Positions 1-64,000 of a stretch of DNA of 64,000 nt are shown piece by piece; position 1 is the stretch's first letter; every line of letters starts with the position of its first letter. A program made the translations under genes and the position numbers. The stretch comes from Marsupella aquatica (Eukaryota; Plantae; Marchantiophyta): assembly GCA_973895155.1 (NCBI GenBank), contig OZ316897.1, positions 20,984,260 through 21,048,259 of the forward strand, read 5' to 3'. A model generated the notes under the pieces. That model saw only the letters and a program-made list of their open reading frames with translations. It searched no databases and was not told the origin of the DNA.

Positions 1-2781
1 GTTTCAGTGTAGTCTCGGAGGATGCCAGATTCACCCACTTCACGGAATTTCTAGAGGATGGAAAAATAAACCCATCAAGGAGTAAAACGAGAGGGGGGTG
101 GAGACGAGTTAAAAGCCCGGAATCATTGGAAGGCACGACTATATGACAACCATAAGACTGACATTGCGGCTTTCTATGAACTAAAGCTGATCCAACCCCC
201 TGGTATACTCTCCCATTTTGCGACAAACACCCAGATGCATGGCGAGTAACATCCACAACCAACCGATCTACAGCTTTCCAAATGGGGAGATACAGCACTA
301 CCAGTAAGTGCTTTATCGAACATGCCACGAGTTCTCGTCATGCGTCCCGAGTTCAGTGAAGACAACTGACGGACAAAGAACCTAAAGCTGGCTCTCCATT
401 TTCGCTTTTAAATTCACGATTAGGGCAAAGATCTTCACCTCAGCAGCTACATGAAGCTATCACAACAACATATAAGGCCACCAACAGCTGCGAAACTGTT
501 GTCCGAGAGAATTAAAGACACTCCATGAATCCTTCTAACAGTTCCAATCGAGAAGCTTTTACAGTGCCCAAACGAAATCTAATCACATCAACAAAGGGGA
601 AAGGCTCACCGTTCAGTGAAATCTCGGATTCTAGGGTACTTTGTTCCCAGAACCCGTCTCTGCGTCCGCAGAGCTAAGCGGTAGGTTCGCTTCAGGCCGA
701 GCACGTAAGCAGTCACCAAAGTGAGCTCCCATAGCACCATAGCTCCGTTCCAATCCGCTTCTCGTCCTCGTCCTCCCCGATCCGACAGTTGCCTCGAAGA
801 GTGTGGTACACGCTACGGCAATGTTCCTACTCTGGCGATCTCTCTGTCGATCTTTGCCCTGTTTGCCTGCCTGCCGTCTCTCCTGTCCTCCCCACTTACA
901 TAATCATCGAGCACGATCAAGAGATTGGGAAAATCGTCTTGAGGTCTACTCTCGTCTACGTTTCTGTCCAGGCCTGAGCTCCGATCCTGTCACCCGAATT
1001 ATTGTCGACTAAAGTGGGACTTCGAACAAGTACCAGGCATTTTAGTTTTCCCCCAGGAGGGTTTTCGTTGGGTTCTCGTTTGCTGGGTTTGACTTCTTTC
1101 TTAGATGGGAGTCTGTCTGTCTGAATGGGCTCTTTGGTTTCATGGGTTTTTCAATTTTGGTATTTTTGTGATTTTTACTCTTTGTATTTTTGAGGCATTC
1201 AATTTACATGGCTAGAGTGGAATATGTGAAACACCATAAATGTAGTAAATGTAACACCTAAATTTATTTTCATCATACAAAACATAATAAGATATTGTAT
1301 CAAAGATCACAAAATTTGTTTTTATCTTCTTTCATATTTTTAGCCAATTGCATAGCAGCCACTTCTTGCATGGCCTTTTAATTTCAATTTTCTATTTCAG
1401 AGATTCACTTTGTCTTGTCTATTAATCACTCAAGTTTTTATGTATCATAATGTTCTAATTATGGGCATTTTGATAAATGTCTGAATACCCTCTAATCAGG
1501 ACCAGTACATTATCCTATTCGTAAAATGCCTTTGTGGTTTTTCCATTTGTAAATTTCAAGGCATTGGTGGAGAAGAATGCACACTCAAGATTTGGATCAG
1601 CTTGCCTTTAAGGTACTAAAGTCCTGTTACCATAGCATTATGGACAATAATAGTCTCTCAAGATTTGGAGCCTACTCTCATTTTGGGGGGCAACAAACAG
1701 GGTGTGCTTAAGGTATAAAGTGGAAATTGTAAGAGTTAAGTTAAAAAGGAGACATTTCTAAAATTTTATTTAACTCCTTATATGATGGGAAGTTATGAAG
1801 GAGACCTTTAAAACTACTAATGGCACCACTTCCAACTTTTTCCCAACTTGGCCGAGGGCACGGTAGATTTGCAGTGGTCCCAACCAATTTGACTCAATTG
1901 AAGGCACTTTGTAGCAGATTGAAGGTGATGAGATTAGAAGAATTGTTCCGAGTCCTTGGGCTCTGGCCCATTCCAGTTTGATTTAAGATTTTATATCTGC
2001 TAAACAAATTGTTACACAAAGAGGATCAATTTGCGCTCAGCCTGTGAATTGGACAAAGGCTTTGATAGGGAGTGTTTCTTCAATTACTGTCTCCCGTGAG
2101 AGAATGTGTGATCAGAATGACAATGCCTCCGGTGAGAGAATGTGTGATCCGAATGACAATTTCTCTGCTATAGCTGATAAATACTTCACACCTGAAGAGA
2201 GGAGGCAGAAAGAATGATGGAAGATAAACCCTCCATCTTTAGAGATAAGCAACATTCTTTGGAACATTTTTATCCCGGTGTAAAAAGGAAACACGCTGGC
2301 TGGCCACAAGAGCTCTTTTGGTCCTAAGAGTGTCACATCTACTATTTGGATGGTTTCCATTGTACTTGGTCCGGATTCACACTCCCACATTACTGGTCTG
2401 CTTGGGCAAGGTTTTGCCCTCCATTCATTCAACCCCACCCTCTCCTCTCTATTTCGTGAGTGCCCTCCTCTACCCCTCACCCCCTGATGCACACTGCTCT
2501 GGGTTGATGGGAAGTGTCAGATTCTTCAATGTGTGAATCTCTGAACCCTAGGATCTTCTGCAGTTAACCAAAGTTGTGCTACTTAACCCATAACAACCCC
2601 CCCCTCCCATAAAAAATTTAAAAATTTAAAAAATTTAAAAACTTTGATGGCATGGAACTGATAAATTTAAAGCAGGTGGCAAATCAAGTGATATTTGACA
2701 AAAACAAGTGTCAAATGAAGTGATATTTGACAAAAACAAGTGGCAATCTTGTAAAACCCACTTATTTGATTAAATTCATAT

Positions 2782-2838
2782 GGCGGGAGATGACTGTCTT
2801 GTCCCTGTACAAAATAGTCCACAGCAATTCTTCCCGCG
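2782..2838. promoter_or_regulatory. E2F-like sites upstream of POLD2
   Basis: GGCGGGAGA (2782-2790, i.e. TCTCCCGCC on -) and CTTCCCGC (2830-2837), each one mismatch from TTTCCCGC, ~600 bp upstream of a DNA replication gene. Confidence 0.35.
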
Positions 2839-3401
2839 CACATCTTCCCTCAGAAAAACGAAATGGCCGTCTGAGTCCTGATGATGTTGCATAACTTTCA
2901 CCTGACCAACCTCTGCGGCATCGAGCTTGTAGCTTCCCCACACTGGCATCCAATTGACGCGGAAGCATTTCCTCTCTTCTTTCGTGCAACAAATACTTCT
3001 CATCTCTGATCACTATTCGAAAACCTCTCTGGAACGATCATCACCAGGTAACGATTGGACGCCCACAAAAGTTCTGACTCGGAATGCGTGCCGTAGTGCT
3101 TTGATTGGACCGCTCGCCTTTTTAGTTTCATGTTTGCTTTCGCTCATTTTGCTGTACCTGTTTTCTGTCGTTCGTTTGCGGATTTCAAATTCAATTTATG
3201 CACTCTTTGGTTCTATCCGTCTTTCTGTCGCGATAGATCTTTGGAAGCTAGAAAATCTTTCTTGCTTTGGCTCCACTTCCCATGCGATCTGTAGTCTCTC
3301 TCTCTCCCTCTCCCTCGCTCTGTCTTTATGTTGTTAATAAAATTTTGAAGCATTGTCCTTCGTCTCTCGTAGACTTTGAAGTACACTCATAGATAGTTCA
3401 A

Positions 3402-6400
3402 ATGGAGGACATGGACATAGATGTGTCGGAGCTGCAGCAGATTCCCAGGTTGGAAGCGGAGTACATCTCGCAGGTACGCAGACTTATAACAGGTTCCGCT
3501 GGGAAGAGTTATTTTGTTAGAGCTCGTGCTCTGTCTTTTCGTTTCGATCAGTTTCATTTTCCTCCATTTGCAACTGAGAGCAATTTGAGATTGATCCTGA
3601 GATAATACAGAATGCGCATCCAGTGAGCAGTTCGGATGGCCTTGTTGATATTTTATTTGGTATCTGCAAGCATTTATATTCTCCAGTAGGTCCGGCATCT
3701 GAGCACAGTGGTGAGTAAAGTAGTCGAACTTAGTGAACTCGGTTTAGTGCTCACATAGCATTTGTCGTCGTCATTTTTTGTGTTCACCGTGAAGAAGGCT
3801 CGTTTGCAGGATGATAGGTTTGAGCTCAAGAGGCAGAGGTATCAAGGACAGCAGTACAGCCAGCTCTACGTCTTTCGCCTAAAACAAGCGAGACAATATC
3901 TGCTTCCTTTAGCTAAAATACGATGGCCCACGCTTCCAGGCACAGCCCGTTCCTCCATCATTAATGATAGAAGCTATTTCCGTCCTTTCATGTGGATTGT
4001 CTTCAGTAGACGGCGAAGATGTCGTTTGAACCCTTTCAGTAAAAACTTCTCCTCGCTTTTCTCCAAAAATTTAATATGGAAAAGTCATTTTTGAGGATTT
4101 AGTGAGAAGTGTCTCACATTTTATGTTGCTTTCTGGCAGTCTGCATGCCAATTAGATCTGAAAAGGCCTCGTATCTACTGATTTGTGGTTTTCGAATCTT
4201 CTCCAGTATACAATATTCTTGCGCTGGAGGAAGGAAAAGGATGTGTTGTGATTGGCACGTTGTACAAAGAGATGAGACTCAAGCCGAGCGTTCTCGATGA
4301 GTACTCCAAAGAGGTGTGGGTTTAGGGTTTATCAATCTCATGTTCCCCTTTAGCAGCATCTTGTTTATCTCGTTCTATTTGGCCTACTATTCAGCCACTG
4401 ATACTTGACTACATAAAATGTTTTTATGTCGTAAATTAAAATTGAATTACATGCAACTGATTTGTTTGAAGTTGGTTCCACTGCGCAGCGAACGGTTGTT
4501 CCTCTTGTAACTCCTAATAGCTTCACTGATCCCAAAGACTATCTCGTTATAGAAGATGAAGGCGGAAGGTCTATTCTGATTGGTGAAGGGTTCTCGCCTG
4601 CCTTTTATGTAACAGGTGAGTAGGTTATCGTCTGCATTGTATTCTTGACGACATGATATGCCAACGAGACGGTGTCTTTTATAGTAGAGACGGGAGTTTC
4701 TTATTAGCAGACTTCAGATTTTGTGGTTTCGAAATGTGGGATTTAAGTTGAGTCGTGCTCTCCTTGCTGTTTCTATTTTCTCAGGGGTTGTGGTGGCAGT
4801 TTGTGGTTATGTTCGTAAGGACGGGGAGTTCCACGTTAGCGAGATTCTTGAGCCTGGACTGGCACCTCAACCCCCTCTTCCAATTTCTGATGCACAGGGT
4901 AAGATGGCTGATGCTCCTTCTGAAGGGTTGGTACCCTATGCGTTTGAGTGAGCCTGAGAATAGAAACCTCGCAATCTGCAGTAGTTATTTCCAGGGGTGA
5001 TGAAGGACCTAAGAAGTGAGGGTTTGTTCCAACTATCAATGAGGTGTGTACTTTCAATATAGCTAATGTATGACGCGGATGTGGACCTTCTAGCAAACAG
5101 GGGAGAGCAAATACGTTGCACTTGTTTCCGGATTGAGAGTGGGAGGGAGTGACACCAATCCTCTCCAAGTCCAACTCCTCGTGGATCATCTTACAGGGCA
5201 TCTTGGTGGTGGGGAGGTAATTCATTCAAGCCACTTGTTATCATCCTTTCGTTGATTGCGCTATCCCTTGTCCTCCTATGTCTCTGATCTGGTGAAGGAT
5301 AACGTTCAACAGTCTTTGGTGAACTAGTCGGAGGCTTGCCGTGTTCTGTGAGTAAGAATCTTCGAGTCAGGCTTATAGCACAGTTGCCTAAAATTAATAA
5401 TAGAAATGAAAGGATAGCTTTCGTTGGGCTTAAGTGCTAGTCAGATGAAAACCTAGGTGTTCAGAAACTTCCGTAATGTGAACTGGAAGAGACGAATGAA
5501 GCTTCTCTATGTTTTGACTTATTTTCTTTTTTCATGTGGCTTTGACATATCTGTTTCTGTAACAGGAGCAAAGGTTGAGTGCACAAGTAGTCCGCTGCAT
5601 AATTGCTGGAGATTCCATCCAATTGCAAACTAGCCACCTAGCTGGCCAGGTGGTCACTCCTAAACTGCTGTCACGGTGTCCATGTTATGTTAATTCACAA
5701 AGTACTGTATATGTGTAACATTCTAGCGGTGTTCTAAATAATAACACAATTGACCTGGATTTATACGGGTGTATTGTTTGCAGCCACTTTCTTCCAAGGA
5801 TCAGCGCAAACTTAGTGAGCCAATGAGAGAGTTGGATATTGTCTTGACACAGGTAATAGTTCGTCAAAAATCAACGACGCGCATGTCATGTCAGAGGTCG
5901 GGGGCTCATCATGATCAAGTTATCATTTGGCCTGATAATTATACAGTGCGATAAATACAGATGTGCTGCTGCCCGTGTGATGTCTGCATGTGTTTTGGAA
6001 GACTATTTTCTGATGACGTAATTATAATGGAAAAAATTCACTCATCGATCTTCGACTCGGACATCCTCACTTTCTCTGACTTTATGCTTACAGCTAGCTG
6101 CAGCGATGCCGGTGGACATCATGCCTGGGGCCAATGATCCTGCCAACTACTCCTTACCCCAGCAGGTAATCAGAAGCTTTCAACCAGTTTTGTGCCACAA
6201 TCCAAACGTGGTCTACTTGCGATACATATTTTGGTCTGAAGGGCTTACCAGACAAGAAGCTTTGTTTCGTAAACCATATATCTGTGGAACTTGAATAAGT
6301 TGCCGATGGATTAAAATGAAAACTGTGTTGTTGCAGCCTCTGCACAAATGCCTCTTCCCTGGGGCTACAACATACTCAACCTTTGTCACCGCAACAAATC

Positions 6401-8066
6401 CACATCAATTTGAGCTTGATGGTGTAATGTGATTTTCTAACTACTCTACAGCTTCCCAATTGTAGAACTGCCTGGTTTAGGTAGTAAGTGACGTCCATAA
6501 TGCTATCACCTGCCGAAGGTAGCCCACATTCGTTGCACATATGTTACTTGCATTGTCCCTTAATTGGAGTTTTTACCTTTGACACCTCAATTCTGATATT
6601 TTGTCTGGATTATTCCCAGCACATTCTGCAGCTTTTAGTACTTGAAATTAGTGAACCTTTTTGGGTCCTGAATCGTTGAGGCTCTTCGAATTCCCAGATG
6701 TACAAGCAACTGAAAATGTCATGGCAAAGGCTTCCTGGACTAAGTGCTCTGACATTTGTTTTAAGTTTATTTACTTTGCAGTTACCACATCAGTAAGAGC
6801 AATGTGGACTGGTGCCATGTTCTATGCAGGTTCCTAGGCACATCTGGACAAAATATTGATGACCTTGGCAAGTATTCAGAAGCTGAGGAAAGACTGGATT
6901 ACTTGGAGCGGACCCTAAATTGGCGGCACATTGCACCAACAGCACCAGATACTCTAGGTACAATCATACGCAAAAACTGAAGCTGATGGAATGGTGTCTT
7001 TACCTCAATTTCGTCTTCTTATTGGTCTGTCCCATTACATGCAGTTGTTTAGCAATTCAGTTCAACTTTCGAAAATTATTTCTATGCAGCTGAACAGTTT
7101 CCTGGAAGTACTTAAGAAGAATATAACAAAGATTGAATCACTTTCCTATTTGCGTTGCGTAGGATGCTATCCATTTCCTGATCGGGATCCTTTTATGGTC
7201 GAGCCAAGTTCTCCACACGTTTATTTCTGTGGCAATCAAGACAAGTTTAGCACAAGGGTCTTGACAGGTACAGTCTTCATGTGAACAAGTAACAAAGCAC
7301 ATTGCAAGGCTCTTGACGAACCTTTACATGAAATGTATTCAGTGCAGTAGTACTGACAGAGACACTGAGTGTCTTCATGATCATATTGCGTAGTTTTGTT
7401 CATCTTGAGTTCTTATACTTGCTTCCTATTCTTTGCCGAGTTGTTTTGGTCAGAGAGACTCTCCTGTGTGGCCGCTAGAGACTCGCAGTAAATCTACTGG
7501 AAGGGAGGATTGATGCTGTTGTTTTACATTGCAGGTCCAAAGGGCCAAAGTGTTCGTCTAATCTGCTTACCCCGTTTTTCTGAGACTGGAATCGCCGTTC
7601 TTGTAAGACTTTCTCGCTTTGTACTATCCGATCTTTTCGAAAATGTTAGTCTCACAATTACATCAGCCTCCCTTTGTTCCAGCCAGGGTCTGGTAAACTC
7701 AGTCAATACCAATCATTGTATCTCAAACTAGTTCTTTAATGAATAAGTTTTAATAAGACTAATTTAGCAACAGATGTATGGTCTTGATGAACTATCCTCG
7801 CTAGATATTTGTCGCCCATCATATGCTTCCTGCCGTTTGAGAACGCCTGTCTGATGACCAATGAGACGGCTCTTACAGTCTTGGGTCTTGCTCTAAGGTT
7901 CGTGGTTACAATGATGAGTGTATGAACAGCAAAGAAGCAAGGAACGTATTTTATGCAAGTTAATTGTCTTACTACTGTGAGTGCGACTTGTGTTTGAGTG
8001 CAGGTAAATTTGAAGACCCTCAAGTGTCAATGTTTGACACTTTCCACCTCGTTGCTCGTACCTTAG
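3402..8066 (+). CDS. POLD2: DNA polymerase delta small subunit (POLD2/Pol31), multi-exon
   Basis: Exons joined by eye give MEDMDIDV.../[52 protein letters not shown]...[44 protein letters not shown]...[23 protein letters not shown]...[22 protein letters not shown]. Last exon 8004-8066 reads VNLKTLKC...*. These are hallmark POLD2 motifs. Confidence 0.96.
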
Positions 8067-9104
8067 CATATCACGTAGCAGATCAGAATACTCGTTTCTT
8101 CGAACGTATACACTCGAGCACGGGGCGTTTTAGGGGCCTGTCAATTCAAAGCACAATCGTATGCTGGCGACCTACAGTAGACGTTTCCTTGGGTTTGAAA
8201 GCTGCCGAGGGCCATCTAGATTAGATATCTGGTGTCCACCTCCACAAAAGTGTCTGACGCTCCATCCAAAATGCCCTTTCTGGCTAGGCTTGTCTGACGA
8301 AGGGCTTCCGGATATTGAGCCATATCGTATTCAATATACAAGGCCAACCTGAAGATATGGCGCTCGGTATGTAGCTAGCTAAGCTGGCCGAATGCTGTAT
8401 TTGTGGAGTAATTAAGAACACCCCGCTGCCTGGGGGACGCTAGGTCAGCCTCTCACAGGTGACTCCGTTGCTACGTTCCTGCCTTTTGATGCTGTTGCAT
8501 CCTTGCCTCATACATTGAGGACTGCTTCGAGCATTTGTTTCAATTAACCATCCAGTCAGTCGCAACTGTGGTCATCGTTTTGTCTCCTACATGAGTCGTC
8601 AATTACCAACTCTCCACGACCGACTTTGAAGTCTCACGAAGTTCACACCACCTTTGACTCCAAGTTGTGGTACTCCTTTGGACTCCAGATCTAACTTAGA
8701 ACCAGCTTCGAATTCGGAAGTCCCATGACCGCCAATTTCAGGCCGCAGTCAAGTCACGACATGCTCATGGCGATCGGTAGCAATGATAGTGTTCTCACAC
8801 CTCAGTGAATTCTCCTCTGTTCCCAGATTTTCGTGAGAATCCAGTTCAAAAGTAGGAGTTGCCACGTTAGTGAGGTGGGTCTATTCAAACTGGGGAGTTG
8901 CCACGTTAGTCAGTTAGCTCTACGTTGTACATCATTCTCGAAAATTAGTTCCCGCCCGTTACTGGTATTGTCGTCTTGACTTCCCTGCCTGTTTTCATGA
9001 TGGGGTGGGTAGCAGAGGTGTGTCCCCTGCTTTTGCCCCCTTTTCACATGGAAATCCTTTCGAGGTGAGGCTGGTGGTGTTACTCTAGACAAAGTCCACT
9101 TTGT

Positions 9105-9230
9105 GACCCTTCTATGTGTTTTGCTCCCAAAGCTTTAACTAGGCTTGTTTACTCTTGAGCTTTTGTAGACCCTTCTATGGGTTTTGCTCCCAAAGCTTTA
9201 ACGAGGCTTGTTTACTCCTGAGCTTTTGTA
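9105..9230. repeat. 63-bp tandem duplication (2 near-identical copies)
   Basis: GACCCTTCTATG(T/G)GTTTTGCTCCCAAAGCTTTAAC...GAGCTTTTGTAG starts at 9105 and again at 9168. Confidence 0.85.
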
Positions 9231-9589
9231 GGCTGTGCACTCTAGTGCCGAGTAGGGCTTTAGTTCCTTTGAAGTTGTGTGGCTGTTGGTTTTGGGTGTT
9301 CTACATAAATTTCTCTTCAAGATCCTTCTATGCGGTTTATTCCTGAGCTTTACTAGGCCTTCAGTTTACTGCTGATTAGGGCTATAGTTCCTTTGCCTAT
9401 GTGTGAGACTCTTGGGTTTTGTAGCTCTTTGGTCGTGCTGGGTTTTCCCATTGTCTTTGCCCCTTTATTGATCTCCTGCCTGTGGGATCTTGTTTTTTGG
9501 GTGTGACATTTGTTGTTCTTTGGCAGGGTGATATATATATTTCTGGTTGAAGATATAGTTTGAATCTTTCGTTTAGTCATAGTGGACTA

Positions 9590-10500
9590 AAACCATGTAA
9601 CAACCTTGTAATGAAAGCAAAAGAGAAAGCATGCCTGACTATCCTCCATTGTACTTAGACAAGATTCAAGTGTTTGCAAATACTCTTCTCTGCTCTCCTC
9701 ACAAATCGTAGTAACTCAAGAAGAAAGCCCTCTTATAGTTAGTTCCATATCTGCAATGTGCTATTTGATGGTTCTTGATGAATTTGCCAATTGATTGTGG
9801 TTTCCTGAGTCCAAAAACATTCAAAGTTGGCTCCACTGCCTTCTTATGAGTGAGTCAGTGGGCAGTTTCCCCAAGGACATCTAGTACCACACACTCAGCA
9901 AGGATGGGAACAAATGCAATATGTAAAAGTAAGAACTAGAATTGATGGGAGTGTGAATTTCTTACAACACTTGATTCTTTGGGTACAAAATGTCAATGCT
10001 AAGGAGAGAAGGGATGGGCTCACTTTTTACGCTCCCCACAATTGTACCTATAGGAGTTGGAACAACTTTGTTCTGGAAACTACAACTGTCGACCAAAGAT
10101 GCATCTCATGCAATCCCAACCCTATAGGCGACCTTTGGTGCAATGTGATCTACAGTAGTTGCCTCAAATCAATGGGCACTACCTCCTATCTGTGTCTCTA
10201 AGTGTAAGGATTGCATCACAGATTGCTCTAAACGGGGTCTAAACGGTTGTTTAGCAGATGATGTTATTGCATGACTTTGGAATGATTTTGTTCTAATTGA
10301 TAACTGGCCACATTCATTCCACAGGAGTATGAGTGTGAGGACCGCATTACAAATTTGGAAACTTGCTGGAACAGCCTTGGAAATTGGGGGAAAGCAACCT
10401 TAGATTCCTTCTTCCCTACCAGTTTTGAATACAAAAAATCAAAACCTATAATATACCCACCTACCAGTATGCGTGAGTGGAACGATACACTCAACAAATT
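9590..10500 (-). mobile_element. Degenerate LINE (L1-like) ORF2 C-terminal remnant
   Basis: Minus strand near 9600-9670 gives a broken C..C...ED..HAF..C (zf-RVT-like) motif. Many stops; boundaries approximate. Confidence 0.35.
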
Positions 10501-11184
10501 GCAAATTGAAACATATGCTACACCCTAACCTGGGCACAAACTCAGGTTAAGATAACCACATACAATATGATGGCCGAATGCTACAAATATCAAAATCAAT
10601 GGCAAAGTTTTAATTATGTGCATCTTTGGTGGAGTCTAGTAAAACCTTAATAAAAGAGGGAATACAATGTCCACAGAAAATGGTAAGCTGGCCCAAAATT
10701 TTATCAACCTTATCACTAGTGAGATGAAAGTACTCAAACAATGAATCAAACTTAAGTTTATGGAGCAAGTGACAAGGGGTTCTGCAGCTGAGGCCAGAGT
10801 TGTTCACTCCACGTAATGATGATACACATCGATAACTTTACTCCATCTTCTGTCATTTACTTTTTTCCTTCCTGGGTTGTGCTTCAGTTTTAACACAATG
10901 ATATACATTTAGGGCTTTACTCAATCTTCTGTCATTTATTTATCAGTGTCTCATTTCAGCAGGACCGCCACATTGTGTGTGACTTAGCAAAAGGTCATTA
11001 TATAGGCTATAACTAACGACTTAGAAGAAATTGTGCAAAACCATTAGGGTCTCTTAAATCCAACTTTGCACATTTTAAGAATGGAGAGGGTTTTCCAACT
11101 GATTATTTGAATATTCCAAAAAGAAAGGGGAAATATTATTACTTTTTTGCTTAAGTTTTAGGCTGTTCGAGACTATATTTTTGA

Positions 11185-11618
11185 AACTGCTATAATGGTG
11201 AATCCACCTTTCAGATTTTGTCTTATTCAAAGTTTTGGTGTCATATATTTTTATTTCAATGTGCCTTATCAAGGGGCAGCCTGTGTATAATATAAATTTT
11301 TATTTAATTTATGGACCCCTTTAATTTTAAGATTCTAGACTATTTTGAGCTTATTTTGGCAGCCCCCTTATAAATTTTGATGTTTGTGATTTATCAGAGA
11401 TGAAGAAATGGCTCCACCACTTGAACAAAGTATTTTCATGAGTGAGAGAAATGATTGTGTCTTAAGTTCCCCTTATGTTTTTCTTTTCTAAGTTTATGGT
11501 TTTTATTGAAATGGGTGTCATTCATGAGGACATTGAATTAAGTGCAGACATCGTAGCATCCTTGATTGTACTTTTCATTGGTCACTGTGCACCAATCCTT
11601 CTAGTTATGTTCTCATGA
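11185..11618 (+). repeat. Dispersed AT-rich repeat, copy 1 (inverted copy at ~56697-57130); probable non-autonomous TE fragment
   Basis: Colinear shared blocks such as CACCTTTCAGATTTTGTCTTATTCA, TTTTGGCAGCCCCCTTATAAA, ATGGGTGTCATTCATGAG and CATTGGTCACTGTGCAC match the reverse complement of 56697-57130. Confidence 0.85.
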
Positions 11619-11621
11619 GCT

Positions 11622-12770
11622 CAATACCCGTGTGTTGCACAAAAGAAGTCATGTCGGCCAAGATGTCGTGGAGAAAAAAAAGATGTCGTGTAAGCCAAGA
11701 GGTCGTGGAGAGAAAAAATGTCGTGTCGGCCAAGAGGTGGTTGAGAGAAAAAAAAGTCGTTGAGTAAAAAAGATGTCATGTTGGCCAAGAGTTCATTGAA
11801 AAAAAAGTTGTCATGTCGGCCAAGATGTCGTTGAAAAAAAGATATCATGTCGGCAAAGACATCATTGAGAGAAAATATGTCGTGTCGGCCAAGACATCGT
11901 TGAGGGAAATTACCCATGCATTGCACAAAAGATGTCGTTAAGAAAAAAAATGTTGTGTCGCCCAAAATATCATTAAAATAAGGATCTCATGGCGCCCAAG
12001 ATATTGTTAAGAAAACAGATGTTGTGGCGCCCAAGATGTAGTATCCCCCAAGATGTCACTAAGAGGAAAGTATTGTGGCGCCCAAAATGCTCTTAAGAGA
12101 ATTATATGTTGTGTTTCCCAAGAATGATGTTCTTATGTGAAAAATGTCATGAAGTAAAAAGATGTTGTTAAGAAAAAGAAATCATTTTGCCAAAGATGGC
12201 ATGTTGCCCAAATTAAAGGTCATCAAGTAAAAAATGGTGTCAAATAAGCAGATGTCATGTCGCCAACAATGTCGTTATGCCAAAGATGTCGTTAAGTATT
12301 AAGATGTTGTTAAGTATAAAATGGTCAATAGATAAAGTATGTCATTACTAAACGATGTTATGAAGTAAAAGATGTTGTTAAGTACATATCGGGCCTGATA
12401 CCTGTGCATTGCACAAATGATGCATGTTGAGGTGAGAAAATATATCAAGGTGAGAAAAGATGTCGATAAGAGAAAAATATGTCATATAGTGAAAAAACAT
12501 TCGGAGGTGAGAAAAATAAGTCAAGGAGAGAAAAGATGGTGAGATGAGAAAAAGATATCAATATGAGGAAAAATGTTGAGGGTGACGAAAGATGTTGTGG
12601 TGAGATAAAGTTGACCAGGTGAGAAAAATATGGCGAAATGAGACAAATATAATATATATGTTGAGGTGAGAAAAGATCTCAAGGGTGAGTAAAATATGTC
12701 AAGATGAGCAAAGATCTTGAGGTGAGAAGATCTTAATATGAAGAAACTATGTCAAGATGAGAAAATATTT
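11622..12770. repeat. Compound degenerate minisatellite (~37-bp units, then ~20-bp units)
   Basis: Repeated AAAAGATGTCGTGTCGGCCAAGAYGTCGT (11640-12120), AAAGATGTTGTTAAG (12150-12385) and GAGGTGAGAAAARATRT (12428-12765). Confidence 0.8.
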
Positions 12771-15700
12771 TATCTATATTTTATTTATATTTGAAAATAT
12801 TTCAAAAAAATCAGAATTTTTAATTTATGAATAAATTTAATTAAAATTTGATTAATTTTTTCAATTGTGGCAGGTATGGGAAGGTTAAAGGGTAGCTTGG
12901 GCAGGAACTTATTTTTAGAAGGGGTGTATGGATAGATCTCAAAGTGTGGAAAAAATTATGTTTTGATAAACATTCAAGATTGATTGTGGCTTTTTTGTAG
13001 TTTGTAAAGGGACAGGATTAGGATTATAGTGGTACATGGTAAAGGGAGGCCTCCTTGATACTCTTGCATTGCTAGAGACCCTCCTTATTTTCTTTGTACT
13101 ATTAAATTCATTTTATGCTTGGAAACATTGCTCTCCATTTTCATTCACAAAAGAAATCATTCTTTCATGTTTTTCATGTTTGGGATATTGCAAATTTGAA
13201 TGACTACTATAATAAAAACAATGTAACATTTTATTATAGCTTTTGATATGATCTTTGTAATCTAACCTATTTTTAATTAACTTATTTTAATTAAATTACT
13301 ATCATTATTATATTTTGCAATATTGTAATACTTGGAATAATATATAGTGTCATATATATTATGTACTTTTGTATTTCATGTGTATACCTCCTTGATACCC
13401 ATGCATGTACATTCACTCTCTTGTTTTGTGTGCCCCATTGGTTCTAGCATTGGCTCCCTATTTTTGTGTCTCCCATTTGATTCCCAGTTTGTTTGGAATG
13501 TATTTATTATTTTTTGGTGTAAACTAAATTTAATATAACCTTTATTCCTTCTCTTTGACATGATTAATGTTTTTTGGACACTGCAAATTTGAATGACGAC
13601 CACTTCATAAAAAGACTCAAACTTGTATTATAGTTTATGATATATTAATTACTTTCAAATCACTACAAGAGAAAAACTCAAACATGTTCCAGGATGAGCA
13701 TGCTATATCCAAGACTACAAAAAGTTGAAGGTGGGATGGGGGGGGGCACCATTTAGTGACACTTACTTGGCTTAAGACTTTCCATGCACAACTATGCTAT
13801 GTGTTCACTATAATTATGGCTTTTGTCCTGACTGCTTCCAAAGCTTTATTTGTTTCCACCATGTTGCTTGTTGGTTTCACCAGATAGTGAATGAGTACAT
13901 TGGCACCCTGTTGTCTTTAAAACCAGGATTATTTTTGCCTGATTTGATGTTACCCTCTCATTTTCCTGTATGCTCGGACTTGTCTTAAGTAATTTTCTAT
14001 GTTGACTAAAGCCTGTGGGAACGTTAGTTTAGCTTTATTGATGGATGACAAAAGACTCACACATTTGTAATTATACTGGAAGCTCCCTCACTCTACAATA
14101 CTGTAATTATGAAAATTAATTAAAGTTACTGAGGGAATAGAAGAACAAATTTTATTCACAAGTATACCACCATAAAGCAATAAAAAATGCAATTTAAGGA
14201 CATTACCTCCCATAATGCATTCTAAGCCTGATCTAGAATGATCCAGGAAGTGAGTCTAGATGATGAAAACTACAAAACAAGATTGAGGCAAGGATTTGCC
14301 AGTCAAGTTTGCAAAAGATTACATTAATATTGACACTCATGCCTACTTATAATTATTGAGTGGCCTGGGGGTCTTACTTAAAATCAGTGGAAGTGGACTG
14401 GCCATTATATGCAACAAACAATAGGGTTTTCAAAATTCATTTTGAGGGTGACTTCCTCTGAAGCATGGGCTCAATAAAGGAAACTATCATGTGTCATCAA
14501 ATGATTGGTTTAGAGCCACTTTCACTGAAGTTGTACAGGTTCACAGGTGATGGGAGACTTGCCTACATATGGTGACCCCCTCCCTGCCAAGATAGTGACC
14601 CAACATGATAAGAAATTAGTAAGACTGAGGCTAACAACCCCTAAGTAGCTAGAGAACAACACTGAATGCCACCTGAGCCAACCTCGATACCTACCCCACA
14701 AAATTAGTGTGCTTTTCCATATTGCTCACCCAAACTTGCATAACTTATTGCCCGCATGCTTTAGAAATCTTACTTTAACTGAGTAAAATATTCAAGGGGC
14801 TAGTTTTTTCCTTCTGACCCATGGTAAGCAAATAAGCATAGGGTTATTTAAGTGTTTAACAAAAGACTTAAAGTTTTGTAGAGCAATCTTAAGGGTATTT
14901 TAATCCAGTTTTTATGGTTTTAAGTAAAAACATGGTTTCAAAAACCAATTTTGGGAGTAATTTTGAAATATTCTTAAACATAGGCGTAAAAAAAAATACT
15001 CCCTCAAATTTTTATTTCCTAGGTTTTAGGGTGTATTTACTTAAAAACATTGTGTGTGATATATGACCCCCCTTTGTATAGACCCCCGAGACTGAGAAGA
15101 TTATTGCAACTGACATCCTTGTAGCACTCAAATTGGGGAAATTAAAGTAACTATGTCTTACAATATAGGATAATTGGCCTAGTTCAAATTATGAGCCTCA
15201 ACTTATTAATTTCTTGTTGTAGTTGGCTCTCCACAAGGCATTGGTCTATAAAGCATTTATTATTGATGACTAATTAGCTTTCACCAATGTTGGAATTAAT
15301 AAAAATTATGTAGTCAATGCCTGCCCCAAAATGAGTAATCCACATTTCCATAAGCACTCTGACTTGACTTGAGTTAGAACCTAATTAGCATTTTCAAGGT
15401 CATTCTTAATTACCATGCTTGTGTTTATGTACAAGTTAGTATGAAAATCCCCAAGGCGTCCTTGTGGGTCTCACTTCCACATGGATGGCCCATCAGGTTC
15501 CCATAAGGTTAAGGGGTACACATTGTTGGAATGACTATATAGGAGTTCAATTTTATGGACAGCTGCAGCAACATTGAATGATTGCTCAAGGCGGCGGCTT
15601 GATGGAGCACACCTTTCCCTTGACTCTCGCCTTGACTCTGGAGTGAAGAACCCAAGCTTAGAGTAGAAATAATATCACTTCACATAATAATTCTAGACCT

Positions 15701-18700
15701 CAGGAGCCTCAACCAGAATTTAAGAGAAAATCATCATGATGCACCTTGTGAGAATTCAAGGGGCCATCCTTAATTATCAACTAGGGTATATGCTTGTAAG
15801 CTCCTAATTATAAGGAGTTTAAGCTCGATATTATCACCAATAAAAGCTACAACTATAAAGTTTAGAGTCAAACCATGTTGAATGACAAACTACACCGTTG
15901 GGGGGAACCGCAAAGTAAGTAATGGGAGCCGTTTCGCAAACTGCGAATTCCTAGGTGAAGGCAATTATATGATTCATGTCTTCAGGTTTGAATTTGTTTT
16001 ATGCTGTCCATCTCTAGGTTGCTTCACATTATGCAGGGTTTGCATGAGGTTTTGACATTTCTCTTTGTGCTTTTGTCTAATTATAATAGAATGAATCCTC
16101 TACTTTTGGCCATTGGCCCCTACTGCAACGTTCAAAATTGTCCAAAGTATGGAACAAAGGCAACATGGTTGTTGTCTTCTCACATCTAGACGCCCCAAAT
16201 TTGTCTAAGTATGAAAGGAACCAAGGATCTTTTGTTTTTGGCTGTTGCCCTTGTTGCAACTTTCAAAAATTGTCTAAGTGTGAAACAAAGACAACATGGA
16301 GTCAATCCTAGCGGGAAAATCTTTCTAGCCTGCAAGAACTAGACTAAATGTTGTAAAAACCCGCTAGCCGATGTAGGATCCTCTAAAACTCTATAATCAT
16401 AGAGGTACACACTATGGACTATGACGATACTCACGGTGGAAATGTATGGTTGGCCATGCAGTTAGGCACCACATAAGAACCATGTGTACGGAACCTATGT
16501 AGGAGGTCTAGTTTGTAACAACATTTTTGTGGGGGGCCTAGTTTGTAACAAAGTAGGGGCCTATCACATAAGTTTGTTTTGGCAAGGCTCCCATCAAAGC
16601 ATTACCTCTTCAATGTTATCTTATTACCCACACTTTTGTTCTTCTATGGATTGTCAATCTGCCTATTCCAATACTTCCATACAAAGCCCACTGTTTGTTG
16701 AAAAAGGAAGTGGTGTGGGTCACGGCAGTGGGTATTCAGATTAGGATTTGGTGTGGAATTCTTTTCTACATGACGATTGCATGGAACTAGGGTTTAGTGC
16801 GCATCATCAAGGCTGGTAAGTGCAGGCAAGAGCTGATCAATTGGAAAAATGGGCCCTGATTTTGGTCAGGAAGGTGGTCTTTATTGTCTGAAGGATGACC
16901 TTTTGTGGTGGACTATCATCCTCTTTGGACATTTGATCCACCATGCACAGTTATTTTTCACTTTGCATCTGGATTTTTATGTACTCTTGGTGTTACATGT
17001 GCTATAGTTCTATGTGTTTCTTTGCGGTTAGTCTTGTCTTGATGCTCTTGGCTTTGCAGATGGTGAATCATTGAGAATGTTTGGATTTTTGCCAAGCAAC
17101 GAGTGTTCAGATCTTTGGTTATGCTGGATCTCTCTCTGTTTGTTTTCAACTGAGTTAGCCCTCATATGTGCAGTAGTTAGTTTAATATCTGGGTGAGTAT
17201 TCATTTGGTTACTTTTCACTGATTTTTGTTTGCCTTTGCCCTCTTGATTGAATCGTGTTTGGTACTCGAGTGGTTGTTGGCCCTGACCTTTTTTGGTCTG
17301 GCAGGTTACTACCTTTTCTATTGGGTTTTACTTACTCATAAGTAAAGTGCTCCTTCCCAATGAAGGAAAAAGAAAATCCGTACACTTACAGTAGATGTAG
17401 TTTTAATCAATGAACCACAATGCACATGGTCTGTTTTCGACCACACACTGTAGGTTCTGTGCTTGAACTTGGACATCATCAACAGAAGAAAATACAAGAA
17501 GTTTTATATGCCTACTAATGTATATTATGGAGGAGCGTAAATGGCAAATTGTGTAACTAAATAGTGTTGCATAATGCTAATTGCAACTATACATATCCCA
17601 CTGCCGAAAGGACAGAAACGCCAAACAGGGAGACGACAGGATCACAGGCAAAAGTTTGCAACTGGATAAGATTATGCAAACTAAGATTGAACCTTCCCTC
17701 GCATCATGCTTTGATTTAATTCATGTTCCCAACGTGAGTCAATTCACACCATGAAGCATATCTTCTTCCAATAGTAGCCGGGGGCAAGTCAGACAACACG
17801 TCAATATCACCATAGCTTCCCTCTCCTTAGAGGAAATTTTTAAAAAATGCAACAGGTATCAAGACATCACAGAGGAGAGACATCACACATTCAAGAAGTG
17901 CTCCAATGCATTTGAAACTTGCATAATTAAGTTTTAAGAATTTTTGAAGGAGCCGGGGCGAGAAGCGATCAATTTCCGTCCTCATGTACGGTGCCAAAAG
18001 ATATTCTCTGAGTAATTTGTCGACAAGTCTGCCGTCGCTGGCGAAACATTCGATCCCGGAACTGTTTAGTGTTAGTATAATTGCCGTGAAATGATTTCGC
18101 GTCCGGCGAGTTGTGGATAAGAAAGAAGTTGGTTTTCGTTTTCGTTTTCGTTAATCTGAATTTTGGAGGCCGGGGGTGCTCGACAGTACGGGGGTAATAA
18201 TCATGTGGGATAGCACCAATGCGGCGAGGCCAAGTGGAAAATAACAAACTTACTGGAGAAACTCCGTAACAGACTGGGATTTGCCGCGTGCCGGGAAGCC
18301 TCTCATGAGGCGAACTGGGCGTACGGCCGGATGACCTGTAAACCCTGGTTGGGTTGCAACATGATCATGGATGAGTCATGATAGATGGGTGGGGGCATGC
18401 GAAAGCCGCCCATCCATGGGCAATGGCATCCATGGAGTCATGGGCGACTGACTAGGGGGCGGGGGGGAGTTGGCGTCAGGCCGTTGAAAATGAAGGGCGT
18501 ATAAGCGGCGCGGATTGCGTGGACGCGCCAACATGCACCGTCCGATCTGAAGCGCGTGCATGGGGGGAGAAATCTCAGAGTCGTCGAGGCCTTCTGCTCG
18601 TTCGCCCCGTTCACACTCAGTCACTCACTCTCTGCTCTCTGCGTTGGTCTGCTCTGCTCTGCTCTGTCCTTCCTTCGTACAAACGCCACTTTCCTTCGCC

Positions 18701-19113
18701 TTTGGCCGCCCGGCTGCCCGTTGTTGCCATGACCGGGCAGTCACGATCGCGGATACACGATCCACACGTGCCGGTGGCATACGGGCTCGTCGCCTTGCGG
18801 TGTAGAATCGAAGGGCGGTGTACCGTATTCTACGATATATGTTTACTATCATGGTACTGGGAAGGTCGAGCTTCCCCCCTCGAATTCTTCGGCCACACTC
18901 CCCACTCCCGGAATGATATGCGTCGCTCCGGGAGTGTTGATCATTATTAACTCGCATTGAAACTATGCTGTCGGGAAACCTGGTGCTTCGGGCCGTGGAT
19001 GGTAACCATCGACGACTAAGATCGACTTTTGACAGTATGCCGATCATTATTTTCGCAAGCGCTCACTTGGAATGAGTATAGGTACGGTGAGACCGTACAT
19101 ACAGGTATTCATT

Positions 19114-19886
19114 TTAAAAAAAAATTCTTGAAAGGAGCACTTATGTGAAAGTGAAACACAATAAAGGACCTTGTAGTAGGGCTGGACTAACAACTATCAT
19201 ATTATCACAAGGCCAAAAATCACCCAGAGACCAAACACATTCAATTCTCAGGGCATAAGATAACAGGAAAAACTACAGGTTAGACAGTAACAATGGATCA
19301 CCGAAGAAAACCAGCTTAACACCTAACGCAAATAAGAGGCTGACTCAGCCAAAGGATCAGGAAGAGAACCAGTATATAGCTGAGAACTGAACAACTGCCC
19401 CCAAGCAAAAATACAAATAACAGGATCAACTACTTGCCAAGACAAAACCAAAGACAAAAAGCGAGTAACTCATCAGCAAGGACAACAAATTAACCTAATG
19501 TCCAAGTGAAACTAAAATTGGCAAAGTTCAATGTGGATCAAATGACCACCAAGGGCGATAATCAACCACAAAGCTGCCATCTATCAAACAGAAAAGGTCA
19601 CCATCCAGTCCAAAATCTCGCACCATCAGCCCCAACATAATCTTCAATTGGCAGCCATTCATCATTTTAAAACCTCTTAACCCCACTAAACAAAAGCACT
19701 CTTCATGTAAAGACGGGATCTCCAGCCAATTCTCACTGGTTCCCGATCCAAGGTGCACCTGGCTTTCGAAATTTGCCTGATTCCCCTAATCAGATTCCAG
19801 AGTTTTAGTGGAACACCACTGCTCCTAAGAAGAGGCGCACCAAGAATAGCATGGATAAACTCACAAGGAAAGGGCAAAGCATTCTG
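19114..19886 (-). mobile_element. 5'-truncated LINE insertion with 12-bp target-site duplication
   Basis: Flanked by CAGGTATTCATT at 19102-19113 and 19887-19898. Minus strand encodes HAILG...LWNLIRGIRQISKARC, resembling an L1 ORF2 C-terminus, followed by a T-rich 3' UTR. Confidence 0.65.
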
Positions 19887-20244
19887 CAGGTATTCATTGT
19901 CGGGAGTAGGACCCGGTGGGAGGTGGATATCGGAATCTTAGCGAGTACACACCTGGCCGTCGATTAGATGTATGGAAGGTCGGGATCGGAAGATCCTGTG
20001 TACGTACCTATCCTTTCTCCGAAAACACGCTTGTCGGAATCTATCATATTTGGAACGAGATGCGCTGGGTAATAGAGCCCGGCGAACGATAAATGGGAAC
20101 CGGTACAGCGACTTGCAGCTGCCAGTGAGTTGAACGGGGAGAGTCTAGTGAGGGACGCTCGTCCCGGGAGATACAGGTTGACAGATTAATTATTTATTAC
20201 CGGCTTGTAGTGACCGAAGCTCCGGAAGTCGACCGGGCGCATCG

Positions 20245-20283
20245 GAGACGAGACGAGACGAGACGAGACGAGACGAGACGAGA
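20245..20283 (+). repeat. (GAGAC)7 microsatellite upstream of the PHD gene
   Basis: Directly visible perfect pentamer repeat. Confidence 0.95.
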
Positions 20284-21206
20284 GTTTTCATTCCAATAAG
20301 GACTCGTCATTCTGGAGAACGCGCCCGTTTCGGCATTTCCCCGCTCTCTCGCTCCCTCTCCCTCTCTCGCCCTCGCTCTCCATCTCTCGCCCTCCCCTTC
20401 CCTCCGCACCCGCAGCTCGGCCCCGTGTTTCTCTCGTCCTGTCGGTCTCGAGCTTCCTCTCTCTAGCTCGCTTTTAAATTTGGGCATTTTGTTCTCTTGT
20501 CTCGTCACGTCATTTCTCATTTCTCATTTCTCATTGTGAGTGCATCTGCATGTCGTTATTGGTATCGCATACAGTGAGTGCGTGAGTGAGGAAAGAAGCT
20601 CGGAGCAGTACTACATATCTGTAAGGGTTCGTCGTCTTGCTAGATTTACGCGGAGAGCCTTCTCACTTCCTTGGTCTGAAGCCCCCGTTGATGTCGTTGG
20701 GTAAACAGGTTGTCGTTTCTGAGCACCTAATTTCTCAAAAGTGAAGTAACAGCCACGTGAGTGAGGAAGAGAAAGTTGCTTCTAGAGAGAGTTTGTGGGT
20801 CAACCTCTCGTCGCCGAGACTTCAGAAATTAAGGAAACAGAACTGCTGTTGCAGTAGCTGATGAATGTGTTGCTCACGGGCAATGCAGGCATTGTCATCT
20901 ACTACAATTACTCTTATAAGTTCTGCTGTAGCATCTCAATTTGATTTACAGGTAAGGGAAAATCGATGACACCAGGACGTCGAAGAACTAATTGATACTT
21001 CAGGCTACATGGGATGGGGGAGAATTGGGAAGGGAGAGAGTCGAGCACTTCTCATCTGAAATAATACGCACATTAATACCAGCCGCAGTATTGAGAAGCA
21101 GGAGGTAAGATCGGAAACTCGAGAATAAGGCGACAAAAGCAAACATATACGAAGTATAATTGGGAGTACCAAGATCTCTGGGTGGTAGCCATACGCGAAC
21201 CACAGA

Positions 21207-24200
21207 ATGTACGTCTCGGCAGATCGGGCTAGGAAGCGGAGACGGGGGGAAAGGCTCTTTGGGATTCATACATTTGGAGACCCAGGATGCCCTTCTGATT
21301 ACGATGGACCGTTCAGAGATAACATAAAGGCATTTTTGGAAGAGTGCGCGGAACCTGAGCTATACAATATAGAGGGTATGCCTGCGTGGTCAATAGCGCT
21401 GGAGGAGTCCGACATTCATGGCTCGCGAGTGTCTTTGCTAGTGATTGAAGAAGGAATGCGGGATTCTCTTCATCCTCATTGCGACCATTGCCGGTGCATT
21501 GGTGAGCATCCCTTCCTCTTCCTATGGTGCTTGTCGAGGTCCACATTCTCCATCTGCTTCTCCTGTTCCCATGCTATGTCAAGCGTCCTGATTATGTGTT
21601 GCTGCATGGAGAATATCAATCAGGGACCAAAATTTACCTTAAGACAACAACCTTTACTATCTGATCAAGAGTGTACCTACATCTTGCAATTTGGGAACTC
21701 TTTGACGGAAGACACCCAGTTTCCTTGTCTATTACGTGGCATCCAATTCGTCAACATTTTTGTAGATCATCTAGTGTTCGATAGTAGAAATTGTTAGCGC
21801 GTTCGTTCTCGTTTTCGCACATCCAGTACTGACATGCGAAGATAATGTGCAGGTTGGAGTCATCACCCTGTATCGAATAAACGGTATCATTTCATCATTC
21901 CTGCCCCAGAACTTGACGATCGTCCTCTGGGGTTAGTGGGCCTGGTTGGAGGCAAAGTTTGTCCCAACTGCAACGATCCTATCCCTCCATCGTTATTCAG
22001 CTGTCAGTCATGTGGAGAAGAGGCCGTACTTGGAAGCATATTGGATTTGCAAAGCCATCTCCTCCATGGCGTCCTTCACTGCAACGGGTTTGGTCACCTC
22101 CTGCGCATCAATGGCAGAGAAAAAGGATCCAAGATGGCATCGGGAAGAGAAATAATGGATCTCTGGGATCGTATGTGTGCAATGCTCAGAGCTAGGTACA
22201 GTGGACCGTCTGCATTCAGTTTGTGCAATCGCATAAAACTTGATACTTCACCTCAATAGAGTCTCGTGTTGGCAAAAACCCAAGTCTTCTCAGGCAAACA
22301 ATACCTCGTTTAATTTCGTAACAAACGATGCATTCTACGTAGGACACGTTTTCGGAGTTTAAGTTGGCAGCCTGTCAAGACATTGTTGGCAGCAAGGGTA
22401 TTTTAGCCCTACTACGTGCCGCTATAATATATTGGTACTTGTAACACGTCCTTGCCAGGGCAACAACTGCATTGTAGTCCGAGTCTATTCACTTCAATTT
22501 GAGCACGTCCTAAGGCACAACTTGTGGGGCCCCCTCTCTCCTTGCCCATCCTGCCTTACCATGCTACCTCACCGACAACTGCATCCCATCCATGCACCAC
22601 AGACAAATCTGCTCCCCATTGAAGCTCCTCTCTGATAATTACACTCACTTGACGTTCGGCAATATTTTGTTAGTCTTGAAGGAGAACATGAAGTTCATGA
22701 ATGTCTAAATACTCGGCAGCTTGATTGTGGAACTAATTGAGTACTTCGCACGCTGCAAGTTTACATCAATCTGATTGGGTGTTTGATTGAATGTGTTTGT
22801 AATGACAGGAAGGTGAGCGTGGAAGACGTGGCTAAGAAGAGAACCCTCGAGTTTAGGCTTCTGCACTCCGTGGGCTATGGTGAATGCTGGTATGGAAGAT
22901 GGGATTACAAGTTTGGTCACGGAAGCTTTGGCATCACGCAACAAATGTACGTGAAGGCCATCGAGGCAATTCGTGGCATGCCGTTAAATGTCATGGTTCA
23001 ACATTTTGAAGGAGTGGATCAAGATGTACTTGCTATCGTTGCCATGTACCAACGTATCAGTGGACAAGCCCTTCAAACGGTAGGCGACTTGATTCGTTTC
23101 ATGATGGAGCTGAAAGCGAGACTGCCTCTTCATCCAGCGTCCAAGACTTTCTCCAAAAGCTCAAAGGAGTTCGAGAAGAAAAGTTCATGCGGAAATATTA
23201 ACAATGCCACCGCTGCCGACATGCCCTGCCGATGGTCTGTAAAGCGCTTGGACTTAGCTACGCAAGTGATTGTGGAAGCGTTGAAGAGCTGCGAAAAGAA
23301 ATGGATGCCTCGGCAGGACGTGCGAGATGCAGCAAGAGTCTACATTGGTGACACAGGTCTTTTGGATTTTGTCTTAAAGTCTTTGGGAAACAGGGTGGTT
23401 GGCGGTCACGTTGTACGCCGAGCTGTGAATCCCATTACCAAGGTTCTGGAATACAGCCTGGAAGATGTAAACAGCTCCACCGCCAACGTAAATCCTAGAG
23501 ATAGATGCCAACCTGAGCCTGTATGCGAGGTTGGCCGCGCGGAGGTTCTTCGAGACATTGTCTACATCTACAAGCATGTACTGGAAAGTTACAAGCCCGC
23601 ACGAAGAGGAATCAGAAGTGTTCTGACTGCTATTCCGACAGCAGCAAGGATAATCCTTGACACAAAGCAATTCATAAAGGATTATCGCGGAGAGATCACC
23701 CGCAAATGTGCTAACAATGAGTGGGACATGGACGACGACGAGATGCTCAGAGTGATGTGTACGGTCGTCTTGAAAGACGATGACCCAAGCCGCAATAGGC
23801 CGAGTCCCCCTGCAGAACTGGTGGTCCTTCCACCTCATGCTACCATTGGGGATTTGAAGCAGGAAGCACAGCGGGCTTTTCGTGAGACGTACCAGATCAT
23901 GCACAGCTTCGCGGTGGACTCGATTCCTGATCTTGACGGAGATGACGAAGATCTCTTATTTGGAACTATCGAATCAGGCTCAACTGTGATTGTCGAAGGA
24001 AGCGGAATTGACATGTGCAGCGACTGGCGCTACGAAGGAGGGAATGATAGCTGGATTGTAGACTGCCCTTGTGGAACCAAAGATGACGATGGCGAAAGGA
24101 TGATAGCTTGCGATGTGTGTGAGGTGTGGCAGCACACTCGATGTGGGGGTATTTCTGATCTGGATGCTATTCCCCTTCGTTTCCTGTGTCACCGTTGCGG

Positions 24201-24228
24201 AGTCAACCTATTTCATGCCATGCTTTGA
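21207..24228 (+). CDS. PHD-finger protein of the MALE STERILITY 1 / MALE MEIOCYTE DEATH 1 family; exons 21207-21501, 21853-22195, 22809-24228 (685 aa)
   Basis: GT-AG junctions keep frame (2058 nt). Motifs: FGDPGCP...GPFRDNI, CDHCRCIGWSHH, HLLHGVLHCNGFGHLL, MDLWDRMC, RDAARVYIGDTGLLDFVLKSL, PPAELVVLP, and C-terminal PHD VDCPCGTKDDDGERMIACDVCEVWQHTRC...FLCHRC. Confidence 0.95.
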
Positions 24229-24741
24229 AAACATGCAATTGACCGAATTGAATTAATCTTGGCCAGAGTAAAGGAGACTGGCAGACTCCTGGACACGGGC
24301 CGAGCTTATTAGGGGCCGGACCAGTTTTATCAGTGTTCTGCTCTATTGTTTCCGTTGGTTCAGCGCGCGGTATTGATCTTCGCTCTTCATCACATTCTCA
24401 GTGTGAGCTTTCAAATTGAAGTGAAAGGTATAGCAAGGAACGGAGATCGATCTGTAGCTAGAGAAGGCGGTACGACACATACGTACCTGTTAATTGCATG
24501 CTTGAAGGAGGGTCCGAGGCAAGCATGTCTGTACAGTACAGCAATGTTTTAGTAGGTTCCTGTAGTTTACTCAAAGTTTAGAGGTAAGTAGGCTGCGCAG
24601 GTGGATAGCTAGCATGCAATTGCTAGAGATACCAGTTGGTTGAGTCGACACTCAGTAGCACTTAGGGAATGTCATCATACCATGCCTTCTGCGTGATCGA
24701 GCCCGGGCCTCCTTTCGTAGGACTGTTCTAGGAAGCATTGC

Positions 24742-26317
24742 TCAAGGCCTAAAGTGCCATCGACAACAGTCTGTCCACATTTCAAGGTAGAGAACGAAGT
24801 TTCTTTTACGGATGGTCGTAGGTGATGATGTATACTTGACATGAAAATATGGAAAGTCTTCGGAAAGTCCTGTATTAAATTGTTACACAACTGTGGATGC
24901 CCATGCGTTTAGCCTTGTGCATCTCCTCGTTGAATGTTTATTTCCTGTCCATGTACGTCCTGAAAACAATCGTCAGTTCACAACATGGGAATGGCAATTG
25001 GTCGGATTTTAATAGGTGTAAGCAAAATAGCTCGTTCTTCCGATTGGCTCTTGGCCGGTTGTTAACCCGATGTAAGCAACAGAGTTCGCTCGGCCCCTTT
25101 CTCCGTTACATGGACCGAAGGTGGCACGGCGTCTTCGAGTTCCTGTTCGCAGATTGGGCGAGAGATCAACTTGTACCTTTCATTACGACCAATTTGGTTT
25201 TCAAGAACTCCCTGATGTGCGCGCAGCGGAAGATCATCTCATCATCTCTAGCTATGCAGCGGCTACGCCAAAATTTAGAGGACTGATTCTGAGCAAAGTA
25301 CTCCACTCTGCACTGTAAAGATTGAAAGTATTTCCTACAGAACTTTCTTTGGAGGGTACACTTTTAGCAAAGACTCTCCCATAACAGTGTTTTGATCGGA
25401 ATCGTGAAATTTGAAATGCCGATACCGAGGGGAATTTTTCTATGCTTTCTAATTTCACTATAGCTCCTGGCCTTTTCTATCAAAGCAAGCTGAAAGAAGC
25501 AAAGCGCCTCGCGGTCTCAGTACGATGCAAACAATTGCAGGACGTTGAAGACTTGTACTCATACCTCATTTGCATCTGACCATGACTCCAGCTTTTCAGG
25601 CACACTTGCAGAAGCGATAGGATGGCCGATCTTCCAGTCAATGCGGAAGATTCTGACAGTGAGGTCGTACTCGTTTCAAATTGCAATACTCAAATTCATT
25701 TGTACTAACAATCAGTTATCTAAATTCAGTAGCCATTACATTGATAGATTTGATGTCTCGATGGCTTTATCGAAAGTATGTAACAAGCAAGCTTCATATT
25801 GCAGTACTTCTTTACATTAATTTTGCATTACTTTCCAGATCTGGGTGGTTAGCTATGAGAAACAAAACCGGATAGTACCAAAGATGGACATTGCCTCCCC
25901 CATTGCCTTTTAAATGATGCAAAAATCATATTATCTTCGATCCAACGTTTTGAGTTCGTAACTGCCTCCGATTAATGCAATTCTCTAGTAATAGTTTGCT
26001 GATAGTACTCCTGGTAGCGTCACCTCAGTTGGAAGCCGACTGGATCGTACTGGTGGTTCCTTAATTGTTCGACATCTCTTGGCTGACTGATCCGTGAGAT
26101 AGAACTATCCGTGTGTTACTGTATGTACATGTAGTCACTTCCTGAGTCATGCAGCGTCAGAAAAGCGCATAATATTCCCAAATCATTGAGTGATGATTGA
26201 TTACATTTGGCTCCCTCTGCGAAAACTTCGCAGACATGCTCTGTGCAGCGGTACCTCGTTTGCACGCAGACATGTCGTACTAACTTGCCTCGACCGAAAG
26301 CTCCTGGATAACGACAT
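24742..26317 (-). CDS. Predicted five-exon gene for an unrecognised 147-aa protein; exons 26317-26289, 26086-26024, 25652-25565, 25312-25177, 24869-24742
   Basis: Splice sites (GC-AG with GCAAGT, then three GT-AG) are phase-compatible and give a 444-nt stop-free CDS: MSLSRSFRSSQPRDVEQLRNHQYDPVGFQLRIFRIDWKIGHPIASASVPEKLESWSDANECRVEYFAQNQSSKFWRSRCIARDDEMIFRCAHIREFLKTKLVVMKGLSEDFPYFHVKYTSSPTTIRKRNFVLYLEMWTDCCRWHFRP. The last three exons are better supported than the first two. Confidence 0.6.
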
Positions 26318-29300
26318 ATAACTATAATACCGGGACAACAGAGCTGCAAACGGGGGCCACAGATTATTAAATGTTCCACGTTCAGTATCTTATGCGATAA
26401 GGTACAGTACAGGAACAGGAATCAAAGTGAATCCGTACCGAAGAAGCTCTACGAAATAATCGGCCCGAGAACATACCGGTTCGTGGTTCTGCAATACGGT
26501 ACCAAAATCAAATTACTTTTACCGAATCAGGACTACCTTACTTAAGATTGCTTCAGGTTCACTTAATTAAGCTTCAGCTGTTAGGCCTTCTACGGTTCTA
26601 GACCGTAGGCCGTTCGGAACTTCCATTGAAATCAGTTCCTGAACGAACATTCCTTTTCGTGTTCGTGGTTTGGCTCGTATCATAAATAGCCAATGATGAA
26701 TCGGGAAAGGAGTATCCAGAATCAACATCGAAGCGTGCCATCTATGCTCTTCTGTCGAGCACAACCACGATGCACACACAACACAACCATGAGCGACACA
26801 GACACCTATATCAAAACAGATCGACAACGTACATGCCGGTTTGAGGTTCGGCATTCCCAGAAATCAGGCATGAGCTATAGATCGAGAAATTAAGTTTTCA
26901 AATCAGCTAGAGAAACATACCGGTTCGAGATTGAACATTGCCAAAATTTTCAATAACCTGGGAGGTCTACAGTAGCATCTCAACGAGTATTCGTTCGTCG
27001 TAAGCTGCAGCTTTCTTCCGAGGGTTCCTGACCACCATAGCCATCAGAGTTGCAGTCAGTCACACGGCGTCCATCACCACTGAACAGTGCTGAGGAATCA
27101 CCTGCACAAGCAATCGAGAGGGAGTTGCTGGTGAACGCCACATGTACAGTAGTGGTGAGCGCAAATAGTCTTCCAGAAGCAGCCATGAGGCCGCGGAGAT
27201 TCAAAATATTGTGAAAAGGGGCGCGGGGGACAAATTAGCTTCAAAGACATTGGGAGTTCAACGGAGAGGTTTTCTTACTCACCCGAGTTCAGGTTAGAAC
27301 TGAGAACCCCCTCCCCACACCTCCTTTATAACAAGTAACTTTTTTAAGGGAACAGCTACTTGACATAAAAGAGGTGTGGAATAAAACAGTAAATAGTAAG
27401 AACCCCGGCCCACACCTCCGAATATCAAGTAAATAGCAAGTACCTCCAGAAATATAATTAACTATAACCTGTATTTTCAGACTTTTGAGCCACCTTGTGA
27501 CTGAAGAACTGTTGCTTTGGCATGTACAGGCTAGAAACACCGTTGGCTGGCCTTGGGTGCTTACGTCCTGTAAAGCCAACAATAGCGATTTAATTGCTCT
27601 GCATCTAGTGGCCACAAATGTGCTTATTTAGACTAGGACAGGTTGTGTAAAGTTCCATGTAGGCTTGGGTGGAGATACTATGAAAGCTAGAAATGAAACA
27701 AGGCACATGAATTAGGAGAAGATGTAAATAATGTGTGTTTTGTTTCTGAAGGACACAAATCAACTTACAATAAAATTTATGATTGTCCCAAGTCCACTGA
27801 AGATGTTCCTTTCAATCTGCTCTGTTAGAACACCAGCATTAGACAACTGCCAATGAGAACTGTCACTTACAATTTAAAGGTGTCACTGCCAGGTAGTCCA
27901 AAATATTAAATATTCCTTCACCATGGTTCGTTTGTTCCTTTTGATGCACAGATGGTTTGTTCATTTTTGCTGTAGAAATGGACACTTTTCATTCATCACA
28001 TAGAAGTCTCCACTGAGCTGTTTACCATACTGCAGCAGGTTGGAATCCAGTCAGCATGCAGTTGTAACCAATAGGCTGCATGGTTGGCCCTTGGAAATAG
28101 TCCTACCTATGTTTATGAGAAAAATCCACCTCCAAATTGAGTATAAGATGCTATAGCGGTGGTCAACCTGCGCATCTGAGAAGGGTCTTCGATGATGTAA
28201 TCTCCCAAAGATTGGAAGGAATTGAACACTGTGAGACTTCATAGGCATGATTGTTGAAAGCTTAGCCCTGCTCAACTACCTTTCACTCTCGTCATTTTAG
28301 TGCTGTGGAGGGAAAGCTAGACCACGAATTTCCTTGACTTCAACGCGCAACTGACTGACACCCAAGAGCATATTAGCAACCTAATAATATAGCACAGTTA
28401 TGTATCTTTGACATCAAAAACGCATGACCTCTCTCTGGTTCGTCTTCCTCAACGTCAGCAAACATGACAAGTGAGTCACCACTGAAGGGAGAATCTGGGA
28501 GAATGTGCTGCATAATTATATGGAAACCCCATGACCCAAACGTCATACAATGCCATCCTTTTTTTTCTTTATTATTTCTTTTTGATGAGCTTTTTCTGAG
28601 TGCACGTGAGATAGGTCCCCATCCAATTTTAAGTGCATAAGTCCCAGGTTTTGTGTGGACTCTCTGACGTACTTGTAATTCTGAAAAGTTAAATATGATG
28701 TATCATGTGAGCAGTACAGTTCATCGCCTTTAATTAGTTTTCGCTCTGCAAAGCGAGTGTTGAATTGAGACTTGGGGAAATTGCACGCATTACAAGGAAA
28801 TGTGCTTGACACAACAATCCAATCAACTTGGTGATAGAATGACTATGTGGAGGGTGATGCGTGTGAATAAATGGCTGCAGCAATGAAAAACTAAAATGGC
28901 ATTGGACAGGTCCACCACGCACATCATTTTCCTTTGGAAAGGGAATGACGTGCGCTAGTCAAGACTGTACATAGTTGACTCCACCCACCATGAATGCCAT
29001 TAAATCCTGCACACACACACAGCTACCGTATGGCTCTCCCATCTACCAAGTTGCGGTGCAGACCCACGTCTATGTCAAGCAAACCACCTACATGGATCGA
29101 TGGATGGCAACATGGGACCTCCTACAATTTATCTTAAAGTCTAGAGCAACGAAAAAAGTTCTCCAACTCTCTAAGGGTGGCTGTACAAGACTTATTAGAG
29201 TGCATTATTTAGTGATTTTTTCTCTCTACTAAAGCAAACTGGAAAGACACTTCTTGTTCTAAAGTGTAGGGGCCAAAACATTGTGAATGAAGTCAATGGA

Positions 29301-30319
29301 ATGAAGTTCTCTTGAAGGAAGGAGCGAATGTTTGGAAATGTACACCATTGGATGTGGTCTAAACTTCTAGAGAAAAATAAACACTCCAGATGAGCATTTA
29401 CTTGGGCCCATTCCCTGCCATGAAGGATTGGCAAGGAATGCAACCTTACCACTCCAAACTGAACACAAATGCCTTTGAGCCAACTGTTTTGCCAATTGGA
29501 GTAATTCACACTGATTCACAATCCAGATTTAATGTCAGGGAATCAAAGAAACAATGGGCCAAGACCCTATAAAGCCACCCCAACTTTGTTGGAGATTGTA
29601 TTATAAATCTCTAGCTTACTACTATAGCTTAGATTACAGCTTAAGCTAGGGTTTGAATTACAATCTAAAGCTGATGGTGGTCGTATGGAATTTTGGGTGT
29701 TAATTAGTAAATACTGAGGTAGAGAGGATTCATTGGGCCTTCCTCACCAACATGGTTTATTTTGGTCTCCAGTGGAATGCTCTACTATGAGCCAAATGTT
29801 TTCTGCCTTTGTTTTGTGGTTGCTTAACTATATTCTGTCGTAAAAGGAGTAATTTACTTGGAATTTACTCAATAGGTGAAGGTAGTGAATTCCATCAAGA
29901 AAATGTGCACAATTCAAAGGTGGGCAGGCAAAAACCAATAAGTTGATGCAGCGTTAGACATGATTTTGCTGCCTTCTGTGGTGGGTATTTTGGCCAGTTT
30001 AAGGTGGGTTTTCCCCGGATGCTTGGTTTCTGGCCTGGCACGTGTGCCAATGTTGTTTCCCCTCCCAAACCACCCAACATGTTAGACGGTTTCTGTGCTA
30101 GGGTGAGGTTTCTCCCTCCTTTAAAAGTAATCTAAACTCTAGAATATATAATCTTATTCTTTCTTTCTCATGATCTGTTCACGAAATATGGGGTGAAATA
30201 AGATTATGGTGGGAAGCCTCCCTGGCTGTTTTATTATGGTTACATTTTCCTAAGTAACCAGGAATGGACCTAAGGGTTGTGTTCCATTCGCCCTCGGGCA
30301 CACGAAACCCCCTTCCGGC

Positions 30320-30758
30320 TGTTGAGCATAGACGACGATCGCAACGGCAAGCCCATGAACCATCCAACGCACAATAGTCGACACAAGAGATACGTGGTTC
30401 ACCTCCTTGAGGCTACGTCCACGGGAACACACAAGAGAGCTTTACTGAACTCTAAGCCCGTCGGCTATACCGAGTCTCCACAGTGTAAGCTCTCCCTATC
30501 TCTCAAGTGGCTCCATAACAATGAGCCTTGGTTCTACCTCTCCAAGCACACATGCCTCTTATGATATAGTGTGCAACTTAGTTGTACCTAACCACATAGT
30601 TGTACCTAACCACATAGTTATACCTAATCACGTAGTTGTACCTAACCACATAGTTGTACCTAATCACGTAGTTGTACCTAACCACGTAGTTGTACCAACC
30701 CACGTTGTTGTACCAACCACGTCATACCTAACCTAGACGTAAGAGTAAATACCCAACA
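30320..30758 (-). repeat. 3' LTR (439 bp)
   Basis: TGTTGAGC...ACCCAACA; matches 36412-36850 except for two substitutions seen by eye. Confidence 0.97.
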
Positions 30759-30770
30759 ATCTTCCCCTTG
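30759..30770 (-). other. Polypurine tract
   Basis: Minus strand CAAGGGGAAGAT directly abutting the 3' LTR. Confidence 0.85.
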
Positions 30771-30949
30771 ACTCTGGTCTAGGGGAGAGTAATACTGCCA
30801 ATGTATATGATCCCTCAGCGGGAAGTTCTGGACAGAAACCAAACCGGTTTCCCTCTCTAACTAGAGCAAACCAGAACTAAGCCGTAGCCTAATACATAGG
30901 AATGAGGAAGAGCATATATCAGTAATTACAATGAATGTTTAAGAAAACT

Positions 30950-33900
30950 CTACTTGTGATGCAATTGCAAAACCTGCAATACGTCACGGTGTCTAGAGAA
31001 ACTCTCCAAAGGAATCACTTTGGTAAATGCGTCAGCCGGGTTGAGTTTACCATCAATCTTGACTAGCTCAAACAAATTATCAGACACAGCCTGCCTGATA
31101 AAATGGTACCTGACGTCAATGTGCTTCACTCTGCTGTCCATCACCTGGTTCACAGCAAGGTGGAGCGCACTTTGACTATCACAATGGAGCTTCACATTCC
31201 CCTGTGGCAATCCCATTTCAGTGATAAGTCTATCCAACCAAATCGCTTCCTTTGCTGCTTCTGCAGCTGCAACATACTCCGCTTCTGTAGTAGACTGAGC
31301 AATACACTTCTGCAAAGTAGACCTCCAACTTATGCATCCACCGCCAAGTGTGAACACGTATCCTGTTGTTGATCTCCTTCGGTCCAAATCTTGTCCATAG
31401 TCAGAATCTACATAGCCAATCAATGATCTAGCATTCTTTGCATTCGCATCAAATAAAAGACCATGATCCACGGTACCCTTCAAGTACCTGATAATCCACT
31501 TCACTGCTTCCCAGTGTACCTTCCCTGGATTCGACATGTACCTGCTCACCTTGCCCATAGCCATGGCAAGATCAGGTCTAGTGCAAGTCATCAAATACAT
31601 GAGACTCCCCACTGCCTTGTCATATGGAACCTTTGACATCAACCCCTTCTCTGTGTCATCCGTAGGACAGAACGCTGATGATAACTTGAAGTGTGGAGCC
31701 AACGGGGTACTTACTGGCTTGCTATTCTCCATGTTGAACCTTGCAATTACCTTCCTCGCATAACTGCTCTGCGTCAACCATAGCTTGCCAGCCTCCAAGT
31801 CCCTAGTGATCTCCATACCCAAAATCCTCTTAGCTGGCCCTAAGTCCTTCATCTTAAACTCTGCACTAAGCAGTGCCTTGAGCTTAACAATCTCAGACCT
31901 ATCCTTGGCTGCAATTAGCATGTCATCCACATAAAGTACTAAAACAATGAACCCAAAGACAACATTCTTCACCGGTTTCAAATACACACAAGGGTCAAAT
32001 ACACTTCTGTGAAAACCTTGTGACCGAATCCAATCGTCAAACCGCTTGTTCCACTGTCTTGGTGACTGCTTCAACCCATACAAGGATTTCAGCAATCTGC
32101 AAACCAATTCCTCCTGTCCTCTCTTCACAAAACCTAGCGGTTGTCTCATGAAGATCACCTCTTCCAATGTGCCATAGAGGAAAGCTGTGACAACATCCAT
32201 CTGATCTAGGAGCAGACCAAACATTACAACAAGTACACACAATAGTCGTATTGTAGAGTACTTAGCAACTGGTGAGAAGACCTCATTGTAATCCACACCT
32301 TTCTCTTGTGTGAATCCCTTTGCTACCAATCTAGCCTTGTAGACCTTCGATCCACCTCCTATGGAATTATCCTTCAGCTTGTAAATCCACTTGCTGTCCA
32401 CCACTTGCTGACCCTTAGGCAGCTTAACAAGCTCCCAAGTTTTGTTGTCCTTTAGTGACTGCATCTCCGTTTGCATTGCTGCAGTCCACTTCTGCTTCTC
32501 CTTTGAAGCACTTGCCTCATGAAATGAAGAAGGTTCTCCTTCTTCCAAAATTAACGCATCACCCTCATCATCAGTTGTAAAATCATCCTCTTGCAGTTGA
32601 GATGAATCAACCCACTGTCCATACCTTGATGGAGCGCGTACAGTGCGACCAGATGTTCTTCTAGCCGATGACTCCGGTTGATCTGCGTGTGCTGGTACAA
32701 TTTGAAGCTCAACAGCATCCACTTGCTGCTCACCAGCATCAACAAACTCCTCTGGTTCCTCTGGCACAGGAACCAGCTCCATAATTGGAGCAACTCCTTC
32801 TCTCCGGTCATGCACCTCATAACCAATCTCCCCCTCAACGAGATCCGGGATAGGAGATTTTCCTTTGTCAGTACGGGAGACCTGAGTATTCTCCCCCTCC
32901 TTCAATAATCTGGATTCATTAAAGGAAACATCCCTACTAACAACGAGCTTACAGGCAATAGGATCCCATAGCCTATAGGCTTTCACACCACTCTGGTACC
33001 CAAGAAAAACACATTTCCTGGAGGTAGGATCCAACTTGGTCCTATTCTGCTTTGGTGTGAGAGCATATGCATCACTTCCAAAAATTACCAAGCCATGATA
33101 GTCTGCTTGCCGCTTATAGCGCATCTCAAACGGCGTTTTGAAATTGATAGCACTAGAAGGAGAAAGATTTACCAAATAAGCTGCGGTATTGACAGCTTCT
33201 GCCCAAAATTCTTGTGGTAAACCTGATTGGCTCAACATACTCCGTGACCGCTCCAACAGTGTCCGATTGAGCCTCTCAGCGACACCATTCTGCTGCGGAG
33301 TATAAACTGTGGTGAGATGGCGAGTTATCCCCTGTTCTGAACAGTACTCTTCAAATTCCATTGAAGTGTACTCCCCGCCGTTGTCTGACCTCAGACTCTT
33401 CACCCTTGTATCCAAACACTTGATCGTGTTTCCAGTCTGATTCTCCACCTGGGCCTTCCACTTCTTAAAAATGGACAAGACATCAGACTTATGCGTCATG
33501 AAATAAATCCACACAAATCTTGAGTAATCATCAATAAATGATACATAGTACAACTTTCCAGAGTGTAAGGGAGTCGGGGATGGACCCCACACGTCACTAT
33601 GTATGTACTCAAGAACCGCTTTGGAACGATGAGTTCCAACACCAAAAGCACGACGATGCTGCTTTCCAAGAATGCAATGCTCACAAAACTCTAATTTACA
33701 AGATTGCAAATCAGAAATGAGTCCATTCTTCCGTAAGATAGCCAAACCCTTCTCACTCATGTGGCCTAGCCGTGAATGCCACAGTTGAGTCATCTCCTCG
33801 TGAGACTTGGTTACATTGGCCTCTCCACATACAGTATTGCCCTGTAACACATACAAATTCTTTTGTCTACTCCCCTTCAAAATCACTGTCTCTCCCGACC

Positions 33901-34222
33901 TGACTTGAAGTTCACCATCAATAACGCTCCATTGATGACCATTTGAATCCAACACACCGAGTGAAATCAGATTCTTACGCATGCCAGGTACATACCTGAC
34001 TCCGGACACTGTGCGCACAGCGTCATCAAACATTTGAATCTTCACAGACCCAATTCCCTCAATTTGACAGGAGTGATCATTTCCCATCAGAACTGAACCG
34101 TTTGAAATAGAGTAAGAACTGAAAAACTCACGAATGTAACAAATATGAAAAGAGCAAGCACAATCAAGAATCCACACATCATCTGCTCTCCTAGATGACG
34201 TGCACAGGGCATACCCCCGGCT
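30950..34222 (-). CDS. pol: Copia Pol (protease, GAG-pre-integrase, integrase, RT, RNase H); in frame with gag behind a UGA
   Basis: WILDCACSFH (PR); LWHSRLGH...CEHC, IHSDVWGP, LRSDNGGEY, QQNGVAER (INT); YKARLVAKG, QMDVVTAFL, LYVDDMLI (RT); GYVDSDY, STTEAEY, KHIDVRYHFIR (RNase H). Uninterrupted frame. Confidence 0.95.
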   Translation of the reverse strand, partial: SRGYALCTSSRRADDVWILDCACSFHICYIREFFSSYSISNGSVLMGNDHSCQIEGIGSVKIQMFDDAVRTVSGVRYVPGMRKNLISLGVLDSNGHQWSVIDGELQVRSGETVILKGSRQKNLYVLQGNTVCGEANVTKSHEEMTQLWHSRLGHMSEKGLAILRKNGLISDLQSCKLEFCEHCILGKQHRRAFGVGTHRSKAVLEYIHSDVWGPSPTPLHSGKLYYVSFIDDYSRFVWIYFMTHKSDVLSIFKKWKAQVENQTGNTIKCLDTRVKSLRSDNGGEYTSMEFEEYCSEQGITRHLTTVYTPQQNGVAERLNRTLLERSRSMLSQSGLPQEFWAEAVNTAAYLVNLSPSSAINFKTPFEMRYKRQADYHGLVIFGSDAYALTPKQNRTKLDPTSRKCVFLGYQSGVKAYRLWDPIACKLVVSRDVSFNESRLLKEGENTQVSRTDKGKSPIPDLVEGEIGYEVHDRREGVAPIMELVPVPEEPEEFVDAGEQQVDAVELQIVPAHADQPESSARRTSGRTVRAPSRYGQWVDSSQLQEDDFTTDDEGDALILEEGEPSSFHEASASKEKQKWTAAMQTEMQSLKDNKTWELVKLPKGQQVVDSKWIYKLKDNSIGGGSKVYKARLVAKGFTQEKGVDYNEVFSPVAKYSTIRLLCVLVVMFGLLLDQMDVVTAFLYGTLEEVIFMRQPLGFVKRGQEELVCRLLKSLYGLKQSPRQWNKRFDDWIRSQGFHRSVFDPCVYLKPVKNVVFGFIVLVLYVDDMLIAAKDRSEIVKLKALLSAEFKMKDLGPAKRILGMEITRDLEAGKLWLTQSSYARKVIARFNMENSKPVSTPLAPHFKLSSAFCPTDDTEKGLMSKVPYDKAVGSLMYLMTCTRPDLAMAMGKVSRYMSNPGKVHWEAVKWIIRYLKGTVDHGLLFDANAKNARSLIGYVDSDYGQDLDRRRSTTGYVFTLGGGCISWRSTLQKCIAQSTTEAEYVAAAEAAKEAIWLDRLITEMGLPQGNVKLHCDSQSALHLAVNQVMDSRVKHIDVRYHFIRQAVSDNLFELVKIDGKLNPADAFTKVIPLESFSRHRDVLQVLQLHHK

Positions 34223-35257
34223 TCATAAAACATACTCATCATTGAGTAAATCAGCTTCTCCATCAGCCCTAGCCACATTTGCCGATGAAGTTTCCGCTGC
34301 CTTTCCCTTACAGTCTCGCTTGAAGTGTCCAACTTGGTTGCACTTCCAACATGTCACCTGCCTCCTCTGAGGGGATTTACCCTTGGACTTAGATCTGGAT
34401 TTAGATCTAAACTGGGTTCTACGGTCCCCAGTTGGTCGTTGCATACTCCTCCCACGGTTAATATTGAGGGCAGCACCAGATGATGAAGGCTGTGACGTTA
34501 TGTGCATCTTCTGCTGAAGATCATCACTAAGCAGAGAACTTACCACGTCATTGTATGAAATGGTATCCCTATCACGATGCAACAACACTCGTGATAGGGA
34601 CTGGTAAGATGGAGGCAATGAACTAAGAAGCTGCAGAGCCTTCGTCTCATCATTCAAAGTCTCCCCAAGGTTTTCCAAGTCAACGACCATGTCGTTGAAA
34701 GCATCCACATGGTCTTGCAACTTCGTACCAGATTCCTTCATCCTGAAACTCATCAGTTTGTAGGAAGTGTAGAGCCGGTTCGACAACTCCTTGCGGTGAT
34801 ACTTGCTCTGCAATTCCGCAAATAAGGACATGCAATCCTTATGTGCACCCAACTCCTTGATGAAGGGAGGCATGAGATAGAGTGTAACACACCACACTCC
34901 CTGCTCCTGCATGCAGTCCCATTGTTTCTCATCAACATCGTCTTCACGAGGGCTCAGCAGTTGGCCCATCCCTGACGCATAAAGCACTCCCTTCACCTGC
35001 TTCTCCCATAGCAAGTAGTCAGAGCGCCCATCATACTTTGTCACTTCATACTTGGGTCCCCCAAACTTGAAAGTCCCCATCTTCTTCTTTACCGTGAGCT
35101 CCGGTAGTAGTACTGCTTCCTCCACCACACGCCGCACCGGTGATGGTATCGGTGTCACGTGCTCTTCCTCCTGCTCCTCTCTCTGCCCCTGAAACCTCCG
35201 CGGTGACCCTAGTGCTTCAAGTTCCACGTCTTCGAAAAACTCCTCCGAATCACTCAT
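34223..35257 (-). CDS. gag: Copia Gag (344 aa)
   Basis: KYEVTKYDGRSDYLLW start motif, LLSSLPPSY, and CCHC zinc knuckle CWKCNQVGHFKRDC; ends NDEYVL-UGA. Confidence 0.95.
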   Translation of the reverse strand: MSDSEEFFEDVELEALGSPRRFQGQREEQEEEHVTPIPSPVRRVVEEAVLLPELTVKKKMGTFKFGGPKYEVTKYDGRSDYLLWEKQVKGVLYASGMGQLLSPREDDVDEKQWDCMQEQGVWCVTLYLMPPFIKELGAHKDCMSLFAELQSKYHRKELSNRLYTSYKLMSFRMKESGTKLQDHVDAFNDMVVDLENLGETLNDETKALQLLSSLPPSYQSLSRVLLHRDRDTISYNDVVSSLLSDDLQQKMHITSQPSSSGAALNINRGRSMQRPTGDRRTQFRSKSRSKSKGKSPQRRQVTCWKCNQVGHFKRDCKGKAAETSSANVARADGEADLLNDEYVL

Positions 35258-36397
35258 ATGAGAAAGTCACAAAAAATGTTGTTTTTCACAACTTCTCAAA
35301 AAACTCGAAACTCAACACCGCCGCGTAGCCCACAAAGCTAGGAGTCCAATACTGAAAACCAAAATCAAAATCGAAATTTGACGGAAAAGTTATTCAAATT
35401 TCGGTCGAGGTGGGTAAAACCTTGGGAAACTCCCCCGTTTTGACCACCTCAGGGAATAACCGAAATACCAAGTACAACCCGTTGTCGGAATTGCGATGTG
35501 ATTGGTGCGCTGCATTGCCAACTTCAATGGCTACGACCTCGCCGAAAAATAACCAAAAAAGTTACCGTTCGGCGGATGAAATCTTTGTCGGACGGTCAAA
35601 AAATAGCTCTCTGGTTTTTTGGAATATTCTATGACCCTTGTACAGGCCCTGTGGGAATTTTGGAAGAACAATCGAGGGGCTGACATGTGTCCTCGAACCC
35701 CCAAAACCCCCTACCACCCTTCGTCGTCGAAATCTGGTCGCGCGCGCAGAAAATACACACGGCAGAATGTACCCCTCGACACCAAACGCAAGATATCTCA
35801 CTCGAGTTTTGACTAAATCAAGATCCGATTTCAGATTTGGAAACTAGACTCCGAGGTGATGAAGATCGATATAAGAAGCACCCAAAACGAGGAAAGAACG
35901 AGGGAGAAAAAAATTGGTAAAGATGACAGATTTCTCTCAATTGCCATAGCCAATTTCGAATCAGTTTTTCAAAGAGAAAAAAATGGTACCTTGTCAACAA
36001 TGAATGTTGATCAATTGCACTTGGTGTCGTCACCAAGTCCAACAAGGTAATTGATTTTGCTTAGCCTTCCTCTTTGCATCAAAGAGCCAATCCCGGACTC
36101 AAAAACAATCGTCTTGCCTCAATCTCTCCGTTGAGTCAAAACACTTGACGCTTCTCCCTCTGAGTCGATTGCCAACTTTCTTCACAAAATCCAGAACGAC
36201 GAAAACTTAGATCTCTCTGCACCACAAGCTCCGTTCAACGATTTCTTCACACCGTTAGAAAGCTCTTGCCCTGATCTATCCGTTGAGCCCATAAACTCCA
36301 AGTTCCATGCGATGGAACTCTGGAAAATCCACCAACACTCAACGCTGGAAAAACCATCATGAAATCCCGTCACGAACACACGTCACCTCCCAAGCAT

Positions 36398-36409
36398 GCT
36401 CTGATACCA
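36398..36409 (-). other. Primer-binding site for initiator tRNA-Met
   Basis: Minus strand TGGTATCAGAGC, 2 nt inside the 5' LTR boundary. Confidence 0.95.
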
Positions 36410-36411
36410 AT

Positions 36412-36850
36412 TGTTGAGCATAGACGACGATCGCAACGGCAAGCCCATGAACCATCCAACGCACAATAGTCGACACAAGAGATACGTGGTTCACCTCCTT
36501 GAGGCTACGTCCACGGGAACACACAAGAGAGCTTTACTGAACTCTAAGCCCGTCGGCTATACCGAGTCTCCACAGTGTAAGCTCTCCCTATCTCTCAAGT
36601 GGCTCCATAACAATGAGCCTTGGTTCTACCTCTCCAAGCACACATGCCTCTTATGATATAGTGTGCAACTTAGTTGTACCTAACCACATAGTTGTACCTA
36701 ACCACATAGTTGTACCTAATCACGTAGTTGTACCTAACCACATAGTTGTACCTAATCACGTAGTTGTACCTAACCACGTAGTTGTACCAACCCACGTTGT
36801 TGTACCAACCACGTTATACCTAACCTAGACGTAAGAGTAAATACCCAACA
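36412..36850 (-). repeat. 5' LTR (439 bp) with an 18-bp tandem array in U3
   Basis: Direct repeat of 30320-30758; ~8 copies of TAGTTGTACCTAAYCACR at ~36671-36813. Confidence 0.97.
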
Positions 36851-37881
36851 CCGGCCACCCCATCCTCAGCGATCCCACCCTTTTATGTCCATCGGGTTCC
36901 ATTGTCATTTCTCACCCCCGAAAGGCAAGTTTAGAGGTGACGGTTCACCGGCCTACACGACGGTGAGTCGGGATCCACCGGCAACTTTATCGCTTTTCTC
37001 AGTCCTTCGTTCCCCCCTGTCTGCTCGTTTTTGTGTTCTCTGTTGTTGCACCAAAAAATTCAACATCCTCGAAGACTGTCTATCAGTAGCGATGCAGTCC
37101 CGATGAAGTGTCGGTAGCGATTGTAGTCCCGATGCAGGTCTGATGAATGTATTTCAATTGCTGGCCATGTCGCTCAGGCAGAGCCAAGCTTACTGCCACA
37201 TATTTGTCGATGCAATATTAAACCAGATTACGTTGTGGTTGAAGCTTTAATTCAGTGAGGAGAAACAGCCATAGCTAGCGGCACCAAAAGAAAGGAAGCG
37301 AGAAAGAGCAAAGGCAAGAATCCAACTCTCGAGAACGAAGGTGAGAAAAGTGCTTCAGTTATCTTGATCTTCGTCAACGTTTTTTGATCAAATCTGCATG
37401 AAGAACATTGCTCTCTCCACTCGTGTCTGCCCACAACGCCACGGATGCCCGAACATTCGCCTGGCGCTCCACTTATGTATTTTCTGTGTTCGTTTCCGTG
37501 TAAAGAGGCACCGCTGCGTTTCTTCTCCACCTTCTCTGGCTGTTTGCGAATCTTTATTGCTCTGTCCACTTCCACCATTCAAAGACTAGATTGTACTTGA
37601 ATACCTCGTTTTGCAATACCGTTTCCTTGTCATAAATCTTACACTTAATCTCTGGTACTGTACTCTAGCTTGTCATTGATATCCTGATTACAGCCGTTTC
37701 TCAGCCATCTACTTCTCAATTGATTTTGTTGACGATGCAAATTTGGCAGTTCCAATTTGCCTACGATTGCTGAGAGATGTTACAAAATACCTCATGACAG
37801 TTGGATGTACCCCTAGGAGCACAGCCCGTCAACATGCTTGTTTCTAATATTTCTTCTGTTTTGGTTTTTCTTGTGTTAGAA

Positions 37882-39287
37882 ATGGACACCGATGTTGCTC
37901 CAGGTGAAATGGATGTGGACAACCATTCAAGCACATCAGATTCTTCTGCAGGTCAACATGAGGGTGGTGTGGGTTCAAGTTCCAATCTGTATTGTATTGC
38001 TGCCTTTGCCAGTACGACAATGGCCATGACTGTTTCAATAGTTTGTGTGTTGATTCAACTTTTACTAAACCAACATCATCAACCAAGGTCAGACAACATG
38101 TCTGAGCAGGTATTGATACAGTCTAGGAAAAGAAAGAGAGGCGAGGGGACAATTTTATTGTACATTGGCGTTTGCTCAACATGCTTAAAAGCTACCTGAT
38201 CTTTCATAGAGAAATCTTTAATCACTGGTACATAAAACCAAGAACCATTGCATGGTTTAACTTATACAGTGAATTCATCACAACTGATGACCCAAAACGA
38301 TTCAAACAGTTTTTTAGAATGAGTCCTACAACTTTCCGTACCATTTGTGCAATGGTTCATGCTGACATGGTGACCAGGCCTCCTCGTGGATTGAGAGACC
38401 TACCCAATTGTGAACTACTGGTTCAAAGGCAGGTTGCCATTGCATTGAGGAGGTTAAGCACAGGAGATCAGATTCTTGGTATTGGAGAACTTTTTGGAGT
38501 GTCTACTAGCACTATCATCAAGTGCACATGGAAATTTATTAAAGCAATAAATTCTAGCTATAGGCAGGAAATTTGATGGCCAGCTGCTGTTGAGATGGAG
38601 CAAGTGAAGACAGGGTTCTTATAGAAAGGATTTCCCAACTGTTGCGGAGCATTGGATGGAACTCACTTTCCCCTGGAGTTGCCTCTTGGAGAGTGAAGTG
38701 AAGACTATTACGATTGGAAGCATAATATATCTATTACTACACAAGCAATAGTTGACAGCAACTTAAGATTCCTTGATGTTTGCACTGGATGGCCCGGTTC
38801 AGTCCAAGACAATAGACTTCTAAGAAACTCTGGATTTTACCGATCGGTTGTGTATCAGCGGCGGAATTTGAGAGGACCGTTGTACAGGTGTGCAAATGGG
38901 GAAGACCTGAAATAATATCTCTTGGCTGATGCAGGTTACCCACTCTTTGATTGGTTGATCACACCATATCCAAGGGGATTGGATGTACGCCGAGATGAGT
39001 GGAATCACAGGCACTCATCATCTCGCATTGTGGTGGAGAGAGCATTTGGACAGTTGAAAGGTACCTGGAGAATCCTTTCTAGAGTTATGTGGAAGCCCAG
39101 GGTGAATAGAGTTGGTCCTATGGTTTTCTGCTATTGTATTTTGCACAACTTGATGATCCGGTTTGGAGAGCACTTCAATGCTCGAGATATTGTGCCTCCA
39201 CACCCCCGTGGCTATGGAGCTGTTCTAGTTCCAGCACGAGAGGTATTTGAGGGTGGGGAGGAGGCTCGAGATCTACTGTTGACATAA
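37882..39287 (+). pseudogene. Harbinger (HARBI1-like, DDE_Tnp_4) transposase pseudogene
   Basis: FKQFFRMSPTTF, QVAIALRRLSTG...GELFGVSTST, FPNCCGALDGTH, QAIVDSNLRFLDVCTGWPGSVQD, LLADAGYPL, SRIVVERAFGQLKGTWRIL, CILHN. In-frame stops at 38574, 38622, 38694 and 38913; probable frameshift near 38148. Confidence 0.92.
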
Positions 39288-40705
39288 GTGGTTCCTGCAA
39301 TGCCAGAAGTGGTTCCAATTATCCCAAAAGTCCCAAGGCAAGCGCAAATAAGGCTGAGGCTATAGGATCATATATCATTCTACAGTGACTAGAATGATAT
39401 AAATCCTAGACATTGTTTTTGTAATTGTATGTAGTCCATTGGGTTAGCAAATAGAAGGATAGCGGTTACTCTAGATGCCATTTGCGAGAGTTACAATAGT
39501 CACCTTCGAAGGTGACTTAGTTGCGGTCAATGCAGAGATGACTCACTTGCGAGCTGACTCTGGATTCCCCGGGTTGTGATACTATTCGTAAACTCTGGAG
39601 ATGCATGGCAATGGGCCTTCCTTAAATTGATCTTCTCTTGTTGTGAATCTGATTGAACATTGTCACCTAATGAGCATGCTCTCAATTCTATTGCATATGC
39701 ACTGTTTCTTGGTGTGGACTTTAGGTGAGAACCAGCGGACTGACTTCCATTGGTAATTATTTTATTTCCTCAATGGTCTTTCTAAAAATCATATATGGAC
39801 CAGCCTTGAAATAGCGTGTAGTCCTAGTACAGGAAATTTAGAGTTGTGTGTAATTTAGATGGGAAGGGGTCCTCGTAAGCTCTTATGTCGATTCGCTTTG
39901 GAAAGGGTGGACATTATCATCGTAAGTTCTTATCTCAATTTGCTTTGGAGAGGCTTGTACCCGGAAGAGTACAAGTTTAAATCTCCCCTCTGGAATCTAG
40001 GACAGTCGAGGAGATGCCAGAGGGGAGAGGGTCCTGTTAAGTCTTTCTTGTAGTTGGTGGTCTAGTTCGAATGAATGAATTACGTTGTCAATTAGATCTA
40101 TCTTGCAAGTTGTCTGATTGCAAAACGACCCAAATGGACTCAGAAGTTGGAGGCTAGTTGGATTAGGGCTGGGGTTTTGCTTGGGGTTCGTTTCAAGAAA
40201 TAATCGGGCCACTGAATTACGTCAGTTGAAGGGCATGAAGATATTGGATAATCTTTCTACATATTGTGAAGAATAATTGTTTCCACTAAGTATAATCCAT
40301 CCTTCGAAACTCATAGAAGCAGGAGGAGGAGCAAAGCTGCTGAAGTAATTAATTGAAGACCATTACTGTGGGGATTTTGCTGGTGGAAGGCCTATGGAGA
40401 AAGCCCGGTCTAGGAATCTTCAGTGCGATCAATTCAAGGTTGCATAAGAACTCTGTGGGTCCAGTCACAAGATAGTCGATCCTGCACCAACGGTAGTTTA
40501 ACAGTCCACAACACACAGATTCTTTAACAACACACAGAGTCTTTAAGAAGACATAATTCCCCAACGACCATTCCTCAAATTTAGTATGCGTTCTAGACAT
40601 AGGAGATAGTCATCGAATGAAAGCTAATTATGGTCATTTAAATAGGACATCATCTTGAAAAAGTTATTATGATCTCCTGAGCTAGTAGTCCTACTAGTGC
40701 CTCCC

Positions 40706-41752
40706 CTATGACATCGTTTTGCTCATCTCAGTAGCAAAAAACTTGAAGGATGAGGAAACATCACGTAAAGCTCCAGAAATTTCTCCTGACATTTTCTCTT
40801 GCATGTTCACCGTCTCCGTGTGCTTCTTCAAGTCATTCTGAGCCATGACCAAGTGTTTCTCTTTTCCCAATCCAGAAGTGCCTTATCGCTCAATTCCCTT
40901 TGTTCTGCTTGTGAAGCCATTGCTTTGATCATCTCTTCATTGGCATACTTGAAATGGTCATCAAGCCTGTCTTTCCTGGATTTTTTCAGCAAGCGTCCAT
41001 GTGCAGCAGGGTGATCCGGGACTGCATTCGACTCTGAATTCTCTTCTCTAGTGGGTAGTTGATCCTGCTCACCATCCCTCTCACCATTTACTGGTTGTGT
41101 ATCAACTGCACTTGCAGCTGGACGAGTCCCTCCTGAAGTTGATGAGGGTTGCTCTTCATCCAAAGAACTATCTACCAGTTGCTCAGGGTCGGGTTGTACT
41201 GCTCATCTACCAGGCACCCAACATTCCATTAATCTATAGACCTCGTTGTCATATTGTGGAGGGAGATTGAAACGTTTCCTATCTTCAGAGCCCATCTCAA
41301 AATAGCTAGCCAAGCTCACCAGAAGGAGGCCTTCTTTGGTAATCAAAAATTTTCTTGAAATCAGTCATCAACTTCTCCCATTTCTTCCGGATTAATGCTT
41401 GCTTCCTATTAAAGCCATACTTGAGTAGGCTTGCAGTGACAATCTTCCACCGGGCATCAGCGGATTTAATCCTGTCACGTGGAGTGTCCATAAAGCTTCG
41501 CTCGTACTCGTCCTTCTTTAATGAAAGCAACAATCTCAATTCTGCCATTTTCCATCTCTGAGCTTGTGTGTTGGATACTATACTTGGAACCCCCACTGAA
41601 AAGGCCTGTGACTCAGTGGCAGGTTGGGTCTCATTGGTAGGAGCTGGTGTTATGGAAGGAGTTGGTTGTGTGTAGAATACCCCAGGCATCGGTGTTGAAC
41701 ATTCGCAGCTCATTGCTTCAGAAGTTGACGAGTTTGCAGGAGTCGTCGCCAT
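40706..41752 (-). pseudogene. Harbinger Myb/SANT-like (trihelix) DNA-binding protein pseudogene
   Basis: RWKMAELRLLLSLKK...ARWKIVTASL...RKKWEKLMTDFKKIFDYQ trihelix. The frame resumes after a 4-bp duplication (TAGCTAGC, 41303-41310) as YFEMGSEDRKRFNLPPQYDNEVYRLM. In-frame UGA at 41203-41205, second frameshift near 40857, predicted coiled-coil C-terminus ending at 40706. Confidence 0.85.
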
Positions 41753-43981
41753 TGTCTTGTAATCAATTGATTCTTGATCCTGTCAATTTGCGAGAAAGAC
41801 ATCAATATGTACGGAGCGACAAAAATGTGAGTAGTAGCAGAATTGTCAAGATTTCCTTCCGACAGCTTGAGAAAATGTTGCAACAATCGTAATGCTACCC
41901 GACAATTAATACAATGAAGATTGTTGTGCGCCAATCTTGAACCAAATGCTTGAATGTACCAAACATGGGAACTGATTGGCAAAACAAATGAGACCTCACA
42001 AACATCGAGTGAGAAAATGAGAGACTCAAGTTCTGCATCAACACAACAAACCACGAGCGGCAACGGAATGCCAATGAGCTGTAACAATTGTAGGAGAAGA
42101 ATTACTTGAAGGAGAAACTCAGTAGCAGCACAAATGTTCTGAAATCTATGGAAACGTAGCACCGTTGCGCGCTCCAGTGGGAGCTGCTCAGGAAAAATGT
42201 CCAGCAAAATTTGGAATTCAAGAGTGTTGCTGCAAATGATTTCACTTCCAGCCTGCAACTGATACTCAATTCGAAAGGCACACAATCTCTCCAAGTGACA
42301 TCCATGATCAGGCGAATCTGTGCAATTGGCCGTGACATTTCATGGGCGCGAGAGGAGAACATTGACATTGAAAGAGACTTCTGCTGTCAAAGCGCCGTCG
42401 AAGCGACACTTCATCAGTCACAAAACAGGCTGCTGCAGGTAAAAGGTTCTCTACAACCGACTCCACCGGTCAGAAAAAGGGTGGAACCGAGAACCGGAAG
42501 GGCCTCGCTGCCTTCCCATTTGGCCATTTGCTCAAGGGTGACCCCCAAAATGGCAAACGTCCGTCATTGGCTCCGACAATCTTGGAGAGGGTCACGCAAG
42601 GGGGGTAGGCCATAAAGGAGGGTGAATGGAACACAACCCTAAAGGTGCCACTATGCACTCTTTCCACATCCAACCCTCCACTCTCCCCACAGCTTGCACA
42701 ATCCTTTAAATCCAATTGTTAGACAGTCAGATCACTTTGCTAACCTCCACAGTGCGACTGCCTGGTCACCTCACTTATGTATGACCAACACTTCTGCTCA
42801 ATGTCCATTACCATCCACATTACTGTGCAAGTCGCAAGCAGTGGGCTAATCTGTAACTATATACTCGAAAGCTACTCTCAATGCCTACTGTCTGGAGTGA
42901 AGCCTTGGTGTGGGAGGGGTCATAACTGAAAGTGGGGGTGCTTTTAGTACACAGGGTTTGGAGACTAATCTTGATTAAAATGAATAGTAAGGAATCTATT
43001 TTTGGCAAGGCTTTTCTTTCCTCGCCTCTATGAGAAAATGAAAATAAAGCCTGAATGGAACAAGGGGTTTGCTCTAAAGCCCCCACAGATTTCCAAAGCT
43101 GGGATGGACTGACTCGGAACATCAAAATCTGCTCAAATAACACTGTTGACAATTTTGACTCATATGTGACCCGATAAGCCACTGCTCATGCAAACTACTC
43201 AGGAGTCCTTCATAAAAGTGAAGAGTACTTTCCCAAAGTGGTAAGTTGGTGCTCGTGCCCAAGTACTGAGGGCGTTCTTCACAAAAGTGAAATGTCCTTT
43301 AATTGACGATTACTTAATAATATTTTACCATTTTTGCAATCATCAGTGATGGACCAAATGGTTTCAGACAAAATTAAACCTTGTCAGGTAATGGATTGGA
43401 CATTAGAGAACAAGCTGGAAAATTTTGAGCTGCAATATATAGAGATCCAAAAGTTGCTTAAATAAATGCACAAAATTGCTAAAAACTAGCATTTCACAGT
43501 TTGGTCGAGACCCTGGAAAATCTACTCAGGCCGTCCTTCTCAAAAGTCAGCGTCCTTCTTAAATAGCTCACTGATGTGGATTTTGGGTGTAAAGTGAAGC
43601 AGTGTGTGTCAACAGTCCATGGGGATAAGCAAGGACAAACCCCTGAGTCCATCCGGGCTTAACTTTCATGAGAAACAGGAGATGTAAGTCATTCATGAAA
43701 ATGAATAGTAGGGAACATACAAGGTTTTTTTTCCCCTCAGCTCTAATGAAAACGGTAGTCGTCACGCTAGCAATAAGTAAAACCAAAAAGCGAGCCAACA
43801 CCCACACCCATCCAGGTCGACAACCAGCCACATGGAAATAGTCCCTAGGAGACTAGGAGTGTCAAAGCTTTTGTCGTGACCCGTAGCTACAGCAGTCCTC
43901 CACTTTGTCATTGGGCACAAGTTTGTTGCTACAGTGAACTGCAATCAAACAAGCGATATGTATACGTTACCCCCGACGCAC

Positions 43982-44115
43982 GTACACAACGTACCGGACA
44001 TTCATACATCTATCACATCGCATTATCGTACATTATGTAATCGTATTGTACGAGTACAATGATCAAGATTTGTACAGTACAAATTGTCGTGGCCGTAGGG
44101 TGAGTACCGAGTACT
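43982..44115. promoter_or_regulatory. Cluster of nine GTAC cores
   Basis: GTAC at 43982, 43991, 44028, 44048, 44054, 44072, 44077, 44104 and 44111. Regulatory function is inferred only. Confidence 0.4.
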
Positions 44116-44199
44116 ATTGCAGATCGAGGAAATGAGGAGTTTTCAGTTGAAACAATCGAATTGCAATCGAATTTTGCGGAGATGGAACGATTGTGTAAA

Positions 44200-44745
44200 T
44201 GAAATCGAGTAATAACCTGCAGAACCATGACGAAAGCGCACATTATTGAATTAATGCAGACATTGCTTGAACGACGTTCACAATTTGGCGGACGAATAAT
44301 GGACACTGAACGACTGAGGCAATGAAGTCGAGTAATAGTCAGCAGAACTGCGACGAAAGCGCATATTAATTAATTAGTGAAGACGTTGCCTGAACGACGT
44401 TCACAGTTTGGCTAATGAATGGAAACTGAAAGATGGAGGCAGTGAAATCGAGTATACTCAGCGGAACGGCGACGAAAGCGAATATTAATGAATTAATGAA
44501 GACATTCACAGGCTGGCGAATGAAGTATATTGACGATTGAGTCAATGAAATCGAGAAATAATACGCAGAACGATGACGAGCGCTAACATTCATTAATAAT
44601 GAAGGCATGGTTTGAGCGACGTTCACAATTTGGCGAACGAATGGACAAAGAACATTTGAGGCAAGGAAATCGAGTCAGCCGCAGAACGACGACGGGAGCG
44701 CAACCTCATGAAGACCTCGCTTGACGGACGTTCCCAATTTCACAA
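44200..44745. repeat. Array of ~5 diverged ~120-bp units with conserved blocks
   Basis: GAA(A/G)TCGAG at 44201, 44324, 44444, 44547 and 44666, each followed by GC(A/G)GAAC-N3-GACG and (CG)ACRTTC(A/C)CA. Confidence 0.85.
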
Positions 44746-45920
44746 TCGTCCTGCACTCCGACTCGTCCAGTACAGCAACGGCGGAGAGGAGAACAGACAG
44801 AACTAGTTGTAGTACATCAGTGCTTTCTCGTACAGCAGCTACTACAATCTCGTCTCCACTTCAGGGTAGAAAAGCGACGGGTCGAACGTGCGAGACGGCC
44901 CGACCTCGGAGTCGCGGACGTGGACTGGACCGGTTGATGGGACTGCACCTACGCAGAGGACAGGGCCAGCGAATTTGTGCTGACCGTAATCTCTTACGGT
45001 GCTCCATCGGTGCTGACCGTAAAGCCTCCATTGAAGTTAGTGTTGAACGCTGTCTGTTGTATGTCCGTCCCAAGCTCGTTGGCTGGATGAATGCTGGCCG
45101 GCCAGACAGACAGACCATAGAAGTCTTCCCGGACCAGAGACTGGACTCACGCTCTTTCTCAGTGCGTCTAATCGCCTACTGCCATTCCTGCTTCTACAGG
45201 GGCCCTCGGACTAGAGCACCGCCCTGATAATCACCATCGATGGGTTAGATTTGTTGCACAGTGGAGGTGAAGTACTGTACTCTGATTCACACAATATTTG
45301 GGATTTGGGAGGGGCATGTGAGGGATCCCACTCAGATCAAACGATTCCATCGTTCTGCAAGGGGGATAGTCACAATGCAATTCGGGAGAAACTATCCGGT
45401 TCCCGAATTGTCGGAGATCTTGGACGAAGGATGTGAGTAGGATCATATTACAGACAACAACATTTTACCTCTGTGATTCTGACTAGCTGGAAATCCTCTT
45501 ACTTCAATCTAGATTCTCCCATTGAAATCGATTCATTTCTGATAGTCGATTCATTTCTGAGAGGGGGTCCCTCACAACAGTGGATACCAGCTGTTCTGAT
45601 TGAGACAGGAATGGGCAGAAGGTGGACGGGAAGAAGCAGAGTGGTGGGCTCGTTAGTCTGCCGTAGGGGCAAGTATTGAGATCAGGTCAATTCATTGGCT
45701 TTCTGATGAAAGCTAGATCTGCTCTAAGCTTCCAGCGATGGTGAATCAAACAGAAATTTGACCACCAAATCCTGAAATTGATCTACAGTGCGGTTTAGCC
45801 AGAAAGGTGAGATTGACGATGAAGACTTTAATTAGTTTTGACTCCCTTAGGCTTCCATGATTTTAAAGGTTTTCTTGCAGATGTGCTTTGTATAATCCTC
45901 ATGGAAGCCTACATCTACTC

Positions 45921-46140
45921 ACTAGCTGGTGTCCAGAACCTCATTCATCATATCTCATTTCACATTTACTGAGCCTCAGTAGAACAAAATAGTCTGGATG
46001 TTGTTGAAAACACCGACGCCCACCTTCCAATGTCATTGTTCCAGAAATCAGCAGGAACCATCTACACAAGACATTACGGGAGAGCCTTTCTATACGTGCT
46101 TATGAAATGAGACATGATGATTATGAGGTTCTGGACTAGT
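45921..46140 (-). ncRNA. Candidate pre-miRNA-like hairpin (strand tentative)
   Basis: Arms 45931-45963 and 46102-46136 pair over 33 bp with one 2-nt bulge. On the minus strand both substitutions are G:U pairs. No known miRNA family recognised. Confidence 0.5.
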
Positions 46141-47220
46141 TGATTGAATTTTACTGCCCTCAACTATACATTGCAACAGTGCTGCAAGAATAAGGTCATC
46201 GGACTTGTCTTCCATCAGTAGCGGACATACAGATAAATGTACCCACTCGATAATTAAACCAGTTGCGAGAGCTTTACCAAGTCGGTTTCTTAGATTGAGG
46301 ACCAGAAGTACCGTCAGAGAATCAAGTAACCATCACAAATCCATGATCGACGTGCGACCCTTTCCAAGTATCCTGGACATCAAATTTGCCTGACAAAGAT
46401 TGATGGAAAGTTTGTGATTCTGAGGAGGCGGTCAGACATGTCTAATTTGGTCTGCCATAAACCACAACTGCAAACCTTTAATATCCCCACATTGGGTGTC
46501 AGAACAAGTCACTGTTCTATCCAGCAGCAGCAACAAAAATGGCTTAACGACACAAGTGGGAGTCAACATCGCTACTGGACGACGCCCTTCAGACAAACCA
46601 TAGACAGGCTATACGCCCCGTGATCCAGCTCGAGATCCGCGCACTTCAAAATAGTTTCAACCCAGCCTATTTTCGTGATGATTGATACAATATGCTACGT
46701 TCACTTCACACGTGAATGAACTTCACACGTGAATGAATCTTCCTCTATGTCCTAGCCAAGTCTAGAGACGGGAGACCCTATACTCAAATCTCATGCAGTG
46801 GGCCATTTGGGAGAAGGCGGTAAACAGAAATGAACTTTACCCATCCCTCAAATCTCATTTGCTTCAGGATTGTCTTGGGAAATCAAAACTGTTACATCTG
46901 CTTGCGGATGTTGTACGCCTAACGTGGTCCAGTGATTTACTGCATCAGTCCCTCTGGCATTTCCTTGTTTGGAGAAAATAAGCAGCCCCTGTCACAAGCT
47001 TCCAGATATATGGCAAGTACTTCGTCAGCGGGCAAGGTACTTGTAAGCCCTTAGTTTCCTTTTTATGAGGGCGCTCAATATGGGGTTTGAAGTTCAAAAT
47101 CTGGATGCCGTAAGGACAATGCCCCTCGCCGCCTAATATGGGTCACTCAATACACGAATGGCTGCTTCGAAAGTCAGTCAGGGAGAGGTTTCGTTTTGGA
47201 AACTAATATGATCAGATATG

Positions 47221-50200
47221 TTACCCTTCAGAATCGTTGAGTCGACTTCTCGTAACCATAATCCTGTGTTTCCTTGTTAACCATTCTTCCAAGGCATCCT
47301 TGGCTACAGTAAGCCGCCCAAAATTCGTAGGCTTTCTCGCCAATATAGCGTCTGTGGACATACTCTTTTTCCTGGTATAGATGCCAGTGTCGGAAGATCT
47401 CTGAGCAGCCATTGGTGGACTTGTACCAAGAGGTAAGTTTTTTTCTAATGTACAGTCTGCATCTGTAGATCGGTGGTCTGCTTCTAAACCACCTTCAACG
47501 ACATGGTCTTCGCTGAACATCTGGGGTGGGACTTCATGCATTGTACGACTTTCACTTGAACCAAACATGACTGGCAGACGGAGTTCCTTTTCAAGAACAT
47601 GCAAAACAGCCTGGCGGATGATAGGCAATCCTGGGATTTCACTTCGCTTTCCTACTCCAGTGATAATCACTAGATCATCACTCACACCATAACCTGCACA
47701 ATTGATCGGTTGATTACAGTCTCGAATAACGTCGCACTTAGCAAAGGGCAATACCAATGGAGACTCCTCAAAGATTGAAAAGATCATAATTAGAAACGAA
47801 GCATACCTTGGTTGTGGCGTTCCTTGATAATCCGCAAAACTGCCAACACTGCAACTCGAGCCTCCCCCTGCATTGGCATTACCACTACGTGAGCCAGCTT
47901 GTGCATGTATCGCCTACCAGAAACAAATCCCATCCACTTTCCATTGTTTGGTTGCTCTATCTACGACTGTTCATCATGCACGATTACAACCTTTGTAGCA
48001 TTGACAACGGAATTACGTAAGGGCTTTCATTATCTGGTGATAAGGAGGCAAGCTGATAGATGTTCATCATGCACGATTACAACCTTTGTAGCATTGACAA
48101 CGGAATTACGTAAGGGCTTTCATTATCTGGTGATAAGGAGGCAAGCTGATAGATGCAGCTCCCTTGGCACCCAAACGTCAGGAAAAGGGGCCTGCAGACT
48201 TTAACGGAGTATTTTGTTCACTACCGTTGGTTTTAGCAAGGGACCCTGAATCAATTTGAGCCATCGTAAAAATCACCGGTTGCTAGATCTTATTCAGGGG
48301 AGTGATTGACCGTATTGAGAGATATGTAGGGCCGACGGTGATTCTAGGAAGTCTCACAGGAGTGCTCACCCTTGAGAGTCCATGCAGGTCAATCATCAGA
48401 TCTGGGACTGCTTCGAGCTCCTGGGCATGCACTCCCACTCGTTTCAATACTATCTTCAAGTATTCGGAGAAACCAGCTGATATCTCATTCTGGAATTTGA
48501 GAGAAAAGCGGGCACTTTTTTCCCCTTTACCACCATCTTCAATCGCAATTTCTGCCCACTGTGCCAGCAACACCCTCAAGAAGCCATCGTTTGGTGCATA
48601 TCTGCATTCACAAGAGATAGCTTTGGGGTTTAGCTTACTTCTCAATTCCCAGCCCCGACGTCTGGGAACCTTCGAGGACCATAGTTGTAACCAGAACTGG
48701 GCCATTCCAAACATGACTGACAGGAACGAACCACTGCTTTGAGAACTTTCTTGGGATTATACAACCACAAACAGCAAGTAACGGTCAAGCAGTTGATACC
48801 ACAAAAGTCCATAACAAACTGCATCTCTCACTCTCTGTTAGAACGCAGGCGCCCGACCATCAATGCTAACGATGAGGAACTTACCCGGCTTGACGCATCT
48901 CTTCATACAAAGCAAGTGCACGCTGGAGCTCACAGAGCTTTTGACAAGAGCGTTGAGCCCTGAAGAGTGTATAGTAGGTAACCTACAACAAATATTGCAG
49001 AAACCAATACAGCAAGAATAAACCACAAAATTAGAAACAACCAACCTTCCAGTTAACTGACTTTCACGAGTAGAATCAACTCCCGTCTGGAGTACCTTCA
49101 CTCCTAACATTACGTCTATCAGTTCCCCCTTATAGACGTTGTTCATATTCGAAGTTGACCTAGATTAACTAGTAGTACAATCGATATCTCCGGATAATGT
49201 CAAACATAAATTAGATATACAGATATTATCATTTTCGGTCATAACAACAGAGGAGCTCACCTTATTGGGCCGTAAGCCAGCCTCCTTCAACTGTCTGAAG
49301 TACTCGAATGCCATATCAGCATCTCCTGCCTCCACCGAAGCCTACTGACCATTGCCACCGCAAGTATATGAGACAATATTTACACCTTTTGACCCTACCA
49401 CCTCTTTGTGAAGCACCAGCCGCACATGTACAAAAAGGAGATTTCCTTACGACTTGCTAACGACCTTACGGCTACAAATTTCTTCTCACAACTTACAATC
49501 AAACGCAATCAAACCAAGCAGATGAACACCGAAGGAGACGAGGGGGTAATAATTAATGAAAACCGTGAGGCGATCAAAGGGAGAACATTCCCGACGTTTT
49601 CCATGAGCATTTATGCAAGGAAAAGGTTGTACTCACTTTGATTATGGATGTGTAGGCAATAAGATCTGGCGTGATCCCATTTTCCTTCATATTGTTAAAA
49701 AGCTGTAACCCATGATCAACAAAGCTGTATTATACTCCTGCTTCTTTAGGGCAAAACTGGCAAAACTGGGGACGGTATTTTCGTGGCAAGACAATCTATA
49801 CGTGTACATATCAAACTGGGAGAGATTTTAGCAAACGCGATGGACTGGGAAGACAAAGGTCCGCCGATGAGTACTGCTGCCAAGCAGATTGCCCTTGTTG
49901 GCCAATTGCAAAGGAGAAGCAGGGGGAGGTCTGAAAAAATGAATCAATCAATCAAATTATAAGCTGAGTAAGCTTACATTGATCGCCTCGTTCAGATCCC
50001 CTTTACTCCCATAAGAATCAATGTAAGTTGACCAACTTGTCAGATCAGGAGTCAGGCCAGCTGCCACTATATCAGACATGATCTGCTTTGCCATAATGGG
50101 ATCCTCCACACAGGACTTCATCAAAGTATTATATGTTACAAGATTCGGCTTTAAGAGAGGCATCATCCTGGATGAATTCTTAGTCGCAGTCGGACAAACA

Positions 50201-53200
50201 GATCTTTCCCCATCAGAGTCTAATTCTCGAATTTCGCCAGCAGACGACCTACTGTCTGAGACTGACTCGCTTAGCTCTGACTCCCTGTATGCAGAAATTT
50301 GCCCATTTTCTTTCCACTCGTTGAATATTTGAAAGGCTCTTTCATGCTGGCTCCCCTTGCAACAAGCATTGATGAGCAGATTGTAAGTTTGCTCATTTGG
50401 AGGACAGCCCGCGAACCACATCTCGTTGAAGAGACTAAATGCTTGGTCAACCATTCCCACATTTGCACACGCGCCGATCAATGCTGTCCACGTCATCACA
50501 TTGGGGACAACACCGGAAGCCGTCATGTCTTCCTTCACCTTCAGGGCTAGTTCCCACATTTTTGCATCCCCAAAAATCTGCCGACACCCATCAGATTCCA
50601 CAATCACTCAACCAGAAGTTGTGAATAATTTGTGTAAGGACTTAATAACACTCAAATTGACCCAAAACTTCAGCCTTCTGTGCAAAGCATCATAATGAGT
50701 GACTGGAGAATTCACTTGTCCTGTGTAAGGAAAATACAAAAAGTCTCAGAGAGTCTGGTCTTCGACGATACATCAATGATGGTTGTGTAAGTGAAAAGGT
50801 CCAGCTTCAAGCTGTTCGAGGCTGCACGGCTCTCCATGTCGTTGTACAAAGATTTCGCCTTTTCATGGTTTTTTGATAGACCGCAGGACTTTAACATAAT
50901 GTTGAACGTAGCCAAATCAGGTTCCACACCCAAAGTCTGTGATAAGCAGCAGGATACGTTAAGAGCAAGGACAAGGTGGTCGACTGAGATCAAGAATACA
51001 AGTCTTAAGTGAAATGCACATTCTATGTGACAGATAACGCATGCATGCCGTGTTAGGGGTGCTCACCTGCATGTCGAGATACAATTGCCACACTTCATCT
51101 GTATCCTCGGCACGCACATTCATGAAGCTATTGCAAACGTACACATTGGGGATGCTTCCCGAGGACAAAATGTCCTGAAACATTGGAAGCAGGGAAAAGA
51201 AAGTTCAATTTACTGCACCTGACATGGACGACACAGCACAGCAGTTCTTGGCTACAATTAAAACCCATGGCATTCACAAATATTTACCAGTAGAAGTCCA
51301 GCAGGTAAATATGCTTCCCAATCTCTCTACAGAGGACACAGAATAAAGCTTCAGGACCGAGTTGGCAACTCATACCTCGAAAACAGAAACAGCCTTAGCA
51401 ATCTCCCCATGTTGAGCACAGGCGTCAATCAGACTTCTGTACGAATACATGTCTGCTTGGATGCCAGACTCTCTCATCGTGCTAAAAGCAGTCAAGACAG
51501 ATTCTAAGTCACCATGCTGGCTAAATTCATGCATAATAAAGTTGTAGTGCAGGTTCACCATCGGTAATAGTCGAGCATATCTGCAAAATCGTACAAAACG
51601 ATAAGACCAAGCTGGCGATGGACCTTCAAATTTTCAAGTGGGGTGGTTGTGGTAGACCCTCCGCAAGGCTAGACATTCTTGAAACCGAACAACAACAAAT
51701 TCAGCCATTCCTAATGATGCCAGCCCAGTGATATTTAGGATGGGCTATCAATATTCTTGTGAAGAAAGGACAGAAGCTTGAAAGTAGTTCTACGACTCTC
51801 ATAATGCCTTCACCACACCGTATATTGCAAAACTAGGGACACATTGCAACTCAGGATTAAAGGAGAAGTTTTAGTTGATGAATGATCCAGACTGCACTTT
51901 GGCTACCTGATTGCGGAACAAGCGATCAAAAAACCTCAGATAGTCTGGTTCATGCATGTTGTTAGTATCTAGAAATTCTCTGGTCTGTAGCGAGACCGAC
52001 TCCTGGCTACCACCCATATGTGTTGCACAGAAGTCCCTTCGAAGCGAAACTTACGGAATCAATGAGGCGGAACCCAATCAACGTGAATCTAGCAACATGA
52101 AGGCATCTGGCCAACTTATCTGCTGGCACTTGAGAAAGGAAATACGTCATTGGATCAGACGCTACAAGAGTAGCAAGGGATATAGTAGGGTAACGAGGGA
52201 AGACGAGGTGGGGTGGGGATTGAAGCCAGTAGGTTTTGTACTGGATTCTGTTACCAGTCACAGGGAGGGTGGGGATAGGAAGAAAGTAGATTTTGTACCG
52301 GATTTGGTCATTGGTCAGGTGGAATTGATTCAAGGTTTCTCCTCCAACATTAGGCCCTCACAATAGCTCCAACGGCTTCCTCAGAGGTGACATTCCCTCT
52401 CGAGAGTCCTACGTACTTCCATTGCAAAGCCTTGTAGACCCCCTTGTGCATTTCCTCGTGAGAAAGGCCCGCGGTCTTTGCTGAGGTGTTTTGTCTAGTT
52501 TTCAATCTATTGTGTACTTGTCGGATGACTTATTTTAAAAGTTTATACCATTGTTTTTATCCGGCTCATAACCCAATTCCAAGACCGTGTTTGCTTGTAT
52601 CCAAGTTTTTGCAGAATCGCAAAGAACTCCACGATGTTGGTTTGCCACAACCACGCAGAGAAAGCAGGTTTTCGGTCTAAAGGATAAAGAGAAGTTGTCA
52701 CCTCTGAGGAAGACGTTGGCAGCAAACCCATTCAAACGAAAACGTGAGGACCCACTATTGAGCAAGAGCACAGTGAAGAGATGCCAACAGCGGCGATAGA
52801 ACAATTTAGACAGGTTTACAACTGAAAGGGAGCAATGTCAACTAGTAGAACTCACTTGGACCATGGCAAAGAGGAAAGCGAATATGCATCTTCCAGCTAT
52901 TCTAGGCAGAAAAACGATAATCGTTCAGATGGAAAGGAAATTCCAAGGAAGATGCGAGCAGTAACATTCCACAGCAAGGTGTTCTTCGAGAGTGGAGAAA
53001 TTGAAGATCTTCCTGGAGATTCAGATGAAAAGGCAATCAGGATATCTAGCTCTGACATTAAAGAGGAAAATGATCTGCCTAATACGGACACTTCTCACCA
53101 CTTCTTCCGTTGGGAGGGCTTACAATCTCACGAATCTCAATCCGAAATTGAGAGAACAGCCGGAATAGCAGGTGATGAGGATACCAAAGCCGAGGACGAA

Positions 53201-55671
53201 AGACTTGTTTCCGGAGATGAACAACAACAGATTGAAGTCAGGTTTTCTAAGTTACACCTCCTGTCAAATAATTCTCCTCCAGGAAGTCGTAGTCCACCAT
53301 TGGAGGATGTGCATGATGTCCAACCATTAGATGTCAGGACAGCAGGCTTGAATCTACGAAAGCTGTTTTGCGGGTTGCCTTGTCAACTGAAGAGGAAGTC
53401 TAGAGAACCCTTGTCTCCTGAAATCACTGGCATGACACAAGGGATTCCAGATATAAGTGAAGTACCAACACCTCCAGCATTCCACGGATCCATTTCCTAT
53501 GACTTTCCAGCAATGGGCATCAGCTGTGATTTGATCAAAGTGAAAGAAGACGATCCTGGACCAAGCAGGTCTTCACCGAAGAAATTGTATCATGTGGTTC
53601 AGCATTGAGTTTCCAGAGAAACTGTCAGAAGATTAAGAATTTCTCACTTTGCTGATTTGTCAAAGAAGACTAGCGCTGAGTAGTTTTTACGTACTTCGCG
53701 TGAGTCTTCTTTCAATACGGAGAGCAAATCTAATCGCCCGGTTGTGTGCATAGTTAACGGACTTCTTTAAAAGACTAGATTCCAATAAAACTTGATCGTT
53801 GGCATTTCTCAATTGCGTTTGAGAACCTTTTCGTAAATTTCTTTATTTGTTTTCCTGGAGACCTGATCTCTCTATGCATGTCTTAACTACATGGCATCCA
53901 ACCGGTTTTGTTGAATGATCTGGATATTTGCAAGAGCTTAAAAGGCATTGCAATGTTTCTTGCAAGTGTATTCAAAGAAGCTGTTGATTGCTCTTTTATA
54001 TGACAAAAGTAACTGGGGTTACACAAAGCTATCACATCAGAGAGGAAACTGACAAGTAAAAGCTGCCCAGATTATTTCAGCACTTCCGGGAAATAACTGG
54101 GTTACTTCAGATTATTACGGGGAATCGTGACTGGGTGGATTCTTCAGTGGGTAAGTTCTGTAGCTCACACTGCTTGGGAATCTTTCCACTACCAGGCATC
54201 CTATTTCTCTAACTCCTTCCCATGTATAGAAGTCCCATCCATGTTCGGTATTTGTCTTGATCACTTTTTAATTTCTATTCATCCTTTTCAGTGAAAATCA
54301 AGTGTCAAGACGGTGTGCTATAGATCAAACACTGTGAGAACAGGTAATTAGAAACCGACATCAGATCTAATGGATACCTGATTGCCGCATCCACGTTACG
54401 GACTTTCGCACACGCTCTGATCACTTCTTGTACATCCAAGAACCTCCGAGCGCTAAATCCACACTCTAGTATACGCCAGCGATGTTCATAAATCAGTCCA
54501 CGACAAAATATAGGGAGAAGAGCATTCAACGATTTCTGGTGCAACTAGTTAGAGAAACGGTCAGTGCTCATTGCATCGACTTCTTTACCGAATATCACTT
54601 TACCAAAAACCGTGAGACAGCATAAATTCCTGTGATATTATCATAGACTATACTCCTGATGTCTTTCGCTCATACGTAACAGTTTCAAGCATTAACTAGA
54701 ATTGCTGACCCCTAAAACCTATTTTTATAAATTTACAAAATCCCATCTACCTAAGGTTCTGGGCATAGCAAAAATTGTAAAATTGTAAGAACGAAGAAAC
54801 CCTCTGAGGCGCTGTAAATCATAATTTGAATCCATCTTACCGGCGAAGCAAAAACTTATTGCCAAGCATCTTATTTAATAATTCTCTCAACTAAGTCCAA
54901 ACATTGCATGAACAAAGGTCGGATTTATCAAGGCATGGACAAAAACTCGAAAAGCTCTCAACAAAAGTGCCCCACGTACTTATACACTCGTGAAACTTAT
55001 GTAGTAGGCAGCAGTCTTCCTCGGTAATCCACGAGTCCAAATGCCAAACAACGTCAACACTCACCTGAAAGGGTAGTGAGTAGTTGGACACACTTAACCA
55101 CCTCACCCTGCCGCAACAGTTTCCGGCATTCTCCAGGCATCATGGCCATTGCTTCGCTTTCCACAAACTGCAACGGGACGAAGCCGGCAGTATGCAACTG
55201 ATGCACGAATTGTGCGAAGGTGTCCAGATGCCCTCTTCGAAGAGAACCTCTAATGGCGGCTTGGACGTCAGTCCTCTCCACTGTAGGCACGAAAGAGAGC
55301 CGATCAATTCCTGCGTCTACCAGCATAGCAACTAGGGCTGCCATCTCCACCAAGTGCCCTTCTGTTGCAAGCCTGTCGACCAGTTTGGTGTAGGGCTGTG
55401 ATCGTGGACTCTCTTTCGAAGAGATGTCCTCCTTCAGTACCTCGGCTGAGACCAATTTAAAGTCGGCCAGAGACAAAGTACTGAGGCGCAAATCGTGGGC
55501 TGGAGGGCGAGGGGCAGCGACCCATTTCTTGACGAAATTCTTCGACTTCGGCGGGACGGACACGGAACGTGCCTCCAAATTGTGCTTCAGTGGCGAGAAG
55601 CTGCTCCCCTGTGCTGCGGAAGTTTGTGCCAGAATTGCGCAGCTGAAGACCCGAACGAGCGCCATGACCAT
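47221..55671 (-). CDS. P-class PPR protein with C-terminal SMR-like domain, At5g02830-like, probably plastid-targeted; multi-exon
   Basis: Exons include 55671-55065, 54465-54378, 51580-51376 and 51174-51067, ending at 47221. Sequence: AIRYARLLP, PNVYVCNSFMNV, LKLDLFTYTTII, FGDAKMWELALKVKEDMTASGVVPNVMTWTALIGACANVGMVDQA, LMIDLHGLSR/EARVAVLAVLRIIKE/DDLVIITGVG. Confidence 0.92.
47968..48153. repeat. Perfect 93-bp tandem duplication in a PPR intron
   Basis: TGTTCATCATGCACGATTAC...GCTGATAGA at 47968 and 48061. Confidence 0.95.
52835..53608 (+). CDS. 257-aa acidic, S/P-rich orphan ORF nested antisense in PPR intron 2
   Basis: Long ATG-initiated ORF inside intron 51581-54377, with AATAAA at 53784. 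No family recognised. Confidence 0.55.
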   Translation: MSTSRTHLDHGKEESEYASSSYSRQKNDNRSDGKEIPRKMRAVTFHSKVFFESGEIEDLPGDSDEKAIRISSSDIKEENDLPNTDTSHHFFRWEGLQSHESQSEIERTAGIAGDEDTKAEDERLVSGDEQQQIEVRFSKLHLLSNNSPPGSRSPPLEDVHDVQPLDVRTAGLNLRKLFCGLPCQLKRKSREPLSPEITGMTQGIPDISEVPTPPAFHGSISYDFPAMGISCDLIKVKEDDPGPSRSSPKKLYHVVQH

Positions 55672-56696
55672 TCATTCCAGTCCGACTAGTCCTACTCAGA
55701 GAGGCACGGGAAAATGCAGCGCTCAAACCTGCCTCTCGTCCTCATCGAGGTCATCCAAAACCCAACCTGAAACTGCATAGTAATCCTCTGTTCATCCCCT
55801 TTTGTCCGCACCACACAACACCTTCCACTTAGCTCCATCAGTTTACATGGCATTGATACATTGGCAGTAGAATCACAATTCAATCCAATTCTCGTAAACT
55901 TTTCGCCAGTGCAATGCTCTCTCCCTGTTTCAGTTCTCTGCATATTTAGGAGAATTCGTCTACTCTGCAGCGAATACACTTCCAGTGCCGTCTTCAATCT
56001 TCCATTTGGTAGACTTGATGCTGAGGGACAAAACAAGTCTTCCAGCTCTCGGACCAATCTCTCTCTGGTTTGTTGGCCACTTACATTAGCTCACTGGACG
56101 GAATGCACAGAAGAGAAATCTTCCGAGTCTTCGGAGTCTTCGAGTGATGGCTCAGCCTTACTTTGGTGCCAACTCTCGACTCATTTTCAAGGCGAAATTC
56201 CGCCTTTGATGTCGATCAACAGAAAAATGCCTCTGAACATCAGCGAGTTCGATGATAGTGTACAGTGATCTGAGACATCTCCCTCTGGATCAGATGAGCA
56301 GAAGGAAGTCTGGATTATATGTACTGTATCCTTTTGCCCGGGTAACACTCGATTCGCACCGTTTTGGGGAAAGTGATTCTAGGATGGGCCACTCCCATGA
56401 AATTTGTAGCCTGGATGTACCAGATCACTCCTGACCATAAGTGTCAAGATGTTTTTTACAAAGGCAAAGCAGCAACCTATCTGACTAAAAAGTGGTCCTT
56501 CCGGGCATTCATTTTGTCAAACCTTTAGGTTCAGTTTAGGTTCAGGTTACCCATGTATAACCATTTTTGAAGGTATTTGTTATTCTCATAATCTCTTCTC
56601 TGATAATGACGGCCTGCTGTACATCCATGATATAGCATTATAGCATACTCATCCTCGAACATGCTTGAGTTTTTGTCTTGTAGTGATAAATAAAAT

Positions 56697-57130
56697 ATGA
56701 GAACATAGCTAGAAGGATTTGTGCACAGTGACCAATGAAAAGTATAATCAAGGATGGTATTATGTGTGCACTTAATTCAATGTACTCATGAATGACACCC
56801 ATTTTAATAAAAACCATAAACTTAGGAAAGAAAGACATGAGGAGAACTTAAGACACAATCAGAATCATTTCTCTCATACATGAGAATGTTCCAGTGATGG
56901 AGCAGTTTATTTCATCTCTAATAAATCACAAACCTTAAAATTTATAAGGGGGCTGCCAAAATATGTTCAAAATACTTTACAATACTACAAATTAATGGGG
57001 TCCATAAATTAATTAAAAATGTATATGATACACAGGCTGCCCCTTCATAAGGCACATTGAAATACAAATATATGACACCAAAACTCTGAATAAGACAAAA
57101 TCTGAAAGGTGTATTCACCATTATAGCAGT
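56697..57130 (-). repeat. Dispersed repeat, copy 2 (inverted relative to 11185-11618)
   Basis: Reverse-complement similarity to 11185-11618 across ~430 bp. Confidence 0.85.
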
Positions 57131-57519
57131 TTCAAAAAGTTTCTTGACATGCCTAATCACTTCTGATTCTAAGCAAGTCTAAGCAACTACTCAACCTAAT
57201 TAATTTCTTACCTTCATTAAAAAATTGGCAGTCAAAAAATCAAATCTATCCCCACTACCCGACCCTCCCATACACCCCATTTGCCATGAGGTCCCACTAC
57301 TACTCAACTTCATTTTATTCAGTCAACAAATTTATGACTCTCTTGCCTTGCAGCTACACTCTCCAGTCTCCCTAGCCCTTCCTCTGGCTCCCCATCACCA
57401 GTCTGTGAAGCTCATGTAAATGTTCTGCTCAGGTGGGAGAGTCGTGAGATGAATTCATGAAGAGAGAGGTGGGTGTAGTTGCAATGGGAGCATGGCGGTG
57501 CCTGGCTGGCCAGCAGTTC

Positions 57520-57677
57520 AGCTTATCCACCAAGGGTTAGGCCATGGATATTTGGTGCATTAGCCTGGGTAATATATGTAACCTGTGTATGATTTGCTGG
57601 TTGATAATTAAACTAGTTAATTTTGGGGCATAGCTTATCCACCAAGGGTTAGGCCATGGATATTTGGTGGATTAGCC
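57520..57677. repeat. 46-bp direct repeat, 2 copies 112 bp apart
   Basis: AGCTTATCCACCAAGGGTTAGGCCATGGATATTTGGTG(C/G)ATTAGCC at 57520 and 57632. Confidence 0.85.
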
Positions 57678-60031
57678 ATTTCATGGCTCCATTTGCAAAT
57701 GAAAAATGAAATTAAATCAAAATGAAATTAGACATAAGGGTCCGGCTAAAACTTTTGTTGACTGAGGTTGGTTAGAGCAACGGAATGAAGACCCAAGGAA
57801 CTAGGGCCAGAGTGGGCTATGAGACTCAAAAAACATGGCTCGAGAATTGGAAATTGCAATATTTATGGAGAGATTCTAAATTATTAATAATTTTGTAGGC
57901 GAAAACTGGGCTGGTTTTCCAGCCTTGATTCATTGGAGCAAGCTATGGCAAATTTTAGGGGTTTTTTGGGCTGTGTACGGAAAACCAAACTCAAAAGAAA
58001 GGGCACTGGGTGTGGGACTGTCCGACAGGTCAGGGCACTTTGGACAAAAAGAAGGCAAAGGAGATGTTATAGCCTTTGGGGCCGCACTCCAAGGAAGGTC
58101 TCATATCACGCGCAAGGTTTTCAAGTAATTAGTTCGTGGACGCCTTGACTAATTGATAGCCTAGTTATCACAAACAGTTTTCAAAATCAGGCCTTTTTGG
58201 TACATGCTACCAAATTCTCAAGTTACGAGAATCAAAATTCAATTTGTGACATTTGCAATTAGATGAATGTCTGATCAAATGAATTGTTTCAGTTCGTTGA
58301 GTGTTCAAGTTTGGACCATGGTTAGCAGTTTATCTTAATTGCAAAGGGCCGAAAATCTTACTCCAGGTGCCAATTACCCTTTGACAAGGAAGTTATCAAG
58401 TTAGTTATTAGTCATTATTTATTATGAAAAACATTTTTTATAAATCTTTGAATTTAAGTTTTAAAATTGGAAATGTAACTAAAACAGTTACATAGTGATA
58501 GTTTTAACCGTCTTGCTATTTACATTTCTAATTTTTTACTTTTTTTAGACGGCATGGCATCCCCAAATTTACACTCAAATTGACACAAACACGAATAAAA
58601 ACTATAAGTTTGATTCACAAAACTGATGAGTCTTGTTTGTTACGATTGTTGTTGACGTGGCACAATCTGGTGCCAGGAATTTTGGAAAGGACCTCTAGTG
58701 GGGTCCGTAATAAACACTCTCAAACTTAAAGAAAAAAAGTAAATTTTAATTTTTATTAAGTCCTAAAATTCTGGAATTTTCTAGGAATATTTTCACATTT
58801 GGTATTAGAAAACCCTAATAGTTCTTATAATTCTCAAAATTGGATTAAACGCCATTATAGTTATTCAACAAAAAAAATGAAGTTTTTTCGTGCGATTGAA
58901 TTTTAAAAACCCTAACTTCTTTGTGCGCAATGGGTGGGAACAAAAGAAGTGAGGATGCCTGGATTATAGCCTCTCCAATAGAAAGTATACTGTGGCTGGG
59001 TTCATGACATTAGGGGCACTTGTGAATTTTTTAAAGCTAAAGCAATCGGCAAAAGGTGAACTTCTTGTTGTGAACATAGACTCTAGAGCAAAAATTATTT
59101 GAAATGAAGTTCAATAAATTCAAGGTTGTTGAATGAAGGGGCCAAAGTTTGCAAATTGGATCATTGGAGGTGGACCAAAATAACATTTCAAATCAAAATT
59201 TCTTGGGCCCACTACTTGTCACCTAGGACTCTAGACATCATACGTGAAAGAGCCCTATAGCCCTAAACCAGAAGCCCACCATAACCCTACAAAGCCAACT
59301 ACAGTAATTTCCACTTATTATACAGCCCACATCTACAATTATAATAGGCAATCCTGCCATTTTCATCCTTCATCCCATTACAAAATTCAATATCAGTGAG
59401 AATCAAAACTGGCCGTTAGATATTTGAGTGAATTTATTGTATTTGTTTCATTCACTTGCAAGGACTTCCACTCCCGACAACACCATCTGGTCCCTCTATG
59501 CCTGCCTCGCGAATATGTGCCTTGCAAATACGTGCCTCGCACCAGACCCTCATGTCGTGCCTTGCGTCAGACCCTTGTGTCGTCATCAATGAGGGGATAA
59601 CGATGCCTCATCGTTCCCCCTCCCCTCCATGCCTCATCATTCCCTCCCTCCCTCCCTCGCAAATGCTTCCCCCATGCCTCCGTCGGTACATCCCCTACCC
59701 TCCCCTTGGTGCCTCATCATTTTCTCCCTCCCTCGCTAATGCTCCCCCCTTGTCTCCGTCAGTCCGTCACCTCCCCTCCCCTCCATGCCTCATCATTCAC
59801 TCCCTCCCTGGTGAACCCCCCCCCCCCCCCCCCCCCTCGCAAATGCTCCCACCTATATTGGCTGGCCTTCCTTGCAGAGTGCAACTGGCATAGGGCTAGT
59901 TTAATCATAAAAGATATCAAAAGAAAGCTACAGTACCTCGATCTCTTGTAAAACCACCCTTACAATCACCTAAGGGCGATTATGAGCCAGAACACCCTAT
60001 TGACCGCACTCTTATTAACCGTGGCTATGCA

Positions 60032-60039
60032 AAACCCTA
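60032..60039 (+). promoter_or_regulatory. Telo-box in the MAK16 promoter
   Basis: AAACCCTA ~250 bp upstream of the ATG of a ribosome-biogenesis gene, the usual context for this element. Confidence 0.55.
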
Positions 60040-60286
60040 TATTTCTCGTGCGATTAGGTCTCACGGGGTTTTGGATGTGCTAGAGGGAGCTTCGGAAAAG
60101 AGGTCGAGAAACTGGGCAAAACCTTTCCGGAGGCCAACTGACTCCAAAGAGATGGCCGATCTTTGGGTTTTCATCGCTTGCTGACAGTTCAGATGTCTTC
60201 CGCGAATTGAACCTCAACGCTTCACTGCTCTGAAATTTCCTCAGGCTTCCAAGCTTGCGTTAGCGCAAGCGTGACGGAGAGAAGCC

Positions 60287-63146
60287 ATGCAGCACGACGA
60301 GGTGATCTGGCAGGTCATAGGGCATCACAATTGCAGCTTCAGAGCCACGTGAGTAGAAGTTCGATTTCAATGGACTTTTCCTTTCACCTCTTCCTCCTAT
60401 TTGCTACATGTGTCTCGTTTAGGATCGACCTTCTAGCTCTGTGTTCATCAGGGAAGTTCTCCAAAATCGATGCTCTGCTCCTGGCCACTCATCTCTGCGG
60501 TGACTAAATTCTGTGTCGTGGGCTTGGTCGGCTGTCCGTAATAAGGATGGAATTGGGGCTTTTGGAGCCGCGGTCGTAGTTGGTGTTGCTGTCACAGTCT
60601 AAAATGTTCACTAGATTCCCAGTCTAATTTATGTTTCCTTTTTTAGGTGAGACTAGTTAAAATATAGTCCCATCGATTGCGTTGGTTTATGGTCTTAGTT
60701 GTCCAGGGAACGAGCAGTTGGTTCTGACACTGTCTTGCCAAGCTTCTGCTCAACAGATCAGATTTAGGTTCCAGGTAGAAATTGTGCGAGAGAACTGTTG
60801 CACAACAGTTTTGTAAGATTTCGGTCTGTAATGATGATTCGCTTGCAAACTCATTTCTTGTCATAGTCCACTCTTAACTTCGCTTTGGGTTTAAAGGCTT
60901 CCGCGGTTTTTACTTTTCCCTTCATTGCTTGCCCTATTGCGAGGGGCTCACCCGCTAAAATGCCGTTTCTATTCCTGGGGTTAATTTTTGCCTTTCTGTT
61001 TGCAGAACTCAGACCCAAAACTTCTGTAGAAATGAGTACAACGTGACGGGACTATGCAATAGAAGCTCATGTCCATTATCTAATAGTCGGTATGCGACCA
61101 TTAGAGAGCATAATGGTACGTCTCCCTTTCCAATTTGCGTGTCTTGCCCGATTTTGGGTTTGATGAAATGGTGACAAGTGCACCAGTCCATCGGTTCATG
61201 AATAACTTTGCCAAGTGATTCGGTGTTGGCAGGATTGCTTTACTTGTATATGAAAAGCATTGAGCGTGCGCACGCTCCGAAAGATCTTTGGGAGAGAGTC
61301 AAGCTACCAAGGAATTATGACAAAGCACTCGAAATCATTGATAAGAATCTAGTAAGGACCCATCTATCTGAACCATGAAAGCCTTAATTATTCAGAGTCC
61401 TTTGTATGGAAAAATAGTAACATTACAGAGGAAATTGTTAGGTCCTTGTCATGCTGGTAGAAAACGCTTGGGCGATGTCGTTCGGCTTTAGTACCTCGTT
61501 CAAGCAATACTTATATTAACGTTATACTTTTTCGTCTTGTAGGATAGGTGCTTTCATACTGATATTTTCGATATTCGTTAAGCTTGCAGATTTTGGAGTT
61601 GGTGGATCTGGTTTAGGGACATTATCTAATAAACTTGTGGTAACAGGAATTCTGGCCCAAGTTTCTTGTGCACAAAAACAAGCAGCGGCTAACGAAAATG
61701 ACTCAGTATCTTATTCGGATGCGGAAGCTGTCTCTCAAAGTCAAGTAAGCTTCATGCTTGTCCCCCTCTCTCTCTTGTCATAAAGTGGCCATTTTTTCAA
61801 TTGTGAGCCGAATGGACGTGGTTTGTGCCTTACACATTTCCATCGAGATGGTGTTTTTGATGGCAGGCCGAAGCTTGTCACTATGCCTGCAAAGCAAGTA
61901 CAGAGGGAGAAACGCCGAGAAGCCAAAGCTGAAGTAGCTGCTGTCCTCGATAGGGTATGTCTCTCGGTCTTGATAACATGGCATTTATCTGTACTCGACA
62001 TTTCTCGTAGTTGTTTTTTGAAATGTGGAATTGTCGGAGTTCTCTACAACTGATGTTGCATCGGAGGTTTCGTATGCGGAGCTTGACCCTTACTATCTAC
62101 GGCATGCTCCTTTAACTCCATGACCTGGCTGCAGTCAATCGAGAAAGAGTTGCTGCAGCGATTGCAGAGTGGTACATATGGTGATATTTACAACTTTCCT
62201 GTTAAGGAGTATGAGAAAGTTCTAGCAATGGAAGAGATGGAAGCTGCTGATGACGAAGAGGACGAGGAAGAAGAGGAAGAAGAAAAGGTTGGATCACAAA
62301 TCTTGCTCGCACCAGTTTTTAGTGATGACTACGTAAATTAGCGTACTGGACAAAGCAAGTGAGGATCTGAGGCATGCCTCCTTATGTATATGGTGTTGGT
62401 TGAGAATCGGAGGAAGAGGAGTTCTGATTAAAGCCATTCTCATGTTGGTGTTCCATTTTAACAATCTGGTGCTCATCATGTTCTCCCTTTGTCATCTTTC
62501 AGGAGCCCGAAGTAGAGTACGTAGAGGGATACGAAATGGAAGACGAAGATGACATTGAAGACTTCAAAATGGGAATGTCTATGAATGACAGCGATGAATC
62601 AGAGTCGGAAGAAGGTGAGATGGTTATTCACCTCACTTTTGTTCAAGGTGTTTTCTTTTAGTGCTTTTTACGCATTAGTATCGTGTAAATATATATGAGC
62701 AGCAGTATTGAGAGCAATACTAAAGTTCCTTTGGGTTCCCGGTATACACAGAATTGCCGAAGAATTCATCTAAGAGGAAAGATGGGGTTCAAGCGAACAA
62801 GAGAGATACAAATAGCTGGGATGATGCAGCAACTTCCAAAATTGCTGCCAAGAGAAGGAAAAAGGGAGGGCACGTTGAGGTATGTTTACCTCGTTAGTTG
62901 TTCCTCAGAATCATCGCTAGAATGGTTTATACTCAAAGGCATACTAAAAACTTCGCAATGATTGACAGGAGCTTGCTGAGAATGTACTACTACTAGACTG
63001 CCCCGAATGCTAATTAACATGAGAAGTGACTATCCTAAGATGCATCTAACCCCAATTTATATGCATTCTAATATCTATTTGTGGGGTTTGTACTACAGAT
63101 CGAGTATGAGCAAGAGCAAGAAACTCCATCGATACCTGATTTTTAA
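60287..63146 (+). CDS. MAK16: MAK16 60S ribosome biogenesis protein, multi-exon
   Basis: [110 protein letters not shown], acidic tail, final exon 63099-63146 IEYEQEQ...*. Confidence 0.97.
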
Positions 63147-64000
63147 GTTTTCAATTTTCAGCCCCATTTTTATCGGTTCATTACTTGTGTGCTTGAGTTG
63201 AAGAAGGAGCGGAGTTTGAGCTCAGAGCTTCTTCGGAAGGAAACTGGAGGATCTAATGCTAGAAAGCCACACCAAATTTTAGTTTGTTTAGTTTTGTTAG
63301 CTTCTTGTTGGGAGTCGCAACCAAGAAAGCAAGTCCTTATCACAATTTTGTAGCATGTACCACTAACATTAGAGCCTGTGGAAAGTAAAGATCTCTTACA
63401 TACAAATATGTTGCACTGTACTTATTAGAGCCCGTCAGATTCGAGCCTGTAGAAATTTAGGTATACTGTACTTTTTCGTTGTGTTTGCCAGTATGAGTCC
63501 TGGAGGGGCTATCATACGGGCAGGAATTTCTTTTGCAAATGATCAGAAGTACTGAAGCAATATGGTGGTTTCATTTCCGAACGGAGGATATTGGTTCATC
63601 CTTAGGATCAGCACTTCGAAATTGAATATCCATGGGATTAGTCGTCGTTACCTGCCTCAGTTACAGTTTCTAATTCGATTTGGGTGTACTAAGAACGATC
63701 AAGCAGGGCCCGAGCGAAGTTTAGGGGGTCTGTGTTTAAAATTTGAGCTCGAGTAAAACTCAGGTTGCATGCAAAAAATGTGTATGTCGTTGTGACCAAA
63801 GTACGAGCTTCTCCCTCTACCTCGTCTGGTTTTCATGCATCACAACGGGCTTGTCAGGTGAGGGTGTCGTTACAGGAAGTGGGGCCATTTGTTACTTTTT
63901 TGCACCAAAGCAAATTGGAGTTACTTCTTGTTCTAAAGATAGACTGTAAATTTTAGAAGATTAAAATTTCAATAAATCCAAATCCTCTTGATGTAGAGCA

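What the first reader, a model, noticed from the sequence alone, without database searches (positions are those of the whole stretch)
34148..34225. Copia gag-UGA-pol junction followed by a predicted H-type pseudoknot: candidate programmed stop-codon readthrough
Seen (minus strand): GAG UAU GUU UUA UGA AGC CGG GGG UAU GCC CUG UGC ACG UCA UCU AGG AGA GCA GAU GAU GUG UGG AUU CUU GAU UGU GCU UGC UCU UUU. Gag ends at UGA 34225-34223 and pol continues in the same frame with no AUG before the protease active site. This is the only stop in ~4.3 kb of coding sequence, it falls at the Gag/protease boundary, and the LTRs differ at only ~2 of 439 positions. 20 nt downstream is stem 1, CACGUCAUCU (34202-34193) / AGAUGAUGUG (34184-34175). 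Its loop AGGAGAGC is complementary (with G:U) to GCUCUUUU (34155-34148) after a 19-nt linker. A small CGGGG/CCCUG hairpin can form in the spacer. Known: gammaretroviruses such as MuLV read through a gag stop using a downstream pseudoknot, whereas plant copia elements usually have one gag-pol ORF and make excess Gag by splicing. Inference: this family sets its Gag:Pol ratio by pseudoknot-stimulated UGA readthrough. The spacer is longer than MuLV's 8 nt, so the mechanism may differ.
Basis: partly seen in the sequence, partly recalled or inferred. Interest (0 to 1): 0.88.

Follow-up and report, generated by a model that had tools for sequence, protein, structure and literature searches.

The report
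Bryophyte copia clade with gag stop
A young, intact jumping gene ends its coat gene (gag) with a UGA stop right before its enzyme gene (pol), and its diverged relatives, including ones from liverworts, end gag at the same place, so this group likely makes its enzymes when ribosomes occasionally read through the stop; that trick is known from other retroelements, and the proposed RNA pseudoknot is only weakly supported.

Summary
The element is a young Tork-like copia (LTRs differ at 2 of 439 bases, 5-bp target duplication) with one stop in 4,308 coding bases. Of 30 Gag relatives at 40% identity or more with a zinc knuckle, 24 end at the matching residue and 0 run into the protease; fused relatives are at most 39% identical. 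The only named members are liverwort proteins. Two diverged loci keep TGA, in-frame pol and the same nine bases around the stop. Pol is most likely made by UGA readthrough (0.68; inferred, no RNA or protein data). The hairpin 20 nt downstream is partly kept; the pseudoknot's second stem is no better than synonymous controls and lies beyond the 8-nt spacer of MuLV. The layout is known (MuLV, Tca2, Tj1; 10% of SIRE copia); I found no paper on it in bryophyte or Tork-like elements. This scan noted the same layout before in fungal and diatom copia on other DNA. New variant of a known kind.

The parts
36412..36850 (-). 5' LTR, 439 bp, TG...CA, with an 18-nt tandem array
36398..36409 (-). primer-binding site of the initiator-Met tRNA type (type recalled, not tested against a tRNA)
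34226..35257 (-). gag ORF, 344 aa, Retrotran_gag_2 and CCHC zinc knuckle
34565..34601 (-). predicted hairpin inside gag, 340-376 nt before the stop, kept with two-sided changes in both diverged loci; role unknown
34219..34227 (-). nine bases around the stop that are identical in the window, L001 and L002
34223..34225 (-). in-frame UGA between gag and pol, conserved in the clade
34205..34219 (-). small spacer hairpin, not conserved
34175..34202 (-). stem 1 hairpin (10-12 bp, 8-nt loop), partly conserved
34148..34155 (-). proposed 3' strand of pseudoknot stem 2, weakly supported; encodes part of the protease motif
30950..34222 (-). pol reading frame, 1,090 codons, protease-integrase-RT-RNase H order, open throughout
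30759..30772 (-). polypurine tract before the 3' LTR
30320..30758 (-). 3' LTR, 439 bp; flanked, like the 5' LTR, by the GCCGG target-site duplication

Best explanation
The UGA at 34225-34223 is the inherited end of gag in a clade of Tork-like copia retrotransposons whose only named members come from liverworts, and Pol is likely made when a small share of ribosomes read through it. Most ribosomes would stop and release Gag; a few would insert an amino acid and go on to make Gag-Pol, which sets the Gag:Pol ratio from one RNA without the intron that Arabidopsis copia elements use. The signal is likely the conserved local context (Leu codon ending in A, UGA, then AGC-C), perhaps helped by the hairpin 20 nt downstream; a MuLV-type pseudoknot is possible but not needed to explain the data. 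Shown: the stop, its conservation, the in-frame pol, the context. Inferred: readthrough and any role of RNA structure.
For: 24 of 30 Gag relatives (40% identity or more, with knuckle) end at the matching Leu and 0 of 30 continue into the protease. They form one branch of 25 rows, SH-aLRT 100, with no fused row (quick tree). Three searches that could return fused forms gave none above 39% Gag identity. L001 and L002 (64% and 71% nucleotide identity to the window in gag) both have TGA, pol in the same frame and an unchanged 16-codon distance to the protease Trp. Residues are conserved on both sides of the stop. No AUG and no shared near-cognate start lies between the stop and the protease Asp. 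The element is young with all catalytic motifs present, and the family is very deep in runs X1 and X2 with no change at the stop among the 40 best-supported rows. A contig from organism D has 0 differences in 82 bases across the stop and stem 1 and 19 in the next 98 bases (p 7e-6; one contig). In-frame stops are read through or required in MuLV and Tj1, and UGA-AGC is the readthrough context of mosquito kelch.
Against: No RNA, ribosome or protein data were available. The context fits none of the Beier-Grimm types. In Tca2 the junction with a predicted pseudoknot did not direct readthrough in a yeast reporter and held a weak promoter, so this layout does not prove readthrough. An AG sits two bases after the stop in all three loci, so splicing is not excluded. 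A nine-base three-way identical run is not rare: 2 such runs in 409 aligned gag columns. Only three junction DNA sequences were compared, L002 is decayed (a private stop 10 codons earlier), and L001 and L002 match two of the counted proteins (P0012, P0020). 33 variant rows were hidden, and appears to leave out about 30 bases at each end, so a minority of copies with a sense codon is not excluded.
Confidence: 0.68

Rival explanations
1. A minor spliced RNA removes the stop, as the intron between the two ORFs of Ogre elements does, using the AG two bases after the UGA as acceptor.
For: That AG is the one acceptor shared by all three loci. Ogre elements splice out the region between their ORFs (PMC6317226). 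Copia elements of Arabidopsis use splicing at the Gag/protease boundary (PMC5580714).
Against: The shared AG needs a phase-2 donor; none of the three loci has one scoring 4 of 6 or more within the gag stretch scanned (up to 900 nt). The good donor at -318 is phase 0, is missing in L001, and has no in-phase acceptor in the window. The 80 nt before the stop are only 26-29% U. Gag residues are conserved right up to the stop.
Confidence: 0.1
2. Pol is made apart from Gag, from an internal promoter or by reinitiation or non-AUG initiation near the stop.
For: Tca2 has a weak promoter in its junction. The A before the stop creates an AUGA stop/start overlap in all three loci.
Against: The overlapping AUG opens only an 11-15 codon frame that is not the pol frame. 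The first in-frame AUG lies behind the protease Asp. No near-cognate start codon is shared by the three loci. Pol normally needs Gag fusion for packaging (recalled).
Confidence: 0.1
3. Readthrough depends on a MuLV-like H-type pseudoknot. This is a special case of the best explanation, and its share is counted inside it.
For: In the window all 10 stem-1 and 8 stem-2 pairs can form. Stem 1 keeps 9 of 10 pairs in L001 with one two-sided change, and 7 of 10 in L002. L002 can form a 6-bp loop duplex at the same place. Sliding the partners lowers pairing from 75% to 36-58%. The commonest stem-1 change in the family (12% in X1, 48% in X2) keeps its pair.
Against: Stem 2 is not above synonymous controls in any locus (p 0.06-0.54); stem 1 is not in L002 (p 0.30). 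Pair-breaking changes reach 8% in stem 1 and 13-18% in stem 2 of family depth. Known stimulators start about 8 nt after the stop and the entry channel holds about 11-12 nt; this one starts at 18-20 nt. 32 of 500 shuffles reach the observed pairing, on three related sequences. No Rfam match.
Confidence: 0.17
4. The ribosome gets past the stop by a hop or paired frameshifts, or the RNA is edited at the stop.
For: A bypass was proposed for Sirevirus gag/pol junctions (PMC2829016 citing Gao et al. 2003); Tca2 bypass is called non-canonical.
Against: Frame and spacing are exactly kept in all three loci; I saw no shared slippery heptamer (by eye); nuclear stop-codon editing is not established in land plants (recalled).
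Confidence: 0.08
5. The stop is a private nonsense mutation, or the family is a non-autonomous one served by a single-frame helper.
For: 33 variant rows were hidden; tallies exclude only 5 of the 9 single-base changes at 3% in X1 and 6 of 9 in X2 (my reading).
Against: The same end in 24 of 30 diverged Gag proteins and no fused member; TGA in L001 and L002; pol is intact in the window.
Confidence: 0.04

Closest known systems
Tca2 of Candida albicans (Ty1/copia; PMC2194720, abstract and Background read)
   Same: Copia element; gag and pol in one frame split by UGA; predicted downstream pseudoknot.
   Different: Fungal host; 8-nt purine-rich spacer against 18-20 nt here; its junction did not direct readthrough in a yeast reporter.
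Moloney murine leukaemia virus and other gammaretroviruses (passages of PMC3159437 and PMC13517186)
   Same: One in-frame stop at the Gag/protease boundary; structure predicted downstream.
   Different: UAG-G, 8-nt spacer and a proven compact pseudoknot; here UGA-A, a longer spacer and a poorly conserved second stem.
Tj1, Tcry1, Tosmo1-3 of fission yeasts (Ty3/gypsy; passages of PMC10085805)
   Same: Clade-wide in-frame TGA with a short, strictly conserved context; A before the stop.
   Different: Gypsy superfamily; UGA-CU context, a known leaky type.
Plant lineages in the REXdb survey (PMC6317226; section 13, passages and Additional file 5 read)
   Same: GAG-stop-PROT is listed for SIRE copia (22 elements, 10%), Chlamyvir (80%), Athila (12%) and Tekay (10%). 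Tork shares the Met primer site, 5-bp duplication and size range.
   Different: Tork is listed as one ORF (69%) with no stop form; Bryco uses a half-tRNA primer and its layout was not determined. Additional files 1 and 3 were too large to read and may list single elements of this clade.
Spliced Arabidopsis copia such as EVD (passages of PMC5580714)
   Same: Same need for excess Gag, solved at the same boundary.
   Different: One gag-pol ORF; splicing creates the Gag stop. Here the stop is genomic.
kelch readthrough in mosquitoes (passage of PMC3159437)
   Same: UGA-AGC context.
   Different: Cellular animal gene; in Drosophila the stem follows an 8-nt spacer.

Membership tests
Ty1/copia LTR retrotransposon | Gag, protease, integrase, RT, RNase H in that order | tested here: met
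   Pfam hits; motifs
Ty1/copia LTR retrotransposon | LTR pair, primer site, polypurine tract, target-site duplication | tested here: met
Tork lineage | Placement of RT/RH/INT domains inside Tork in a reference tree | not tested
   The reference sequences could not be read. Best full-length pol hits are 45-54% identical and include proteins named after TNT 1-94; hence 'Tork-like' only.
Tork lineage | Full Met-tRNA primer site, 5-bp duplication, 4.2-8.8 kb | tested here: met
   element is 6,531 bp; shared with other lineages
Tork lineage | Prevailing single gag-pol ORF (a tendency, not a strict criterion) | tested here: not met
Bryco lineage | Half-tRNA-Met primer site | tested here: not met
   (primer type read by eye)
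Retroelements with gag-stop-pol readthrough | One in-frame stop at the Gag/protease boundary, conserved among relatives | tested here: met
Retroelements with gag-stop-pol readthrough | Gag-Pol fusion made by decoding the stop | not testable with these tools
   No RNA holder listed; no protein data
Type III (gammaretroviral) readthrough signal | UAG-G stop context | tested here: not met
   UGA-A
Type III (gammaretroviral) readthrough signal | 8-nt purine-rich spacer | tested here: not met
   18-20 nt
Type III (gammaretroviral) readthrough signal | Conserved H-type pseudoknot | tested here: inconclusive
   Three sequences; stem 1 partly kept, stem 2 not above controls
Type I and II readthrough signals | UAG-CAR-YYA, or UGA-CUA / UGA-CGG | tested here: not met

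The most novel reading that the evidence does not exclude
An old clade of land-plant copia elements, present in both thalloid and leafy liverworts, replaced the splicing strategy of its single-ORF relatives by readthrough of a fixed UGA, using a signal outside the three known classes: UGA-AGC plus RNA structure at an unusual distance (the hairpin or pseudoknot 20 nt downstream, perhaps with the conserved gag hairpin 350 nt upstream).
Probability: 0.3. Interest if true: 0.72.

Novelty: new variant of a known kind. Interest (0 to 1): 0.52.

Why it matters
Plant copia elements are thought to have one gag-pol frame and to make extra Gag by splicing. A whole clade with a fixed stop shows a second solution in land plants and a switch of strategy inside one lineage. 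A member exists in Marchantia polymorpha, a model plant, so the readthrough signal can be tested with a simple reporter. In practice, annotation tools will call every member of this clade broken, which understates active elements in bryophyte genomes.

Tried and rejected
No whole genome is held, so sister copies could not be aligned. No RNA holder listed. One search was meant to test the stop at 1%, but its table lists only 34172-34220 and omits known variants near the ends, so I do not count it for the stop. Viral contigs: no relative by protein; 26 of 26 pattern matches were unrelated. Prokaryote genomes: nothing. Of 29 metagenome loci only L001 and L002 belong to the clade. Rfam: no match. 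The careful tree did not finish; the quick tree was used, with 45 of 122 fused rows and without rows lacking a knuckle or with under 170 aligned residues. Gao et al. 2003 is not held; I know it only through citing passages. Paper searches with no report of this layout in bryophytes. Rejected: private mutation; the small spacer hairpin as a conserved signal; selenocysteine (land plants lack the machinery, recalled); the AUGA overlap as a pol start.

Full report
Observation. The stop lies in a complete copia element at 30320-36850 on the minus strand: 439-bp LTRs that differ at 2 positions, a GCCGG target-site duplication, a Met-type primer site and a polypurine tract. Gag (344 aa) carries the copia Gag domain and a zinc knuckle; pol (1,090 codons) carries protease, integrase and RT domains. 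The UGA is the one internal stop in 4,308 coding bases, and the first in-frame Met lies 26 residues behind the protease Asp.

Is the stop private? No genome is held, so I used relatives. A Gag search limited to 189-602 aa gave 34 proteins; most end in an acidic stretch followed by Tyr-Val/Ala-Leu, like the window. Because that search cannot show fused forms, I added a search for longer proteins (only the 7,989 best candidates scored), a pol search (120 of 3,300 listed) and a profile search with no length limit (best 150). Among the 312 proteins so gathered, 30 have a knuckle and at least 40% identity over 100 or more residues: 24 end at the matching Leu, 0 continue into the protease, and 6 end elsewhere. 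Fused proteins reach at most 39%; those with names come from seed plants. A quick tree of 88 rows puts the window in a branch of 25 rows, SH-aLRT 100, with no fused member (no bootstrap, 45 of 122 fused rows used). The named members are from Calypogeia fissa and Marchantia polymorpha. The host of the window is therefore likely a bryophyte; I did not determine it.

DNA of relatives. Of 29 metagenome loci, two belong to the clade. L001 and L002 both have TGA at the same place, pol in the same frame and the same number of codons to the protease motif. Nine bases around the stop are identical in all three, although such runs occur twice in 409 aligned gag columns. L002 is decayed, and both loci match proteins already counted. 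In sequencing runs the family is very deep in organisms A and B; no change at the stop is among the 40 best-supported rows, while a 74% variant elsewhere is, but 33 rows are hidden. The tallies exclude 5 of 9 single-base changes at 3% in X1 and 6 of 9 in X2 (my reading). One contig each from organisms C and D has no difference across the stop (the C contig may be this DNA's source); the D contig has 0 differences in 82 bases over the junction and 19 in the next 98 (p 7e-6).

The structure. Stem 1 forms in the window and beats synonymous re-encodings (p 0.007); L001 keeps 9 of 10 pairs with one two-sided change (energy p 0.04); L002 keeps 7 of 10 (p 0.30). The peptide alone gives about 6 of 10 pairs. 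Within the family the commonest stem-1 change keeps its pair (12% in X1, 48% in X2), but others break pairs (8%, 2%, 2%, 1%). Stem 2 keeps 4 of 8 and 6 of 8 pairs and is not above controls in any locus; a change that breaks one of its pairs reaches 13% and 18%. The whole loop cannot pair at once in an H-type fold (recalled), so 6-7 pairs is the ceiling. Comparable patterns occur at 4 places in the coding region. Known stimulators begin about 8 nt after the stop and the ribosome's entry channel holds 11-12 nt (passages); this stem begins at 18-20 nt. A hairpin inside gag is better conserved than the junction one.

Mechanism. Pol must be made, since the element is young and intact and the clade is widespread. 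Readthrough is the simplest route: frame, spacing, stop identity and flanking residues are all kept, and no start codon is available. Splicing lacks a matching donor, and the stop/start overlap opens the wrong frame. The caution is Tca2, where a similar junction failed in a reporter (abstract). I put readthrough at 0.68, of which a pseudoknot-dependent form is about 0.17; splicing 0.10; separate initiation 0.10; hop or editing 0.08; private or non-autonomous 0.04.

Comparison with what is known. An in-frame stop between gag and pol is known from MuLV, Tca2 and Tj1. The plant survey lists it for 10% of SIRE copia and for some gypsy lineages, but not for Tork, and could not determine it for the moss lineage Bryco (Additional file 5; two larger supplements could not be read). 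The context matches none of the three classical types, but UGA-AGC is the readthrough context of mosquito kelch. Seven paper searches found no report for bryophyte or Tork-like elements; the library lacks many papers, including Gao et al. 2003. This scan noted the same layout in fungal and diatom copia on other DNA (unchecked notes) and had no look-alike of this Gag.

Verdict. Real, clade-wide feature; likely UGA readthrough; pseudoknot unproven and probably not the core signal. New variant of a known kind, interest 0.52.

Noticed in passing
window 34601-34565 and 34564-34542 (minus): The strongest local structure of the element (z -5.4, best of 170 windows) lies in gag. Its first hairpin is kept in L001 and L002 with three two-sided changes and beats synonymous controls in all three (p 0.0015, 0.047, 0.017; the window value is post hoc). 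It is better supported than the junction hairpin; a packaging or dimerisation signal is a guess.
   Followed up: partly
L008, about 484-1260: A 2-kb element with LTR-like ends and gag only (27% identity); its gag ends with the same TTA-TGA-AG letters but no protease follows. Probably chance.
   Followed up: partly
window 34226-34223 (minus): AUGA stop/start overlap opening an 11-15 codon frame in all three loci.
   Followed up: partly
window 34543 area (minus), 318 nt before the stop: Strong splice-donor-like site, also in L002, not in L001.
   Followed up: partly
window 30522-30772 and 36614-36864: 18-nt tandem array in both LTRs, likely promoter repeats.
   Followed up: no
window 35258-36397: Unusually long leader of about 1.1 kb between the primer site and the gag AUG.
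   Followed up: no
window 11178-11616 and 56697-57138: Inverted repeat arms of 80-95% complementarity 45 kb apart, perhaps two copies of a small element.
   Followed up: no
window 22741-24228 (+) and 49957-50607 (-): Host plant genes: a PHD-finger gene with an At1g33420-like domain, and a PPR-repeat frame.
   Followed up: no
window 47968-48153: Exact 93-nt tandem duplication.
   Followed up: no
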